Assembly: GCA_963675595.2 (NCBI GenBank)
Contig: CAXXLZ010000002.1
Location: 2,944,001-3,008,000, forward strand
DNA: 64,000 bases
Origin: Thermodesulfobacteriota bacterium
Lineage (GTDB): Bacteria > Desulfobacterota > Desulfarculia > JACQYL01
Direction: 5' to 3'
Below are positions 1 to 64,000 of this stretch, one piece after another. The notes under the pieces were generated by a model. That model saw nothing but the letters and a program-made list of their open reading frames with translations, made no database searches and had not been told where the DNA came from. How positions within the stretch are numbered: the first letter of the stretch is position 1; each line of letters starts with the position of its first letter. Both the position numbers and the translations under genes were made by a program.

Positions 1-348
1 AGCAACGCTCTTTTCGCTTCGCTCTTCGCCGCGGGACATGGGAGAGGGAAATCGAACCGCTCTTCCGGTCAATCGGGCATTGGTTTCCTCAAGTACTCCC
101 GATAACGAGGGAACCTCCTCACACGCTCGGGGCCTGGCGGCGTCCAAAGCGGTGCTTGGGCTCTCTCCCCAGGTGTAAATGGATTGCCCCAGTTGCGCCT
201 CGATGTTCCCGCCGTGGGCGGGTGCTCCCGACAGTACCAGAGCCAGGATAAGAATGGACCCGAGCAAAGAGGAGCCGGTCCATCCCATTCCATTGCCGAA
301 GGCGGCCCGTCGATGCATGGCCGATCCCTGACCCTCATGGTTTTTCAT
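1..348 (-). CDS. Putative exported protein, runs off left edge (partial)
   Basis: Manual translation from ATG at 348 (MKNHEGQGSAM...SLLGSILILALVLSGAPAHG) stays open to base 1; signal-peptide-like hydrophobic stretch; AGGGAG-like RBS upstream. Confidence 0.5.
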   Translation of the reverse strand, partial: MKNHEGQGSAMHRRAAFGNGMGWTGSSLLGSILILALVLSGAPAHGGNIEAQLGQSIYTWGESPSTALDAARPRACEEVPSLSGVLEETNARLTGRAVRFPSPMSRGEERSEKSVA

Positions 349-733
349 GCCGTCGTCTCCCTTTCCCGGCCCCCCGTTTTCCCGGGCCGTCTTGCGGAAC
401 CGTTTGAGTCGTTCTCCCATTCCCTTCTATGGAATCCTTTGTTTCTTCACGGTTTCCCGGGAACTGCAACAAAGTCGTCAAACAAACGTCAAGCCGATGT
501 CCTCACCGAACGCCCCCCGTTGTGCTAATAGACCGGGCCTGAAACGTCCGGTTGTTCCTAAGACCCTTCGGGAGGTCGGGAGGTTAAAAGACCGAACTTC
601 ACAGAAAACCACTAGAAACAACGGAAACCTGTTCGCGGACGTTTCTCAAGGATCCGTTCACAAGTCCGGCTCCCTTTGCGCGTATTTCCTCTCTTCGAAC
701 GCGCGACGCGGTTCCGCCACATTGAGGTGAATC

Positions 734-2059
734 TTGATCGAGCTCATTCGCAGCGCACGCAGGCTTTGGAAGAATCGAATTCCTTCACAGGCGGTCATTC
801 AGGTTACGGATCGCTGTAATGCCCGGTGCCCCCAATGCGGCATGCGGGTAACCGAAACCTTCCCCAGATCGACGCTGCCCATGGACGATCTCCGACGCAT
901 CATCGACCATGCGGCGGAAAAGGGTGTTCAGGTCATTTCCTTTACCGGAGGCGAACCTCTCCTGCTTCTGGAAGACGTGGCCGCCCTCATCCGCCATGCG
1001 GGTCGAGCAGGCATCCGGTTTATTCGAACGGGTACAAACGGCTTTCTGTTCGCCCGACCCGACAGTCCGGGATTTGAAGCCCGTGTTCGCCGAACGGTGG
1101 AAGCATTGGCGTCGACTCCTCTACGGAACTTCTGGATCAGTGTGGATTCCGCAGTGCCGGAAGTTCACGAGCGGATGAGAGGTTTTCCCGACGTAATTCG
1201 AGGCGTGGAAAAGGCGCTTCCCTATTTCCACGAAGCGGGACTCTACCCTTCCGCCAATCTGGGCATCAACCGTAACATGGCGGGTGATCCCGCCCTCTCG
1301 GGCCTGGACGGCTCCGGGCATTCGCCGGAAACATTCTATCACGCCTGCCGATCCGCGTTCCGTAGATTCTTCGACTTCGTCATCGATCTGGGATTTACCG
1401 CGGTGAACGTCTGCTACCCGATGAGCGTCGAGGAACCCGAGCGTGAAGCGGGGCTGAATGCCGTATACGGCGCCGCGGCCGCCGATCGGATCGTGCGTTT
1501 CTCTCGACGGGAAAAATCCGTTCTGTTCAAAGCCCTCGGCGACATGCTGCCCGAAGTTCGCCCTCGTATTCGGGCTTTCTCGCCGCTCTGTTCACTGCTG
1601 GCGCTGCACCGTCAATATGCGGACAACGGCGGTCCCGCGCCCAACCCGTGTCGAGGCGGGATCGATTTCTTTTTCATCGAAGCGGGAAGCGGTCATACCT
1701 ACCCCTGCGGATATCGGGGTCGAGAAAACCTGGGAAGATTCTGGGAACTGGATCCGGACCGCCTGGATCCGGACCGCCTGGATCCGGACGCGGCATCCTG
1801 CCTTTTGTGTGATTGGGAGTGCTTCAGGGATCCTTCGGAGCTGTTCAGCCCGTTACTACAGGTGATTGATTCTCCTTTTCGGACCGCCGCTCGGTGGAAA
1901 AACGATCCGGAATACCTGGCCGCATGGATTCACGATATGCGGTACTACTTCGCCTGCAACCTGTTCGACGGTCGAGTTCCCCCGGATTTCAAGCGCCTGA
2001 AGCGTTTCTCGCCTCAAAGTCGGGCGGAGAACCCAAGGTTCGTTGCTCAAAGCCTTTGA
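734..2059 (+). CDS. Radical SAM protein with C-terminal SPASM/twitch-like Cys motifs
   Basis: CNARCPQC (CxxxCxxC), FTGGEP motif, C-terminal CRGG...YPCG...CLLCDWEC. Confidence 0.85.
   Translation: MIELIRSARRLWKNRIPSQAVIQVTDRCNARCPQCGMRVTETFPRSTLPMDDLRRIIDHAAEKGVQVISFTGGEPLLLLEDVAALIRHAGRAGIRFIRTGTNGFLFARPDSPGFEARVRRTVEALASTPLRNFWISVDSAVPEVHERMRGFPDVIRGVEKALPYFHEAGLYPSANLGINRNMAGDPALSGLDGSGHSPETFYHACRSAFRRFFDFVIDLGFTAVNVCYPMSVEEPEREAGLNAVYGAAAADRIVRFSRREKSVLFKALGDMLPEVRPRIRAFSPLCSLLALHRQYADNGGPAPNPCRGGIDFFFIEAGSGHTYPCGYRGRENLGRFWELDPDRLDPDRLDPDAASCLLCDWECFRDPSELFSPLLQVIDSPFRTAARWKNDPEYLAAWIHDMRYYFACNLFDGRVPPDFKRLKRFSPQSRAENPRFVAQSL
1748..1792 (+). repeat. 15-bp in-frame tandem repeat (ctggatccggaccgc x ~3)
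   Basis: Seen directly; encodes LDPDR-LDPDR-LDPDA. Confidence 0.9.
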
Positions 2060-2321
2060 GGGAAACCGAGAGACCCCTTCGAAGTCCCTTCCCCTGCGCC
2101 GGAAGTCGGAGAACGGAAAGGGAAAGAGGCCGACACGTCGAAGGGGAGTATTTCTCAAAGAATAACACCCGACGAATCCTTCACTCCGAAAGGTGGGGCC
2201 GTCTGTGAGAAGCCGCCCAACCGTTCCCATCGGATTCGTCGGGTGTCGATTCCGCCGCCGTTTTTTGGGCCGCCGGCTTCGGCCGGCGGCTCCGGCGATA
2301 TGGCGGCCCGGCACTCCGATT

Positions 2322-3623
2322 TCAGAGCAGTTTCGCTCCCAGCTCCGCCACTTGGGAACGTTCCCCCTTCAACAGGGTGACATGCCCGGCCACTTCCTCG
2401 TCCTTGAGCTTTTCCACCAAGTAGGAAAGCCCGTTGCTGCTGGCATCCAAATAAGGATGATCGATCTGCTCGGGGTCCCCTGTAAATACGATCTTGCTGC
2501 CTTCCCCCACCCTGGTGATCAGCGTTTTCACCATGTTGGGGGTCAGGTTCTGGGCTTCGTCGCACAGGATGAACTGGCCTGGAATGCTTCTACCCCGAAT
2601 GTAGGTGAGCGCCTCCATCTCGAGAACGCCCCTGGCCGACAGATCCTCTAGGATCCCGTAGGGTTCCGAAGCGCTGTGAAACAAATATTCAAGATTATCG
2701 TAGATCGGCTGCATCCAGGGGCGCAGCTTCTCTTCTTTGGAACCCGGCAGATATCCCAGGTCGTTTCCTATGGGAATGACGGGACGAGTAATCAGGAAAC
2801 GGCTGTACTCGCCGTGCTCCACGACCTTTTCCATTCCCACGGCCAGGGCCAGGAGTGTTTTTCCCGTTCCTGCCGCTCCCACAAGAGTCACGACTTTCAC
2901 CGAGTCGTCCATGAGCAGGTCCAAGGCGAACTTCTGTTCCTTGTTCCGGGCTTTGATTCCCCAGGCACGGACGTTCTCGTTTTTCAGAGGGTACAGCATC
3001 TCCCGCAAATACCGACACAACGCGGACTGGGAGGGGTTCTCACCGTTCTTCAGCACGAAGAAGCGGTGAGGGGCCGGGACCATTTCTTCAGGCCAGGGCA
3101 GTTGCTCTTCTTTGAAAAACCGGTCCAGCTGCTCGGAAGTGACGTAGAGGTCCCCCGTCCCGGTGTAAAGTTGCGTGTAATCCACTTTGTCCGTAGTGAA
3201 ATCTTCGGCCTGAATTCCCAGCACGTCCGCTTTGATGCGCAGGTTCAGGTCTTTGGTCACGAGTATGACGGGTTCGTCCTTCACCAGGGCAAGATTGTAG
3301 GCCACGGACAAAATGCGATTGTCGTATTTCTCCGGGTCCAGCCCTTTGGGGAAACTCATGATTTCCTGATGGTTCAGCTCGATCTTGAGCCGTCCCTGGA
3401 CGGGCAAGGCCACTCCCTTGGAAAGATTGCCCAAACTGCGCATGGAGTCCAGATATTGGGAAACCATGCGGGCGTGACGTCCGATCTCGTCTTGGTCTTT
3501 CTTTCGGTTGTCGATTTCCTCGATTACGGCAAGGGGGATGACCACGTTGTTGTCTTTGAAGGAGAAAACGGATTGGGGATTATGAAGGAGTATATTTGTG
3601 TCCAATACATAAGTCTTGATCAT
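2322..3623 (-). CDS. phoH: PIN domain-PhoH family ATPase (PhoH2/YlaK-like)
   Basis: N-terminal YVLDTNILL PIN motif, Walker A GAAGTGKT, YIRGRS, DEAQN, GDPEQID. Confidence 0.92.
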   Translation of the reverse strand: MIKTYVLDTNILLHNPQSVFSFKDNNVVIPLAVIEEIDNRKKDQDEIGRHARMVSQYLDSMRSLGNLSKGVALPVQGRLKIELNHQEIMSFPKGLDPEKYDNRILSVAYNLALVKDEPVILVTKDLNLRIKADVLGIQAEDFTTDKVDYTQLYTGTGDLYVTSEQLDRFFKEEQLPWPEEMVPAPHRFFVLKNGENPSQSALCRYLREMLYPLKNENVRAWGIKARNKEQKFALDLLMDDSVKVVTLVGAAGTGKTLLALAVGMEKVVEHGEYSRFLITRPVIPIGNDLGYLPGSKEEKLRPWMQPIYDNLEYLFHSASEPYGILEDLSARGVLEMEALTYIRGRSIPGQFILCDEAQNLTPNMVKTLITRVGEGSKIVFTGDPEQIDHPYLDASSNGLSYLVEKLKDEEVAGHVTLLKGERSQVAELGAKLL

Positions 3624-4234
3624 TTATCTTTTCCGTTCCGTGAAAGATTGGAAGTGAACAGATAAAGTATGAAATCGTTTAGGCGGGCCGCCGAGTGAAG
3701 TTCAGCAGAAGACCGGGATGGATCGAAAACATGAGCTACCCTTGCATGGGTGGGAAGGTAAACCGAAAGGAAGAAGACCGCCCCGAAGGAACGACCGACT
3801 CGATTTCGCCGACGCTCCTCGGCTTGAGGTGGAAAACAAGGGGCGGTTCCGTCCGCTCGGGATTGGGACGATGCGGCCGTTGAATATTGTGCCGACCCTC
3901 CCAATAGGCGTTTCGGCACATCAACCCTGGAAGAGACCCCGCGTCCATGGGACTGCGGCCTTTCACGGGTCCGCCGAGTTTTCTCCGGCGTGGGGCTTGG
4001 GAATAATTCGCGGGAACGGGTAAGAAGCGGAAAAGCAGAGGCTGGAAGCGGGTTCACGAAAAGCCGCCCACCCGGCACTTCGGGCCGACCTTCTAAGACC
4101 ATCAAATTATTACCGCAGCCGGCAAGCGAAAGCAAAAGGAATTCGCTTTCAACAGAGAAGATATCATACCGCTCCCGCGTTTGGGACTGGCTAAACGGAT
4201 ATGGGACGACGTTCTTCACGCCTCGTCGGGGAAT

Positions 4235-6694
4235 TCAGACGGCCTCTGCAAAAACGGGCGGTTCATCCGCCTGAACCTCGGGAAATCGTCCTTGATACAT
4301 CTCCCAAGTCTCGTCGAACGCCTGCTCGAAGGACCTATCTTCCATGTATTTCCTCGCGGCTTTGCCCATTTCCCTCAGGCGAAGGGGGTTTCGGATTAGA
4401 CCGTTCAAGCCCTCCAGGAGAGCGGTGCCGTCGTCGCCCCGAACCACGATGCCCGTTTTGCCCTGGATGACGTTTTCCTGAGGCCCCCCCAGATCCGTGA
4501 CCACCACGGGAATGCCCGAAGCCTGGGCTTCCAGCACGACGTTCCCGAACGTATCGGTCGTACTGGGAAACACGAACAGATCACACGAAGCGTAGAGCCT
4601 AGCCAGGGGCTCGCCTTTCAAGTACCCGGTGAAGATGCAGGGCAATCCTTTCAGTTCCTTCTTCATACCTTCCATGTACGGTCCGTCCCCCGCGAGGATG
4701 AGGGAAAGATTGTCCATCCGGGTCGCCAGAGTTCTGAAGACCTCGGCCAGAAGATGCAGGTTCTTCTCCTTGGAAATCCGGCCCACATAAAGCAGCTTGA
4801 TCCGGTCCGGCTCCACGTATTTCCGAATGAATTCCGGGTCCTTACGAGAGGGATGGAAGCGCTCGATGTCGATTCCCCGGGGAATGACTCGTATCTTTTG
4901 GGGAGAAATACCTTTGGAGATGAGCTCGTCCCCCGTACTTTTCGATGGAACGTACACGACCTTCAACTGGTCGTAGTACCAGACGACATACTTCCACATC
5001 AGGTCTTCAATGAGGTAGTCCTTGGTTAGATAACGCGCGTATTGGGGAAGCGAGGTGTGGTAGGTCCCGCTGATGGGCAATTTGAGGATTTTCGCGGCTC
5101 CCAACGCCGCCAAACCTATGGGACCGGGTGTGGCCGTGTTGATGTGAGTGAACTGATTTTCGAAACAGTAGTTGAGTATTTCCAGAAAAGGAGGTGAGAA
5201 GAGCTTTTGCTCCGGGTATTCGGGAAGCTCATACGTGGCGATGGGCGTGAAATTGCACACACCGGCCTGCTCGTCGTGCTCCTTCACGTCGCATGTGATC
5301 ACCGAGTATTCCTTCCCGGTCTTCCTGGCCAATTGAAGTTGCTGCTGAAGGGTCAATGCGACGCCGTTCACCTCATAGAACGTATCGGTGAAATGGGCGA
5401 TCCTGGCCTGGGAGACGTCGGTACGAACACCGCCGACTCTCCCGAAACGAGCGGCGATGCGCTTGGTTAGCTGCCGATCTTTGGCAAACAGGGAGAAGGA
5501 TACAAAATAAGGGGCGAGCATGGAATAGAGAGTCCCCGCCGATCCTATCGTGCTGAATATGTTGAAAATATTTCCACCCGAGAGGTGTCCCATGAGATGA
5601 TCGCCGAAGTGGAGAAGCACCCGGTTGGAAATCTGATTCACGAACTCAAACCATTTCTGTTCCAGTTCCACGCCGCTTCCGTTGCGGCCGCCGACCAGCT
5701 TCATCAGTTTGGGGTCGTCCGCGAGGAGCTTGTGGCCTTCCCGTCGAAGCACCTGTTGAATGCTTCCGGCCTTACCGCCCGTCTTGGGCTTTTTCCGGTA
5801 GTTCCAGTAATAGTAGAGCTTTGACAGCATACCGGGCTCCTGGTCCACCTTTCCGTGCAGAATCCGGTCCAGAAAGCGGAGGAGACGATCCCACTGGAGA
5901 TGGCGATCCAGATCAAACCGGTGTTTGTAGAACTGGTAGGCGATCCCATAAAGGTTGTGGGAGAGGGTCAAAGGCGTCGAGGCCTTGCCGTGTGTACGGG
6001 ATCCGCCGTTGAGGACTCCCGCGAAAAATTCATCGAGGCCGCCCGCACCCGCCACTTGGGTGAAGTTGCGGGCCACGTTCAGGGAACTGTGGTCGTCGGA
6101 GCCGGCAACGAGGTTTTTCTTCCAGGGTTCGGGGAAACGGGGTTCGATCCCGTGCCGATCCGCCAGTTCCGCGATGATTTCCGGGGCCAGTCCATCCAGA
6201 ATCGTGCGAAGAATCTGATTCTGCCACTCGTCCCGTGCTCCGTTCAGCTCGAAATTCTTGAACAGCAGAAGCATCTTTTCGAAATGCTGCACGGTGAGCC
6301 TGTCGTTTACCGAATACAGCGGATGGGCGAGGACATGGACAATGCCCTCTTTTTGCAGGTACTCCACCAAGTCGAAAACATTGGGCCGCGCCTTCTGGAT
6401 ATCCTCATACCGTCTCTCGTCGATGTTATATACCAGGACGTGGACCTTGCAGTTGTCTTCCGGGAAATAACTGGTGGCTTCCATGCCGACGAACGTACCG
6501 GGCAAGTGGGCGATTTCAAGAGCGCCGGAAATGGAATTGTGGTCGGTGATGGTCACCAACGACATGCCTCTTTCCTTGGCGATTTTGTACACCTGTGCGG
6601 GGTCCGTGAAACTCTCCGGACATCCCAGCTTCTGCAGGACCCATTGGGAAGGCCTGGTGGAATACTTGGAGTGAACGTGCAGGTCGATCTTCAT
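4235..6694 (-). CDS. PHP-domain / GT4 glycosyltransferase fusion
   Basis: N-terminal DLHVHS, ITDHN, GSDDH (PHP); C-terminal YVGRISKEKN and DTFGNVVLEAQASG (GT4); start placed at MKIDLHVHS. Confidence 0.85.
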   Translation of the reverse strand: MKIDLHVHSKYSTRPSQWVLQKLGCPESFTDPAQVYKIAKERGMSLVTITDHNSISGALEIAHLPGTFVGMEATSYFPEDNCKVHVLVYNIDERRYEDIQKARPNVFDLVEYLQKEGIVHVLAHPLYSVNDRLTVQHFEKMLLLFKNFELNGARDEWQNQILRTILDGLAPEIIAELADRHGIEPRFPEPWKKNLVAGSDDHSSLNVARNFTQVAGAGGLDEFFAGVLNGGSRTHGKASTPLTLSHNLYGIAYQFYKHRFDLDRHLQWDRLLRFLDRILHGKVDQEPGMLSKLYYYWNYRKKPKTGGKAGSIQQVLRREGHKLLADDPKLMKLVGGRNGSGVELEQKWFEFVNQISNRVLLHFGDHLMGHLSGGNIFNIFSTIGSAGTLYSMLAPYFVSFSLFAKDRQLTKRIAARFGRVGGVRTDVSQARIAHFTDTFYEVNGVALTLQQQLQLARKTGKEYSVITCDVKEHDEQAGVCNFTPIATYELPEYPEQKLFSPPFLEILNYCFENQFTHINTATPGPIGLAALGAAKILKLPISGTYHTSLPQYARYLTKDYLIEDLMWKYVVWYYDQLKVVYVPSKSTGDELISKGISPQKIRVIPRGIDIERFHPSRKDPEFIRKYVEPDRIKLLYVGRISKEKNLHLLAEVFRTLATRMDNLSLILAGDGPYMEGMKKELKGLPCIFTGYLKGEPLARLYASCDLFVFPSTTDTFGNVVLEAQASGIPVVVTDLGGPQENVIQGKTGIVVRGDDGTALLEGLNGLIRNPLRLREMGKAARKYMEDRSFEQAFDETWEMYQGRFPEVQADEPPVFAEAV

Positions 6695-7295
6695 GACAGC
6701 CCTTTCAGCATGTGGAGTTCCATGCACGCCCCGGCGCTTGAATCTTTGACGCGGAAGACGCACGAGGCATCAGGATCCTCGTCTTCGGCTCGGGGCGGAA
6801 CTCCTTCTTCTGTGTAAACGGATTCCGGTTGCGCTTCGATCGGTTCACAAATCCCTGGGAAGGATACGGATCAGCCTGCCGGCCTCAGGAGCCCAAGAGC
6901 CTCGAAAGTTCGGGGCGTGCGCCCGTCTACGATCCCGTGGTCAAACGCGTGAACGTTTGTTGAACTCTATTTTGGCTGCGACATGTAATGGAGCGATTTG
7001 ACGATGGTGTTTCGATTGTCGGAATATTCGAAGGAGGGCTGTTTTTTTCAGTGCGTGAGAGAAGACAAAACTCTGTTGTGCCTTCAAGACGCTATGGTTG
7101 GATTGGAGTGAAGAAAAGGAGCGAATTACCGCGGAGACGCCAAAGTTTAGGGTCTAAGTCTTGAACCCACGGTTTTGAAATCAAAAAGAGGAAAGATCGG
7201 ATTCGAGAACATGCGAACACATGGTGAAACCATGCTTCGACACGAGTTGAAGTCGATGGCTTCACAGTATGGTTATTGCGCTCAGGACCGAGCTT

Positions 7296-7496
7296 TCAGG
7301 GCTTTCCGTCCGGGAACGTCTTGCAGCTCTCATACCATAGACACTGCGTCTCTCCGCAAAGCTGAACCCTTTCGGTGAAAAAGCAGGGCACGTTCCCTTC
7401 CCGTTCTTGTATGGTTCTGATCAAATCCACCTTTTTCATGCCCCAGCAGTTGATCCCCAAGCCTTTGGCCATCCGCTGCACTTCTTTCATTTTCAC
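7296..7496 (-). CDS. Small SAP/Rho-N-like domain protein with Cys-rich tail
   Basis: MKEVQRMAKGLGI...KKVDLIRTIQEREGNVPCF...C...CLW...C pattern. Confidence 0.7.
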   Translation of the reverse strand: MKMKEVQRMAKGLGINCWGMKKVDLIRTIQEREGNVPCFFTERVQLCGETQCLWYESCKTFPDGKP

Positions 7497-7883
7497 GGCG
7501 GCAACCTCTCTCATCCGTTTCTTCCTATAAATGGCATAATTCGAAGAATTCGCGGAGACATTGATCCAAGACTACATGATCGGTATTCAGTTCACCGTAG
7601 CGTCTACGGAACACTGCAAGTTGAACTTCACCAACTAGTTTCACTGAATCATGAGGACAAGTCAAGCGGAGAACGGCCGGGCGGCCGCCCCATGAACGAT
7701 GGGGCCTTGCCGGATGTAGGGTTTCCGAAGCACCGGAATTCTTCGTGGATACCGGAAGACGGCGTCGCCGGGGACGACCATCGGAGATTTGAGTCTTCCG
7801 AAGGGCATCCCGGCCGGGCGCCTTACCCCGCCGCACGGGAATTCTCTTCGACGGAAGCGCCGTCGAAGAGAATTGACGGCGGT

Positions 7884-8399
7884 TCAGGTCAATGCCGCAA
7901 GAGCTTCGGTTTCCGCTGCGCCCATCACGCGATCGATGTCCAGCAGGATAATGACCATTTTGTCCATCTTGGCCATGCTCATGATGAAATCGGTTTCCAG
8001 CCTGCTTCCAAAGGTCGGAGGGGGCTCCATCTGGTCGGCCTTGAGATTGACCACCTCCCGAACCGAATCCACCACGATCCCCATCTGGAGAGAGCCCTCT
8101 TTGCCGCCCGACACTTCCACCACGATGATACATGTGCGGGCGTCATACTCTTTGGCGGGCATGCCGAACTTAAGGCGGAGGTCCACTACGGGAATCACCT
8201 TACCCCGCAGGTTGATCACACCTTTCACATAATCCGGCGTTTGGGGAATGGACGTGATGTCCATCATCCCTATAATTTCTTTGATCTTCAGGATATCAAT
8301 CCCATAGACCTCATCCGAGAGCGTAAAAGTAAGGTACTTTCCCTCTTTCGACGAGACTTTCGCGGGCGTCTTTTCGGCGAGGGCCGCCTCGTTCGCCAT
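7884..8399 (-). CDS. cheW: Chemotaxis coupling protein CheW
   Basis: KYLTFTL, GVINLRGKVIPVVDLRLKFG, GIVVDSVREV. Confidence 0.95.
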   Translation of the reverse strand: MANEAALAEKTPAKVSSKEGKYLTFTLSDEVYGIDILKIKEIIGMMDITSIPQTPDYVKGVINLRGKVIPVVDLRLKFGMPAKEYDARTCIIVVEVSGGKEGSLQMGIVVDSVREVVNLKADQMEPPPTFGSRLETDFIMSMAKMDKMVIILLDIDRVMGAAETEALAALT

Positions 8400-8686
8400 T
8401 CCCATCCTCCTTTGCCCGGCCGCCGGACCGATATGATTGAGGCTTCGTCCCGGGGCGCGCTCCTGATGGTTAATCTATCGAGTGTACCTGGAGAATTTCC
8501 AAAAAGGATGACTCCCGACGAACCTTCCGATGGCTGCACGGTTCCGATTCGCCCGGATGACCGGAAAAACACCGGCACGTCCGCCAACCGTCCAAGAAAC
8601 ATGCGCCGCTTTTCGGAGACTTGAATATGGCCTCCATCTTACGACATAGCCTTGTTCGAGGTCTCATATCAAGCGCATTTTGGCAC

Positions 8687-9847
8687 TTATGAGCATTCCA
8701 GCGTACCTGCGCGACGCAGGATGGAACGCCCGTAACGATCCCGAATCCGATCCACCGCCTTTTCCAGCTCCGGCCCGCCCTGGTCCGCTCCCTCCCAGAA
8801 GTATCGGTCCGACGGTTCCTGAAAGCCGGAAACGCCGACCCCCGTTAGACGAAGTGGGACCTCCGGCGGCCGTTCCTCCAGCAAGGTCAGTGCGGTCCTG
8901 AAAATCACGGCCGTCTCGTCCGTGTATCCGGCCAGAGTGCGACTTCGGGTCTGCAAGGTGAAATCGGCTCGTTTGAGCTTAAGCGTGACGGTTCTGCCTT
9001 TGAGTTCCTTGCGCCTCAGCCTCTCCGCCACCCGTTCCGACTGATGCAAAATCCATTTCCGGAGATCGCCGGGATCCAGCACATCCCGTCCGAAGGTGTT
9101 CTCGGCGCTCACGGATTTGCTGCGATGGACGGGCTCCAGTTCCTCTTCCTCCTCACCCCTGGCCATGCGGAGTAGTCTTTCACCCCATTTCCCGAAACGG
9201 GAACGAATCACGGCTTCGGACAGGGCCGGCAAGTCGCCCGCCGTTACCACACCCAGCAGCTCCAATTGCGCCAACGCCCGTTTCCCCACCCCGGGCAACA
9301 ACCGGACCGGCAGCGAGGCGATGAAATCGTGGGTTTCCTCCGGGGGAACACAGGTGAGTCCGTCGGGTTTGCAGAGACCGCAGGCGATCTTGGAAAGAAA
9401 TTTCAGAGAAGCAATGCCGACCGAGCAGGTGACCCCCCCGACTTCCCGAATCCGTCTTTTTGCCTCCTCGGCGGCATTCACAGGATCTCCCCAGACATGA
9501 TGCATGCCGCTCAGGTCCAGGTAGGCCTCGTCGATGGAAACCTGTTCGACCACGGGAGAAATGCCGTCGAGGACCTCCATAATCCGTTCGGAAACCCGAA
9601 CATAGCGGTCCATTCGAACGGGAAGCACCACGGCGTCGGGACAGCGCCGCACGGCGAGAAACATGGGCATGGCGGAATGCACACCGAACTTGCGTGCTTC
9701 ATAAGAAGCCGCGGAAACCACGCCCCTTTCCCGCCCCCCCACGATAACGGGCCGCCCGCGGAGTTCGGGGTGATCGGCCTGTTCTACGGAGGCGTAGAAC
9801 GCGTCCATGTCCACGTGCATGATGATGGGCGATTTCAATGAAACCAT
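8687..9847 (-). CDS. dinB: DNA polymerase IV
   Basis: HVDMDAFYASVE, SYEARKFGV, SIDEAYLD. Confidence 0.95.
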   Translation of the reverse strand: MVSLKSPIIMHVDMDAFYASVEQADHPELRGRPVIVGGRERGVVSAASYEARKFGVHSAMPMFLAVRRCPDAVVLPVRMDRYVRVSERIMEVLDGISPVVEQVSIDEAYLDLSGMHHVWGDPVNAAEEAKRRIREVGGVTCSVGIASLKFLSKIACGLCKPDGLTCVPPEETHDFIASLPVRLLPGVGKRALAQLELLGVVTAGDLPALSEAVIRSRFGKWGERLLRMARGEEEEELEPVHRSKSVSAENTFGRDVLDPGDLRKWILHQSERVAERLRRKELKGRTVTLKLKRADFTLQTRSRTLAGYTDETAVIFRTALTLLEERPPEVPLRLTGVGVSGFQEPSDRYFWEGADQGGPELEKAVDRIRDRYGRSILRRAGTLECS

Positions 9848-10114
9848 CCCGAACCGCGTGGGTGAATAAGCGATGTTTCCCGCCGTGGCAACGGCGGAAC
9901 CGAGGATACCTGCATGCTAAACGAGAGGCGCATGCCTAGTCAAGAAAGGGAGTTTCATATTTGCACATTAACAGGGAACGAATTCCCGTTTATACGCTAT
10001 ATCGGCTTGCCTGCCCCCACCCTCGGCGATCCTGAAGCCAACACCGTATTCATCCCACGCAGGCGGGCCGGTAAGAACTCAAGGGCCGTGAGCATAATAC
10101 CCGTCGGAAACAAC

Positions 10115-10179
10115 TTGACACCTGAACGGAATTCCGCATAAAGTTTGGCGTGCCGAATAGAGTTATGGAGTCCAAAACT
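10115..10179 (+). promoter_or_regulatory. sigma70-like feo promoter with palindromic operator(s), candidate DtxR/MntR-type boxes
   Basis: TTGACA (10115-10120), 18 nt, TAAAGT; imperfect palindromes tttggcgtgccgaa (10144-10157) and agttatggagtccaaaact (10161-10179). Confidence 0.5.
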
Positions 10180-10235
10180 TCGGCACGGGGGTTTCGCCCC
10201 CAACCACATCTTTTCCCATCAGGAGGTTTTCCATC

Positions 10236-10469
10236 ATGGCCCAAATTCCCATGAGGCGGCTCAAACAGGGGCAATCCGCCGTCATTGCCTCAATTTCGGC
10301 ACAGGGCGAACTCGGCCGACGCATCCGAGACATGGGTCTCAATCCCGGCACCTCGGTCAAGATACAAGGGAGGGCTCCCCTCAACGACCCCGTGGCACTC
10401 CGCGTGCGGGGTTTTACTTTGACGCTCAGAAACAGCGAAGCGGATTTCATCCTGGTGGAGGTGGAATAG
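10236..10469 (+). CDS. feoA: Ferrous iron transport protein A
   Basis: RIRDMGLNPG...APLNDP...LTLRNSEA; directly upstream of feoB. Confidence 0.93.
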   Translation: MAQIPMRRLKQGQSAVIASISAQGELGRRIRDMGLNPGTSVKIQGRAPLNDPVALRVRGFTLTLRNSEADFILVEVE

Positions 10470-10472
10470 ACC

Positions 10473-12683
10473 ATGGCGGCGACCCTCGCCCTGGCGGGCA
10501 ATCCGAACTCCGGCAAGACCTCTCTCTTCAATGCCCTCACCGGGGCCCGGCAACACGTGGGCAACTACCCCGGCGTTACCGTGGAGAAGAAGGAAGGTTT
10601 TTATAAAGACAACGGTTTTGAGTTTCATGTGGTGGACCTTCCCGGGACGTACTCCCTGACCGCTTTCTCTCTGGAAGAGCTCGTCGCACGCAATTACCTG
10701 GTGACGGAAAGACCCAAAGTGGTCGTCGACATCGTCGACGCCTCCAATCTTGAACGAAACCTTTATCTCACGGTTCAGTTTCTGGAATTGGGACTGCCCG
10801 TATGCATCGCCTTGAACATGGTGGACGTGGCTCGGCGGGACGGCGTTGAAATCGATGAGAAGCGGTTGTCGTCCCTTTTAGGCGTGCCCGTCGTATCCAC
10901 CGTAGCAAGAAGCGGCCAAGGCAAAAGAGAGCTTATGGCCGCCGCCGCGGCTCGTGCTCATGAAATCTCCGAACCGACTTCCTTCAGTATTTCCTATGGG
11001 GACGACATCGACCGGGCTCTTCTTGAAATGGGCCGATGGATCGAGGAGGGTTCTTTCCTGTCCGGCCGGTATCCTTCCAGGTGGGTGGCGCTCAAATATC
11101 TCGAATCCGATGAAGAGGTGATCTCCGAAGGACGATCCGCCGACGCGGAGCTTTCGGCAAAACTGGAGACGAAGGTGCGGGCCGTGGCTTCCCACGTATC
11201 GAGCACCTTGAACATCCAACCCGAAGGCCTGATCGCCGACCATCGTTACGGATTCATCAACGCCCTTCTCAAGCGGGGCGTTATCGTCCGACGATACGAC
11301 GAGAATCGCATTCGTCTTTCGGACAAAATCGATCGCGTGCTCACCAACCGCTTCCTGGGCCCCCTCATCATGGCTGCGGTGGTCTTCACCTTGTATCAGG
11401 TCACCTTCTCCTCCAGTGAAACCCCCATCGGTTGGGTGGAATCGTTTTTCGGCTTCGTTTCCGGGCTGGCGGATACCTACCTGCCCAACGGCCTGCTCAA
11501 GTCTTTGCTCATTTCCGGAATCATCGACGGTGTCGGAGGGGTATTGGGGTTCGTTCCTCTCATCATGTTCATGTTTCTGGGCATTGCGATTCTTGAAGAC
11601 ACCGGCTACCTGGCGCGAATCGCTTTCATGCTGGACCGGGTCTTCGCAGCCTTCGGCCTGCACGGCAGTTCGGTGATCCCTTTCATCGTCGGAGGCGGGA
11701 TCGCCGGAGGTTGCGCCGTTCCGGGAATTATGGCCGCCCGAACCCTCAGATCCCCCAAGGAACGTCTCGCCACCCTTTTAACAGTGCCGTTCATGAACTG
11801 CGGAGCAAAGCTGCCGTTAATGGCGTTGCTCATAGGCACATTCTTTTCCAAGCATGAAGGACTTCTCATGTTCCTCTTCACCGTTCTCGCGTGGCTCGGC
11901 GCCCTCGCAGTAGCCAAACTCCTGAGAATGACGGTCGTGCGGGGAGCTCCAACCCCTTTCGTGATGGAACTTCCGCCTTATCGTCTCCCAACGCTCAAGG
12001 GGCTGCTGATTCACACGTGGGAACGGACTTGGCAATATATCAAAAAGGCGGGCACGGTGATCCTGGGCATTTCCATCCTGCTGTGGGCCATGATGACCTT
12101 CCCCGGACTGCCGCAGAACACTCGCCTGGCATTCGAGACAGCCGAGCGGAACCTCCTGGCCGCCGCCCCCGCTCACGTAAAGGATCAAATGGGCCTTGAA
12201 AACGCATCCCCTGAAGCGGCGGCACTGAAACAAGAACTGGAGCGATTGCGGGCCGAGGAGGCGGAGGTCGCTCTCCGGAACTCCTTCGCCGGGCGTATCG
12301 GGTCCTTCCTGGAACCCGTCAGCCGGTGGGCCGGTTTTGATTGGAAAATCAACATCGCCCTTGTGGGAGGCATCGCGGCCAAGGAAGTGGTCGTGTCCAC
12401 TCTGGGAACCGCCTATTCTTTAGGGGACGTGGACCCCGAGGAGTCCGCTTCTCTTTCGGAAACCTTGGCCGCTTCTCCCGATTGGAGCGGTCTTCTGGCG
12501 TTGTCGGTCATCTTGTTCAGCATGTTTTACGCCCCCTGCTTTGTGAGCGTGGTCTGCATGGTGCGAGAGTCCGGCAGCTGGAAATGGGGAGCCTTTTCGA
12601 TCATCTTCAATACGACCCTGGCTTTTTCCCTGGCCGTCTTGGTGTATCAGGGAGGGAGATTCTTCGGATTGCTTGGAGGCTGA
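10473..12683 (+). CDS. feoB: Ferrous iron transporter B
   Basis: GNPNSGKT, NYPGVTVE, DLPGTYSL G-domain motifs; gate motifs PFMNC, FVMELP, FYAPC. Confidence 0.97.
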   Translation: MAATLALAGNPNSGKTSLFNALTGARQHVGNYPGVTVEKKEGFYKDNGFEFHVVDLPGTYSLTAFSLEELVARNYLVTERPKVVVDIVDASNLERNLYLTVQFLELGLPVCIALNMVDVARRDGVEIDEKRLSSLLGVPVVSTVARSGQGKRELMAAAAARAHEISEPTSFSISYGDDIDRALLEMGRWIEEGSFLSGRYPSRWVALKYLESDEEVISEGRSADAELSAKLETKVRAVASHVSSTLNIQPEGLIADHRYGFINALLKRGVIVRRYDENRIRLSDKIDRVLTNRFLGPLIMAAVVFTLYQVTFSSSETPIGWVESFFGFVSGLADTYLPNGLLKSLLISGIIDGVGGVLGFVPLIMFMFLGIAILEDTGYLARIAFMLDRVFAAFGLHGSSVIPFIVGGGIAGGCAVPGIMAARTLRSPKERLATLLTVPFMNCGAKLPLMALLIGTFFSKHEGLLMFLFTVLAWLGALAVAKLLRMTVVRGAPTPFVMELPPYRLPTLKGLLIHTWERTWQYIKKAGTVILGISILLWAMMTFPGLPQNTRLAFETAERNLLAAAPAHVKDQMGLENASPEAAALKQELERLRAEEAEVALRNSFAGRIGSFLEPVSRWAGFDWKINIALVGGIAAKEVVVSTLGTAYSLGDVDPEESASLSETLAASPDWSGLLALSVILFSMFYAPCFVSVVCMVRESGSWKWGAFSIIFNTTLAFSLAVLVYQGGRFFGLLGG

Positions 12684-12773
12684 TGCCGGGCCAACGCATC
12701 ATAGGGTTGACAGATGTGGGGAGGGGCCGTAACCCTGTCGGAGAATCATAAATTCTCCACCGAGGTGAGCATC

Positions 12774-13328
12774 ATGGCCCCAAGAATCAAGTTGAGCGAA
12801 AGCCTGGAAGACTACCTCGAGGCTATTCTGGAAATCATCAGAGAGAAACAGGCGGTTCGAGCCAAGGACATTGCCGGCCGCCTCAACGTGAACCGATCGT
12901 CGGTCACCGGAGCGCTGAAGGCGCTGGCGGACAAAGAACTGATCAATTACGCACCCTATGACGTAATAACGCTCACACCCAAAGGAGCCAAAGCGGCGGA
13001 AGACATATCGAGGCGCCATGCCGTGCTGCTGAAATTCTTGGTGGAGGTGCTCCTGGTTCCTCCCGCGGAAGCCGACGAAGCCGCCTGTAAAATGGAACAT
13101 GCGGTTTCGAAGGAGATTTTCGAGCGACTGATCCGATATCTTGAATTCACCGAACGGTGCCCTCTCAGCCTGGCACTAAAGTCTTCAGGAGGATTCGAAG
13201 CGTTCTGCAGGCAGGAACCCTATCCCGCCAAGTGTGATGAATGCCTTTCTTCCTGCGTTCGGTCCGTGCGTGATTTTCTGGAACGAGGGAACCCCATGGA
13301 CCCATCAGCCTTGGGAAAGGATGCTTGA
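12774..13328 (+). CDS. DtxR/MntR family metal-dependent regulator with Cys-rich C-terminus
   Basis: SLEDYLEAI, wHTH, RRH...FL, ACKMEH metal site. Confidence 0.9.
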   Translation: MAPRIKLSESLEDYLEAILEIIREKQAVRAKDIAGRLNVNRSSVTGALKALADKELINYAPYDVITLTPKGAKAAEDISRRHAVLLKFLVEVLLVPPAEADEAACKMEHAVSKEIFERLIRYLEFTERCPLSLALKSSGGFEAFCRQEPYPAKCDECLSSCVRSVRDFLERGNPMDPSALGKDA

Positions 13329-13427
13329 AGGCACGCGGCTCTTGTGGGGGCCGGGCGACATGATGGAATGTACGGAGCGGTCCGGCAGGCCGGCGGCGGG
13401 GCCGAAACAAATCCGGGGGGAATACGG

Positions 13428-13658
13428 ATGCTCGAAAACATCCTTGTAATCGTCATCGTGGGGGGGGCTTTCGCCCTGTGCGTTCGGGCCCTGGTCAGGT
13501 TCTTTCGAGGGGGTAGGCACGCCTGTTCCTGCGACAATCCCTGCTGTCCCGGCGCCGGGTCCGCCGGGCAAGGTTCCGACGCCTCGCTACAAACCGAACT
13601 CCACGATCTCACAAAAGACGCAAGCGGTCCGCCGGACCGGAAACCGGCGGAGAACTGA
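13428..13658 (+). CDS. FeoB-associated Cys-rich membrane protein
   Basis: MLENILVIVIVGGAFAL TM helix followed by ACSCDNPCC; feo context. Confidence 0.7.
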   Translation: MLENILVIVIVGGAFALCVRALVRFFRGGRHACSCDNPCCPGAGSAGQGSDASLQTELHDLTKDASGPPDRKPAEN

Positions 13659-13739
13659 AAGCACGAAAAAACGCCTCCCTCACGCCCAAGGCCGAAGCCG
13701 TCGGGGCAATTCCATTCGAAGGCGAGATGGCGCGGAGCG

Positions 13740-14183
13740 CTAAGGTCCGGGCTTCGGCTCGGGATCGGAAAAAAGCGTCCCCAAAAAAGGAGCCTTGGTA
13801 TTCGTTTCGTAGACCACTCGTGTGAGCAGCCGATTCCCATCGAAGAAAAGAACCAAGAAATCCGCTTTGTCCAGGCTTCCGGAACCGGAAAACCGAAACA
13901 GCGAGGCGTAAAAGGCCTGCAGAGGGACACCGAGGGTGAACTCTCTCTGGTCGGAAAAACGCTGCACATAAACCAGGACGTCTTGGCCCCGCATTTCCAG
14001 GACCCGGTCGGGAGCTCCGAGCAGATCGAGGGCCTCGGTCAGGTTGGTCCGTCCCGTCTCAAATTCCGCCGGAACCTCCGGCACCGGACCGCCCTCCTCA
14101 TGACGAAGCACTCTCACGGAACACGCCGTGATGAAGACCAGCGCAAGAATCGCTGCGACTTCAAGGAAGGCCGTAAGCCGCAT
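13740..14183 (-). CDS. Lipoprotein, SmpA/BamE-like fold
   Basis: Lipobox ITAC; GRT...ALDLLGAPD...LVY...LVLFFD..LTRV pattern; start uncertain (14183 or 14207). Confidence 0.6.
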   Translation of the reverse strand: MRLTAFLEVAAILALVFITACSVRVLRHEEGGPVPEVPAEFETGRTNLTEALDLLGAPDRVLEMRGQDVLVYVQRFSDQREFTLGVPLQAFYASLFRFSGSGSLDKADFLVLFFDGNRLLTRVVYETNTKAPFLGTLFSDPEPKPGP

Positions 14184-14544
14184 TGTCCGCGTCCATGGTG
14201 ACCCCATAATGGGTCAGCACGTCGTCGTCGTTGAAGAAGCAAACCAAACGATCATGGTGAGTGTTGGTGTAACCCATGTTCAAGATGAAAAGGATCAACC
14301 CCGTGCCCTTGCTCTGGGTCCTTTGAAACACGTACGCGTTGCCGTTGCTGAGCTTCACCACCTCGGAAGGAGCGCCGAACAGGCGTAAGACGTCCGACGC
14401 CGTGCTCTCACCGGTCTTGAGTTCTTCCAGCTTGGCCGTTTCGAACGGCTTATATTCCTTGCTCTTTCCCAAAATGACGCATCCGGGAAGAAACAGGAAC
14501 GCCGAAAGCACCATGCAGCAGAAGGTACGGCCGATGGGTTTCAT
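14161..14544 (-). CDS. Lipoprotein, SmpA/BamE-like fold
   Basis: Lipobox LPGC; GEST..DVLRLFGAPS...YVF...LVCFFNDDDVL. Confidence 0.7.
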   Translation of the reverse strand: MKPIGRTFCCMVLSAFLFLPGCVILGKSKEYKPFETAKLEELKTGESTASDVLRLFGAPSEVVKLSNGNAYVFQRTQSKGTGLILFILNMGYTNTHHDRLVCFFNDDDVLTHYGVTMDADNAAYGLP

Positions 14545-14643
14545 TTTGGCCTCCTTGCGGACGTAAACGTCATCACCGAAAGCAATCGCAGGCCCGACGG
14601 CTCGCTGCGTGGGCCGCCAAGCGGATTCTTCCGGTGCCCTTTT

Positions 14644-14913
14644 TCATGATTTCCGGTTTTCCACGACGAACTCGGCCATGGTCCGAACACAGGACAACAC
14701 TCGCTTTCCCTCTTCCGGATCCTCGATGAGAACTCCGTAGTGCTTGTCCATGATCATGACCAACTCCAGGGCGTCAACGGAATCCAATCCCAATCCCGTG
14801 TCCCCGAAAAGCGGCTTTTCCGGGTCGATGTCCTCGGGCACAAGGTCTTCGAAGCCCAGCGCTTCGATCATGAGCTTCTTCAACTCTTCCTCAATTTTCC
14901 GTATTTCATCCAT
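14644..14913 (-). CDS. Acyl carrier protein (aryl-polyene/type II PKS-like)
   Basis: PLFG..GLGLDSVDALE phosphopantetheine motif. Confidence 0.93.
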   Translation of the reverse strand: MDEIRKIEEELKKLMIEALGFEDLVPEDIDPEKPLFGDTGLGLDSVDALELVMIMDKHYGVLIEDPEEGKRVLSCVRTMAEFVVENRKS

Positions 14914-15745
14914 CGCTCAACTCTGAAATCAGCGTCAACCCGGCGGTAAATCCCTCATCGGTGACGGCGTTCACTTCAAGGCGGCCTTGAAAACCGCTTT
15001 CCAGACTTCGCCACAATTCATCGATCCCCGATCCGGCACCACCCTGCCGAAGTCTTGCCTGTTTGCGGCTCTGAAACCCGGCAGCTGCGGACGCGATCCG
15101 GATTCCCGGATCGGTGCTCCCGCCTCCTTCGAGAACCAGGAAAAAGGCTCCGGACTCCACGTCGGAATCCATTGGGAGCCTCAGATACTTTCGCACCTTC
15201 CCGTCCACGGCTTCCGCACCGCCGGCCAGGAGACATTCGGCGCGTCCCGACCGGATCCAGTGGAACGCCGTGACCAGAGCGGCCACGGCCGACGCCCGGC
15301 CCATGGAAACCACCGTATTCGGTCCCGTCAGCCCCAGTTCCTTACACACCTCCCCCAACGCCACGTTGGGAAGCGTGTACGAGAACAGGCTCGGACCGGC
15401 CTCGGATATCCCTTTGTCACATACGGGAAGGTAATAATTCAAGTCGGTCATGAGGCAGCCCGCCCAGCTCCCCAAAATAATCCCCTCCACCGGAGGGGGC
15501 GACGCCGGGTCACCGGCGTCGGAAAGGGCGTGAAACGCGCATCCGAGGGTCAGTTTGGACAGCAGGTCCATTCGTCCGAATCTCGCGGGAGGCTCATCGA
15601 ACAGATCTTTCCCTCGAATCCCTTCGAGTCGATGGTCGGATGCTTCCGGAATCGGGTCTTCCCAAGGACGAAATGCGCCGTGCAGGCGTTTAACGCCCCG
15701 TCCATCCACTTTCGCCCCGCCGCGAATGAAGACTTCAAGCGCCAT
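14906..15745 (-). CDS. Ketosynthase-like chain length factor (N-terminal KS domain, no catalytic Cys)
   Basis: RFGRMDLLSKL, PSLFSYTLPN, GPNTVVSMGRAS (Arg at Cys position), LAGGAE. Confidence 0.8.
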   Translation of the reverse strand: MALEVFIRGGAKVDGRGVKRLHGAFRPWEDPIPEASDHRLEGIRGKDLFDEPPARFGRMDLLSKLTLGCAFHALSDAGDPASPPPVEGIILGSWAGCLMTDLNYYLPVCDKGISEAGPSLFSYTLPNVALGEVCKELGLTGPNTVVSMGRASAVAALVTAFHWIRSGRAECLLAGGAEAVDGKVRKYLRLPMDSDVESGAFFLVLEGGGSTDPGIRIASAAAGFQSRKQARLRQGGAGSGIDELWRSLESGFQGRLEVNAVTDEGFTAGLTLISELSDG

Positions 15746-16943
15746 GAGACTCCAGAAACGCGGCGGCGTTCACGCCTCCAAAACCCGAATTGCACAACAG
15801 AACGGAAGGACGCGGCAGAGGACCTCCAAGCAAATTGAAGCCCGGGCGGGCGCAACGGAAGTGTCCCACCGTGCGGGGTACGATGCCGTGGTCGAGCATG
15901 AGCGTTGCCGCCACGGTTTCAATCACCCCGGCCGCCCCGAACGTGTGTCCGATACTTCCCTTGATTCCGCAGAGCATGGGGATCTGTCTCCCAAAAGTGC
16001 GTTCCAACGCGGACATCTCCATGTCGTCGTTCTGCACGGTGGCCGTACCGTGGGCCAGGACGGCCCCCACACGGTCCGGGGTGGTCTCCGCCTGAATGAG
16101 GGCCTCCCGAACCGCCCGGCACAATCCCTTGCCCGTGGGGTCCGGCCCGGTAATGTGGTGGGCGTCGTTGGATAGTCCCCAACCGGATATCCTGACTCTG
16201 TAAAGGTCTTGAGTCGGTTCCAGGATCACCGCCGCCGAGGCTTCAGCCGGATTGAGGCCCTGCCTGTCGCTGTCGAAGGGCCTGGCGGGACTCAAGCTCA
16301 GGCCTTTCAAAGCCAGAAATCCCGACAGAACGAATTCACTGAGAATCTCAACCCCCAGAACCACGGCCAAGCCGCTCCTTCCCGACCGTACTTCCTCCGA
16401 CGCCGATCCCACGGCCAGAGTGCCGGAAGCGCAGGCCGCGGACACCACTTGAACGGTTCCCCGAATGTCGAGGGCTTCGGCCACAACCGCGGCCAGTTCC
16501 GAGGCCGTCGAGGGTTGTTCCTCCACAACCGGGACGCCCGAATTCACGCAGTACCGTTGAAATACATCGATAGGCCCTTTGGCCGTGGCCAGAAACAGGC
16601 AGGCATTTTGTTCACGCAGATCCCGTATGGACAACCTTGCGGATTCCAGGGCTTCACGGAGGCTCAAGCCCGCGAGAAAGCAGGCGCGCCCCCGCTCAAG
16701 ACTCAGACCGGCAAACGGGGGAAGACTCAGGACCGATTCGGGTACGCTGCCTACGGGCACATGGGCAAGATCGGCAAACCGGGACTGCCGGGACTCCCTC
16801 ACCGCCGTTTTTCCCGATGAAATGCCTTGCCACAACGCGCCGACTCCGACCCCATGGGGGGTCACCGCGCCCACACCCAGTACGGCAACGAGCGAAAGGC
16901 CCCCGCTGCCATGGTTCCCGGAAGCCTTTGAGGCTGTTTGCAT
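15735..16943 (-). CDS. Beta-ketoacyl-ACP synthase (FabF-like)
   Basis: SAACASG, RPFD, AHGTAT, KGSIGHT, NSGFGG: complete Cys-His-His triad. Confidence 0.92.
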   Translation of the reverse strand: MQTASKASGNHGSGGLSLVAVLGVGAVTPHGVGVGALWQGISSGKTAVRESRQSRFADLAHVPVGSVPESVLSLPPFAGLSLERGRACFLAGLSLREALESARLSIRDLREQNACLFLATAKGPIDVFQRYCVNSGVPVVEEQPSTASELAAVVAEALDIRGTVQVVSAACASGTLAVGSASEEVRSGRSGLAVVLGVEILSEFVLSGFLALKGLSLSPARPFDSDRQGLNPAEASAAVILEPTQDLYRVRISGWGLSNDAHHITGPDPTGKGLCRAVREALIQAETTPDRVGAVLAHGTATVQNDDMEMSALERTFGRQIPMLCGIKGSIGHTFGAAGVIETVAATLMLDHGIVPRTVGHFRCARPGFNLLGGPLPRPSVLLCNSGFGGVNAAAFLESHGA

Positions 16944-16945
16944 GA

Positions 16946-18412
16946 TCAGGACCTTGGACCGGGCATGGTTTGCTCCCGGTGGTCCCGAGAGTGATCAAAG
17001 GATCGGTAGGGGGCGAATTCCCACAAAGGACCCGTTTTTCCCTTCCGACGCAGGGAATCCAGATTCGCGCAAAGGTCACCGATTTCTTCAGGAAAGATCC
17101 AGTTTCGCAAACCCAAGGCCTTTTGACGCGCCGTTTCCATGACGCGCTTCTGATCGAGCTCCGGCGCAAAATAGAACACCGGTTGAAGCAGAGACCCGTC
17201 ATTGGAAATCAGGCCTTCCTTCTCGGCGATCTTTTCAAGGATGGTGCCCGGATAGATCCGCATTCCAAAAAACGGCATGACCAGAGAATTCTTCAATCGC
17301 ACGGCCGTGTCCATGGTCCGCCGCACGGTGTCCATGGTTTCTCCGGCTCCCCCCAGCAACAGGTAGTGGCACACGTGAATTCCGTGCTCTCGGGCGGCGG
17401 AATCCGATGCAAGCACGTCGTCCGGGGTAAATCCCTTTTGGTAGGTCCGGCACGTGTCTTCGCACAGCGTGTCCGTACCGAACTCCACGTGGCGAAGCCC
17501 GGCCCGCTTAAGCAGTCGGTAATCTTCCGAAATCAACCCTTGCGGGCGGAAAAAGGCGCCCCACTTGAGTCGAATACCTGATCGAATCAAGGCTTCGGCC
17601 AATTCCAGGCAATGATCCCGATTCACGTTGAACACGGAATCCACCAGAAAGACATAACGAGCCCCGGCGCGCTCGACAGCTCTCATGTCCTCCAATACCG
17701 CTTCCAGCGGAATCCGGAGCGTCCCCCCTCCTTCCACCGTTCCATAGGTGCAGTACACGCAGTGAAAGGGGCACCCCCTCCTCGTCTGAGCATTGGCCAC
17801 GCCCGAACGGTCCAAATACCATTGGAGGAGTTGATGCTCCCGTTGGGGAGCCACATAGCCGCCGGCCGATGGGGGCTCCTCCAACGAAGCCGCACCCAGC
17901 TTTCTCCCCCGTCCGGCCACGACGCCGTGACGGCGAGGCAGGGGCCTGCCGGCGATCAGGGCGTCCACCACCGGACCGATGAGCGGTTCGCCCGCCCCGC
18001 ACACTCCGGCGTCGGCATGGGTCAGAGACATCAACTCCTCGGGAAAGAGAGAAAATCCGCTTCCCCCTAAAACCATGGGCGTCGCCGAATCTTCCCGGAG
18101 CCTACGAACGAGTTCGACCGCAGCCGGGGTGTAGGCACGCGGATTGGTCCCGTCCACATTGTCGATGTTGCGGATGGAGATTCCCAAGACATCGGGCCGG
18201 AAAACCTTCACCGCTTCCATCAGCCGGTCGGGAGGCATGACGTGGGCGTCGAGCCGACTCGTCACGCACCCCCGCCGCCGCAGGGCCCCTTCCATGTAGG
18301 CCATGCCCAACGGATATACGAGGTAGGGCGCCGATTCCGTGTTCAGGGAAAGCAGCAAAATTTTGGGCTTGGCGGCTTGGGCGCGACTCACTTTCGCTCG
18401 GTGAGCTTTCAA
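16946..18412 (-). CDS. Cobalamin-binding radical SAM protein, lipid-biosynthesis type
   Basis: YPLGMAY, GISIRNIDN, LGGSGFS B12 domain; TRRGCPFHCVYCTY; adjacent to KS/ACP. Confidence 0.88.
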   Translation of the reverse strand: MKAHRAKVSRAQAAKPKILLLSLNTESAPYLVYPLGMAYMEGALRRRGCVTSRLDAHVMPPDRLMEAVKVFRPDVLGISIRNIDNVDGTNPRAYTPAAVELVRRLREDSATPMVLGGSGFSLFPEELMSLTHADAGVCGAGEPLIGPVVDALIAGRPLPRRHGVVAGRGRKLGAASLEEPPSAGGYVAPQREHQLLQWYLDRSGVANAQTRRGCPFHCVYCTYGTVEGGGTLRIPLEAVLEDMRAVERAGARYVFLVDSVFNVNRDHCLELAEALIRSGIRLKWGAFFRPQGLISEDYRLLKRAGLRHVEFGTDTLCEDTCRTYQKGFTPDDVLASDSAAREHGIHVCHYLLLGGAGETMDTVRRTMDTAVRLKNSLVMPFFGMRIYPGTILEKIAEKEGLISNDGSLLQPVFYFAPELDQKRVMETARQKALGLRNWIFPEEIGDLCANLDSLRRKGKTGPLWEFAPYRSFDHSRDHREQTMPGPRS

Positions 18413-18415
18413 AGG

Positions 18416-18612
18416 GGTATCCGAGGGAATCCTTTTTGAAAAAAGGGCGCCCTCGGGCTCCCTTCCAAAAACTTAAAAAATGTTAGTATGTTGTACGGTC
18501 ACATGCCACTCGCTTTGTGAATCGCATACGCGATTCGCAAAAACGCGACGGGGGTCCGGGGGGTCATTGCTCCCCCGGCGGGGGGTGCGGGGGGACGGCG
18601 TCCCCCTGCGGC
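18416..18612. repeat. REP/MITE-like palindromic element
   Basis: gagggaatcctttttgaaaaaagggcgccctc...cccttccaaaaact hairpin resembling copies at 29806 and 30030, plus G/C-run hairpins 18549-18610. Confidence 0.55.
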
Positions 18613-18648
18613 ACACCCCGTGAATAGGTACCTCGCTCGTATCCTCAC

Positions 18649-19464
18649 TCACCAGATGGGAGGACCGAACACCGAGCTGGTGAGGGCTTCTTCCTTGAGC
18701 ACTTCCATGGCCCGGTCCACCGTATACGCGTGATGCACAATGCTGCTGATGGCCTTGACCATGTTGCCCGGTTTCTCGTGTTGGAACACGTTTCTGCCGA
18801 CGCTGACGCCATGCGCTCCCGCATGGATGGCGGAATAGACCAATTGCAGGATTTCCCGAGGGCGATCGACTTTTTCGCCGCCCTTGATGATCACCGGAGC
18901 CGGGGTGGATTCCAGGATGGTCCTGAGGGCTTCCTCGCTTCCCGGATGCGGGATGCTGATAATATCGGCGCCCAATTCCGCGGCCGTTCGCGCCCCGCGG
19001 GCCAAGGCCTCCTCGAACCCCTCGTCTTCACTCAGGAGTTGCACCGTGACCAGAAGAGGCATTCCCCAGTCCATGGCGGCCTTGGAAATGCTTCCCAGAG
19101 TCTCCAGCATCAGACTCTCGTATTCACCCCCAACGATCAGCCTGGCTCGAACCGCGTCGGCGCCCACACGCACGGCCTCCTCCACGGAACACACCACCAC
19201 TTTGTGGGAATCCCTGCCGCCGCCCGTGAGATGGATGACCAAGCCGATATCTCTGCCCCTCCCACGGTGCGCTCGATGGATGATCCCCTTGTTCAACACG
19301 ATGGCGTTGGCTCCGGCCAACGACACCACGTCGATCACGTTTTGAACGTCCCGGATGCCCTCAATGGGGCCCATACGGGCGCCGTGGGTCAAAGGAACGA
19401 TGATCGTTTTCTTGGTGTTCCTGTCGCTCACTCGTTCCAGACGGACTCTTTTGCCGATCAACAT
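18649..19464 (-). CDS. Class I aldolase (DhnA/ADH synthase AroA'-like), apparently lacking the Schiff-base Lys
   Basis: GRDIGLVIHL, SVEEAVRVGADAV, GVSVGRNVFQH; AAELGADIISIP where family has GADxxK. Confidence 0.8.
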   Translation of the reverse strand: MLIGKRVRLERVSDRNTKKTIIVPLTHGARMGPIEGIRDVQNVIDVVSLAGANAIVLNKGIIHRAHRGRGRDIGLVIHLTGGGRDSHKVVVCSVEEAVRVGADAVRARLIVGGEYESLMLETLGSISKAAMDWGMPLLVTVQLLSEDEGFEEALARGARTAAELGADIISIPHPGSEEALRTILESTPAPVIIKGGEKVDRPREILQLVYSAIHAGAHGVSVGRNVFQHEKPGNMVKAISSIVHHAYTVDRAMEVLKEEALTSSVFGPPIW

Positions 19465-19800
19465 AACGGGGCTTCCTTCCTTGTTGGGTTGTCGTGGCGG
19501 AGTTCCCCCCCCGAGCCGTCCGTCTCCGGAGAGGAATCCTCCGGGGACACGCATCCATTCACCGTTTGGATATGTTAGAAGAAGGTTCCGGGTTTCGTCA
19601 ACGCGAAAGGTTCAGGCACGCCGCGAGGGAGCGGAGGAAGGCCGGCCGTGCACAACTAGGGATCGGGAGCCCGCAGTCTCCCCTGTCCGAGGAATTTCCA
19701 CACACCCCATGCGGCCCATCAGGCTGCGGACCATACGCACATCCTCCGTAGGACCTCTCCTACCCAGCCCCGATCCTCATGAAATCCATAAGGGAATCTC

Positions 19801-20000
19801 ATGAATTTCATGAGAAAAAACCATGGATCCGTTTATTGTGGGTGCGGAAAAGTCAGCGTATGATGATTTGTTCTCCAAAATCGACTCGGGCGTCAAAATG
19901 CCGGAAGGTTTTGTGCTGTTCCGAAGCGGGAGTCGGGTGGGGGGCATCGAGTTTGGAAGCCGGCGGGCATGATGAGCTCTCCAGACAATCCGGACCCCGA
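19801..20000 (+). repeat. Degenerate duplicated non-coding block, copy 1 (copy 2 at ~30233)
   Basis: Shared atgaatttcat..aaaaaaccatg, gtatgatg, caaaatcgactcg, ttccgaag, ggcatgatg in the same order. Confidence 0.75.
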
Positions 20001-20370
20001 ATAGATGTTGTCTTTGAGTCTTTTTTTTCGATTTGCCGATGAATCACCTTAACCGTTTCTGATTAATAATTTCGACTTCGGATCAGCTCAATGTTGCGAG
20101 CCGGGACTATGATTGTGTTCATCAATTGCTGAAATATTTATGGAGTGATTCTTATCAACATGTATTTCAACGATGATGCTGGAACTCTTGACTCATAGCT
20201 TTTCTGCATAATCATTTAGTCTGAAGTTGCCAATTTAGCAAGACATACCCGGCAGATTATTCATGGCTTGGCGTAAGATCGTATTTCACTTTTGCGACGC
20301 TTCCAAACAAATATTGGTTTTTATCAGTTGAAAATAGTCTCCGTCTGTCTCACAAAAAGGAGAGTATCTT

Positions 20371-22208
20371 ATGACTCATTTTAAAGAAAGTATAGATCAG
20401 GTATATGATAATAGAGAAAAGTTTATATTGATCGGGTTGACAGGGCGAACAGGATCAGGTTGTAGTACAACAGCATTCATTCTTAGTTCTGAAATAGCTG
20501 CAGTGAAACTACCCAAGCCAAATCAATGCTTAGATGACCCTAATGAAGACAGAAAGTATGGAATTATATACAAATATGCAATGAACAACTGGAAACAGTT
20601 TAACTGGATCAAAATCAAGGACATAATTACTTCCTATATCTTGGAGGTAAATATTGAGGAATTTGCAGACTATATTTTTCGCGAAGTAATAAAGAAGGCA
20701 AGCACGACTTCTGATGCTAAAAAGACTTTGCTGAGTTCATGTGAAGCAGAATACAATAGGTTAAGAAACGAAATGTCCACTTTAACAGTCAATGGCTGGG
20801 ATGAGATAAAGATAGAAAAATATGAAGAAGCGTATAAATTGATATTCGAAGATTTGAGGAGATTCTCTGACAAATTAAAAAGAACATTGAATGAAATATC
20901 AGAGGATAATTATACCCATGTTTATCAAGTAATAGGAAACAATATAAGATCATCAGGATCTGCAATTTCAACAGAATACAAACCTAATAATATATTCTCT
21001 ATCTCAACAAGGGTAAATCATCTAATTAAACTTTTCAGGAAAAAGTCTAAAAAAGATAGAGAATCGGTCTTTGTTGTTATAGACACACTCCGGAATCCAT
21101 TTGAGGCACTCTATTTCAGAGAACGTTATTCTGCCTTTTATTTAATGGCAATTAATACTCCTGACGAAACTAGGCGTATTCGCTTGCAGAAACAACATAA
21201 TTTAAACGAATCACAGATCACCGATATTGATAACAGGGAATATAATAACAAGAAAAAGAAAAAGGACATTTTTACTTCCCAAGACATTCAGAAATGTTAC
21301 GACTTGGCTGATATACATATTCACAACCCCCAAATCGGCGTAGACGACTTAACCATTCTTAAAAAACAGATCGCTAAATTCGTCACTCTAATTATGCATC
21401 CAGGTTTGGTCGTGCCTACAAGAGTAGAAAGATGCATGCAAATTGCTCATACTGCAAAACTGAATTCCGGTTGCATGAGTAGACAGGTTGGAGCTGTGGT
21501 TACTGACAAATTCTATTCTATAAAAGCAATTGGCTGGAATACGTCAGCTGAGGGGCAAACACCTTGTATGCTAAGGAATGTTATCGATTTAATAAACTGT
21601 GAAGACGGCTCAGCATATAGTGCATATGAGAAAAACGATAATATATTTAGATCTAAGATACTCGAAGTATATAGCACAATTGACTCAAAACCTTTATGCA
21701 ATCGACTTAAAGGGCGTAATGTGCCATATTGTTTCAAGGATATTAAAAATAGCATAGATGGTCATAAGAATCAAGTGCACACAAGATCTCTTCATGCAGA
21801 GGAAAATGCTTTCTGCAGCTTACAAAATATGGCGGAGAAGGCATCATGGGAGGAATTTTATTCACTACATCTAGCCCATGCGAATTATGTTCAAAGAAAG
21901 CTTATCAACTTGGAATTAAAACAATATACTATATTGATCCTTATCCAGGCATATCTAATCAGCATATTATTTCCATAGGAGATAAACGGCCTTGCCTAAC
22001 TCTTTTTAGTGGAGCAATCGGTAGAGCTTATCATCAATTATATGAACCTATTATGCCTTACAAAGATGAATTGGAATTAATCATTGATTTCAAAATAGCA
22101 GACCCTTACACATTATTAACTGAGAGGATCAAAACGCTCGAAAACGATAATGCCGACAAAGACCGCAAAATCACTGAGTTAAAAGGCATTATTGATTCTC
22201 AGAGGTGA
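20371..22208 (+). CDS. AvcD-like P-loop kinase / dCTP(dCMP) deaminase, anti-phage type; 1-nt frameshift near 21812
   Basis: GLTGRTGSGCST, SGCMSRQVGA, HTRSLHAEENAF in one frame; LQLTKYGG...SPCELC in the next frame; AT-rich. Confidence 0.85.
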
Positions 22209-22290
22209 CAGCCTCATTAATCGATTCCCAAAATAGGCTATCTTATTGATATTGCGATATTAACATGGCTAATTATGTGACTATAGGCGC

Positions 22291-22660
22291 CTTGTTGAAT
22301 AACGTGACAAAACACGCTTGACGCTTCAGCAGAAAAGAGGCACGGCGCTGCGTTCACCCGTTGCATCGTCCATGATCCTAAACCTCATGCCGCGAAAAGC
22401 ACGCATGGATGCGCCGGGAGCTTTGCACCACCTCATCCGCTTAGGATCGAACGGCATAAGATCTTCCGACACCGACTGAATTCGGTTGGTCGATCTGTTG
22501 GGGAAACTGCTGAGTGAATCCGGAGCGCCCTGTCATGCGTGGGCTTCGAGCCCCTACTGAGCCGGTAAAGACAGTTGCGGCAAGCGCATCGGCTGTCGGA
22601 CGGATTGCTTCGGATCATGGATTGTCCGTTGAAGAATAGAGGTGCCCCAAATCAACCCCG
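22291..22660 (+). mobile_element. Degenerate RAYT (Y1 HUH transposase)-derived element, copy 1
   Basis: MPRKARMDAPGALHHLI.. at 22387 then broken frame; similar to 28111-28507. Confidence 0.65.
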
Positions 22661-22754
22661 CCCCCATTTTTCGGACTGTTGGAAAAAGGTTGCGTGTTTC
22701 GTCGACGCGAAAAGTTCGTAGACGCGACGAGGGATTCGAGTGAAGCCGTCCCGT

Positions 22755-23516
22755 TCACCGCACAAGGCTCTTTTTGTCCCCTCCCACATGAGGAACGGCG
22801 TCCCAAATTCGCCCGTTAAGCAGGCGACCATTCCGTTTCTTACCTTGTTTCTTTCCGTCGGTACTCCAAGCGCCCCACTGTTTGAAGAAGAAAGGCACTC
22901 CGTACTCATCGCACCGGTTCTTGATGCGTAACACCCATTCGGGTCGCATGGGCCTAGCTTTGGGTCCCGATTCGCCCCCGACAATGACCCAATGTATGCC
23001 GGTAAGGTCGATATGGCCGAGATCTTCCAGTAGGGGTTCCAGAGAAACAAAACGGATGGAAGCCGGAATTCGTCTAAGAACATCGAGACGAGGCAGACCG
23101 AATGCCCGATCTTCCACCGTTACTCCCAACCAAACATTGGGCGGTGACTCATTCTTGCTGAAGAATTCCGCCATTCTTTCGGCACGTTTGGTCAGAACTT
23201 GAAAGGTGTGCCATGACGCCTCCCGCATAACCGCCAGCACTTTTAGTAGATAACTCTCCGGAATATCATCATGAAACAGATCGCTCATGGAATTGACGAA
23301 ATAAACGGTGGGGCGTTTTCGTTTTATGGGTGCCGACAATCGCTCGGGAAGGAGGGTCAGCCGAAACCCATGTTCGTAACCGGTGACGCCCATGGCCTGC
23401 AAACGTCTTGCCATTGCCTCGGCATAGCAATGGGCGCAACCGGGTGATATTTTATCGCACCCGACAGTGGGGTTCCATGTCTCTTCCGTCCATTCGATGG
23501 ATGTCTTTGTGCTCAT
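22755..23516 (-). CDS. DUF5131 / phage Gp37-Gp68 family protein (three-Cys radical-SAM-like)
   Basis: IEWTEETWNP..GCDKISPGCAHCYA, FVNSMSDLFH, WVIVGGESG, FFFKQWG. Confidence 0.92.
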   Translation of the reverse strand: MSTKTSIEWTEETWNPTVGCDKISPGCAHCYAEAMARRLQAMGVTGYEHGFRLTLLPERLSAPIKRKRPTVYFVNSMSDLFHDDIPESYLLKVLAVMREASWHTFQVLTKRAERMAEFFSKNESPPNVWLGVTVEDRAFGLPRLDVLRRIPASIRFVSLEPLLEDLGHIDLTGIHWVIVGGESGPKARPMRPEWVLRIKNRCDEYGVPFFFKQWGAWSTDGKKQGKKRNGRLLNGRIWDAVPHVGGDKKSLVR

Positions 23517-24633
23517 GGCCGGACCTTTTTAAGAAATTCGCCTTTGTTGTCGTTGTTGGAGAAGTGAACAAATTTTTTGCGTCGTCGCCCGGTTGCGTCC
23601 AGGTTTTTCACCTCTCCCTCTTTTTCTAGTCTGCCGAATGCAGCCTGCAAATCACTTTCAAACCACCCGGTCTCCTCGATCATGTCCGCCAACTCTTCGA
23701 TACCAAACCGTTTCGGGTCGGTCGTAAGCTTGCTGAGCCAGTAAGACCCGACTTCGGCTTGATCAGCGAAAGCTTCTTTGGAAATACCATCTGCCGATCG
23801 AAATAACTCGAGCTGACGACTTCTGGATTCTCTTTTTTCCTGTTTCGCCTGAGCCCTGGTACGTCGTTGCACAAAATCCGAGCGCTCTGAAGCCTCCATA
23901 AATACTGTGACGCCTTTCGGGTGTCGAGTCAGGTAGATCAGATGGTACAAGGTGCGGTCGACGGTGCCCTTGAGTATGGGCACAGGTACGGCACGTGGCT
24001 TTCCTCCCCGGGCGGGCATGATCTCTCTCAGGCGTTTCAGATATAGGCCGACCAGACATTTCTCTTTCTCCAAGGGCGTGAGCCCTGCGGTGTCCGGGAT
24101 CTCACCGAAAATCGCGCGGATGTCATCGGCGAATGAATCCTGCGTGTGTGTGCGAAGTACGAAGTCATACATGAAGTTGATCAGAAATTCGGAGTTGGCG
24201 CGCCTGAGAAGCGGCGCAAGAGTCCCAATTTCAATGACGTTCTTCCAGCCTTTGGGGTCGATAAAGAAGAAGGTGAAATCAGCAGGTCCACACCATTGTA
24301 GTATCGATCCACGGAGTTCAAAAAAATCACCCTGAAATGCCGTGGTTGAAATGTCATGCTCCTGGATCCCGGCCAGATGATGCTGCAACTCCTGGAAAGC
24401 GGTTTTCTCTTTCTCAATGAATAATGTGTGGAAGGACACCCTTTTCCCCATGCCTTCGAGGCCGGCTTTGCATTTTCGGATGATATTTAGAGAAATGCCG
24501 ATGGAGGTGTGGTTTCGCTAACCTAAAACTGACCCACCTGTGGAGGGAACGCTAACGGAAAATTGACCCACCTGTGATCAGGTCCTGATAAGTGGGATGA
24601 AGGAAGCAAAGACCGCTTGTCGGGGGTGAGGAG

Positions 24634-26139
24634 ATGCTGACGGTGGATCAATACGGCTACGTTAGGACGGCACATCGGGTGTACGGCAAGGGGATCAGGG
24701 AGATCGCCCGAGAGACGGGGCACTCCAGGAACACGATCAAGAGAGCATTGCGGGAGGAGTACGGCGGTTACGGCGAGAGGCGACATCAGCCCTATCCTTC
24801 TTTGGGGCGGTTTCTCAAAACGATCGACGGTTGGCTGACGGAAGACCGGGAGCGGCCTCGGAAGCAGCGACATACGGCGGCGCGGATTTACCATCGATTG
24901 AGGAAGGAGCATGGATTCGAGGGCGGGGAGAGCACGGTGAGACGTTACGTGCGTGAAGCGCGAAGGCGGTTGGGCGTGGGTGAACCCCGGGTCTTTATTC
25001 CCCTTGAGCCCGATCTCGGTATGGAGGCCGAGGTGGATTGGGGCGGCTGCCACGCCGTTGTGGCCGGAGAGTGCGTGAAGCTCAAGCTGTTTTGCATGCG
25101 TTCCAAGGGCAGCGGCAAACCGTTTGTACGCTGTTTTCCATGCGAACGGCAACAGGCGCTGTTTGAAGGACACATGGAAGCCTTCGCCTTCTACGGAGGA
25201 GTCTTCCGGCGGTTGATCTACGACAACCTGACCACCGCGGTGCAGAAGGTGTTCAAAGGCAAGCAACGCAAGCTTCAGGAAAGTTTCGAGCGATTTCGGG
25301 CGTACTACGGCTTTGTGCCCCGATTCTGCAATCGCGGCCAGGCGCATGAGAAGGGTGGAGTGGAAGGGCTCGTAGGCTATGCTCGACGGAATTTTCTGGT
25401 GCCCGTGCCGGAAGTGGGGAGCCTGGAGGAACTCAACGCGCAGCTCTTGGCGGAATGCGCCTCCTACGGAGACCACCGCATCACGGGTCGGGAAAAGACC
25501 GTCGAGGAGCTTTTCCAGGAGGAGAAAGGGCTTCTGATACCGCTTCCGGAGATTCCCTTCGCCAACGTGGAAGTCGTTTCCGGCAAGGTGGACAAGTACT
25601 CCACGGTCATCGTCGAGAAGAACCGTTATTCGGCGCCGCCTCGCTTCGTGGGTCTCATGACTCGCGTGATGTTGTACGTGGACCGGGTGGAGGTTTTCTA
25701 CGGAGGCCGAAGGATCGCCGTGCATCCTCGGCATTACGGCAACAACAAATGGCGGCTCGATCCCATGCACTACCTGGAGTTGCTGCATCGTCGTCCCCAA
25801 GCCTTCGCCGACGCCCGGCCGATCCGCCAATGGAGAGCCGTCTGGCCGCCCTCCCTGGAAAGACTCCTGGAACGATTTTGTGAAGCTCAGGGCGAAAATC
25901 GCGGGATCAAAGACTTCATCGGGGTGTTGAGGCTCTTCCGGGAACATGAGGAAAGGGACGTGTTTGATGCCGTGGAAGCGGCCGTGGGAGCCGGAGTGAG
26001 TTCACGGGAGGCGGTGGAACACCTTCTGATCATGTCCGAAGGCAAAGATCACGCCTCCCGGCCCGCCTCCCTTGACGCGTGGCCGACGTTTTCACCGCCG
26101 GATGTTTCCGTGTACTCGCGGATCGGAGCGCTGTCATGA
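24634..26139 (+). CDS. istA: IS21 transposase
   Basis: N-terminal HTH, EAEVDWG, YDNL, EKGGVEG DDE motifs. Confidence 0.95.
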   Translation: MLTVDQYGYVRTAHRVYGKGIREIARETGHSRNTIKRALREEYGGYGERRHQPYPSLGRFLKTIDGWLTEDRERPRKQRHTAARIYHRLRKEHGFEGGESTVRRYVREARRRLGVGEPRVFIPLEPDLGMEAEVDWGGCHAVVAGECVKLKLFCMRSKGSGKPFVRCFPCERQQALFEGHMEAFAFYGGVFRRLIYDNLTTAVQKVFKGKQRKLQESFERFRAYYGFVPRFCNRGQAHEKGGVEGLVGYARRNFLVPVPEVGSLEELNAQLLAECASYGDHRITGREKTVEELFQEEKGLLIPLPEIPFANVEVVSGKVDKYSTVIVEKNRYSAPPRFVGLMTRVMLYVDRVEVFYGGRRIAVHPRHYGNNKWRLDPMHYLELLHRRPQAFADARPIRQWRAVWPPSLERLLERFCEAQGENRGIKDFIGVLRLFREHEERDVFDAVEAAVGAGVSSREAVEHLLIMSEGKDHASRPASLDAWPTFSPPDVSVYSRIGALS

Positions 26140-26912
26140 AACCGGCCGTTCAAGCCCAGTTAACGGCCAATCTGAAAATCCTGAAGCTCTCCGCCGTCCT
26201 GAGCCATCTGGAAACGCAGTTGCGCCAAGCGCGGGAAAACAAGGAGGATTATGCGGAGTTCCTCCTTGGACTGAGTGAACTGGAAGTGGCGGCTCGAATG
26301 GAGAACGGCTGCAAACGCCGGATCCACGACGCCCGTTTCCCGCTGCTCAAGCCCATGGAGAGCTTCCGGTTCGAGGCGGCACCGGAACTCGATGTGAGGA
26401 AAATCCGGGAACTTCTTGAAGGGCAATACATCCGGGAGGCCCGCAACGTCATCTTTCTGGGCCGGAGCGGCACGGGAAAGACCCACCTGGCCACGGCCCT
26501 CGGAATGGCCGCCTGCCGACAAGGAGTACGAACCCGATTCCTGACCGGCTGTTCCTTGGCCAATGAACTGATTGAAGCCCGGGACGAAAAGGTCCTGGGC
26601 CGGGTCATGAAACGATATGCTTCCTACGGTCTGTTGATCGTAGATGAACTGGGGTATGTGCCCCTGTCCAGGGAAGGGGCGGAGCTGCTTTTTCAAGTTC
26701 TGGCCGAGCGGCATGAAAAGAAGCCCGTAATCATCACGACGAACCTCGGGTTCGGCGACTGGACACAGATCTTCGGAGACCCAACCCTGACTGCGGCGCT
26801 ACTGGACCGGGTGACGCACAAGGCCCACGTCATTTCCTGTTCCTGGGAGAGCTATCGTTTGAAGGACACGCTCAAGAAAAAGCAGCCGCCTCAAGACCGG
26901 GTTCTCGGCTGA
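26136..26912 (+). CDS. istB: IS21 helper ATPase
   Basis: GRSGTGKTHLA, LIVDELGY, ITTNL, ALLDRV; ATGA overlap with istA. Confidence 0.95.
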   Translation: MKPAVQAQLTANLKILKLSAVLSHLETQLRQARENKEDYAEFLLGLSELEVAARMENGCKRRIHDARFPLLKPMESFRFEAAPELDVRKIRELLEGQYIREARNVIFLGRSGTGKTHLATALGMAACRQGVRTRFLTGCSLANELIEARDEKVLGRVMKRYASYGLLIVDELGYVPLSREGAELLFQVLAERHEKKPVIITTNLGFGDWTQIFGDPTLTAALLDRVTHKAHVISCSWESYRLKDTLKKKQPPQDRVLG

Positions 26913-27286
26913 CAACTCCGGTCGCCTACGGCTTCCTACGTTGTCAGCCGATCCAAGCCCCGACCAGGGAGGACGGCTGAGGAAACCCATAACCAAACCC
27001 AAGGGTGGGTCAATTTTCCGTGATCAAGGTGGGTCAATTTTGGGTTGTCATTACGAGAGGTGTCGTGAAGGTCCTTACTCCCTTGCTGCCAAGGACCTGA
27101 GAAGCAGTCCACATAGCGAATATTCTTCTGGTGTAACCCAATAATCATGAACAGGCGCTGCAGATAAGTCTCAAGGAGCCTGTGCTTAACAAGAGCTTGC
27201 TCTCGGCCTTTATAGGTTTTACTGATCTTTGACAGTTCAAAACAACTAATGCAGTAATTTCAGCTGCTTATACGAAAAAGAAAGGT

Positions 27287-28099
27287 TTATGGCACTACGT
27301 TTTGGTGCTCCTGGAGAGTCTGTAAAGTGGGCGGCGGTTTGAGGCCAACGGCTTGGAAGATGCGGTAGGCGTCGCCTTGGAATTCCGTTCTGAGGAGGTA
27401 GGATTTCTCTGCGACCTGTAGATGGATGGCTTTGAAGGCGTCGAGGTCGAGCAGAACCTGGTCCCAAGGGATGTCGATTTCTTTGGTTTTGAGCTGTTTC
27501 TGCAGCGCGATCTTCAGGTATAGGGCCAGGAAGTTGCAGAAAATGTGACCTTGAACGCGTTGACACCGTTGATGGAACACGGGCCTGACTTCCAGGGCGG
27601 ATTTGAGGTCCCGGAAGGCTCTTTCCACCTGCCACAGTCGCTTGTAGGTGACCGCGACTTCATCGGCGGGAATGTCGGTACTGGTGAGGAGAACATACTT
27701 GCCGTCGAAGCGGGCGTCGTCCTTGACCTTGGCGGGATCGATGCGCACGGTTTCCCGGTCGAGTTTGATGAATTTCCTGAAGCCCTTGTTTCCCACCAGA
27801 GACTGGGGCCCCTGTTTTTTCAGGGTGGTTTTCAACTTTTCCACAAGGGCCGATCGGGTGGCCTCGTCTTTGGCTGCTTGGTCTTGGTTGTAGCAGAGGA
27901 CGTAACGGCATCCGTTCAGATGAATCTCCTTGAACCACAAGGTGGGAGTGAGCGCTTGGTAGTAGCCCGGAGTGTCCACCACTTGGCCTCGGACATCCTG
28001 GTAACGGCGCATGGGGATGCCCACGATGTAGTCGATACCGGCACGCTCCAGTTCCACCAGATTGTCGACGCGGACCATACCGCGGTCGGAGACCAGTAA
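27287..28099 (-). pseudogene. IS1634-family transposase, 5'-truncated
   Basis: LVSDRGMV, DGKYVLLT, YKRLWQVERAFRDLKS.LEVRPVFH...RVQGH; N-terminal half missing. Confidence 0.85.
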
Positions 28100-28110
28100 C
28101 TTAGGGGACG

Positions 28111-28507
28111 TTGTTGATTAACGTGACAAAATACCATAGACGCTCCGGTAGAACAGAGGCACGGTGTTGAATTCCCTCGCTTCATCGTCCATGATAGAAG
28201 AATCTCATGCTGCGAGAAGCAGGCATTGATGCACCTGGAGCGTTGCATCACCTCATCCGGCCAGGGATCGAACGGAATGAGTTCTTCCGTGACCATCCCG
28301 ATGGAAACCGGTTGGTCGATCACCGGGTGAAACCGCCGGTCGAGACTGCAACACCCTGTTCCGCCACTGGTTTGATCCCCACCTGAGGTTGCAGAGAAAC
28401 GCTGGACGAAGCGCCGGGCAGTCGGCCGGGCCGCCAGCAGAGGCGAACGGACTCCATCGGATAAGGGATGATCCATTGAAAAATTGAAACGCACCAAATC
28501 AACCCCG
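28111..28507 (+). mobile_element. Degenerate RAYT-derived element, copy 2
   Basis: MLREAGIDAPGALHHLIRPGIERNEFFRD at 28207; shares ttgttga.taacgtgacaaaa start and caaatcaaccccg end with copy 1. Confidence 0.65.
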
Positions 28508-28706
28508 TTTCCTACGATTCCGAAGCCTATCCCAACGAAAATGCTTTGACGTAAGTAAGTGCCTTGAAGAAACGCTGCAACCAGCTTTTTTCAGCGATCC
28601 GTTACGGATCCGGGGAACCCGGGGTCCGGTTCAGCGCATGCCGACAACACACGAGGCTCGGTCCGTCCATACGGATCCGGCCGCACTTTCAATGGGGTAT
28701 CATCCA

Positions 28707-29786
28707 ATGAAAAATGGTTTCAAATCGCTGTGGATTCTTTCTCTTTTCTTTTTGTTGCTCTGCTCGCCCGCCAATGCGGATAGCTCACAGGCGCAAAATG
28801 CCTTATTACCCAAAGTTGTTGTGGTCACTACCGGTGGAACGGTGGCCATGAAATACGACTCCGCCTCCGGAGGGGCTGTTCCCGCCGTATCCGGCAAAGA
28901 TCTAATCGAGGCGGTACCTGGGTTGGATCACATCGCTGCTATCGAAACGGTTGAGCTCTGCAATATCGACAGTTCACAGATGACACCGGAACTATGGAGG
29001 AAGTTAAGTGCCAAGGTACAGGAAATTCTTGAACGACCCGATGTGCAAGGGGTGGTCGTAACACACGGCACGGATACGATGGCTGAAGGTGCCTTTTTTC
29101 TTGAAACGACCCTGCAAAGTGAAAAGCCCGTTGTTTTTGTCGGTGCGATGCGAAGTGCCTCTGATCTAAGCCCCGATGGACCGGCCAATATTTACAATGC
29201 AGTATTGCAGGTCTGCTCCCCTCAAGCCAAAGAATGGGGCGTCACGGTTACCATGAATCAGTTTATCAATAGCGCACGACATGTTCAAAAGGATGAAACA
29301 ACCAACGTGCAAACATTTAATTCTGGTGAATATGGGTATCTTGGATACATAGTGGGCGATCGTGTGATTCCATTTAACCATGTCCTGATCAAAAACAAGT
29401 GGCCTTTACCCGAACTTTTGCAGGATGTTCCATTACTTTCAACCTATGCGGGAGATGACGGGAAATTTATCCGTTATGCCGTGGATCATGGCGCCAAGGG
29501 ACTAGTGATTCAAGGGGTTGGCGCCGGTAATGTGAATAAGGATGTCTTTCAGGCCATTCAGTATGCGTTGGGTAAGGAACTTCCGGTCGTTGTCGCGACC
29601 AGGGTTCGTCACGGCGGTGCGTACGCACTTTACGGAGACGATGGTGGAGGTGGTTCATTATTAAGCATCGGGGCCCATTTGGCCGGTGATTTGAGCGCAT
29701 ACAAGGCCAGATTATTATTAATGATCACACTATCCCAACCCGATATGACGCCGGAAAAACTGAAAAGGGTCTTTTCTCCTCAGTAA
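28707..29786 (+). CDS. L-asparaginase, secreted type II-like
   Basis: Signal peptide; TTGGTVA, DSSQM, VVTHGTDTM, GAMR...DGPAN. Confidence 0.92.
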   Translation: MKNGFKSLWILSLFFLLLCSPANADSSQAQNALLPKVVVVTTGGTVAMKYDSASGGAVPAVSGKDLIEAVPGLDHIAAIETVELCNIDSSQMTPELWRKLSAKVQEILERPDVQGVVVTHGTDTMAEGAFFLETTLQSEKPVVFVGAMRSASDLSPDGPANIYNAVLQVCSPQAKEWGVTVTMNQFINSARHVQKDETTNVQTFNSGEYGYLGYIVGDRVIPFNHVLIKNKWPLPELLQDVPLLSTYAGDDGKFIRYAVDHGAKGLVIQGVGAGNVNKDVFQAIQYALGKELPVVVATRVRHGGAYALYGDDGGGGSLLSIGAHLAGDLSAYKARLLLMITLSQPDMTPEKLKRVFSPQ

Positions 29787-29805
29787 TTCAAGGCATCCGT
29801 TCACG

Positions 29806-30085
29806 GGGTATTCGGGAAACGCTTTTGGAAAAGGGTTTCCCACAACCCTTCCCAAAACCTGTTGAGCGGGTTGCCCGCTTTCGCGTCGCAACCAAGGTGA
29901 GGGGCCGTTAGGAGAACGATTGCCGGACGCATCAGGGACGAAGCCCTCGCCAAGGGCGCCCCAGTCCGCAGATCTGCTCACGCCGTGAAGCCTCTCCGCC
30001 GGAGGCGGTGAGGCCTGCTTGAAGCTTTTTACAAGGGGGGGAACGGGGGGAGAACTTTTTAAAAAGTTCCCCCCCCGTGAATGAA
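29806..30085. repeat. Inverted doublet of REP-like palindromes
   Basis: gggaaacgcttttggaaaagggtttccc (29810) and oppositely oriented gggagaactttttaaaaagttcccc (30048); 29985-30085 is an inverted copy of 37603-37690. Confidence 0.6.
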
Positions 30086-30232
30086 TACAACGCATCGGCG
30101 GTCGGACGGCGAAGCAACTCCCACGCACTTTACAGGCTCTCCAGGAGCACCAAAACATAGCGCCATACCCCCCCTTTTTCCATAACCCGCCGAAAATACG
30201 TTAACATTTATCCTGAATCGTCAAGAATAGGT

Positions 30233-30490
30233 ATGAATTTCATAAAAAAACCATGCTTCCACTTGTTGCCGGAGGCAGGAAGTCCGTGTATGATGGTATG
30301 TAATTCAAAATCGACTCGAACATCAGAATACCGAAAGAGGTTCCCCCTTTCCGAAGTCGGCATCGTATCCACTCAGGGGTCGCCGTGGGGCTGAATGGTG
30401 GAATTGGGCAAGGCATGATGCTGCTCAGGCTGTCGAGCGTCGGGTTTGAGACGTGGATCGCCTGGTGAACTCTCCCGACGATCCTGAGCC
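30233..30490 (+). repeat. Degenerate duplicated non-coding block, copy 2 (leader of surface protein gene)
   Basis: See 19801 copy. Confidence 0.75.
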
Positions 30491-33400
30491 ATGTCAAAGG
30501 TTATGTTTGGGTCCTCGAACCGTAACGACTACGATCATTCACGGAGCCGGCTGATGACTGACATTTTGGTGAAAAAGGACAAGATAGTCTCCGGGTTTAG
30601 CTTGGTTATGGTTTTTGTCTGTTTGGTTATCGTGTTTTCCATGCCCAACATCATTTATGCTTCAGCGTGTTGCATAGATGACGAGGTTCACGGCGAATGC
30701 GCTTTTCGGGATGCTGCTCCCGACCATCGGCCGGAATCGGCATCCTATAGGACTTTTCAAGAGGGTGATTTTATAGGGGTTGCGCCAAGTACTGATACAA
30801 GAGATCCTGAAATTGAAACGAGCCGTTCACTGACTATGATTTCAGGCCGGAACCATCCCAGCCATTCAGCTTCGGGAACCGAAAGCATTTTTCAAGCAGG
30901 AAGATCGGGCACTGCGAACCCGGGTGTCTTAGACGTCACTTCCATCGGTAAAACCGCGAACACCCGCAACATGACCATCAACAGCGCCCCTAAAGTCCTT
31001 CTTGTTTCATCAAGGCTCGATGACGCGCATGATCTCGTGAATGCCGCAAACTCCAACGTGCTGGTGATTCAATATAACCCTGAAACCACGGTTCTGAATG
31101 AACTGAACGCGATGGTGACTGACGCGCTCAAGGGCGGGAAGGCTTCATCCATTGCGTTTGCCGCACATAATTGTGGAAGAAACAAATTTCATATCGCCGA
31201 CTCTGAAGTGATCAGTCTCCGTTCAACGGTTTCCAACAGCAAACAGGGGGAGTTCTGGCGCAAACTTGCCTCCAATCTTGAAAAAGGCGGCAGAATCGAT
31301 CTATTGGCCTGCGACCTTGCTGAAGGAGACGAAGGAGGGTTGCTGATAGGCGCGCTGGAACATGTCACGGGAGTCGACTTCGCGGCTTCGACGGATGCAA
31401 CGGGTAATGCCGAGCATGGAGGAAACTGGATACTTGAAACGGATCGCATCAACGCTGAGGAATATTTCAACGCCCCTGAAATCAAAAACTATACGGAATT
31501 AATGGCTGCAAACTGGGAACAGACCCAAAAACTTACCGTATCACCATTCAGCAGCGAATTCGGATTCAGCGTAGCCGTTTCCGGAGATGGGAATACCGCG
31601 CTTATCGGGGGTCCCACCGCTGGTTCGGAAGAAGACGGTGAAGTTTTTGTATTCAGATATTCAGAAGGTTCCTGGGTATATGACGAAACCATAGAAGCTC
31701 CCGAAGGCGGTGGTTTTGGAGTTGCCGTCGCACTTTCCCATGATGGAAATACGGCATTGATCGGTGCCGATCGCGGGGAGAAGGCGTATATTTACTCGTA
31801 TGACGAGTCCTGGTCTTTGGAGACTACATTTGACCCTTCAGGGTCAAATGAAAGCTTTGGATCCAGTGTATGTCTTTCAGCGGACGGATCAACGGCTGTT
31901 GTTGGTGCACCTCTTTTTGATGATCCGTCACAAAATGCAGGAGTCGTCTATGTATATACGGGAAGCGGTTGGTCGGATGAGACCAAGCTGAGTCCTACGC
32001 TTTACGGCTCCTCTATTGGCGACTCTCAATTTGGTTATAGTGTATCTATTTCATCGGATGGGACAACTCTTCTTGTAGGAGCTCCCTATTTTGGTCTCTC
32101 GCCTCATGGTGTCGTTCTTGTCTTTACGGGCTCAGGCACCTCGTGGACTCAACGGACAGACTTCGAGGGGGATGGTTCAACTGAGTATTTCGGCTCCGGC
32201 GTCTCTCTCGCATCAGATGGGACCACGGCTGTTATCGGAGCGCCGCGTAATAATTCAAGTACCGGAGCGGCCTATATATATACGGGCTCAGGCAGTTCCT
32301 GGACCCAACAGGCAAAGCTTTCAGCAACCGGCGGAGCAACCGGTGACGATTTTGGTACTCGCGTATCTATTTCACCGGATGCCACAACCGTCTTAATCGG
32401 AGCGCCCGGAGATAACTCTGATCTTGGGGCGGCATATATTTTTACCGGTTCCGGCAGCTCCTGGGAACAGCAAGCCAAACTGATCGGCGATAATTCCGTT
32501 GATGAAGACTTTGCGCAATGGAGTATGGCGATCTCCCCGGATGGAAAAACGGCTTTTATTGGAGCGAGATCGTATAACGGCTGGCAAGGAACCACTTATG
32601 TTTTCGAGGCGGCAGGCGGCCCCACTTGGGACGGAAGCGAAAGTTCCGACTGGACGGATGGAGACAACTGGAGCACCGGAACCCAGCCGGGCGCCGATGA
32701 TGATGTCGTAATCCCCGATGCCTCCACAACCGATCATGATCCAAACGTTGCCGGCGGGTATACGGTGAATTCCTTCACCGTGGAGAACGGCGGTGTGGTG
32801 AACTTCACGAGCGCTGCCGCCAAGATCACCGCCGACGAAGGCGTCATCAGTATCACCGGCACCGGTGAAGGAGGGAACGGCGCTCTCAAGGCCGGCAGTT
32901 CGTCCACCCAAATTCAATTGGAGGCCCAGACCGGTAATCTAACCCTTGCGGGCGCCAAGATCGTCTCCAACGGCGGTCTCATCGATATCAAGAGCACCGC
33001 CGGCGCCGTCGTGATCACCGGGGACACGACCCTTTCCGTCGACAATTCAAACGTGAACCTGACTTCAAGCGGAGGGGATATCGCCGGCGGCGGTTCCCTG
33101 ACCATCACGGTGAACGGGGTGGCGGGCGAAAGCGTTACCATCGCCGACGACATCAACGGCCTTGCGGCCCTTACTATATCCAACGCTCCGCAAGTCGATC
33201 TTCAAAACGTCTCGGTCACTACCGGAAACATCGCCGTCACCGGCTCGAACATCGACCTCAACGGCGCCACCTACACCAGTGCCGGCGGTTCCGTCACCTT
33301 CACCGGGGCGGTGGATCTCGATTCCCCCGGCGGGGCGGCCGTTTCGTCCGGGGGCGAGGCCGGCGACGACATCTCCTTTACCGGCACCATCGACGGAAAG

Positions 33401-36220
33401 GACGACGACACCCAGAGTCTCACCCTTGACGCCGGCTCAGCGGGAACCGTTTCGGTTTCCGGCGCCATAGGCGGGACGGCCTCAAAACAAATTAAGACAC
33501 TGACGATCACCAACAGCAACGGCGCCACGTTTTCAGGTGCGGTTACAGCCGACACCGGCGTGGTTCTCACGGACTCCGAGGACGGTTCCGACATCGTCTT
33601 CGACGGCGCCCTCGTGACGCCGACCCTGACGACCGCCGATCAGGGCTATAATGTGCAGCTGAACGGCGACGGAACCACCATTGCCGATCTTGTGGAATTC
33701 CTGAACACGGGTACGGTTTCGCTCGGCGATGCCGCCGGAGATACGCTCACCTTCAACGGCGGGATTGAAACAACCGGCAACGGCAGTAATCCATCTTCCG
33801 TCAGCCTCAACGGCGCCCTGGTGACCTCGAACGACGTGGTTACCCTGGGTGCAACCACCATCAGCGGTACCGCGGCGATCAATTCCGGAGGCGGCGCCAT
33901 CGCCTTTTCAGGAACAACAGGGGGCGGCGGCACACTCACGGCCTCCGGCGGGACGGTAACCTATGGCCTGGCCGGTGCTCAGAGCATTTATACAGGTACC
34001 TACGCGGGGGTTTCCTTTGCAGGAAGCGGCACCAAGACCCTCGCCGGGGCCATCGACGTGAACGGCAACCTTTCCATCGCTCCGGGCGTTACCCTCGATG
34101 TCGCAAACGGCGGTGACTTCGGCATCAACGTAGCCGGAAACTGGAGCAACAACGGGGTATTCGACGGCCGGTCCGGCACCGTGACCTTTGACGGATCCCT
34201 AGCCCAGGGCATTTCCGACAACTCCACCTTCCACAATCTGACCATCAACGCTTCGGCACTGGTGACGCTTGCCGGAGACGTCACTGTCGACGGCACCCTG
34301 ATCCTCACCGACGGCGGCGGATTGATCGACACCGACGGGCATACACTGACTGCCAACGGCACGATTCTGGATGATTCAGCCGGTACTGATTTTGACGGCG
34401 ACCATATGATTATTTCGAATGGTACGGGAAGCCTCCGGCGAACGGCTCCCAATGCCGGGACCTACCTGTTTCCCGTGGGGACCCTGAATGGAACCGCCTA
34501 CTATTCACCGGCGACCCTCATTTTTACCGACGGGTCTTATGACGGCGGCGCCTATGCGGAGATTTCCGTCAATAACAGCAAACAGCCGAACAACACCAGC
34601 ACCACCAATTATCTGAACCGGTACTGGACCGTGGCCCAGAGCGGCATATCGGGTTTTTCCTGTAATGCCTCTTTCAATTACCAGCCGGATGACGTTGCGG
34701 GCACGGAAGCCGATATTTCCGGCGCCGCCTACAGCGGCGGGGCCTGGACGGCACTTAGCCCTGTGGATACGGTCAACCACAAGTTTTCCGGCACGGTTGC
34801 GAGTTTTTCCGATTTTACGGGTGTCGGGTCCTACGGGGTGACCTACAACGCCAACAGCGCCACATCCGGCACGGCGCCCGCCGCTCAAGCCAAGATTAAA
34901 GGCCTGGACCTGACGCTTCAGACGAACTCGGGCAGCCTGGCCAGAACCGGATATACCTTCTCCGGATGGAACACGTCCGCCACCGGACTAGGTACTCACT
35001 ACGACGCCGGAGGCACCTACTCCGCCAATGCAGCCGTGACCCTCTATGCCGAATGGACGGCCGATACCTACACGGTGACCCTTGACGATCAGGGGGGCGC
35101 CGGCGGAAGCGGCAGTGTGACCGCGACCTACGACTCGGCCATGCCTTCGGCCACGGCGCCGACGCGTGACGGGTTCACTTTCGTCGGCTACTACACGGAA
35201 ACCGGAGGTTCCGGAACTCAGTACTATACGGCGGCCATGGCGAGTGCGCGCAACTGGGACCGGACTTCGGACACCACCCTGTACGCGCATTGGACCACCA
35301 TAGTCGCTCCCACGGCTACCGACGCGACGAACGTTTCGGGAACCGGGTTTACGGCCAACTGGCTCAGTGTCGCCGGTGCGACCGGCTACCGGCTGGATGT
35401 GTCGGAACAAGACGATTTCAGCACCTTCGTCACCGGGTACCAGGACAAGGACGTGGGAAATGTCACCTCTTCAGCGATAACCGACCTCAACGAGGTAACG
35501 GAATATTATTACCGTTTGCGGGCCGAGAAAGACGGATCGACAAGCGACCATTCCAATACCATCAGCGTGACCACTTCCGACGGCACCGGGGTTTCGGCGG
35601 GTGTTCAGGATGCCGTCCCCAACGGCGGCGACGGAAACGGCGACGGCATTCAGGACAGCCTGCAGACCAGTGGGGCGTCCCTTCCTTCAGCCTCATCCGA
35701 CCAGAGCTATCTCACCCTGGAAGTCCGGGACGGTTGCGATCGGCTGCACAATGTGGCCACCGGCACCTATGCTTCCGTGGGGACTCCTGATCCGGGCTAC
35801 GAGCATCCCTTTGAGCTGATGTCTTTTAACCTTCCTTGTGCGACGGCCACGGTTCGCGTCTACTATCACGGCGCCGATTCTCTGGCGCATTTTGTCTACC
35901 GGAAATTCGGCCCGACGCCCGACGACTGGAACTCTTCGGTGTGGTACAGCATGCCTGATGTGACTTTCGGAACGGAAGAGATCGATGGAAAGACCGTTCA
36001 CTATGTCGAATTTGTGCTGGAAGAGTCCAAACTGGGCGACGATACCAAAGGTTTCCTATGTGGCCTCAAGTCAAGCCGGAATTGGATAACCGTTTCCTAT
36101 TCGCGCCCGAAGCGCCAAGTACACATGCGATGTAGAAGCGAAGATGCCGCCATTTCCCCAGCGCTACCGATGCAGCCAAACTTTATCGCGGCCGTCTCCG
36201 CTGTTGTCTCCCCGGCTTGA
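30491..36220 (+). CDS. Giant surface/adhesin protein (DUF4347, FG-GAP repeats, beta-helix, InlB-B/Flg_new repeats, FN3, choice-of-anchor U-like); native C-terminus cut off by IS110
   Basis: IDLLACDLA...AASTDATG...GGNWILE; repeated FGxSVxxSxDGxTxxxGAP; GYTFSGWNT...LYAEW; FN3 YYYRLRA; residues after 36056 are IS-derived; start uncertain. Confidence 0.85.
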   Translation: MSKVMFGSSNRNDYDHSRSRLMTDILVKKDKIVSGFSLVMVFVCLVIVFSMPNIIYASACCIDDEVHGECAFRDAAPDHRPESASYRTFQEGDFIGVAPSTDTRDPEIETSRSLTMISGRNHPSHSASGTESIFQAGRSGTANPGVLDVTSIGKTANTRNMTINSAPKVLLVSSRLDDAHDLVNAANSNVLVIQYNPETTVLNELNAMVTDALKGGKASSIAFAAHNCGRNKFHIADSEVISLRSTVSNSKQGEFWRKLASNLEKGGRIDLLACDLAEGDEGGLLIGALEHVTGVDFAASTDATGNAEHGGNWILETDRINAEEYFNAPEIKNYTELMAANWEQTQKLTVSPFSSEFGFSVAVSGDGNTALIGGPTAGSEEDGEVFVFRYSEGSWVYDETIEAPEGGGFGVAVALSHDGNTALIGADRGEKAYIYSYDESWSLETTFDPSGSNESFGSSVCLSADGSTAVVGAPLFDDPSQNAGVVYVYTGSGWSDETKLSPTLYGSSIGDSQFGYSVSISSDGTTLLVGAPYFGLSPHGVVLVFTGSGTSWTQRTDFEGDGSTEYFGSGVSLASDGTTAVIGAPRNNSSTGAAYIYTGSGSSWTQQAKLSATGGATGDDFGTRVSISPDATTVLIGAPGDNSDLGAAYIFTGSGSSWEQQAKLIGDNSVDEDFAQWSMAISPDGKTAFIGARSYNGWQGTTYVFEAAGGPTWDGSESSDWTDGDNWSTGTQPGADDDVVIPDASTTDHDPNVAGGYTVNSFTVENGGVVNFTSAAAKITADEGVISITGTGEGGNGALKAGSSSTQIQLEAQTGNLTLAGAKIVSNGGLIDIKSTAGAVVITGDTTLSVDNSNVNLTSSGGDIAGGGSLTITVNGVAGESVTIADDINGLAALTISNAPQVDLQNVSVTTGNIAVTGSNIDLNGATYTSAGGSVTFTGAVDLDSPGGAAVSSGGEAGDDISFTGTIDGKDDDTQSLTLDAGSAGTVSVSGAIGGTASKQIKTLTITNSNGATFSGAVTADTGVVLTDSEDGSDIVFDGALVTPTLTTADQGYNVQLNGDGTTIADLVEFLNTGTVSLGDAAGDTLTFNGGIETTGNGSNPSSVSLNGALVTSNDVVTLGATTISGTAAINSGGGAIAFSGTTGGGGTLTASGGTVTYGLAGAQSIYTGTYAGVSFAGSGTKTLAGAIDVNGNLSIAPGVTLDVANGGDFGINVAGNWSNNGVFDGRSGTVTFDGSLAQGISDNSTFHNLTINASALVTLAGDVTVDGTLILTDGGGLIDTDGHTLTANGTILDDSAGTDFDGDHMIISNGTGSLRRTAPNAGTYLFPVGTLNGTAYYSPATLIFTDGSYDGGAYAEISVNNSKQPNNTSTTNYLNRYWTVAQSGISGFSCNASFNYQPDDVAGTEADISGAAYSGGAWTALSPVDTVNHKFSGTVASFSDFTGVGSYGVTYNANSATSGTAPAAQAKIKGLDLTLQTNSGSLARTGYTFSGWNTSATGLGTHYDAGGTYSANAAVTLYAEWTADTYTVTLDDQGGAGGSGSVTATYDSAMPSATAPTRDGFTFVGYYTETGGSGTQYYTAAMASARNWDRTSDTTLYAHWTTIVAPTATDATNVSGTGFTANWLSVAGATGYRLDVSEQDDFSTFVTGYQDKDVGNVTSSAITDLNEVTEYYYRLRAEKDGSTSDHSNTISVTTSDGTGVSAGVQDAVPNGGDGNGDGIQDSLQTSGASLPSASSDQSYLTLEVRDGCDRLHNVATGTYASVGTPDPGYEHPFELMSFNLPCATATVRVYYHGADSLAHFVYRKFGPTPDDWNSSVWYSMPDVTFGTEEIDGKTVHYVEFVLEESKLGDDTKGFLCGLKSSRNWITVSYSRPKRQVHMRCRSEDAAISPALPMQPNFIAAVSAVVSPA

Positions 36221-36287
36221 GGCTCGGGACCCACCTCAAGTATGGGTCCCGAGCCGGTTGGGTTCTCCTAAACAAGTCCTAACCGGC
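36060..36287 (-). ncRNA. Candidate bridge/seek RNA of the IS1111 element
   Basis: Hairpin-rich region with 8-nt matches to the empty target (tttcccca, 36153-36160) and circle junction (tttcctat, 36093-36100). Confidence 0.75.
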
Positions 36288-37376
36288 TCATGCTTGGTCC
36301 GCTTGGAGACGAAATTCATAGGTCCGTTTTTCCATGGTCAATCGCCATAGAACAACGGCCAGTTTCCGTGCCAACGCACAAATGGCCTTTTGTGGAAGGC
36401 CCGTTCGCGACAGGAGTTTTCGATAATGCGAATCAATGGCCGGATCCCTGGACTTCCACGTCCAGGCCGCCTCCACCAACAGACTCCGCAGTCGCGTCTG
36501 ACCCACGGGAGGAAGCGCCACTCGAGATTTCCTCTCTCCGCTCTGTCGCACCAGGGGGGCGAGTCCCAGATAGCTGGTCACTTCCTCCACTCGATGGAAC
36601 CGACTCGGGCGAAACAATTCCAGGAGGAAGGTAGCCGCTGTGATGGGACCCACCCCGGGGACGCTTCGAAGGCATCGCATTTCCTCAAAGTGTTCAGGTT
36701 TCTCGCACACACTGGAAGTCCTTTCCTCCATGAAGGCTTTTTCCTTTGTGAGGAAATTCAACTCACGGAGCAAGCTGAGCAGCGTCGCTTTGGCCTCCTT
36801 CGGCAGACGAAGCTTTCGAAGTTGCGCCACAGCGCTTCGGCCCCAATGATTGAGCCCGGGAGGCGCCTCCACACCGTGAAACAGCAGAAGGGATTGAATT
36901 CTCTGCTTAACGCGTCGAGTGCCGTCGGCCAGATCGTGCCGACGGCGAATTACGCTGCGTTCGGCCTCCTCTTCCTCCGTGGGAACGGCGATGGACTTCA
37001 ATATCCCTCGGGCGGCATGGTCCGCCAACCGCATGCAATCCAGGCGGTCGGTCTTGGCCCCCGCAGTCACCGGCCTAGGGACCCGACTCGGCGCCACCAC
37101 GATCACGCTGAACCCGGCTTTGGCCAAAGTGCGCGCAAGGCCGAAGCCGGTGGGCCCCGCTTCGTAGGCTACGGCTCGGATGCGCCTCAAGTGGGGGAGC
37201 AACATGGCCACGATGGCCTCCGGAGAGGCCGAGGACACAAAAGTCTTCACCTCGCCGTCGCTGCGAAGCACGGCCACGTGGTAGCTCTTTTTGTGTACGT
37301 CGATCCCGACGTGGAAATCACGGTCGATATCCAGCTCCAAAAACTTGGCCAATTCTGTTACTTTCGTTGCTACCAT
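36288..37376 (-). CDS. IS110 DEDD recombinase/transposase
   Basis: GIDVHKKS, AYEAG, KTDRLD (DEDD); SVPGVG, SYLGLAP..RQSG (catalytic Ser). Confidence 0.95.
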   Translation of the reverse strand: MVATKVTELAKFLELDIDRDFHVGIDVHKKSYHVAVLRSDGEVKTFVSSASPEAIVAMLLPHLRRIRAVAYEAGPTGFGLARTLAKAGFSVIVVAPSRVPRPVTAGAKTDRLDCMRLADHAARGILKSIAVPTEEEEAERSVIRRRHDLADGTRRVKQRIQSLLLFHGVEAPPGLNHWGRSAVAQLRKLRLPKEAKATLLSLLRELNFLTKEKAFMEERTSSVCEKPEHFEEMRCLRSVPGVGPITAATFLLELFRPSRFHRVEEVTSYLGLAPLVRQSGERKSRVALPPVGQTRLRSLLVEAAWTWKSRDPAIDSHYRKLLSRTGLPQKAICALARKLAVVLWRLTMEKRTYEFRLQADQA

Positions 37377-37447
37377 GTTGGTCTCCTTTCTGTTTGGGTG
37401 ATGCTCCATCATAACGATCGAGCACCTGAGGCCAACATGGTATTTCC

Positions 37448-37602
37448 CCATCATAGATCAAGGCGGCGTCGCTCGAGCGGACGACGCCACCGGTCGAACA
37501 AGCACCGCCGTTCCTACACTCAAAGAGTGTGGACTGATCATTCTGGCGCTTCTATTGGGCTGCGGGGCCCTATGGAGCATCAGACGACGGGAGGAATGCT
37601 GA
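37448..37602 (+). other. Stranded native C-terminus of the surface protein with IPTL-CTERM-like anchor
   Basis: IIDQGG...AVPTLKECGLIILALLLGCGALWSIRRREEC*; in frame with 30491 ORF once the IS is removed. Confidence 0.85.
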
Positions 37603-37690
37603 CCATTCAAGGGAGGACTCTTGAAGAAAGTCCCTTCCGAGCCCTCAAGACCTCACAAACAGGCCTTACCGCCTTCGGCGGAGAGCCTGA
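37603..37690. repeat. REP/MITE-like element (inverted copy of 29985-30085)
   Basis: caggccttaccgccttcggcggagag vs reverse complement caggcctcaccgcctccggcggagag. Confidence 0.6.
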
Positions 37691-37791
37691 GGGGGAATAC
37701 GGTTGCTCGTTAACTTCCAGGGCTCCTTTTTTGAAGCGGGCTTTGAGGTCGTCGCCGCTTACAAGAATCTAAAACATCCCGCCGGCAATGG

Positions 37792-38952
37792 TCACGTCAT
37801 CTCCACCGGCCGCTTCGCCTTAGGCGTGTTTCGGCTGGGATGGACCACGATGCGTCCGTCCACCAACACGAGGGAGACCGCCGGTACGTCTCCTTGCTCC
37901 AACGCCTGCAGGGCATCCTCCCCTACGCCTCCCGCCGGAGCGTCCAGAATGACCAGGTCCGCCGGCCTACCTTCCTTGATCAATCCGGAGCGGAGACCAT
38001 AAACCCCGGCCGTATTTCCCGTGGCCATGCACAAGGCCTGTTCAGGCTCCACCTCGGCCAGGGAAGCGGCCATGCCCACCACCCGTAGTACGCCGAGAGG
38101 CGTCACGCCGCTGCCCGACGGAGAATCGCTGCCCACGATGATTCGGTCCAGAGCGTTGACCTTTTTCGCATACTGGAGGAGAGTCACCAACGCCTTGGGG
38201 TTGCCGCAGTAGACCAACTCAAGGGCGCAGGAGCTCTCCAGCAAAATTCTCTGCATGTCTCCCCTGCTTATTGCGGTGGGTCCCCCGTTGATATGAGAGG
38301 CCACCCGAGGTCGGACTTTGAGAACATGTTGCGCCGTCACGGCTTCGGTTTGGTGCGAAGAGGGTCCGCCCACGTGCATGGTTACGATCATCCCCGACGC
38401 TTGTGCCCACTCGGCCATGACCGCGGCATCGTCGGGCATCGAAACGGAGCCCAGACCGATCTCCCCCACAAGGCGAACACCGTGCGCCGCCATCTCCCTG
38501 AAGTCGTCACGGGTCAGGCCTTCTTCCAGGATCACCGCACCTCCCAGGACCTTTATGCCCCCGGGACGATAATCACGATAGATTTTCGCGGCGAGGATCG
38601 CGAGGGCCTTCGCACCCGCGGGATCTGTCGGACGACCGGGAATATGGACCTCACCCGCGGAGATCAGGGTCGTTACGCCTCCATGGAGAGCGTTTTCCAT
38701 GAACCCGATCTGTTGCTGCCTGGGAGTGTAGTCCGTGAGCCCCACGTGGCAGTGGGAGTCAAGAAGCCCGGGCGCCGCCACGGCACCCTTTGCGTCGATG
38801 ACGGTATCTACTTTCATGGTGGAAGCTTCTTCACTCGATCCGATCCACTTGAAGACTCCGTCTCTGATGAGAAGAGCGTCTCCGGTGATGAAGGGAGAAT
38901 GAATGTTGCCTGAAATGAGCTTTCCGATGTTTCGGATTAGAATAGAGGACAT
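37792..38952 (-). CDS. Amidohydrolase, enamidase-like
   Basis: PGLLDSHCH, SAGEVH.PGRP, MHVGG, SHINGG, GSDSPSGSG. Confidence 0.8.
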   Translation of the reverse strand: MSSILIRNIGKLISGNIHSPFITGDALLIRDGVFKWIGSSEEASTMKVDTVIDAKGAVAAPGLLDSHCHVGLTDYTPRQQQIGFMENALHGGVTTLISAGEVHIPGRPTDPAGAKALAILAAKIYRDYRPGGIKVLGGAVILEEGLTRDDFREMAAHGVRLVGEIGLGSVSMPDDAAVMAEWAQASGMIVTMHVGGPSSHQTEAVTAQHVLKVRPRVASHINGGPTAISRGDMQRILLESSCALELVYCGNPKALVTLLQYAKKVNALDRIIVGSDSPSGSGVTPLGVLRVVGMAASLAEVEPEQALCMATGNTAGVYGLRSGLIKEGRPADLVILDAPAGGVGEDALQALEQGDVPAVSLVLVDGRIVVHPSRNTPKAKRPVEMT

Positions 38953-39068
38953 TCCGAACCGCCTTTGACCGTAAAAGACAGGCCCGGCACTGGATCCTGG
39001 GACCCGGCCGGGCCTGATATTCTTCTGCCGCCGTGTGTGTTAAGAACTGCGATTCATGCCTTGATGGG

Positions 39069-40712
39069 CTATTTTCCCGGGCATTGATTACGCACGGTTT
39101 CATCTATGTTCTTGTTACCGTAGGCCTTATCGAAGCCGGCGCTGAATTCCCCGGCCAACTTCTTCGCTCGGGCCCGGTAGGCTTCCTTATCGCTCCAGGT
39201 GTTTTCCGGATTCAGGATTTCCGACGGGACCCCTGGACACGATTTGGGCACGCTGAAATGGAAAAGGGAATCATCGGTATACTCGACTTGACTCAGGCTG
39301 CCGTCCAGGGCCCCGTTGAGCATGGTGCGGGTCATCATGATGTCCATTCTCTTGCCGACACCGTAGGGTCCGCCGCTCCACCCGGTATTCACCAGATACA
39401 CCTGGGTCTGGTGTTCTTTCATCTTCTTCCCGAGCAAGTCCGAATACATGTTGGGCAGGCAGGGCATGAAGGGCTGCCCGAAGAACCGCGAAAAAGTGCT
39501 CACCGGGTCCACGACGCCGGTTTCCGTGCCGGCCAGCTTGCTCGTGTATCCCATGAGGAACCACAACATGGCTTGTTCGGCGTTGAGCTTGGCAATGGGA
39601 GGGATCACTCCGTTGGCGTCCGCGGTGAGAAAGATAATGGTCTTGGGATGCGGGCCCGTGGAGGACGGTTTGATGTTGGTCAGGGCCGTCAGCAGGTACG
39701 AAGCTCGGCTGTTGGGCGTAAGACGGTCGTCATAGAGATCGAATTTGCCGTTGGGATACATCATGGCGTTCTCCACAATGGCCCCGTGCTCCAGGTAAGG
39801 GGCGTCATGAAAGACCGCCTTGTGGATTTCCGGTTCTTTCTCGGGATCAAGGTCGATGAGCTTGGCATAACAGCCGTTTTCAAAGTTCGCAATCCCGTTT
39901 TCGCTCCAGCCGTGCTCGTCGTCACCGAGGAGAGCCCGACTCGCATCGGCGGAAAGAGTGGTCTTGCCCGTGCCTGAAAGACCAAGGAACAAGGAAAGCT
40001 CGCCTGCTGCGTTTTCGTTGGCGGAGCAGTGAATCGGAAGAATTCCCTCGAAGGGGAGGTAGTAATTCATCACGGTAAACATCAGTTTCTTGACGCTGCC
40101 GCAGTAGGCGGAACCGTAAACCAGGCCCAGACGGTTCTCGAAATCCATTGCGATGACCATGTCGGAGGTCTTGCCGTCCGGCCTCTTCCGAAGTTTTCCC
40201 CCATAGGGACCCACATCGATCTTGTCGTAAGGAAGCACCAGCAGGGTGAACTCCTTGTCCGCGAATACGGATGAGCCGATATCGGAAGGCACCGGTCTGA
40301 ACATGTTCATGGCGAACAAAGTGGTGAGGGCTTTGTCCGAGACCGTTTTCACCGGCAACGCATAAGAACTTTCGGCCCCGATAACACGGTCCGAGACGTA
40401 GATATTCTCTTTTCCACCCAGGACCTTCACCGCATCCGCCCACAGACTTTCGAAGGTTTCCGGTTCCAGGGGCAGGTTGTTGGGGGAATCCCAGTCCACA
40501 TTCTTCTCGATGGAAGGGCGCTTGACGAAAAGGGTATCCAATGGCGCACGTCCGGTGGACTCGGGGGGAGTCCAGGTTGCCAGGCATCCGTTGGCGGAAA
40601 TAAATGCTTCCCCGTTGTCCACGCAATGCTGAATGACGTCGGTTCTTTCTGCGTTTTCAAAGACTTTTCGGTGGGAAGCAACGAGAGTCAAAAGGTTTTG
40701 TTTTAGCTGCAT
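39069..40712 (-). CDS. pckA: Phosphoenolpyruvate carboxykinase (ATP)
   Basis: GLSGTGKTTLS, LGDDEHGW, ENGCYAK, YLVNTGWSGG. Confidence 0.95.
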   Translation of the reverse strand: MQLKQNLLTLVASHRKVFENAERTDVIQHCVDNGEAFISANGCLATWTPPESTGRAPLDTLFVKRPSIEKNVDWDSPNNLPLEPETFESLWADAVKVLGGKENIYVSDRVIGAESSYALPVKTVSDKALTTLFAMNMFRPVPSDIGSSVFADKEFTLLVLPYDKIDVGPYGGKLRKRPDGKTSDMVIAMDFENRLGLVYGSAYCGSVKKLMFTVMNYYLPFEGILPIHCSANENAAGELSLFLGLSGTGKTTLSADASRALLGDDEHGWSENGIANFENGCYAKLIDLDPEKEPEIHKAVFHDAPYLEHGAIVENAMMYPNGKFDLYDDRLTPNSRASYLLTALTNIKPSSTGPHPKTIIFLTADANGVIPPIAKLNAEQAMLWFLMGYTSKLAGTETGVVDPVSTFSRFFGQPFMPCLPNMYSDLLGKKMKEHQTQVYLVNTGWSGGPYGVGKRMDIMMTRTMLNGALDGSLSQVEYTDDSLFHFSVPKSCPGVPSEILNPENTWSDKEAYRARAKKLAGEFSAGFDKAYGNKNIDETVRNQCPGK

Positions 40713-40933
40713 GGTCTCCCTCGGTCTGGTTTGAGTTCTAGTAGGCGATTCGGGCAAGAATCATACGGGATATCCGAACTCCCGTTTGTAAGCTAGTTTG
40801 GTGATTGCCCCATTGGAAGCATCAAATCAAGTTTTTTTCGTTGCTGAAGTCGCGTGGGGCGAAATCGTTCCTCTTGCCCGGACCGGTCGGCGGCGACTTT
40901 TTAGCCTTTTGAATCGGAATCTCCGCCGACGAG

Positions 40934-41656
40934 TTAGACGGATAGGTACGCTTTCCGCACATGTTCACTGTCCAGGAGAGAGGACGGGGCTCCGTGCAGC
41001 GTGATTCTCCCTCGTTCGAGCACATAGGCTCGATGGGCTATGCGCAATGACATCCGAACGTTCTGCTCCACCAATAGTACGGTCAGACCATCCGCGGCAA
41101 TGCCGGCGATGGTTTCAAAGACTCGCTTCACCATCAACGGTTGGAGACCCAGAGAGGGTTCGTCGAGAAGAAGCAACGTCGGTTCCGACATTAACGCCCT
41201 GCCGACAGCCAACATCTGACGCTCACCCCCGCTCAAGGTTCCCGCCTTCTGGCGCAGTCTTTCCGCCAAGCGAGGAAACACGGCGAACACCCTATCGAGA
41301 TTACGATTTCTGTTGGCCCTCGCACGGGAACAATAGGATCCCATCTTGAGATTATCCAAAACGGACATCTCCTGGAACACTCTTGCTCCCTCGGGCACTA
41401 GTGAGATTCCTTGGGCCACCAAATCCTCCGGCGACCTACCTTGTATGGGACGTCCCTTGTAGTTTACCGTTCCCTTGGATGGGCGGATCAGTCCCATGAC
41501 CGTTTTCAGCAGGGAGGTCTTTCCCGCCGCGTTGGGTCCGATAAGGGCCACGATCTCTCCCTCATTGACACTCAAAGAGACCGCCTCCAGCACCCGAACA
41601 TCGCCGTAGGACAGTTCGAGATCCAGAATTTCCAGAAGCATCCGATCATCAGTCAC
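40934..41656 (-). CDS. livF: LIV-type ABC transporter ATP-binding protein
   Basis: GPNAAGKT, LSGGERQMLA, LDEPSLGL. Confidence 0.9.
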   Translation of the reverse strand: MTDDRMLLEILDLELSYGDVRVLEAVSLSVNEGEIVALIGPNAAGKTSLLKTVMGLIRPSKGTVNYKGRPIQGRSPEDLVAQGISLVPEGARVFQEMSVLDNLKMGSYCSRARANRNRNLDRVFAVFPRLAERLRQKAGTLSGGERQMLAVGRALMSEPTLLLLDEPSLGLQPLMVKRVFETIAGIAADGLTVLLVEQNVRMSLRIAHRAYVLERGRITLHGAPSSLLDSEHVRKAYLSV

Positions 41657-42441
41657 GATATGCCTCCCGATGGGGCATCCGGGTCTTTGCCGTCCGTCAA
41701 ATCGGCATCGCCCAAATAAGCCTCAAGAACCTTTGGATGCGCCATGACGTCCTGGGGAACGCCGTCGGTGATTTTCTTTCCCAGATCCAGCACCACAAGT
41801 CTTTGGCAGACCCCGGTTACGGCCTGCATCACATGTTCCACCAGGATGAAGGAAACACCGGATGCATTCAGTGTCCTGAGCAGGTCCAGGGTCTCCGCGA
41901 CTTCGGAAGCCGATAATCCGGCCATGTTTTCGTCGAGGAGCAGCAGTCGGGCTCCGGTGGCGAGTGCGCGGGCGAGTTCCAGTCTCCTCCGGTGGAGCAC
42001 GGAGAGCGATGAGGGCGGAAGGAATGCTGCTGAAGTGAGGTGGACCCTCTCCAGTACGGTCCATGCCCGGTCTCTGCCCTTTTTCAACCCCAGTCCGCCG
42101 CCGTGAGTCGCCGCGACGAGAACGTTTTCCAACACGGTCAGGCTCTTTAGAGGTTCGAGGATTTGCGATGTTTTGGCTATGCCCGCGCGCACAATGCGGA
42201 AAGGAGGGAGGGCCGTGAGGTCCCTGTCACGGTAGAGAACCCGCCCTTTGTCGGGTTTCAGCTCTCCGGTAATGAGGTTGAACAGCGTGGTTTTCCCCGC
42301 TCCATTGGGACCGATAATCCCTAGGATTTCGCCTTTCCAAAGAGCAAAGGAAACGTCGTCCACTGCCCGAAGGGCACCGAAGGTTTTGGTGAGATTCCTG
42401 CATTCGAGCAGTTTGTCCTCATCCCATCCCGGAATTCTCAT
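41653..42441 (-). CDS. livG: LIV-type ABC transporter ATP-binding protein
   Basis: GPNGAGKTT, LELARALA, VEHVM, EAYLG. Confidence 0.9.
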   Translation of the reverse strand: MRIPGWDEDKLLECRNLTKTFGALRAVDDVSFALWKGEILGIIGPNGAGKTTLFNLITGELKPDKGRVLYRDRDLTALPPFRIVRAGIAKTSQILEPLKSLTVLENVLVAATHGGGLGLKKGRDRAWTVLERVHLTSAAFLPPSSLSVLHRRRLELARALATGARLLLLDENMAGLSASEVAETLDLLRTLNASGVSFILVEHVMQAVTGVCQRLVVLDLGKKITDGVPQDVMAHPKVLEAYLGDADLTDGKDPDAPSGGIS

Positions 42442-43412
42442 GGCTTTCGGCCGCCTCTTCGTTTCGGGCCCGCCCCCGTCCTTCTCCTGATGTCACGGTA
42501 GGCTCCCATTAAGCCCTCCGGCAGGAGCATCACCACCAACACCACGATGGCGCCCACGAGAATCAGGTAGTACTCGACGAAGGTTTCGCCTAGAATCTCA
42601 GAAATAATGGTCAGAAAGGAGGCCCCCACCGCAGGTCCGGCGAGGGTACCCATTCCTCCCAGCAGGGTCATGATGACCATTTGGACGGTCTTATGGACGT
42701 GGAATACGTCCGCCGGGGTGATGTAACTGATCCAGTACGCTTCAATTCCTCCGAAAATGCTCAAAAATCCCGCGCTCGTCAAATAGGCTCCCAATTTGAC
42801 TGCGAAGGTGTTCACCCCCAGGGATTGCGCCCCTTTTTCCGAATCCTTCACCGCCTTCAGACCATAGCCGAATCTGGAGCCTTCGATGTAAAGATGGGCC
42901 ACGGTCACCAGTGTCGTGACGGCCATGATCCAGTAGTAGAAGAAGGTATTATCGTGAGCCGTGAGCGGAAGGGTAATGCCGTGGCTGCCCTGGAAAAAGG
43001 ACACGCCGAAGGTTCTGTCGAATTCGAGGATGATTTGTTTCAGTGTTTCCGCAAAAGCGAAGGTCGCAATGGCAAAATAGGCTCCTTTGAGACGCAGTGT
43101 GACAGCGCCCATGGGCAGTGCCACGAGAACGCCCACAAAGGCGGAAAGGGCCAGGGCGGCGGGAAAGGCCCAGCCGTATTGAGACATGGAGATACCCGTT
43201 ATGTAGGCTCCTATGCCGAAATAGACCACGGGTCCGAAATCGATATAACCTGTGTAGCCGCTCATGAGATTCCAGCAGCCCGCCATACCGATCCATAAAA
43301 GGATGGCGGCGGAGAAACGCACCAAATAATCGGAATCGATGATGCATGGGAGAAGCGCGACAACGAGGAAGAATGCAAGCACCGGCCGGAGGACTTTCCG
43401 GGAAATTTCCAT
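42438..43412 (-). CDS. livM: LIV-type ABC transporter permease
   Basis: WNLMSGYTG, LRLKGAYFAIAT, LLGGMGT. Confidence 0.9.
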   Translation of the reverse strand: MEISRKVLRPVLAFFLVVALLPCIIDSDYLVRFSAAILLWIGMAGCWNLMSGYTGYIDFGPVVYFGIGAYITGISMSQYGWAFPAALALSAFVGVLVALPMGAVTLRLKGAYFAIATFAFAETLKQIILEFDRTFGVSFFQGSHGITLPLTAHDNTFFYYWIMAVTTLVTVAHLYIEGSRFGYGLKAVKDSEKGAQSLGVNTFAVKLGAYLTSAGFLSIFGGIEAYWISYITPADVFHVHKTVQMVIMTLLGGMGTLAGPAVGASFLTIISEILGETFVEYYLILVGAIVVLVVMLLPEGLMGAYRDIRRRTGAGPKRRGGRKP

Positions 43413-43428
43413 GGTCGCCTCTCTGGAA

Positions 43429-44301
43429 TCAGGCCGCCAAGCCCCTGCCCAAGACGCCTTTCGGCCTGACAAGGAGCATTACGAATAGAATGAAGAAACT
43501 CATGGCCATGGAAATGCCTGCGGTGGCATAGGTGGTGGCCAGCGATTGTGTGACGCCCAAGATCAGCCCGCCACACAGCACGCCGGGCATATATCCCATC
43601 CCTCCAAGAACCACCACACAGAAAGCGGTTATGGTGTACTCCAAACCCATCTCGGGATAGATGACGGTGATCGGACTGAGAGAGGCGCCCGCTAGACCCG
43701 TGGCGGCCGCGCCGATCCCGAAGGTAAGAGCATAGATGTGGTGTATGGGAACTCCCATGAGACGGGCCGTCTCTTTGTCCATGGCGGTGGCTTTGATGGC
43801 CCTTCCGTTCTCCGTATGATTCAAATAGAACCAGAGCGCGGCCACCACGGCCAGAGCCAATCCAAAGGTCACCAAGCGTGCCGAGGGCAATGTCAGACCC
43901 ATCAGGGAGATGTTGGATCCGGAATAGGCGGTGGTTACGGTGCGGAAATCATGTGTCCAGAGTTTGACCGCGGTGTTGGCCACAATGAGGTGAATTCCAA
44001 AGGTGAGAAGATAGCTCATGATATGGGGACGTCCCATCATTCGGTTGATGAGTAGACGCTGAACGAGGTAACCGAACGCGAAAAGAAGCGTCGCGGAGAG
44101 AGGCAGGCAGAGATAAGGGTCCAATCCGTAAAGTTCGAACATCCAATAGGAAGCAAAAGCGCCCAACATGACCATCTCACCATGGGCGAGGTTTACGACG
44201 CCCATGACGCCGAATACCAAAGAAAACCCTGCGGAATAAGCCGCGTAGAGTCCTCCAAGGAGCACCCCGTTTATTATGGCCTGAAGGAGTACGATGTCCA
44301 T
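43429..44301 (-). CDS. livH: LIV-type ABC transporter permease
   Basis: GFSLVFGVMGVVNLAHG, GRAIKA, VVLGGMG. Confidence 0.9.
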   Translation of the reverse strand: MDIVLLQAIINGVLLGGLYAAYSAGFSLVFGVMGVVNLAHGEMVMLGAFASYWMFELYGLDPYLCLPLSATLLFAFGYLVQRLLINRMMGRPHIMSYLLTFGIHLIVANTAVKLWTHDFRTVTTAYSGSNISLMGLTLPSARLVTFGLALAVVAALWFYLNHTENGRAIKATAMDKETARLMGVPIHHIYALTFGIGAAATGLAGASLSPITVIYPEMGLEYTITAFCVVVLGGMGYMPGVLCGGLILGVTQSLATTYATAGISMAMSFFILFVMLLVRPKGVLGRGLAA

Positions 44302-44422
44302 GGTGCGAGATTCTCCGCGAATGGAGCGAACGGCTCAGGCCCCGGCCGTGAGCGGTTCTTAGGAGCCCGCCCTATTCCGGACTGGGACCCTCCGGAATAG
44401 GGTGTCGGCGGACAAGGAAAGC

Positions 44423-45640
44423 TCAGCGCTCCTTCCAGGGCTTGAAAGGATAGCGCAATGGCGCCTCGGCGTATTCGAGGGGGAACACATTCCGCAGCTT
44501 GCCGTCCTGAATCTGAACCGCGACGGGTGGGTGGTCGACGTTGGCTCCATCCTTGCCGAAATGAACGGGGCCGTAGGCAGTGTCGAATGGGCGCGAGTGC
44601 AGCAGTTCCATCAATTTCCCGCGATCCTCTGAAGTCAAAGGCGGTTTCAGCCCCAGCTCCTGCAAGGCCTTTTGCTGGGCCACGGCCCCTCCGGCGGAGG
44701 CGGCTTCCACGTAGTCCGGAAACCTGTCGAATCGATCGTGGTAGGCCCGATTGAAGTCGGCTGCGCTTCCGAAAACCGATCCTTCATAGGGCATGTTCGG
44801 CGTCCACTCGGATGCGGCGACCACATATTCCGCGTCCCCTTTCAACTCCTGGGCAAACTGGGGCACGGTAGGGCCGTAACTGAAGGCGAGGGCCTTGGGA
44901 CTGAAGTCGATCTCCTTCAAGGACTTTACCGTAGTCATGGCCACCAGGAGATGGGAGCCCACCAACAGGATGTCGGGATTCTTGGCTTTCACTTTGAGAA
45001 ACAGCGAATTGTAGTCCCTGAGCTTCATGGGGAACAGCTCATAGTGGACCACCTCAATGCCGTTCTTCTCGCAATAGGCTTTAAAGCCTTCGCAGGCCAG
45101 CGAGGTGAACAGGATATCGGCCCCCACGATGGCGGCCGTTTTGGGTTTTGGATCCAGGGAGGCCATGAGCTCTACACACCCGCGTACTTCTTCGGTTGCG
45201 CGTCCAAGTGTCGAAAAGTAGTACTTGAACCCCCTTTCGAACAGTTTGTTGGAGCTTGCGGCACCACTGATCAGGGGGTATCCGTGTTTTTCCGCAACGG
45301 CGCTCGCCGCGAACACCAGGCTACTACCGAAACCGCCAAGCAAGAGATCAACGCGGTCGCTGAGTATCAATTTCTCCACCATTTTGGCGCTGACGGCCGG
45401 ATCGCTCTTGTCATCGTAAAAAACGAGCTCGACGGAATGCCCATTGATGCCGCCTTTCCCGTTCACGGTCTCCATCCACAGGACATAGGCATCTCTTACA
45501 AGATGACCATCCTTGCCGAAGGTGCCGGTAAGAGGCAGCGCAACGCCGATCTTGAATGGAGTATCGGCGAATGCGCAGGGAATAAAAGTTAAGAGACAGA
45601 AGATGGCCAGAACGCCCATCAGGATCGATTTCGCTTTCAT
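44423..45640 (-). CDS. LIV-family periplasmic substrate-binding protein
   Basis: Signal peptide; KIGVALPLTG, NGKGGING, YDDKSDP. Confidence 0.9.
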   Translation of the reverse strand: MKAKSILMGVLAIFCLLTFIPCAFADTPFKIGVALPLTGTFGKDGHLVRDAYVLWMETVNGKGGINGHSVELVFYDDKSDPAVSAKMVEKLILSDRVDLLLGGFGSSLVFAASAVAEKHGYPLISGAASSNKLFERGFKYYFSTLGRATEEVRGCVELMASLDPKPKTAAIVGADILFTSLACEGFKAYCEKNGIEVVHYELFPMKLRDYNSLFLKVKAKNPDILLVGSHLLVAMTTVKSLKEIDFSPKALAFSYGPTVPQFAQELKGDAEYVVAASEWTPNMPYEGSVFGSAADFNRAYHDRFDRFPDYVEAASAGGAVAQQKALQELGLKPPLTSEDRGKLMELLHSRPFDTAYGPVHFGKDGANVDHPPVAVQIQDGKLRNVFPLEYAEAPLRYPFKPWKER

Positions 45641-45911
45641 GTCGCGATCTCCTATGGTCTCCGCGTTCCACTGTTTCCAGGGATCGGTGGAGGTGTTGGA
45701 TACCGGCTCGAACTGCTTGTTGTCGGGAGGATTTGAAGAATAGTCAATGCGCTCCACGGGTGTCAACGAGGTTCGCTTTGATCATCAGCCGAGGGAGCGC
45801 TCTTTCGTAATGGTCACTCGGGTGCGTTGAAGGCCGCAAGCGAGAAGGCAAATGGAAGGGCGGGCGACGGGTAGGCGTGTGCGCCTGTTTAACCTTGACG
45901 GGCTGCGGGAT

Positions 45912-46256
45912 TCAGGGACTTGGCCCGTGCGGGCGAGGCCGGCATTCAAATGTCCTTATTGCCGACTCAAAAGCATCGCACAGCCGTAGAAAAATCTCTT
46001 GCATCCCGTCAAGTCTGTTCTCGCGAGCGCACTTCTCGATCTGTTGGGCGGGCAGTCTGATCTCTTCGAAATCTAAATTCGCAGCCGCTCCCTTTAAGGA
46101 ATGGGCGGCTTCGGCCGCAGCCTCGGAATCCCCCCCCGCAATCGCCTTGTCCAGTTGGTTCAGGTCCGTCCGCCCGGCCTGGACGAATAGATCGAACAGC
46201 TCCCGGAATTCATTTTCTTCGAGTCCCAGGCTTTCCGCCCACCGACCTGCATCCAA
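45912..46256 (-). CDS. Stand-alone Hpt phosphotransfer protein
   Basis: AAHSLKGAAANL. Confidence 0.88.
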   Translation of the reverse strand: MDAGRWAESLGLEENEFRELFDLFVQAGRTDLNQLDKAIAGGDSEAAAEAAHSLKGAAANLDFEEIRLPAQQIEKCARENRLDGMQEIFLRLCDAFESAIRTFECRPRPHGPSP

Positions 46257-46291
46257 GGCTCATACTCCGAACGTTCTATGTAGTGGATCCG

Positions 46292-46990
46292 TCACCGGCA
46301 CGGCTCGAGGATCCGTTCACCCAATTCGTAAAGAGCGTTTTCCGCCCAAAGAAACGGCATTTCGCTCATGGTGCATCGAACAAGGTAGGCCTTTTTTTCC
46401 CTGATCTGCACAATGACTCCGGTCATTTTCTCGCGCTCTTTGTAGACGCTCCCGTACCATTGCACACAATCACCCTCGGCAAAGCGCCTGGGAGCCTCTT
46501 CCGGAATGGGCGGCCTTCGAGAAAGCTCCTCCTCCAGCTCCCGTATCTTCTTCTCCCCTTTTTTCACCGCGGTCTGCAATTCCCCGACTCTCGTTTCCAG
46601 AACCTCTTTGGTGGCCGCAATGGTCTGGTATCGCTGGAGGTTTCTTTCCATTTCCTGCACATAAAGAGCTCTTCGGGTAATTTGGTCCTTCAACTCGGCA
46701 TTTTCGGTTTCAAGAGGGATCAATCGGGTCTTCAAGCTCGAAATTTGCGTTTCGAGTTCCTGTATCTTGGCTTTGAGCTGCTCATTCTCTGCTTTGAGGT
46801 CTCTAGCCTCTTTGATGAGCGGAATTTTTTCCAGGAACTCCTGGGCGGTGACGGACACGGGGACTAGGGCGCACACCGCGAGGACAATTATGAACAGGGC
46901 GGCCGCCGGAAGGGATTTTCCCGAATTGCCCGTTGGGGCGGGCGTGTATTGATGTACTAATCGCATCTGGAAAATCCACAGGAACGGCAA
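46292..46990 (-). CDS. Hypothetical exported coiled-coil protein (start uncertain)
   Basis: Hydrophobic ALFIIVLAVCALVPVSVTA followed by long heptad region. Confidence 0.65.
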   Translation of the reverse strand: MPFLWIFQMRLVHQYTPAPTGNSGKSLPAAALFIIVLAVCALVPVSVTAQEFLEKIPLIKEARDLKAENEQLKAKIQELETQISSLKTRLIPLETENAELKDQITRRALYVQEMERNLQRYQTIAATKEVLETRVGELQTAVKKGEKKIRELEEELSRRPPIPEEAPRRFAEGDCVQWYGSVYKEREKMTGVIVQIREKKAYLVRCTMSEMPFLWAENALYELGERILEPCR

Positions 46991-49160
46991 ACCAGGCAGC
47001 CGCCTTCATGCTCGACGACGCCCCCGCAGTCGGGACAGGCACCCATGGTTTGTTCTTTGGTCACAATGGGTTCGCCGATGGCTTCATTGATCACCTGGGC
47101 GACGGCATCGGAGCACGACAAGACCATGCGGCCGTTGTGCCATGCGGGGCTGGGACATCGAATGCCTCGCAACTGGCGGACCACTGAACGCACGTCCACC
47201 CCCGAGCGCAGGGCGAGGCTGATGAGCCGACCGGCCATCTCGATCTGGGACGCGGCGCACCCTCCGGTCTTTCCCATCTGGGCGAAGACTTCGCAGAACC
47301 CCCCCTCGTCCGAGTTGATGGTGACATAGAGTTTCCCACAACCGGTACCGATCCTTTCGGTGAATCCCGTTGTCCTGGCGGGCCGAGGCCTGGGAGCGAT
47401 GACCGGGTGCATGTCGCCCGCGGCACTCTTGGATGCGGGAGGCTGCTCTGATTTTGCGGAAAGGTTCAACACCTGTTCGGTACGACTCCCGTAACGATAA
47501 ATGGTGATCCCCTTGCAGCCGGAATGGAACGCATGGAGATAGGCGGCTTTGACGTCCTCCACCGTAGCTTCGCCATGAAAATTAATCGTCTTGGATACGG
47601 CGTTATCGGTATGCTCCTGAAAAGCACCCTGAATCTTGACGTGTGTATCGTAGGGCACATCATGCGCCGTGAGAAAGATTCCTTTCACCTCATCAGGAAT
47701 TCCATCGATCTGTTGAATTCCTCCGTGGAGCGTCACGAGCTCCATGAGGGAATCGGAAAAAAAATCCTGCTTTTTCGCCGCCTCAAGAAATTGTGGGTGC
47801 ACCTCTCTGAGTTCATTTCCATCGAGCACTTTCCTGCTGAACGAGACGGCGAACAGCGGTTCGATACCACTTGAGGTGCCGGCGATGATGCTGAGGGTGC
47901 CTGTGGGAGCAATGGTGGTGGTGGTGGCGTTTCGCATGTGGGGAGTACGATCGGAGTCGTATACGGATCCCGCGTAGGCCGGAAAATTTCCCCTCTTTTT
48001 CGCAAGTTCCGCGGAAGCGGATTTGGACTCCGCCTGAATAAAGCGCATCAGAGTCCTTCCGGTATCCACGGCTGTGTCGGAATCATACGGATACCCAGCT
48101 TGATCAGGAGATCGGCGAATCCCATGACACCCAGACCGATCTTTCGATTTCGGAGTGTCAGGTCCCGGATTTGCGGCAGAGGATACTTGTTGATGTCGAT
48201 CACATTGTCGAGAAAGTGTACCGCCTTGTGGACGCATGCCTTGAGCTTTGGATAGTCGATTTCGGCGGCTTGGTCGGTACCGCTCACCATTACCGAAAGA
48301 TTGATGGAGCCCAGATTGCAGCTCTCGTAAGGCAGAAGAGGCTGTTCACCGCAGGGATTGGTGGACTCGAAAGATCCCTGGTTGGGCGTCGGGTTCGAGC
48401 GGTTCATGGCGTCGAGAAAAATCAAACCCGGATCGCCGTTGTTCCAGGCGGAGCTCACGATTCGATCAAACAACTTACCTGCGGATAGGGTGCGTGTGAC
48501 CTCTCCGGTCCTCGGGTTGATGAGAGGGAAGTCTTCATTGGCTTCAGCCGCAGCCATGAAGTGATCGGTGGCGGCAACGGACAGGTTGAAGTTGGTGAGC
48601 TTCTTGCCGTTTTGCTTGCAGGTGATGAATTCTTCAATGTCCGGGTGATCCACCCTGAGTATGCCCATGTTGGCGCCTCGCCGCGTTCCTCCCTGCTTAA
48701 TGGCCTCGGTGGCGGCGTCGAACACGTTCATGAAGGAAATAGGACCGCTGGAAACCCCGTGTGTCGAGCGCACGACGTCGTTCCGCGGCCTCAATCGTGA
48801 GAAGGAAAATCCTGTTCCTCCGCCGGTTTTGTGAATGATCGCGGTGTACTTGATGGCGTCGAAGATGCTCTCCATGGAATCTTCCACCGGAAGCACGAAG
48901 CAGGCGGAAAGTTGCCCGAGTTCCCGACCGGCGTTCATCAACGTGGGGGAGTTGGGTAGAAACTCCAACCGCATCATCATTTCCTGGAATGCGGCGGCTA
49001 CGGCCTCGACGGGTTTGCCGGGCTCATACAGGCGATCGGCTTGAGCTACGGCCTCGGCCACCCGCTGGAACATGATCTCCGGCGTTTCGAGCGGTTTACC
49101 GGCGTCGTCCTTCCGTAGATAGCGCTTTTCAAGAACCGTCCTGGCATTGTCCGTAAGCAT
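46957..49160 (-). CDS. nrdJ: Class II (B12-dependent) ribonucleotide reductase with C-terminal TSCPD/Zn domain; 1-nt frameshift near 48090
   Basis: [45 protein letters not shown], terminal CPDC/CRSC; LGI-PYDS split between two ORFs. Confidence 0.9.
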
Positions 49161-49170
49161 AAGTTTGCAC

Positions 49171-49683
49171 TCACACATCAGGTGCACTCTGCGCGACCGC
49201 CTCGCGCTCCAATGAAAGTAAACGGGCCTTCACGTCCAGCCCTGAGCCGAAACCGACCAGTCGCCCATCCTTGCCGATGATGCGGTGACAGGGGACCACG
49301 ATGGGAACAGGGTTCACGTGAAGGGCTCCCCCAATGGCGCGGGCCGCCCGCGGTCGTCCCAACTCCGCCGCGAGATCGGCGTAGGAACAGGTCCGACCGT
49401 AAGGGATATTGCGTGCAGCCTCCCACACCGCTAATTGAAACGCTGTGCCGGTGATGTCCAGTGGGAGGTCGAACTCGCGCAGTTCGCCTTGGGCGTAGCC
49501 GAAGATTTGCTCCTGCGCACGCTCCAGCAAACGGAGCACCTGCGGAGACGCCTCGGTTTCTTCATCACAAGGCTGTGCGTCGATTTGCCTTGCACCGAGC
49601 AGAACCTTTGCGATTCCCCTGTCCGTGGCGATGATCTTGATCCGAGCAAGGGGCGATTCAAACGAAATCGAGTGCAGAGACAC
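49171..49683 (-). CDS. ogt: Methylated-DNA-protein-cysteine methyltransferase
   Basis: GTAFQ..VW...IPYG, ARAIG, VPCHRII. Confidence 0.92.
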
Positions 49684-49829
49684 TTGCAGTTCCTTTCGCC
49701 GGCGTGGTCCGGTCAATATGGGTTCCCGAAGGTCCTGGAACGTTGCACACACCCGGGAAGTTTGAATGTTAGTTTGTTCGGACGGTCCTTTCAAGTACCG
49801 AGCAACGGAAGCTGAAATAGACCGAGTGC

Positions 49830-50015
49830 TCACACTTCCAGGTCATTTTCGAGTTCCGTGATGGCCTGTTGGATTTCCCGGCGCTCCTCCGGGTTCAGAT
49901 CGGTTCCCGCCAGTCTCTTCCTTAACTGCATGAGGCGCATGGCTTTCCCATATTCCGCACATCCGCCTCTTCGTCGTCTTTCGACGTCCCCGGGTGGGGT
50001 TCTCGTTGATTTCAC
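49830..50015 (-). CDS. Small hypothetical protein, coupled to ttcA stop
   Basis: GTGA overlap with ttcA stop; helical RRRRGGCAEYGKAMRLMQLRKRL...LENDLEV. Confidence 0.5.
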   Translation of the reverse strand: MKSTRTPPGDVERRRRGGCAEYGKAMRLMQLRKRLAGTDLNPEERREIQQAITELENDLEV

Positions 50016-50791
50016 GGTAAATACTCCGGATCCACATGTTGCAGGGCATGAAAGACGTTTCCGCGGATTTTCTTGTTTTCGGCATAGAGAGATCGAAGCA
50101 AATTTCTGACGAGAAGGCGTTTTGAGTTTTTCGCCGACGGGCACTGATTGGCGATCAAGGGCAATTTCCGGTGGGTTGCGAACCGGACCACCAAGTCGGA
50201 CGAGGTGAACGCGAGGGGTCTGATGATGGTCAGAAGCCCCTGGAACATGGGTTGAAAGGGCACCATGGTGCTCATGACCGCGCCGAAGAAGGTATTGAGG
50301 AAGAAGGTTTCGATGATGTCGTCCTGGTTGTGACCCAGCACCAGTTTGTTGCAGCGGTATTGTTCCGCGAGCTGGAAGAGTCGCTTTCTTCGAAGCCTCG
50401 AGCAGAAAAAGCAAGGATTCTTGTAGTTCTCTTCGGAATGAGCTCGAACCGCGTAATCGGTGGATTCAACCACATAGGAGTCAAAACCGTTCTCCTCGAA
50501 ATAGGCCTTCATGTGGGTTTGCGAGGGGGGATCGTATCCCATTTCCAGATAGACCGGGATAAGATCATAGGTGATGGGGATCCTGTGAAGCCTCTCTTGG
50601 AGGTACCACAGGGCGGTCATGCTGTCCTTTCCTCCGGACACGGCTACCAGAAGTCGGTCCCCTGAACTGATCATCGCGTAATGATGGATGGCCCTCCCCG
50701 CGCTGTTCTTGAGTCGGTTTTCTATGCTGCCCCGATTGGCGGCCATGAGTGCATTCCACTTGAGGTTGGTTGACGGGCGGGCATGTGACAT
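50012..50791 (-). CDS. ttcA: tRNA 2-thiocytidine biosynthesis protein
   Basis: VSGGKDS PP-loop, PCFFCSRLRR, LGHNQDD, IIRPL. Confidence 0.88.
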   Translation of the reverse strand: MSHARPSTNLKWNALMAANRGSIENRLKNSAGRAIHHYAMISSGDRLLVAVSGGKDSMTALWYLQERLHRIPITYDLIPVYLEMGYDPPSQTHMKAYFEENGFDSYVVESTDYAVRAHSEENYKNPCFFCSRLRRKRLFQLAEQYRCNKLVLGHNQDDIIETFFLNTFFGAVMSTMVPFQPMFQGLLTIIRPLAFTSSDLVVRFATHRKLPLIANQCPSAKNSKRLLVRNLLRSLYAENKKIRGNVFHALQHVDPEYLP

Positions 50792-50830
50792 GGGGGTTCC
50801 GCTCACGCTATATGAGTTGCGAGGTTGCAC

Positions 50831-50846
50831 TGTTCCACGTGGAACA
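50831..50846. promoter_or_regulatory. parS site (perfect), at the centre of a 42-bp palindrome (50818-50859)
   Basis: tgttccacgtggaaca matches the parS consensus TGTTNCACGTGAAACA. Confidence 0.9.
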
Positions 50847-50901
50847 GTGCAACCTCGCACCGGGAACCAGCTCTTCCTCCGTGCGCGCCGCTCGCGGCAT
50901 C

Positions 50902-51987
50902 TTAGGAAATCTTCATGGCCTCCACAATCGCCTCCGCCATTCTTTTTGTGCCTACAGCCGTGGGATCGTCCCGGTTTTGCTTGAAATCGTAGGTCACAAA
51001 TTTCCCTTCACGGATGACGTCCGCCAAGCCATTCTCCAGCTTGCGCGCGGCCTCCTTCTCATTGAGAAAATCCAGCATCAACACACTGCTCAAAATCAGA
51101 CCGCAAGGATTGGCTCGGTCCAGCCCGGCATACTTCGGAGCACTTCCGTGCGTCGCCTCAAAGATGGCCGTATCCTCACCGATGTTGGCGCCGGGTGCCA
51201 AACCGAGCCCTCCAACCAGACCAGCGCACAGGTCCGAAACAATATCACCGTACAAGTTGGGAAGTACGAGGACGTCAAACTCTTCGGGCCTCATCACAAG
51301 CTGCATGCAGAGGTTGTCCACGAGAATCTGATTGAATTCGATCTCCGGATACGCCCGTGCCGTGTCTTCTGCGGTAGCGGAAAAGAGACCATCCGTGAAT
51401 TTCATGATATTCGCTTTGTGCACCGCGGTGACCTTTTTTCTGCCGTTGCGGCGCGCATACTCGAAGGCGAACTTCACAATGCGCTCACTGCCCTCCCGGC
51501 TGATGACTTTTAAGCCGACGGCGGAGTCATCGGACACGTTCACCCCGGCTTCATCTTTCAGGCGTGCGCGCAGCCCTGCGGTGAAGGCGTCGTTTTGGTC
51601 GAATTCGATGCCTCGGTAGAGGTCCTCCATATTTTCTCGAACCACCACGATATCCACATTGTCATATCGGGTACGGGCGCCCTTAAATATTTTGCAGGGA
51701 CGAAGGCATGCATACAGTTTAAACATCTGCCTAAGGGTCACGTTCAGGCTTCGGAATCCCCGTCCGATGGGCGTGGTGATGGGGCCTTTGATCGCCACCC
51801 GGTTCTTCTCGATACTTTCGATGAGGTTTCCCGGAATGCCGGCGACATTACCCTCAGCGTCGCCCCATTCCACATTTACCTCGTCCCACTGAATATCGAC
51901 CCCTGTCGCGTCTACGCAAAGCTTCATCGCCTCCGTCAGCTCCGGACCGATCCCGTCGCCCGGAATACACGTTACCGTATGCCTCAA
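50902..51987 (-). CDS. Isocitrate dehydrogenase (IDH/IPMDH family, NAD-type)
   Basis: IPGDGIGPE, KGPITTP, HKANIMK, PNLYGDIVSD, EATHGSAP. Confidence 0.88.
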   Translation of the reverse strand: MRHTVTCIPGDGIGPELTEAMKLCVDATGVDIQWDEVNVEWGDAEGNVAGIPGNLIESIEKNRVAIKGPITTPIGRGFRSLNVTLRQMFKLYACLRPCKIFKGARTRYDNVDIVVVRENMEDLYRGIEFDQNDAFTAGLRARLKDEAGVNVSDDSAVGLKVISREGSERIVKFAFEYARRNGRKKVTAVHKANIMKFTDGLFSATAEDTARAYPEIEFNQILVDNLCMQLVMRPEEFDVLVLPNLYGDIVSDLCAGLVGGLGLAPGANIGEDTAIFEATHGSAPKYAGLDRANPCGLILSSVLMLDFLNEKEAARKLENGLADVIREGKFVTYDFKQNRDDPTAVGTKRMAEAIVEAMKIS

Positions 51988-52128
51988 AGTAAACTCCTTC
52001 CCGGTCCCAGCAGCTCTGACAACCAAGCCATGGATCGGGACCTCTTTGAATCTTTTGGGTTTAGCTCTAATGAATGCTATATTGGTCGGACCATGACCGC
52101 CCGGAGGTCAACCACCAGGGGGTGTGCC

Positions 52129-52797
52129 ATGCCCAAGCACCGCCGAACACAAAGGGGCCTCGTCTACCTCCCCTTCCGGCGATTCGAAGATCAAATCCGG
52201 AAAATGACGAGCAATTCCAAGGAGGCCCGTTCTCCTCAACCACCGGTGTGCGCGGAAGATCTTTCCGACGAAGAGCTCTTCGCCGTGGAAATGGCCGACG
52301 TTCGGCCCCTTCCCCACGCGGCCCGGGCCAGGCTTTGGGGTCCGCGGACGACAAGCAGGCAGACCTGCCCCGTTCCCGAGAGTATCGATGTCATGGATGC
52401 CCTGTCTCAGCTCGTCGCCGGGGACGCACCCTTAGATCCCACCCACTCGGACGAATACATCTCATGGTGCGCTCCCGGTACCTATCATTCTTCTTTTCGC
52501 GCCCTCAAACAAGGACTCTTTCCGGTCCAGGCCCACCTGGACCTTCATGGAATGACCGTGGGCGAAGCCCAACCCGCGGTCTCGGCCTTTCTCCGTGCAG
52601 CCGCCTTCCGCAGGCTCCGGTGCGTACTAATCGTCCACGGCCGGGGCCACAATTCCAAGGACAACGAGCCCGTGCTGAAAAAGGTGCTCGAAAAATGGCT
52701 CCGGGGAGGCGGACAGGGAAGGATGGTCAAAGCATACGCTTCCGCCCTAAATTACGACGGCGGGTTGGGAGCGGTATATGTCCTTCTTCGTGCCTGA
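52129..52797 (+). CDS. Smr/MutS2 domain protein
   Basis: LDLHGMT, LIVHGRGHNS, DGGLGAVYVLL. Confidence 0.88.
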   Translation: MPKHRRTQRGLVYLPFRRFEDQIRKMTSNSKEARSPQPPVCAEDLSDEELFAVEMADVRPLPHAARARLWGPRTTSRQTCPVPESIDVMDALSQLVAGDAPLDPTHSDEYISWCAPGTYHSSFRALKQGLFPVQAHLDLHGMTVGEAQPAVSAFLRAAAFRRLRCVLIVHGRGHNSKDNEPVLKKVLEKWLRGGGQGRMVKAYASALNYDGGLGAVYVLLRA

Positions 52798-52881
52798 AAC
52801 AGGTTGGGTATCCTCTCCTCGGCAGCCTTAACACCAACCCGCAGGTAGCGCTTGGGTCCACCTGCAATTCGCCCGGCGCCC

Positions 52882-53394
52882 TCACAGCTTCCGGAATTTC
52901 GCCCGTTCTTTTCTGAGTTTCCGAGCGGGCCGTTTTGACGGTCCTTTTTTCTTCCCGCTCCCTCCCCGGTCTGCCCAGTCCTCACCGGTCAGGACCTCCT
53001 GATCCGCCCCGGCGAGAATCATGTCGAAATCCTGAGAGGACACCGGCAGCGACCCTCTGGCTTGAGCGTAGGAGAACACTTCACGATCCGACGAAACCAC
53101 TACCGCTTTTTCACCGAGCTGCGCTGCAAGCCTTTTGATCACCGCGTCAGCCTGTTCCCCTTGCCTGGAGAACACAATTCGCACGCCGCCTTCGTAGCGG
53201 GTCTCCCCTCGTAGGCTCCCCTCCAGCCAGCCATCAAAGACCACGGTGACCGAATGGCCCTTTTCCTGTTTATATCGCACCAGTTCTTGGATCAACAGCC
53301 TGCGGCCGGATTCCAGGTCTTCACGGGCCGCGCTCTCGAAAAGCATGGAGGCGTGAATCAAATTGTAGCCGTCAACAATCACATGCAAGGGCAT
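52882..53394 (-). CDS. NYN domain RNase (YacP/Rae1-like)
   Basis: IVDGYNLI, VVFDG, ADAVI, VVSSDRE. Confidence 0.88.
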   Translation of the reverse strand: MPLHVIVDGYNLIHASMLFESAAREDLESGRRLLIQELVRYKQEKGHSVTVVFDGWLEGSLRGETRYEGGVRIVFSRQGEQADAVIKRLAAQLGEKAVVVSSDREVFSYAQARGSLPVSSQDFDMILAGADQEVLTGEDWADRGGSGKKKGPSKRPARKLRKERAKFRKL

Positions 53395-53397
53395 GTT

Positions 53398-54258
53398 TCA
53401 CTGAGCCTTGATGAGGTCCAAAAGGCGAGATAATTCTTCATGTGATCCATAATCGATCTTGATGGATCCCGATGTCCCACGATTCCGGATATTCACTTTC
53501 ATACCGAGGACACCCGACATCTCTCGTTCCAAATCGGCGAAGTAGGCCTGCTCGTCTTCCGGCACCTGCCGCCTAGGCCGCTCGACTCGCGGTTTCGCCG
53601 CCACTGCTTTCTCGGTCTCTCTCACGGAAAGCCGCTCTGCAACCACTCGCTCGGCCAGCTCAACAATCCGTTCCGCCTCGTCCAGCCCGAGCAGGGCCCG
53701 TGCATGCCCCATGCTCAAGCGCCCTTCGAACAGGTGTTCCTTCACCTCGTCGGGAAGCTGGTTGAGCCTCAGCATATTGGCAACGGTTGAGCGATTCTTT
53801 CCCAGCCGATCCGCAAGCTCTTGCTGCGTTAGGCCGTGATCATCCATGAGCGTTTGATAGGCCCGCGCCTCCTCCACCGGATTCAAGTCTTCACGTTGAA
53901 TGTTTTCAATGAGGGCGATTTCCAAGACTTCGGCGTCGGGCAACTCGCGAACAATGGCGGGAATTCGCGCAAGACCGGCTCGACCGGCGGCTCTCCAGCG
54001 ACGCTCACCGGCGATCAACTCGAAGTGATCCGACTTCTTCCGGACAAGCACAGGCTGAATGATCCCCTTGTGCCGGATGGACTCAGCCAATTCCAACAGG
54101 CTTTCCTCACTGACCCGGGTGCGGGGTTGAACCGCGCAGGGTTTGATCTCGTCGACCCCGACCATGGTCACTTCCGCGGCCAGTTCCTCAGTGGGAGAAC
54201 CCCATTCGGATAATAGGGCGTCAAGGCCCCTGCCAAGTCCCTTTTTCTTGCTGCTCAT
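53398..54258 (-). CDS. parB: Chromosome partitioning protein ParB
   Basis: GLGRGLDALL, IAGERRWRA, ENIQREDLNP. Confidence 0.96.
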   Translation of the reverse strand: MSSKKKGLGRGLDALLSEWGSPTEELAAEVTMVGVDEIKPCAVQPRTRVSEESLLELAESIRHKGIIQPVLVRKKSDHFELIAGERRWRAAGRAGLARIPAIVRELPDAEVLEIALIENIQREDLNPVEEARAYQTLMDDHGLTQQELADRLGKNRSTVANMLRLNQLPDEVKEHLFEGRLSMGHARALLGLDEAERIVELAERVVAERLSVRETEKAVAAKPRVERPRRQVPEDEQAYFADLEREMSGVLGMKVNIRNRGTSGSIKIDYGSHEELSRLLDLIKAQ

Positions 54259-54398
54259 GTCTTAACCTTTGAACGCTGCCTTAGGATTGCCGGAAGCATC
54301 CGAACTTTGGGCGAGGATTCCCTACTTCGTGGGCAGCTTCTGCGCAAGGGCGACGCCCGGCACACGCCTTTCTCCGTGAACCGCTCAAACGGCGTGAT

Positions 54399-55196
54399 TC
54401 AAGGCACGGCGACCCGGGCTCGCTCAGCATCCCCGGCACGCCTCTCCATGATTTCCCGTGCAAGAGCCAGGTAACTGGTAGCACCCTTGGAATTCACGTC
54501 GTAAAGCAACACGGGTAATCCGTGGCTGGGGCTTTCGCTCAGACGGACATTTCGCGGAATGATGGTTTGGAATCGCTCTTTCGAAAAATGTGCATCCACC
54601 TGACCCACGATCTGGGAGGAGAGGTTGTTCCTCGCATCAAACATGGTCATGAGGATCCCTTCGACGGTCAGGAACGAATTGAAGCGCTGTTTTACCGTAC
54701 GAATGGTTTTCAGCAGGCTGGACAGACCTTCCAGCGCATAATACTCACATTGGATGGGAATCAAAACGCTGTCCGCGGCCGTGAGGGCGTTTACCGTGAG
54801 CAGTCCGAGAGATGGAGGGCAGTCCAAAAGGATATAATCATATTCACCGCTCACCTCTCCGATCTTCTTCTTCAAAACGGATTCCCGCCCAGGGACGGAT
54901 ACCAGTTCCACCTCCGCACCAATGAGGTCCTGCTGTGCGGGGATGACATGCAGGAAAGGGAGCCGGCTCTCGAGGACGACTTCCGGAGCCTCCGCGGCTC
55001 CGATAAGGAGATGATACAGATGCCGTCCGGCCTTCTCCTTTGCGATGCCGATGCCGCTGCTCGCGTTGCCCTGCGGATCGCAATCCACCAGAAGCACGCG
55101 TTTCTCGGCGACGGCAAGAGAAGAGGCCAGGTTCACGGAAGTGGTGGTCTTTCCCACTCCTCCCTTCTGATTCGCGATACAGATGACTCTAGCCAT
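54399..55196 (-). CDS. parA: Chromosome partitioning ATPase ParA/Soj
   Basis: NQKGGVGKTT, DCDPQGN, DCPPSLG, IPRNVRLSESPS. Confidence 0.96.
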   Translation of the reverse strand: MARVICIANQKGGVGKTTTSVNLASSLAVAEKRVLLVDCDPQGNASSGIGIAKEKAGRHLYHLLIGAAEAPEVVLESRLPFLHVIPAQQDLIGAEVELVSVPGRESVLKKKIGEVSGEYDYILLDCPPSLGLLTVNALTAADSVLIPIQCEYYALEGLSSLLKTIRTVKQRFNSFLTVEGILMTMFDARNNLSSQIVGQVDAHFSKERFQTIIPRNVRLSESPSHGLPVLLYDVNSKGATSYLALAREIMERRAGDAERARVAVP

Positions 55197-55306
55197 ATAG
55201 CGGAAACGACTTTCCAAGTCTGTGATCGGTTACGGACTATACGGCCCTGCAGAGAAGAGGAGCGGCCGGCCTTCCGGTGGGTTTGGCCCAGTCACGTCCG
55301 GATCGT

Positions 55307-55322
55307 TGTTCCACGTGAAACA
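55307..55322. promoter_or_regulatory. parS site upstream of parA
   Basis: tgttccacgtgaaaca. Confidence 0.9.
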
Positions 55323-55398
55323 ATCCACTCCCTCTTCGCGTCCCCTCCCACAAAGCCCTCACCAACGATTCCACGCGGTGACGAATGATGAAACCCGT

Positions 55399-56244
55399 TT
55401 ACACCTGCACTTCCCCTTCCACAGCCCCTTCCACTTCAAAACAACCATCACGTCGTTCGGCCCAGTCCTTGCACCACGCCACCAATTCATCCATGCCTTC
55501 GTCGGACCTCGTGGGCTCATGGTGATACAGAACGAGTCGTTTTACCTCGGCCTCCCGCGCCATCCTCAGAACGCTCTCACAAGACGAATGTCCCCAGTTC
55601 TTGCGGCCGATAATCTCCTCTTCCGTATACTGGCAGTCGTGTACCAGGACATCGGCACCGGAGCAGAATTTCACAAAATCAGCGGGCCGGCTCCCTTCCC
55701 AAGAATCCTCACGCAACTCATTATCCGTAATGAACACGAAGGTCTTGCCGCCTTCACGAAAACGGAACCCCAACCCTCCGCCGGGATGTTGAAGCCGAAT
55801 CGAGTCGATCCGCGCATCCCCAATAATCCGGTATCCATCCTTCTCCATCCGGTCGGAAAAACTGATGCGGCTCTTCAGCTCCTCGAAACGAACCGGAAAA
55901 AATCCGTCTACCATCCGGTTCTCAAAGAGCGTCATCAAGCCCTTATAAGCGCGACTACTTCCGTCTACTTCGATCTCGGTGGATTCGTCGTAAATAGGAT
56001 AGAAGAACGGAAAACCTAGAATATGATCCCAATGGATGTGAGTGATCAACAAGTGCATCCCGACCGGTTCACCACGACTACGCAGTACTCGCCCCAACTC
56101 CTGGATTCCTGTTCCAGCGTCGATCACCACTCTACGACCACCGGAAAGGTTCACTTCTACGCAAGCCGTGTTACCGCCATAACGAAGCGTTCTTTTACCC
56201 GGAACGGCGATGGAACCTCGGGTGCCCCACAAGAAAACATTCAT
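55399..56244 (-). CDS. MBL-fold metallo-hydrolase (RNase Z/phosphodiesterase-like)
   Basis: WGTRGS, GGNTAC, THIHWDH, WGHS, HHEP. Confidence 0.88.
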   Translation of the reverse strand: MNVFLWGTRGSIAVPGKRTLRYGGNTACVEVNLSGGRRVVIDAGTGIQELGRVLRSRGEPVGMHLLITHIHWDHILGFPFFYPIYDESTEIEVDGSSRAYKGLMTLFENRMVDGFFPVRFEELKSRISFSDRMEKDGYRIIGDARIDSIRLQHPGGGLGFRFREGGKTFVFITDNELREDSWEGSRPADFVKFCSGADVLVHDCQYTEEEIIGRKNWGHSSCESVLRMAREAEVKRLVLYHHEPTRSDEGMDELVAWCKDWAERRDGCFEVEGAVEGEVQV

Positions 56245-56363
56245 GATTCCCGCACCGACGCTTCCCTCCCGCGGACAGGACTTGAATACACCGCACACAC
56301 TCTCGTTCACTTCCGACCTAGCCCAACATTCCCTTACTCTTTAGAAGAACAAAGCCTGAACTG

Positions 56364-57227
56364 TCAACCCGCATCACCTTCGATCAACGAACCGTCGCCT
56401 TCCCATCGTCCGTTGCCCGTTGCTTTGGCGTATGTCCCAAAAATTCGAACACGTTTTGAAAAAAATCTCAGCTCCCGCAGTGCGTTCTGAACCGCACGTT
56501 CTTCAGGAGCCCCTTCGAAATCAAGATGAAAAGCGTAATGAAGCGGCCGCTTCTTTGAGGGACGCGATTCTATCTTGGTCAAGTTCACCCCGTTGGTGGC
56601 AAATCCCCCGAGAGCCTTGAACAAAGCAGACGGTATGTGCCGCGTTTCGAACACCAACGACGTCTTCACCAAGCCCGACGCCTGTACGGGTTTCGTCCCA
56701 AGAATCAGGAACCGGGTCGCGTTGTTCTTCCAGGTTTGAATCGACCGCCGCAGAACCCGAAGTCCATAAATCTTGGCACACGATACGTGTGCCACAGCCG
56801 CCTCCTCACGAATCCCCCGCTCACTCACTTCTCTCGCGGCTCCGGCCGTGTCCAATGCCGGCACCGATTCGAAACCGCTTTCCCTCAGGAACCCTTCGCA
56901 CTGCTCCAACGCCTGGGGGTGTGAGTAAACCCTTCGAACATCCTCAGCTTTCGTTCCCGGGACCCCCAACAAAGCATGCCGGATTTTTGTACTCGTCTCG
57001 CCGATGATGAACAGATCGTACCGCTCCAATAAGTCCATGGTCGCCACAATCGTTCCCGCGTAAGAGTTCTCAATGGGAACGATTCCATATTCAGCCTCTC
57101 CCTGCTCCACCGCATTGAAGACCTTATCCAGATTGGAACACGGAACGGTCACCACCTCCTCACCGAAATACGAAAGCGCCGCTCTCTGGCTGTGCGCGCC
57201 CCTTTCCCCCTGAAATGCCACTCTCAT
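56364..57227 (-). CDS. pheA: Prephenate dehydratase (monofunctional, with ACT)
   Basis: VAFQG..GAHS, PIENS, SHPQAL, NATRF, LTKIESRP. Confidence 0.93.
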   Translation of the reverse strand: MRVAFQGERGAHSQRAALSYFGEEVVTVPCSNLDKVFNAVEQGEAEYGIVPIENSYAGTIVATMDLLERYDLFIIGETSTKIRHALLGVPGTKAEDVRRVYSHPQALEQCEGFLRESGFESVPALDTAGAAREVSERGIREEAAVAHVSCAKIYGLRVLRRSIQTWKNNATRFLILGTKPVQASGLVKTSLVFETRHIPSALFKALGGFATNGVNLTKIESRPSKKRPLHYAFHLDFEGAPEERAVQNALRELRFFSKRVRIFGTYAKATGNGRWEGDGSLIEGDAG

Positions 57228-57973
57228 TCGACCGCCCTCCCACCATCCTCCACAAGCTTGGCGTCTATCTCCTCAAGTGAATGAATCAGCGCCTTCCGCA
57301 TCACGCCGGCATAAGGATTCAAGGTCTGCAAATCCCGAAATAATTCCTCCGTATCGTTACGTACGAACTGCAAAATTTCCATCAGCTGTTCGAAACCTTG
57401 CGTCGTGATTTCTTCCCGCCGAATGCCCAATTTCATCACCGCACGTCCCAGGAAATGGGCCAACACCTGACTCCGCGCCATCATCCGGTCGTGTTCATCG
57501 GGCGACGAACGAATCACGGTCAAACCCAGCCTCGACAAGAATCCCGCAACCCGGTCTCCTTCGCATCCCCGCCCGGGACACAACACCACCTTGTTCCCGG
57601 TGAAACCGGGACGTATGCTGTCCGGTCCGAAACACGGATGAGTCCCGAGAATCTTTACATAATCAGGCAGAATCGATTGCATCCATTCAATAGGAAGCAT
57701 TTTGACGGAACACGTGTCGCACACAAGGGCACCCTTGCGCACCATGCTGCTAATCTCCCTCAGCACATTCCGCATCGCGGAAATCGGAACTGCCAGGACT
57801 ACGGTTCCTCTAGACGCCGCCTCTTCCAGAGAACCAGACCGGATTCCTTCCGTCCCCTCGATCCCCAAACCTACCCGATCATACGCCACGATGGAGAAAT
57901 AGGGAGACAACGCACATCCCACGAGCCTTCCGAACCGTCCAAATCCAATCATTCCCAATTCAGGTCGCTTCAC
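57224..57973 (-). CDS. tyrA: Prephenate/arogenate dehydrogenase
   Basis: GFGRFG, DTCSVK, THPCFGP, EHDRMMA. Confidence 0.88.
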   Translation of the reverse strand: MKRPELGMIGFGRFGRLVGCALSPYFSIVAYDRVGLGIEGTEGIRSGSLEEAASRGTVVLAVPISAMRNVLREISSMVRKGALVCDTCSVKMLPIEWMQSILPDYVKILGTHPCFGPDSIRPGFTGNKVVLCPGRGCEGDRVAGFLSRLGLTVIRSSPDEHDRMMARSQVLAHFLGRAVMKLGIRREEITTQGFEQLMEILQFVRNDTEELFRDLQTLNPYAGVMRKALIHSLEEIDAKLVEDGGRAVE

Positions 57974-59283
57974 CGCTGCACCGATCGGCTATGTCCGATG
58001 ATTTCCTCGAACAATTTTTCTACATATCCACCGTCCAGACCAAGCTCCGACACCAGCTCCTCGCGCCGCACCTTCATTGCCTGCTCCCGCGCAGTATCGA
58101 GAACCTCGGTCCGCGTTTCCGCCTTAACCGCACCAATGCACCTCACCGCTTCCTCACGCTCCCTCAGAAGTTCCAGGATCTCCTCATCAATGCGATCAAC
58201 GCGCCTGCGAAGATTTCCCAATGCGGAGCCGTTTCCTCGAAGCTCCTCCTGAGCAAGCCAAGCATCATAAATCACCAGGGCGCACATGGCCTCCACCACG
58301 GGAACAATTCTAGGGCAAATGCATGGGTCATGCCTCCCCCGGATGCTGATGCTTTGTTCCCTACCCTCACGGTCCACCGTCGATTGCGGCAGCGCAATGG
58401 AAGGAGTCGGTTTCACCCCTACCCGAACCACGATGGGAGCGCCTGTGGAAATTCCTCCGAGAATCCCCCCGCATCGGTTACTTCGGAACCCTTCACCATC
58501 CATACCATCGTTGTTTTCAGACCCCAACAACTCAGCGGCCCGAAAACCTTCCCCAATTTCAACGCCCTTAACCGCTCCAACCGACATCAACGCGCCGGCC
58601 AGCAGAGCGTCCAGCTTGCCGAACACAGGATCCCCCAAGCCGGCGGGAACCCCCTCAACCGCGATCTCCACCACGCCGCCAACCGAATCACCCGCCTTTT
58701 TCGCCTCCAGAATGACCCGTTCCATTTTTTCCGCCGTATCCGCGTCGGGACACCGAACAGGATTCTTCTCCACTTGGCCCCAGTCACGAAAACAGGTTTT
58801 GACGCTGCCCACCTGCACCGTTCCCCCAACAACAGTGACCCCCAACGCCGCAAGTTCCTTCTTCGCCAAAGCCCCTGCAGCCACGCGTCCAACGGTTTCG
58901 CGGGCGGAAGCCCGACCACCTCCCCGATGGTCCCGGATTCCATATTTCGCTTCATACGTGAAATCCGCATGCCCCGGGCGAAAAAGGGTCTTCAATGCGT
59001 CGTAATCCCCGCTTCGCTGTCCCGAATTCCAGACCACCATACAAATCGGCGTGCCCAACGTCCGCCCCTCGAAAACTCCGGAAAGAATCTCAACCCGATC
59101 CTCTTCCCGCCGGGCGGTGGAAACGGAACTCTGCCCGGGCTTCCTCCGGTCGAGTTCTCTCTGAATATCCTCAGCGGTCAGCGACAGCCCGGGTTTGACA
59201 CGATCAATGACCACCCCGACAGCCCGACCATGACTCTCACCAAACGTTACGATCCGAAAATGATTACCAAAGAAATTGCTCAA
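57970..59283 (-). CDS. aroC: Chorismate synthase fused to C-terminal AroQ-type chorismate mutase
   Basis: TFGESHG, RPGHAD, GRASARET, RHDPC; then LRRRVDRIDEEILELLRER...K...D.AREQ. Confidence 0.92.
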   Translation of the reverse strand: MSNFFGNHFRIVTFGESHGRAVGVVIDRVKPGLSLTAEDIQRELDRRKPGQSSVSTARREEDRVEILSGVFEGRTLGTPICMVVWNSGQRSGDYDALKTLFRPGHADFTYEAKYGIRDHRGGGRASARETVGRVAAGALAKKELAALGVTVVGGTVQVGSVKTCFRDWGQVEKNPVRCPDADTAEKMERVILEAKKAGDSVGGVVEIAVEGVPAGLGDPVFGKLDALLAGALMSVGAVKGVEIGEGFRAAELLGSENNDGMDGEGFRSNRCGGILGGISTGAPIVVRVGVKPTPSIALPQSTVDREGREQSISIRGRHDPCICPRIVPVVEAMCALVIYDAWLAQEELRGNGSALGNLRRRVDRIDEEILELLREREEAVRCIGAVKAETRTEVLDTAREQAMKVRREELVSELGLDGGYVEKLFEEIIGHSRSVQR

Positions 59284-59370
59284 GGAAGTCCTCCAGTGCA
59301 TCCCACCATCCTCCGGTCCGAACGACGATTCCCCGTGCCGGCGTCTCACCGCAGCACCTTGAGGAGCGTC

Positions 59371-60642
59371 TCATTGCATTCCCTCGAAAACTTCCCAGAA
59401 CCCGGGAAACGATTTATTCACACAGCCGGGATTTCGAATCGTCACACCCGGCACCCGCAGGCCCAACACGGCGAACGCCATGGCGATTCTGTGGTCATTG
59501 TAGGTGTCGATGGCCGCCCCGTGAAGCTCGCCACCGCGAATCACCAGCCCGTCCCCTGCCTCCTCCACGAGCCCGCCCATCTTTCTCAGTTCCTGCGTCA
59601 CCGAGCTGAGCCGATCCGACTCCTTGACGCGCAGGTGTTCCACATTCCGGATGCGCGTTACCCCCTCGGTCGCCGCGGCCACCACGGACAGGGTGGGAAC
59701 CAGGTCCGGCATGGAGTTCATGTCCACGTCCACTCCACTCATCGCGGGTCCACGAAGCTCCACGCCCCCGTCACGATAAGCGATCGAACACCCCATCTTT
59801 TCCAGCACCCCTACGAATCGGGCATCCCCCTGGATGGACTCCGAACCCAAACCCTCCACAAAAACCTCGCCTCCCAAAAGCGCCGCAGCCGCCAGCGCGT
59901 AGGAAGCGCTGGAAGCATCCGGTTCCACCCGATATGCTCCATTCCGATATTTCCCTTTGGGCACCCGAAAAACTCCGTTCTCTTCCTCCACACGCACCCC
60001 GAAGCTTTCCATCACTCTGAGGGTGATGTCCACGTACGGTCGGGAACTCAACGGCGGAATCACCTCCACGGTCACGGGCTGCGCAGCGTACGGAGCAGAC
60101 AGAAGAATTCCCGAAAGATACTGACTACTCACCCAACCCTTGACACGGGTGAAGCCTCCCTTCAGGCCTCCAGGAGGAACTCGGATGGGAGGACAACCAT
60201 TACCCCCAAGCGATTCCGCCATCACCCCGATGCCGGTTAGCGCTTCGAGTAAGTCTTCCATCGGCCGCTCCCTGAGACGGGAGTCCCCGTCCAGGAGACT
60301 ACCACCCGGAGCCAGAGAAGCGTACGGCGTCAACAACCTCATGGCCGTTCCGGAGCCCCCCAGAAAGATTGGATTCACCGGTGCCTCGAGCTTGCCTCCA
60401 GTCCCGGAAACCTCGATCACATCGTCTTCTACGCGGAAGCCCGAGCCGAAAGCTCTCAACCCGTCCATCATTCGCCGAATATCGTCGCTGTCCAGCGGAT
60501 TCTCCACTCGCACGGGCTCCTCGCAAAGGGAAGCAATCAGAAGCGCCCGGGCCGTTATGCTCTTGGAACCGGGAAGCTTTACGGCACTCTTCAGAGGCCC
60601 TCTTGTCTTCACTGGTCTTTCCGAGTTCTCTCCCGACTTCAT
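59371..60642 (-). CDS. aroA: EPSP synthase
   Basis: PGSKSIT.R, SGTAMR, SSQYLS, RVKESDR, DHRIAM, KSFP. Confidence 0.95.
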   Translation of the reverse strand: MKSGENSERPVKTRGPLKSAVKLPGSKSITARALLIASLCEEPVRVENPLDSDDIRRMMDGLRAFGSGFRVEDDVIEVSGTGGKLEAPVNPIFLGGSGTAMRLLTPYASLAPGGSLLDGDSRLRERPMEDLLEALTGIGVMAESLGGNGCPPIRVPPGGLKGGFTRVKGWVSSQYLSGILLSAPYAAQPVTVEVIPPLSSRPYVDITLRVMESFGVRVEEENGVFRVPKGKYRNGAYRVEPDASSASYALAAAALLGGEVFVEGLGSESIQGDARFVGVLEKMGCSIAYRDGGVELRGPAMSGVDVDMNSMPDLVPTLSVVAAATEGVTRIRNVEHLRVKESDRLSSVTQELRKMGGLVEEAGDGLVIRGGELHGAAIDTYNDHRIAMAFAVLGLRVPGVTIRNPGCVNKSFPGFWEVFEGMQ

Positions 60643-61742
60643 GACCTCATGCCCTCCAAAGTCTCCCTCACCAGCGGAACGGGCACCTCCCATGTCACCA
60701 TGGGCCTTCCCAATCCCTTTAACAGCACCCATCGCAGTCTCCCCTGTAACGCCTTCTTGTCACGAAAAAGAGCTGAAAGAACCTCCTCAACCTCGACATT
60801 ACCGGGCATGGCCACAGGCAAGCCCAATCCTCTCAAAACGTCCTCAATGCGAAGTGCGTCACTCTTTTCAAGCAGGCCCAGAGCCGAGCTCAAACGACTC
60901 GCAGCCACCATTCCCACAGCCACCGCCGCGCCGTGAGGCAGCTCATAATCGGCGCTCACTTCCACACCATGCCCGACGGTGTGCCCAAAATTCAGAATCA
61001 TGCGCTCCCCGCTCTCCAGAGGATCCCGCTCAATGACTCCAGCCTTGATTTTCAGGCACCGTTTTACCAGATCCAACCACGCACCGTCTCTCAGAGAAGC
61101 GTCCGCCAAGTCCATTTTCTCCAACTCCGCAAGAATTCCCTCGTCCGCAATCAAGCCGTACTTTACCACTTCCGAAGCACCGTTCCGGATCTCCTCCACA
61201 GGGAGACTCGACAAGAACTCAGTATCCACAAAGATATGTTCAGGCTGATGAAACGTACCCACCATGTTCTTGCCGGTCGGCAGGTCCACCCCGGTCTTCC
61301 CCCCAAGACAGCTGTCCACCTGAGCGAGAAGGGTGGTCGGAATCTGAACAAGAGAGATTCCCCTCATGTAGACCGAGGATGCAAAGCCTCCCAGGTCTCC
61401 GACCACTCCCCCACCCAACGAGACCAAGACGGACCGCCTGTCCATCTTCTCTTCCACCATCCGTTCGAGCACCAGCCCGGCAGTCGCCCAAGTCTTGCTC
61501 TTCTCCCCGGCTTCGATGGCCATGCATCGCGGCTTAACACCCATGCCTTCCAAAACTGCCACGACCTGCTCACCCCAACATCTTTGCACGATATGATCAG
61601 TGAGCAGGAAAACCGTCCTGCCTTCCAGGACCTCGCCCACGGCCTCAGCCATCCGACCCTTAATCCCATAACCGATGGTTACGCGAAAACAACTTTCGGG
61701 TCTTCCCGGTACCGTTACGCCAAATGAGGAGGCTTCCGTCAT
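60639..61742 (-). CDS. aroB: 3-dehydroquinate synthase
   Basis: GGGVVGD, PTTLLAQVDS, GGKT, LNFGHT, HGAAV. Confidence 0.95.
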   Translation of the reverse strand: MTEASSFGVTVPGRPESCFRVTIGYGIKGRMAEAVGEVLEGRTVFLLTDHIVQRCWGEQVVAVLEGMGVKPRCMAIEAGEKSKTWATAGLVLERMVEEKMDRRSVLVSLGGGVVGDLGGFASSVYMRGISLVQIPTTLLAQVDSCLGGKTGVDLPTGKNMVGTFHQPEHIFVDTEFLSSLPVEEIRNGASEVVKYGLIADEGILAELEKMDLADASLRDGAWLDLVKRCLKIKAGVIERDPLESGERMILNFGHTVGHGVEVSADYELPHGAAVAVGMVAASRLSSALGLLEKSDALRIEDVLRGLGLPVAMPGNVEVEEVLSALFRDKKALQGRLRWVLLKGLGRPMVTWEVPVPLVRETLEGMRS

Positions 61743-62758
61743 GCCAACGTCCGATTCACGAAAGCGCTCAACTTCTTCAATTCGTCCATCAGTTCCTTAA
61801 AGGCCTCCGGCCTGAGAGATTGTTCCCCGTCGCTCATCGCCTTTTCAGGGTGTGGGTGCATCTCCACCATGATCCCATCGGCTCCGGCAATCAACGCCGC
61901 TTTGGCCATACTCGGCACATATCTCCGGTTGCCCGTGGCATGGCTCGGATCCACGATCACCGGGAGATGAGACTTTTCCTTCAAAACCGGCACGGCACTG
62001 ATATCCAGAGTATTTCGGGTGGCTTTTTCGAAAGTCCGGATACCTCGCTCGCATAGAATCACATCCTCGTTTCCCTCGGACAGAATGTACTCGGCGGACA
62101 TGAGCAGCTCCTCCAAAGTACAGCTCATGCCTCGCTTGAGGAACACGGGCTTTTTCGCCTGGCCTAGTTCCTTCAGAAGAGCGAAGTTCTGCGTGTTGCG
62201 CGCCCCCACCTGAAGAATATCCGCATACCGCACTACGAGCTCCGCGTCACGAGGATTCACCACTTCCGTCACCACGGGAAGACCGTACGCCTTCCCCGCT
62301 GCCGCCAAGATCTTCAATCCCTCTTCCTCAAGACCCTGGAAACTGTACGGAGATGTTCTCGGCTTGAAAGCACCGCCTCTCAGAATCGTGCCCCCGCACT
62401 CCTTAACCACTTTGGCCGATTCCATCATCTGATCGTAGTCCTCCACCGAACACGGCCCGGCAATCACGGTAAATCCATCACCGCCGATTTCCGTACCGTT
62501 CACTTTCACCACCGTCTCTCGGTCATGAGTTGTTCGTCCGGCCAGCTTGTAAGGCTCCAATACGGGCATCACCTTATCCACGCCGGGCAGCACTTCCAGT
62601 TGACGCAGCATGAACTTCCCCCTCTCGTCACCCATCGCGGCCACAACCTTGCGGGAATCCCCCTGAATCAGGCTCGTGCGGTAACCCAATGCGTGAACTT
62701 CTCTAATTACGGTCTGTACCTGTTCTTCAGGCGCGTTTTCACTCATTACGATGATCAT
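61739..62758 (-). CDS. aroF: DAHP synthase type I-beta with N-terminal regulatory domain
   Basis: AGPCSVE, GAFKPRTSPYSFQG, CERGIRTFE, DPSH. Confidence 0.95.
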   Translation of the reverse strand: MIIVMSENAPEEQVQTVIREVHALGYRTSLIQGDSRKVVAAMGDERGKFMLRQLEVLPGVDKVMPVLEPYKLAGRTTHDRETVVKVNGTEIGGDGFTVIAGPCSVEDYDQMMESAKVVKECGGTILRGGAFKPRTSPYSFQGLEEEGLKILAAAGKAYGLPVVTEVVNPRDAELVVRYADILQVGARNTQNFALLKELGQAKKPVFLKRGMSCTLEELLMSAEYILSEGNEDVILCERGIRTFEKATRNTLDISAVPVLKEKSHLPVIVDPSHATGNRRYVPSMAKAALIAGADGIMVEMHPHPEKAMSDGEQSLRPEAFKELMDELKKLSAFVNRTLA

Positions 62759-62814
62759 CTGTCTCTCCTTTTTAGGTTCGTTCCCAATTGCTCGGCCCCT
62801 CCGGGCGGGGACCG

Positions 62815-62848
62815 AAAAAAAGGGCCGTGGAGACTCCCACGACCCTTT
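62815..62848 (-). terminator. Second attenuator terminator hairpin
   Basis: Minus strand gggtcgtgggag..ctccacggccc followed by U-run. Confidence 0.8.
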
Positions 62849-62854
62849 CTCAAC

Positions 62855-62894
62855 AAAAAAGGCCGTGGGCTTTTCCTCGCCCACGGCCTTTTTT
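62855..62894 (-). terminator. First attenuator terminator hairpin
   Basis: Minus strand ggccgtgggc-gaggaaaa-gcccacggcc-tttttt. Confidence 0.88.
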
Positions 62895-62912
62895 CTTATT
62901 TATATCAAGAGG

Positions 62913-62981
62913 TTATGGCTGTGGGCAGCGGCTGAAAAAATAAAAATAAAAGAAGAAGCCAAACCCCTGACCGCCATTCAT
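62913..62981 (-). CDS. Phe/Tyr-rich leader peptide of aro operon
   Basis: MNGGQGFGFFFYFYFFSRCPQP* (7 Phe, 2 Tyr); AAGGA RBS upstream; not in the ORF track. Confidence 0.88.
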   Translation of the reverse strand: MNGGQGFGFFFYFYFFSRCPQP

Positions 62982-63088
62982 TACTCGTTCCTTTGCCATT
63001 ACGACTTACGACTCGCTTTCCCGGATATTTTGGACAGAGCTTAGACGCTCTAAAACGGACAAGTCAAGAACATTTTTCCAGGGGAGAA

Positions 63089-63547
63089 TCAATCCTCACC
63101 CAAGACACGCTCTACATCCAACAACAGCCGCACTCGATCTTCGGTTCGAGCGATTCCCATAATATAGTCCGTTTCAGACCCTGAGTCCAGTGGAGGCCTT
63201 TCCTGTATCTGATCACTTTCCACTTGAACAACCTCGGAAACCGAATCCACGACCACCCCGACCATATCTCTCTCACCGTCTTGCATCAACACCTCGACCA
63301 CGATGATGCAGGTGCGTTCGTGGTATTCCTCCTCAGGTAAACCGAAGCGGGAACGCAGGTCCATCACCGGAACCACCTTGCCCCGCAAATTCACAACGCC
63401 CTTAATATAAGACTCGGTCTGAGGAACGAACGTAATGTCGTGCAGGCCGATGATCTCTCTAACTTTGGTAATCTCAAGTCCGTACTCTTCATTTGCCAAA
63501 CGGAAGGTCAGATATTTGCCTTCCAAGTCCTTTACGGCCTTTTCCAT
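63089..63547 (-). CDS. cheW: Chemotaxis coupling protein CheW
   Basis: KYLTFRL, GVVNLRGKVVPVMDLR, GVVVDSVSEV. Confidence 0.93.
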   Translation of the reverse strand: MEKAVKDLEGKYLTFRLANEEYGLEITKVREIIGLHDITFVPQTESYIKGVVNLRGKVVPVMDLRSRFGLPEEEYHERTCIIVVEVLMQDGERDMVGVVVDSVSEVVQVESDQIQERPPLDSGSETDYIMGIARTEDRVRLLLDVERVLGED

Positions 63548-63675
63548 GTTCCCACCGTTACCACCCATTATGCACCTCCCGGGTGCCGACGACCGACCGG
63601 ATCAGCGCACACCTTCCTAAGCCTGACCGAATCGTCGACTTACGGAGCGCGTCACCTCCCGACCCCGTCACCATT

Positions 63676-64000
63676 TCATCCCACACCGGACAAGATCTTC
63701 CGAACAGTGGAAACCATGTTTCGGTAATGGGTTCCAGGCCAGTAGACTCGCCCGCACGACGGACAACGCCGAAATTCAAGATGTGTGTGGTAGACGTATT
63801 CAGGCACCGATTCCCGCACTTCAGAAGGCGTCGCCTTGTCCAATCGCACATTGCACGTACTGCAGAGACCAAACCCCTCCGACCCGTCCACCCGGATCAA
63901 ACCCTTCCGGATCAATTCCTCGATTTGATCCGCCGCCAAGTCACTCTTAAGAAAGATGACCTTCCCACATCCCAGTCCGGAAAATCGCTTTCCTTTGGTC
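63676..64000 (-). CDS. Mut7-C RNase domain protein (partial, runs off right edge)
   Basis: CSTCN...VPEYV...CPSCGRVYWPGTH zinc ribbon. Confidence 0.85.
   Translation of the reverse strand, partial: TKGKRFSGLGCGKVIFLKSDLAADQIEELIRKGLIRVDGSEGFGLCSTCNVRLDKATPSEVRESVPEYVYHTHLEFRRCPSCGRVYWPGTHYRNMVSTVRKILSGVG

Follow-up and report, generated by a model that had tools for sequence, protein, structure and literature searches.

An IS1111-type insertion sequence with a putative bridge RNA, present in eight copies in a Thermodesulfobacteriota genome

RNA-guided recombination by IS110 and IS1111 elements has been on record since 2024, and catalogues already list many orthologues. For the IS1111 elements ISEc11, ISPa11, ISKpn4 and ISPst6, seekRNAs were reported by Siddiquee et al. 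(2024, PMC11187229), and the accessible text of that paper quotes a GL-P----S(t)G motif and a length of 330-350 aa for IS1111 transposases. According to the available part of Durrant 2024 (PMC11208160), 93% of the catalogued IS1111 elements already have a bridge RNA prediction in their right end. The element that we describe here, found in a 64,000-nt stretch of a Thermodesulfobacteriota bacterium (GCA_963675595.2 CAXXLZ010000002.1:2944001-3008000; hereafter the window), is ordinary for this family. Compared by description, it shares with ISEc11, ISPa11, ISKpn4 and ISPst6 a non-coding region downstream of the transposase gene, subterminal inverted repeats and the GL-P----SG motif, and its guide order and location agree with what the accessible reports give for IS1111 elements. 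Very probably, it consists of a DEDD/serine recombinase gene followed by a bridge (seek) RNA that is encoded in a 233-nt right end.

The data support an intact, multi-copy IS110-family member of the IS1111 type. In the window, the element occupies positions 36055-37445 on the minus strand (1391 bp, one 3-nt core copy included). The genome contains eight copies at 99-100% identity, and their flanks part exactly at 36055 and 37445. The internal sequence is identical in seven of them, and both binding loops are without any difference in all eight. Contigs of a related strain join 36051 directly to 37443, skipping 1391 bases, with five letters fitting either side; the related strain with this empty site has the element at another locus. 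Judged by the empty site, the insertion is precise and has no true target duplication, only the shared core region being ambiguous. The sequence-only reading had set the boundaries at 36057-37447. We re-derived both of its junctions, aaaggtttcc|ccatc after excision and ggtatttcc|tatg after joining of the ends, and its boundaries are equivalent to 36055-37445 because TTTCC (5 nt) is common to both junctions; the exchanged core, however, is the 3-nt AAA and not the boundary as given there. A DNA search of a plasmid collection with the element gave no match.

The core AAA (TTT on the plus strand) lies at the right-end junction at 36052-36054, with its second copy at 37443-37445. AAA directly precedes the left end TA(C/T)CATG in all 21 relatives in which the left end was located, and the two target guides overlap on exactly these 3 nt. 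Additionally, the copy L008 departs next to the core at the left junction only, and in the relative L032 a tandem junction of right end, AAA and left end is present. The extra CC common to both junctions arises only because the window target happens to resemble the right end. The right subterminal inverted repeat (36061-36071) and its partner (37424-37434) are 11 nt long, 10/11 (91%) complementary and 1352 nt apart. These repeats lie 6 and 8 nt inside the ends and fit the length of about 7-17 bp expected for IS1111. The non-coding stretch measures 233 nt downstream of the transposase gene versus 66 nt upstream, which is a trait of IS1111 elements as well.

The transposase/recombinase gene (36288-37376, minus strand) encodes 362 aa plus a stop codon, starts with ATG at 37376-37374 and has a GGAG ribosome-binding site upstream. 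The protein, slightly longer than the 330-350 aa quoted for the family, matches the Pfam families DEDD_Tnp_IS110 (PF01548, 1.3e-15) and Transposase_20 (PF02371, 4.1e-22), and the NCBIfam model NF033542, 'IS110 family RNA-guided transposase', is reached with 228.5 bits against a cut-off of 140. The residues D26, E72, D110, D113 and S279-G280 are invariant among 24 relatives and align with the ISCro4 motifs, while GLAPLVRQSG represents the C-terminal IS1111 motif. To the transposases of ISCro4 and IS621, whose structures are solved, the similarity is distant; among solved structures, none of a close relative was found for the IS1111 branch.

The right end is predicted to fold into a target-binding loop and a donor-binding loop, and in this fold the matching segments flank internal loops closed by stems. 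The order of segments given by the sequence-only reading for the minus strand holds throughout, with AAAGTTT at 36184-36178, the hairpin GCTGC/GTAGC at 36176-36163 and TGGGGAAA at 36160-36153, followed by GTACTT at 36122-36117, the hairpin GCGC/GCGC at 36115-36103 and ATAGGAAA at 36100-36093. The stem-loops it had seen at 36220-36287 were also recovered: there are two, directly 3' of the stop codon at 36221-36289 (minus strand), found in the fold and as the inverted repeats I6 (13 nt, 100%) and I13 (12 nt, 92%). The I6 hairpin is kept in L009, a truncated 81% relative within the same genome, in which the I13 region is poorly conserved, and both stem-loops are absent from relatives with 49-56% protein identity. 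They are possibly a 5' module of the RNA or a processing site.

In the target-binding loop (36146-36192, minus strand), a basal stem is formed by 36192-36188 with 36150-36146, and the cap hairpin occupies 36176-36163. The 5' guide UAAAGUUU (36185-36178) would pair with the transposase-sense strand of AAA-CTTT(A), that is, core and right target, and the 3' guide UGGGGAAA (36160-36153) with the opposite strand of (T)GGGG-AAA, that is, left target and core, so that both together would specify the site (T)GGGG-AAA-CTTT(A). Between the loops, a small hairpin ACAU-CGC-AUGU (36123-36133, minus strand) replaces the conserved GUACC-GAAU-CGGUAC hairpin of the relatives; this helix 3 is invariant among them and hence without covariation support. 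The donor-binding loop (36092-36122, minus strand) carries the cap hairpin GCGC-UUCGG-GCGC at 36115-36103. Its 5' segment GUACUU (36122-36117) pairs with core and left end at 5/7 positions, and its probable role is to recognise the core together with TACC of the left end. Its 3' guide AUAGGAAA(C) (36100-36092) reads the same as the final 5 nt of the right end followed by the core and the initial target base, and would recognise the last bases of the right end together with the core. A scan of positions 35500-38000 against 4227 Rfam families (E up to 1) gave no match, which means only that no curated family covers the RNA.

Unrelated targets at the other copies, which the sequence-only reading had named as evidence against itself, were not found: all eight copies lie in related sites. 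The left-target 7-mer GGGGAAA is present at seven of the eight and the right-target AAACTTT at five, and the right target specified by the guide is departed from at 2-3 of the 8 sites (window copy, L008, L006). In the genome, GGGGAAACTTT occurs 19 times versus 2.6 expected, mostly within palindromes, several of which are unoccupied. What the element prefers as its target is a single arm of this recurrent, REP-like palindrome. The claim that the guides match the element's own target and donor stands for both target guides and for the donor 3' guide, while the donor 5' guide is weak. Of the two single mismatches reported with it, the one in the target half is real in the window copy because this copy occupies an off-consensus site inside a gene; the guide AAAGUUU itself is exact to the consensus seen in 5/8 copies. 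The other, in GUACUU, is present too, is conserved in relatives and belongs to the least supported guide.

The interrupted gene (30491-36054, plus strand) encodes a very large surface protein and is intact in the related strain. Its IPTL-CTERM sorting tail (TIGR04174, 28.5 bits versus a cut-off of 20.5) is cut off at 37450-37599. By its insertion, the window copy either inactivates this giant IPTL-CTERM surface protein of its host or delocalises it.

Covariation of guide and target among orthologues had been proposed as a check, and it was indeed found. In 12 distinct relatives (49-56% protein identity), drawn from a wider genome collection, the target guides change along with the flanks of each element. 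An anchored ungapped comparison gave 190/240 guide-flank identities, compared to a mean of 151.4 (sd 3.9, max 167) in deranged pairings, of which 0/5000 reach the observed value; the relatives are phylogenetically related and 5/12 come from one Desulfovibrionaceae-type group, so this permutation figure overstates independence. A longest-common-substring matrix of flanks against non-coding regions also had a diagonal signal, but it was noisy for A-rich flanks and was replaced. Throughout the aligned relatives, the guides occupy homologous positions. In the consensus RNA structure, 9/20 pairs show double changes, 92.1% of cells are paired versus 81.8% after shuffling, and the covariation score is 0.338 versus 0.129 (0/500), with slid controls at most at 0.162. 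Compensatory changes are found in both stems of the target loop and in the donor cap hairpin.

A covariance model built from the relatives finds exactly nine sites in the genome, namely the eight copies and the truncated relative L009. In 82 related loci it detects 25 sites, which are distributed over 24 of the loci and lie in every case directly 3' of the transposase gene. Close relatives of the element (E up to 1e-60) occur in only 2 of 400 other genomes of the phylum sample. L009 holds the whole RNA, and its guides are conserved while the surroundings diverged; its left-target guide differs (CCUGCAAA). The 12-mer target predicted for this RNA has one genomic occurrence and is uninformative. 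Speculatively, the L009 RNA could retarget the resident transposase in trans.

On the donor side, a copy of the 3' guide is seen at the right end of 22-23 of the 23 loci, and these fall into four sequence classes. The 5' segment pairs at 6/7 positions in relatives, where the base facing the third core A is a conserved C; since the left end is invariant in close relatives, this guide offers no variation for covariation. In L037, L039, L041 and L053 (about 40-48% identity), inspection by eye revealed no consistent pairing of the donor 5' guide. One may ask whether the RNA reads only the target. The protein would then recognise the ends by their subterminal inverted repeats, and AUAGGAAA would be a copy of the right terminus at the DNA level, such as an additional site for recombinase binding or an alternative end of the kind found in the modular ISPpu9. 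The seekRNA paper, in its accessible text, identified only target matches in IS1111 RNAs and found an 82-nt short form enough for ISEc11, and ISPpu9 is described as making several circles through repeated end boxes; the imperfect donor 5' segment, which faces an invariant left end, points the same way. We nevertheless regard this explanation as unlikely. AUAGGAAA adjoins a hairpin with compensatory changes, in an arrangement like that of the target loop, and donor-matching nucleotides in IS1111 bridge RNAs are reported in the available part of Durrant et al. 2024 (PMC11208160). AUAGGAAA also co-varies with the right end, although a DNA repeat and an RNA guide cannot be told apart by sequence covariation alone.

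Even less probable, to a degree that we consider marginal, is a real element with defunct guide-like matches, whose relic copies were spread by duplication or homologous recombination and whose RNA is not made. Indeed, the flanks of L002 and L005 are near-identical, so these two may represent one insertion event that was later duplicated, and a 73-bp end fragment exists in the genome beside the truncated relative. Set against this are the seven identical copies, a transposase reading frame that is open in all eight, and a protein identical to that of the window copy in L002, the only other copy translated. The flanks are also mostly distinct, related strains differ in the presence of the insertion, with a precise junction, and the guides persist in L009 despite its diverged surroundings.

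As for coincidence, we counted exact matches of at least 8 nt on either strand in 5000 dinucleotide-preserving shuffles of the 211-nt region. Matches to the 21-nt empty site appeared in 387 shuffles, matches to the 26-nt circle junction in 338, and both together in 28. The guide match of a single copy is hence by itself only moderately unlikely; the strong evidence comes from the other copies and the relatives. The frequency of about 7-8% per 8-mer in the window copy alone would leave room for an accidental likeness of A/T-rich junctions to a GC-rich, structured 3' region. This explanation is effectively refuted by the covariation in relatives, next to the low joint frequency and the homologous guide positions.

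For the bridge RNA with target and donor loops, recombination would proceed inside the 3-nt AAA core, and the insertion would then be precise with the core on both sides. By analogy with ISEc11, IS621 and their relatives, we infer that the RNA is made, is bound by the recombinase and guides it. Excision would yield a circle or a tandem, in which TTGACT of the right end (36069-36074, minus strand) as the -35 half and TACCAT of the left end (37442-37437) as the -10 half would come to form a promoter with a 17-nt spacing (counted by hand). In the tandem junction of L032, a promoter scan calls TTGACA-17-TACCAT (10/12), and among 29 elements examined, 20 have TTGA(C/T) at the right end and 21 have TA(C/T)CATG at the left end. 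The junction promoter would drive the transposase gene and then the RNA downstream of it. In the left end (37371-37442, minus strand), the terminal 15 nt (37442-37428) form an inverted repeat of 93% with 37385-37371, a segment that comprises the ribosome-binding site and the start codon region, and compared by eye this repeat changes on both arms in relatives. Transcripts from outside would carry the left-end arm and could fold back on the ribosome-binding site. A resident promoter-like site, TTGGCC-16-TATGAT (9/12), is located at 37435-37408. The same analogy to ISEc11, IS621 and relatives suggests that junction promoter and fold-back control operate.

Another observation concerns the base behind the core. 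Tentatively, and with more doubt than confidence, we suggest that in this IS1111 clade each 3' guide extends one base past AAA and would there match the product junction rather than the substrate. In 9/12 distinct elements, the donor guide continues with the base that opens the right target (permutation mean 5.42; 267/20000), and in only 1/12 with the cognate left-end T. Behind the target-loop guide stands a U in 11/12 elements, in agreement with the T that begins the left end, and T at the first right-target position occurs in none. If true, this would be the IS1111 counterpart of the 'handshake guides' of IS621, borne by those guides that pair with the other DNA strand, and it would imply that the inverted guide order is accompanied by an inverted order of strand exchange. 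The C that is conserved in the donor 5' guide, facing the third core base, may be part of this handshake logic.

The value of the element lies in an unusually well-documented natural case, with exact ends, a 3-nt core, eight sites and an empty site in a sister strain. It further provides a consensus target defined in a host repeat and a set of relatives with natural reprogramming of both target guides and of one donor guide. For bridge RNAs of the IS1111 type, which are missing from Rfam, an alignment and a covariance model are thereby ready to use, and there is a testable hint on handshake positions in the IS1111 branch.

In comparison with the known systems, as their accessible descriptions present them, the element resembles ISEc11, ISPa11, ISKpn4 and ISPst6 in that two short overlapping segments match opposite target strands, the top-strand match lying 5' of the bottom-strand one, in that the few apparent target-duplication bases belong to the element, and in having a promoter, here a predicted one, at the circle junction. 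It differs from them in its target, here GGGG-AAA-CTTT within a REP-like palindrome, and in being known from sequence alone. With the predicted IS1111 bridge RNAs of ISPa11, ISAzs32 and ISCARN28 (Durrant 2024, Fig. 6 and Extended Data Fig. 10), it has in common an RNA in the right end, 8-14 nt of pairing to target and donor, and nucleotides for donor binding that are located within a multi-loop context instead of a simple internal loop. Like IS621 (Durrant 2024, PMC11208160; Hiraizumi 2024, PMC11208158), it combines two predicted internal loops, each with two putative guides to opposite strands that cover the core, DEDD and serine active-site residues, REP-like sequences as targets and a candidate junction promoter. 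The protein similarity to IS621 is weak (E 4e-10), however, and IS621, in contrast to the present element, carries its RNA upstream of the gene in the left end, places the bottom-strand guide first in each loop, has the dinucleotide CT as core and has inverted repeats of only 2-3 bp.

All features that we tested in the insertion sequence at 36055-37445 (minus strand) agree with an IS1111-type element carrying a bridge (seek) RNA. The only long open frame of the 1391-bp element (36288-37376, minus strand) encodes a transposase of 362 aa, in which a Pfam search found both domains of IS110-family transposases, and which scores 228.5 bits against the NCBIfam model NF033542, "IS110 family RNA-guided transposase" (cut-off 140). 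The catalytic residues D26, E72, D110 and D113 and the S279-G280 motif showed no variation in an alignment with 23 relatives. An Rfam search of the element matched no family.

The host genome G000 (6.79 Mb, 3 contigs) contains 8 full copies of 99-100% identity. Seven are identical internally, and no copy varies within the target or donor loop, the two predicted guide-bearing loops of the RNA. The window copy departs from the other 7 by 9 clustered, exclusively synonymous differences in the gene (36533-36591) and by 3 further differences just upstream of the target loop (36203-36213); the element contig of a related strain has the window-type variant. This pattern suggests either two co-existing element variants or a conversion patch. 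Comparison of the copies supported the element ends proposed in the sequence-only reading: the flanks part at 36057/37447, give or take the 5-nt TTTCC that is present at both junctions. Additionally, assembled contigs of a related organism B (one sample, three runs) join 36051 to 37443, omitting 1391 bases, with 5 ambiguous letters. This is the precise empty site at the window copy's own locus; the same sample has the element at other sites. Two further copies, L002 and L005, have nearly identical flanks and may be a single insertion that was duplicated afterwards. The copy search also gave L010, a solitary 73-bp left-end fragment of 97% identity (G000:C2:3813470-3813542), whose flank bears no relation to the usual target.

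Beyond the stop codon, a region of 233 nt folds at -100.3 kcal/mol and is stabler than its shuffles (z = -4.25). Along the minus strand, two stem-loops (36221-36289) precede the target loop (36192-36146), which consists of a basal stem, UAAAGUUU, GG, a capping hairpin, UGGGGAAA and the strand that closes the basal stem. A small hairpin separates it from the donor loop (36122-36092), which reads GUACUU, GG, a capping hairpin and AUAGGAAA(C). UAAAGUUU complements the transposase-sense strand of the core and right target, while UGGGGAAA complements the opposite strand of the left target and core. The consensus structure of the relatives has 20 pairs, 9 of them with double compensatory changes, located in the basal stem and in each capping hairpin. 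Paired cells amount to 92.1% vs 81.8% in shuffles, and the covariation score is 0.338 vs 0.129 (0/500 shuffles; slid controls <=0.162). The middle hairpin has no covariation support because it is invariant across the sequences compared. The fold agrees with the sequence-only reading, which took 36057-36287 for a bridge/seek RNA whose guides match the element's own target and donor.

A protein search gave 1083 transposase relatives (E up to 1e-40), the best being 52-63% identical when G000's own copies and one 79% relative are left aside. From a profile scan (one genome per species) we obtained 80 loci, and another search added 2, giving 82. The 3' regions of the relatives are alike in architecture and different in their guide sequences. 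For the analysis of guide/target covariation we included the 12 elements with a distinct RNA and both ends recovered: the reference element REF, L013, L018, L020, L021, L022, L023, L025, L028, L038, L044 and L050. Left out were near-duplicates of L028 or tandems (L026, L029, L032), loci with one flank missing owing to contig ends or anchors (L012, L019, L024, L027, L030, L031, L033, L034, L036) and loci too distant for anchors (L037-L041, L053). Summing the best ungapped identities between the 10-nt flanks and the element's own target-loop region, we found 190/240 for the own pairings against a mean of 151.4 (sd 3.9, max 167) in 5000 deranged pairings, none of which reached 190; the test overstates independence because 5 of the 12 elements come from one Desulfovibrionaceae-type group. 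The expected covariation is seen in the relatives. The left target matches at 10/10 positions in L018 and L028 and at 9/10 in L025 (9-nt exact run); the right target matches at 8/10 in L018, L023, L028 and L038 (exact runs of 7-8 nt) and at 9/10 in L050.

A covariance model trained on these 12 sequences found exactly 9 sites in G000, namely the 8 copies (training member by construction) and L009, and 25 sites in 24 of the 82 related loci; 14 of these had not been used for training. All 25 lie on the transposase strand directly 3' of the gene; 58 of the 82 loci, mostly with 28-40% identical transposases, gave no model site at E up to 0.01. L009 (G000:C1:339451-339997) is the truncated 3' 547 bp of an 81% relative, in which the transposase gene is reduced to its final portion but the RNA is whole (84.2 bits). 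The 5' target guide equals that of the window element and the 3' target guide differs (CCUGCAAA), making L009 an orphan, naturally retargeted predicted bridge RNA, 3 kb from a full copy.

The exchanged core is shorter than the TTTCC repeat: it comprises 3 nt that read AAA in the direction of the transposase gene (36052-36054 and 37443-37445, minus strand). Four observations lead to this assignment. A left end was located in 21 relatives; it starts TA(C/T)CATG with AAA directly before, and the right ends close ...CATA(G/A)G, followed by AAA in most cases. The two target guides overlap by exactly these three bases. The full copy L008 differs from the others in the core-adjacent base at the left junction only. 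Finally, the relative L032 (L032:1433-4047) consists of two elements in head-to-tail tandem with the junction right end-AAA-left end, and the covariance model located its second RNA copy 1342 nt downstream. The two extra repeat bases are shared only because the right end (..AGG) resembles the target (..GGGG).

The other genomic copies sit in related targets, as the sequence-only reading would require: the left target GGGGAAA occurs at 7/8 copies, with the eighth base of its guide matching the flank in 3/8, and the right target AAACTTT at 5/8. At the window copy and at L008 one reads AAACCTTT instead, and L006 deviates further. The single mismatch noted earlier for this target guide is therefore real at the window copy, but it is a feature of that insertion site and not of the guide. 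The genome contains 19 occurrences of the 11-mer GGGGAAACTTT, vs 2.6 expected from base composition, mostly as arms of a palindrome GGGGGAAACTTTC..GAAAGTTTCCCCC with conserved surroundings (for example G000 C2:40324, C3:102081 and C1:653278), several without insertion. This REP-like palindromic repeat family is the preferred target of the element; REP-type targeting is well known in the surveyed IS110-family literature. G000 has 20 IS110-family transposase genes in total, including two further element kinds (7 loci, e.g. C2:4148308-4149207, and 5 loci, e.g. C2:318757-319830). Because 4/7 copies of one kind directly adjoin the same palindrome at another position (...cccgga/CCCCTTG), different RNA-guided elements seem to share one host repeat. 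The window copy itself sits at an off-consensus target in coding sequence, not in a REP-like repeat. It splits a surface-protein gene of ~1,900 aa (30491-36054 and 37450-37599) ~50 codons short of its end and strands the IPTL-CTERM sorting domain (TIGR04174, 28.5 bits); the gene is intact in related-strain contigs.

The donor 3' guide is found again at the right end in 23/23 loci examined (L036 doubtful), where TTGAC and an inverted repeat lie before it, and falls into four sequence classes, ATAGGAAA, ATAAGAAA, TAAGAGA and ATAGCAG. The weak point of the donor loop is its 5' segment, GGUACUU in relatives, which pairs with AAATACC at 6/7 positions; UGUACUU of the window element pairs at 5/7. A C invariably stands opposite the third core A. 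The left end, its predicted partner, does not vary in the close clade. Durrant et al. 2024 (PMC11208160) describe discontinuous pairing for the equivalent IS621 guide and, for IS1111, donor nucleotides in multi-loops.

Joining of the ends would create a putative junction promoter, TTGACT (36074-36069) and TACCAT (37442-37437) spaced by 17 nt. At the L032 tandem junction a promoter scan calls TTGACA-17-TACCAT (10/12), and both hexamers recur among the relatives' ends found. A weaker promoter-like site is all that the integrated copy has. The literature surveyed describes junction promoters in ISEc11, IS621 and ISPpu10 and not in ISPpu9. At the tip of the left end, 15 nt (37428-37442) form an inverted repeat with the ribosome-binding site/start codon region (37371-37385); read by eye, both sides change in relatives. 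When transcription reads through from outside, this repeat probably folds back and keeps the transcript from being translated. RNAs initiated at the junction promoter would begin within the left-end arm or past it and would thereby avoid the fold-back.

In both loops, the 3' guide base that follows the core fits the product junction and not the substrate (9/12 elements; permutation 267/20000), a weak signal from related sequences that we regard only as a lead to a handshake-like base in IS1111. It resembles the handshake guides of IS621 (Hiraizumi 2024, PMC11208158), yet sits on the guides that pair with the opposite strand. The pattern goes beyond what the surveyed literature reports: a 2026 Nature paper has IS1111 in its reference list only, and in a 2026 review the words IS1111 and handshake are present, unconnected. 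The catalytic residues and the S279-G280 motif align with the matching motifs of ISCro4; the IS621 transposase, whose catalytic residues are named in published work, is also a weak match in the same comparison. The guide order, with the top-strand match first, is that of the IS1111 elements of Siddiquee et al. (PMC11187229) and opposite to IS621, in which the bottom-strand guide comes first. Since IS1111 elements with a bridge/seek RNA were described in 2024 and the prediction of such RNAs extends to 93% of the IS1111 elements catalogued (Durrant 2024, PMC11208160), the window element adds one member to a known kind.

Follow-up and report, generated by a model that had tools for sequence, protein, structure and literature searches.

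The gene for a large surface protein of 1906 codons is interrupted by a 1391-bp element of the IS110 family (IS1111 type) at 36057-37447, where all coordinates are positions within the window, the 64,000-nt stretch of DNA that was analyzed. The reading that best accounts for the data, with a probability of roughly 0.8, is an ordinary and fairly recent strain-specific truncation, reversible only in principle, caused by insertion of a multi-copy IS1111-type element at a near-cognate site. An active element of this kind would have entered the gene by its normal RNA-guided, site-specific route, and the insertion site, AAAGGTTTCC^CC, would represent a fortuitous near-cognate target 51 codons before the gene end. 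The coding capacity now consists of 1855 genuine and 54 junk residues, and the C-terminal sorting signal is lost; if still made and exported, the truncated protein would be neither processed nor anchored through that signal. Exact excision is chemically possible for the IS110 family and would restore the gene; a useful rate of excision is not indicated here.

The 5′ part of the gene (30491-36056, plus strand) comprises codons 1-1855 and the first base of codon 1856. As a preliminary description of this DNA had noted, the open reading frame now present (30491-36220, plus strand, 1909 codons) runs through codon 1855, ending ...GDDTKGF, and then into a junk tail of 54 element-derived codons and a stop (36057-36220, plus strand), which forms the present end of the truncated protein. 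The orphaned last 51 codons and stop are found on the far side of the element (37447-37602, plus strand) in a frame that translates as PIIDQGG...VPTLKECGLIILALLLGCGALWSIRRREEC*. In silico removal of 36057-37447, or equally of 36052-37442, yields one uninterrupted frame of 1906 codons with its end at 37602, and neither gene half carries any further lesion, in agreement with the same description. A terminator scan of 35900-38000 returned no terminator. The 5′ part encodes a hydrophobic N-terminal segment, visible in the translation, followed by DUF4347, FG-GAP, Listeria-Bacteroides repeat, and fn3 domains, and by a C-terminal domain common to other IPTL-CTERM proteins. The protein had been described as an adhesin of ~1900 residues, a function that these domains suggest.

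The orphaned frame scores as an IPTL-CTERM domain with both PF18203 (33.6 bits versus a cutoff of 20.8) and TIGR04174 (28.4 versus 20.5). The domain occupies residues 20-47 of the piece (about 37504-37587) and ends 3-4 residues before the stop, with an IPTL-type motif, a transmembrane helix, and a basic tail at the extreme C terminus. Eight TIGR04174 matches above cutoff are found genome-wide, from which it is concluded that an IPTL-CTERM sorting system is in use in this genome. Seven of the eight close open frames of 265-1363 aa, and the match of the split gene is the only one that sits in a 66-aa frame. Both gene halves abut when aligned to the G003 homologue and to two in-genome paralogues, all of which read without a break across the corresponding region as ...GD.D....I.DPGG...(I/V)P(T/S)L, a transmembrane segment, and a basic tail. 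The G003 match is a 687-aa protein that has only the C-terminal domain in common with the split gene product. The orthologue search matched three of 41 genomes, G000 included, and neither of the two same-family genomes. In a larger protein search with residues 1450-1855 as the query, the best 120 of 2089 matches were examined and are mostly fn3 and Listeria-Bacteroides repeat proteins; among these 120, the only one with full coverage is the 1888-aa call of the window itself, and none is an intact, near-identical allele.

The limits of the element were fixed by comparison with seven further full copies elsewhere in the genome. The element body (36057-37442, minus strand, 1386 bp) lies between a left (36052-36056) and a right (37443-37447) junction copy of TTTCC, within which the crossover point cannot be placed; because the same five bases stand at both junctions, one element unit, counted with only one of these two 5-bp copies, measures 1391 bp. 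The transposase (37376-36288, minus strand, 362 aa) has a DEDD/RuvC-like N-terminal domain (PF01548, 57.9 bits) and a PF02371 C-terminal domain (78.8 bits) and scores 228.5 bits with NF033542 against a cutoff of 140. With this score and those of PF18203 and TIGR04174 all above their cutoffs, the earlier claim that an IS110 element has detached an IPTL-CTERM anchor is upheld. The non-coding region downstream of the transposase gene is 231 nt long versus 66 nt upstream, and the transposase sequence GLAPLVRQSG fits the GL-P----S(t)G motif; a longer downstream non-coding region and this motif are both given as criteria of the IS1111 group in the available text of PMC11187229. By these features, the element classifies as a member of the IS110 family and, more exactly, as IS1111 type. 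Subterminal inverted repeats of 11 nt (91% identity) are located at 36061-36071 (right-end arm) and 37424-37434 (left-end arm), beginning 4-5 and 8-9 nt, respectively, inside the element ends. The transposases of the nearest relatives found are 55% and 50% identical to that of the element. Similar to the IS1111-type seekRNA elements ISEc11, ISPa11, and ISKpn4, as far as the available text of Siddiquee et al. 2024 (PMC11187229) describes them, the element combines a DEDD transposase with PF02371 and GL-P----SG, a long non-coding region downstream of the transposase gene, and subterminal inverted repeats. Its differences from that family as presented there are a longer transposase (330-350 aa in the family), another target, and an RNA that is here predicted from sequence.

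The 3′ non-coding region (36057-36287, minus strand, 231 nt) is presumed to be the seekRNA or bridge-RNA gene and has a predicted folding energy of -100.4 kcal/mol (z = -3.7). Two segments of a predicted internal loop match the target site. The 5′ side, AAAGUUU (36178-36184, minus strand), is complementary to the target top strand over the core and right flank in the orientation of the element; the 3′ side, GGGGAAA (36153-36159, minus strand), is identical to the top strand over the left flank and core and is therefore complementary to the bottom strand. These target-strand matches follow the IS1111 order. In the consensus fold, the two guide segments oppose each other in the internal loop, and 8 of 24 base pairs show compensatory changes. 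Across three related elements, guide segments and target flanks covary: in an element of a Desulfovibrionaceae MAG, the loop segments AAAGUUUUU and UCCAAAA occur together with the flanks T(T/C)CAAAA and AAAACTTT; in L016, GGACUUUU and UCGUAAA occur together with CTTGTAAA and AAAAAGTCC; and in L009, CUAAAGUUU occurs together with the flank AAACTTTAG. An Rfam search in E-value mode over 35900-37700 returned no matching family. The target matches and the covariation suggest that the element is RNA-guided, the label that it had been given in the preliminary description.

The genome holds eight full copies of the element, the one in the split gene included. Five of the eight lie in a REP-like palindrome, GGGG(G)AAACTTTC..GAAAGTTTCCCC, where both guide segments are matched in full (7/7 and 7/7). 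The match is 7/7 and 6/7 at the gene site, 6/7 and 6/7 at L002, and 7/7 and 4/7 at L004. The sequences AAAGTTTCCCC and AAAGGTTTCCCC occur 19 and 25 times versus 2.6 and 0.7 expected. The element does not serve this gene in particular: its usual target is the palindrome, and the gene site is a chance near-match to it. The left-side flank reads ...TTTCC in all eight copies, and the other junction reads TTTCC in seven and TTTTC in one, a pattern of IS1111-type, sequence-specific targeting without ordinary duplication. In site-specific REP insertion, in the presence of several near-identical copies per genome, and probably in its RNA-guided recombinase, the element resembles IS621 and ISPpu9 of the IS110 family, as far as available accounts describe these. 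In IS621, the bridge RNA lies upstream of the recombinase and the core is 2 nt long, whereas here the RNA region lies downstream of the transposase and the junctions have 5 bp in common.

The restored junctions of three other copies are crossed by stop-free frames: L002 (273+29 codons), L003 (253+76), and L008 (127+26). At L002, a 278-aa frame is without any Pfam family; at L003, a 481-aa ORF stops about 21 nt before the element; and the flank of L008 contains a complete class-V aminotransferase whose start lies beside the element. Among the seven other copies, no recognizable gene is demonstrably broken. These seven copies are mutually identical except for a single base in L002, within its copy of the shared core, and the split-gene copy differs from them at 11 positions. 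With these 11 differences, the gene copy falls outside the latest burst and may predate the seven others. At the same 11 positions, L009, an 81% fragment, carries the majority variant at four and the variant of the gene copy at five, a split that rules it out as a simple conversion donor.

The 11 private differences also bear on whether a repeat copy was misplaced inside an intact gene during assembly, an explanation that is hardly credible. An eight-copy repeat is the type of sequence that assemblers misplace, but the private differences set the gene copy apart from a collapsed consensus. Moreover, at each end of the element, contigs of run X1 from an independent assembler (records 5 and 8, depths of about 15 and 14) pass out of unique gene sequence and enter the element with no mismatch.

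Runs X1 (2023) and X7 (2024) represent two samples of one study. Contigs of both enter the occupied junction with no mismatch in the first 20 letters and extend 20-26 letters into the element, where the threshold for bridging is 31. The sole empty site is seen in run X3 from another study, in which position 36051 is followed directly by 37443 on a single contig of 4221 nt, an omission of 1391 bp; five junction letters fit either side, and the shorter side measures 255 letters. This contig differs from the window at 111 letters in 2665 and at 30 in 1158, and it derives from a diverged relative that is ~96% identical (about 4% of bases differ). The relative lacks exactly 1391 bp with no extra letters, so that the scarless empty site that had been postulated exists as a natural allele and is ancestral. 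Because neither gene half has another lesion and the relative has an empty site, the insertion is probably lineage-specific and young. Truncation may also have been favored, for example if a costly giant surface protein was shed or inactivated in an enrichment or reactor, and may now be fixed. Such selected loss would be a special case of the truncation described above. It is unlikely: the occupied contigs of 2023 and 2024 and the intact remainder of the gene agree with it, but drift gives the same pattern, there is no phenotype, and X1 and X7 do not provide independent support, because two samples may be one lineage.

The preliminary description had also raised the possibility of an anchored/released switch. 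In its general form, the element would leave and re-enter the site often, and the population would contain both anchored and released protein, as with IS492 at eps of Pseudoalteromonas atlantica; this is improbable. A toggle confined to the sorting signal, in which cell-bound and shed protein alternate under RNA guidance and the seven other copies supply recombinase and guide RNA in trans, is very improbable. The resemblance to IS492 is that of an IS110-family element in a surface-related gene whose frame is restored by precise excision. At eps, high-frequency excision and phenotypic switching have reportedly been demonstrated and are said to depend on chromosomal context. No excision is seen here, and the transposase lies antisense to the split gene, so that transcription of that gene cannot drive it. 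Switching would be helped by the exact in silico restoration of the frame, by guides that still match the gene site, and by seven further copies as potential sources of transposase and RNA, but the element normally targets the REP-like palindrome, to which this site is a near-match by chance. X1 and X7 contain no empty-site contig, and the only empty site belongs to the diverged relative; rare variants are lost from contigs, so excision confined to a minority of cells would escape notice.

A -35-like hexamer, TTGACT, is present at the right end of the element (36069-36074, minus strand). After circularization, 17 nt (12 nt from the right end and the 5-bp core) would separate it from a downstream TACCAT, the initial six nucleotides of the left end (37442-37437), and the two might together form a junction promoter. 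A junction promoter of the circularized element corresponds to the Pjunc concept. At the left end, a predicted hairpin (37371-37442, minus strand; -33 kcal/mol, z = -5.1) pairs the terminal 15 nt with the segment containing the start codon of the transposase and would block translation of the transposase from read-through transcripts entering from that side. Reading of the sequence upstream of the left end reveals no evident hybrid promoter, and a promoter scan gave only an internal site. With an antisense transposase, no evident hybrid promoter, and a start-masking hairpin, the chromosomal context at the gene site does not appear to drive the transposase. According to the available text of PMC13626964, precise excision does occur in the IS110 family, post-excision junctions and circles having been detected for genomic IS621 copies, but excision of IS621 required transcription through the element and was about 2000-fold below insertion efficiency in vitro. 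The switch has no support in any of the data: the site is a near-match, the transposase is antisense, contigs of two samples enter the occupied junction, and the one empty site seen is that of a relative. The other option in the preliminary description, simply a recent knockout, fits better.

As matters stand, the finding is a case of ordinary gene disruption by an insertion sequence and is useful mainly for annotation: a single IPTL-CTERM gene of 1906 codons underlies both the protein call of 1888 or 1909 aa and the orphan frame of 51 codons. If mixed populations of occupied and empty sites were real, they would represent a rare case of phase variation that affects a sorting signal instead of expression. 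For the element family, the eight copies, five at perfectly matched and three at mismatched sites, indicate which mismatches to the guides are tolerated in vivo and provide a clean natural example for work on bridge and seek RNAs, to which the relatives, with guides that covary with their targets, add.

The plus-strand open frame at 30491..36220 of the window (1909 codons) translates as ...VEFVLEESKLGDDTKGF, followed by 54 residues without relation to the protein and a stop, such that the gene, as claimed in the preliminary description, reads into IS-derived sequence after ...GDDTKGF, at residue 1855. The publicly listed protein is 1888 aa long, a length that takes in the 54 element-derived residues and would place the start at methionine number two, codon 22 (start region 30491-30553). 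Beyond the element, the frame 37447..37602 reads PIIDQGG...VPTLKECGLIILALLLGCGALWSIRRREEC and a stop, and profile searches place its product above the cut-offs for the IPTL-CTERM sorting domain (PF18203, 33.6 bits, cut-off 20.8; TIGR04174, 28.4, cut-off 20.5), in agreement with a detached anchor. In silico deletion of the 1391-bp unit by coordinates yields a single 1906-codon frame ending at 37602, and the rejoined gene is in frame. The 1855-residue part contains DUF4347, FG-GAP repeats, Listeria-Bacteroides repeats, and one fn3 domain, a content that makes "surface protein" a reasonable label; of the earlier "~1900-aa adhesin", the size stands, and "adhesin" is better taken as a putative function.

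The last ~150 residues of the 1855-residue part form a domain that also occurs in a 687-aa protein from another genome of the order (43% identity) and in two same-genome paralogues. In all three homologues, the chain runs unbroken from a ...GD.D...I.DPGG... motif to an (I/V)P(T/S)L motif, after which come a hydrophobic helix and a tail of basic residues, and in alignment A1 with them the two gene pieces abut exactly at the break (LGDDTKGF/PIIDQGG). Seven of the eight TIGR04174 matches over the cut-off in the genome lie at the ends of open frames of 265-1363 aa, and the orphan piece is the only one located in a 66-aa frame. Judged by these frames, the IPTL-CTERM sorting system is in use in this genome.

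Between the gene halves, the minus strand encodes a 362-aa IS110-family transposase (PF01548; PF02371; NF033542, 228.5 bits, cut-off 140), and the IS110 insertion described earlier is more exactly IS1111-type by sequence features. As given by Siddiquee et al. 2024 (PMC11187229), these features are a longer non-coding region 3' of the transposase gene, tnp, subterminal inverted repeats, and a C-terminal motif. The element has every one: 231 nt downstream of tnp versus 66 nt upstream, repeats at 36061-36071 and 37424-37434, and the motif GLAPLVRQSG in the transposase. The genome (6.79 Mb, 3 contigs) holds eight full copies at 99-100% identity and two fragments, and lining up the flanks of the copies sets the element body at 36057-37442. 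TTTCC is present at both junctions of the gene copy, and therefore one unit is 1391 bp. The right end contains TTGACT, which the circle form would put 17 nt ahead of the first bases of the left end, TACCAT; on the circle, the two would make a junction promoter of a kind named in the literature. In folding calculations, the outermost 15 nt of the left end base-pair with a region that includes the start codon of tnp (-33 kcal/mol, z = -5.1), a hairpin that would silence translation of transcripts entering from outside.

In the predicted 3' non-coding RNA, read in element orientation, AAAGUUU is followed 18 nt further on by GGGGAAA. A consensus fold computed from four related sequences, in which 8 of the 24 pairs carry compensatory changes, places the two segments opposite each other in an internal loop that a small hairpin closes. 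GGGGAAA has the same letters as the target left flank and core, and AAAGUUU is complementary to the target core and right flank. Read 5' to 3', the match to the top strand comes first and that to the bottom strand second, as has been reported for seekRNAs of the IS1111 type (PMC11187229). The guide segments covary with the target flanks in three related elements. The nearest transposases found belong to two of these: L016 (55% identity), with loop segments GGACUUUU and UCGUAAA and flanks CTTGTAAA and AAAAAGTCC, and a Desulfovibrionaceae-MAG element (50% identity, 7 copies), with AAAGUUUUU and UCCAAAA and flanks T(T/C)CAAAA and AAAACTTT. The third, L009, has loop segment CUAAAGUUU and flank AAACTTTAG, and its bottom-strand guide differs (CUGCAAA). 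These matches and their covariation support the proposed RNA guidance of the element. L009 (G000:C1:339451-340000, G000 being the window's own genome) is a right-end fragment of a related element, 81% identical in DNA and 3 kb from a full copy on C1; an isolated 73-bp left-end fragment lies at G000:C2:3813470-3813542.

Five of the eight copies occupy the palindrome GGGG(G)AAACTTTC..GAAAGTTTCCCC, where the GGGGAAA segment (left flank and core) and the AAAGUUU segment (core and right flank) each match at 7/7 positions. The corresponding matches are 7/7 and 6/7 for the gene copy, in coding sequence, 6/7 and 6/7 for copy L002, in a variant palindrome, and 7/7 and 4/7 for L004, at another site. The target palindromes belong to a family of repeats scattered over the genome, AAAGTTTCCCC occurring 19 times in the genome versus 2.6 expected and AAAGGTTTCCCC 25 times versus 0.7 expected, with ~20 of the 25 being both arms of a second palindrome subfamily. 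The gene was struck because the target is spelled, by chance, in its K-G-F-P codons. As judged from frames across restored junctions, flanking genes, and Pfam, none of the other seven copies demonstrably disrupts a recognisable gene; a possible exception is L002, where a 273-codon frame without a Pfam family runs into the element.

Copy L002 (G000:C2:3243951-3245340) is bordered by TTTCC on one side and TTTTC on the other; the target there and the element core probably differed by one base, in which case the two junctions would record the strand of origin of each, which bears on where strand exchange occurs. L005 and L007 (G000:C2:3698761 and 1357379) have the same left flank over 40 nt or more and right flanks that are almost the same, and so may share a larger duplicated segment rather than being independent insertions. 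Outside the window, G000:C2:4378562-4381555 holds three target-motif matches with a common continuation, GTTTCCCCCGCACACGCGGGGATAGG, and differing upstream sequence; the locus has the appearance of a CRISPR array, with a repeat that begins with the right half of the target. Directly 3' of the gene's stop is a dispersed composite repeat (37603-37700); its 42-nt core (37656-37697) has 11 genome copies at ≤5 mismatches and, in sequencing run X1, a word depth of ~150-160 versus ~14 on unique flanks. Just before this core, at about 37612-37650, a degenerate version of the usual palindrome can be read by eye, which suggests a decayed natural target ~170 bp away from the actual insertion point.

The other seven copies are mutually identical except for one base in the L002 shared core copy. 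The gene copy differs from them by eight substitutions within 59 bp of tnp (36533-36591), all synonymous and over the GLAPLVRQSG region, and by three more changes in the 3' non-coding region (36203-36213), just upstream of the guide loop; L009 does not explain this patch as its source. Among the sequencing runs, element contigs from X3 and X9 are similar to the gene copy, and those from X1 and X7 to the seven-copy variant.

Public contigs were compared with 33000-38600 of the window. In X3, another study's run (organism B), one 4221-nt contig spans 33387-36051 and resumes at 37443-38600; it lacks exactly 1391 bases, has nothing inserted in their place, and leaves five letters that could be assigned to either side. 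With 111/2665 and 30/1158 positions different from the window, the contig must come from a relative of about 96-97% identity and not from the same strain. This exact empty site bears out the scarless restored sequence claimed earlier. X3 also carries the element elsewhere, at ~3x the depth of the empty-site contig. X1 (possibly the source sample) and X7 are runs from two samples of one study. X1 contigs enter the element from unique gene sequence on both sides (34271-36076 and 37422-38600), as does one X7 contig on the left (35846-36076), all without mismatch; they reach only 20-26 letters into the element, short of the bridging threshold of 31. Neither X1 nor X7 yielded an empty-site contig; rare variants are lost from contigs. 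Together, the X3 empty site and the X1 and X7 occupied junctions indicate that the rejoined sequence is ancestral and the insertion lineage-specific.

The preliminary description had offered either a switch between anchored and released protein or a recent knockout. A dedicated switch would have a counterpart in IS492, the classic reversible case, which reportedly plays a role in phase variation. Precise excision is also known for the family, circles and post-excision junctions having been detected for genomic IS621 copies (PMC13626964); for IS621, excision required transcription through the element and had an in vitro efficiency ~2000-fold below that of insertion. At the gene site, tnp runs antisense to its host gene, and in transcripts from the convergent amidohydrolase gene (37792-38952) the left-end hairpin is predicted to mask the transposase start codon. 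Moreover, the site is a chance near-match to the guides, the occupied junction is entered by contigs from both X1 and X7, and the empty site is seen only in the diverged relative. For these reasons, a switch is very unlikely, and we favour a lineage-specific truncation, with a probability of roughly 0.8.

The element is a new IS1111-type element that behaves as known for its family, inside a gene of known architecture. For annotation, the value lies in the two fragments being one gene; for the family, the element is a natural record of the guide mismatches that it tolerates.
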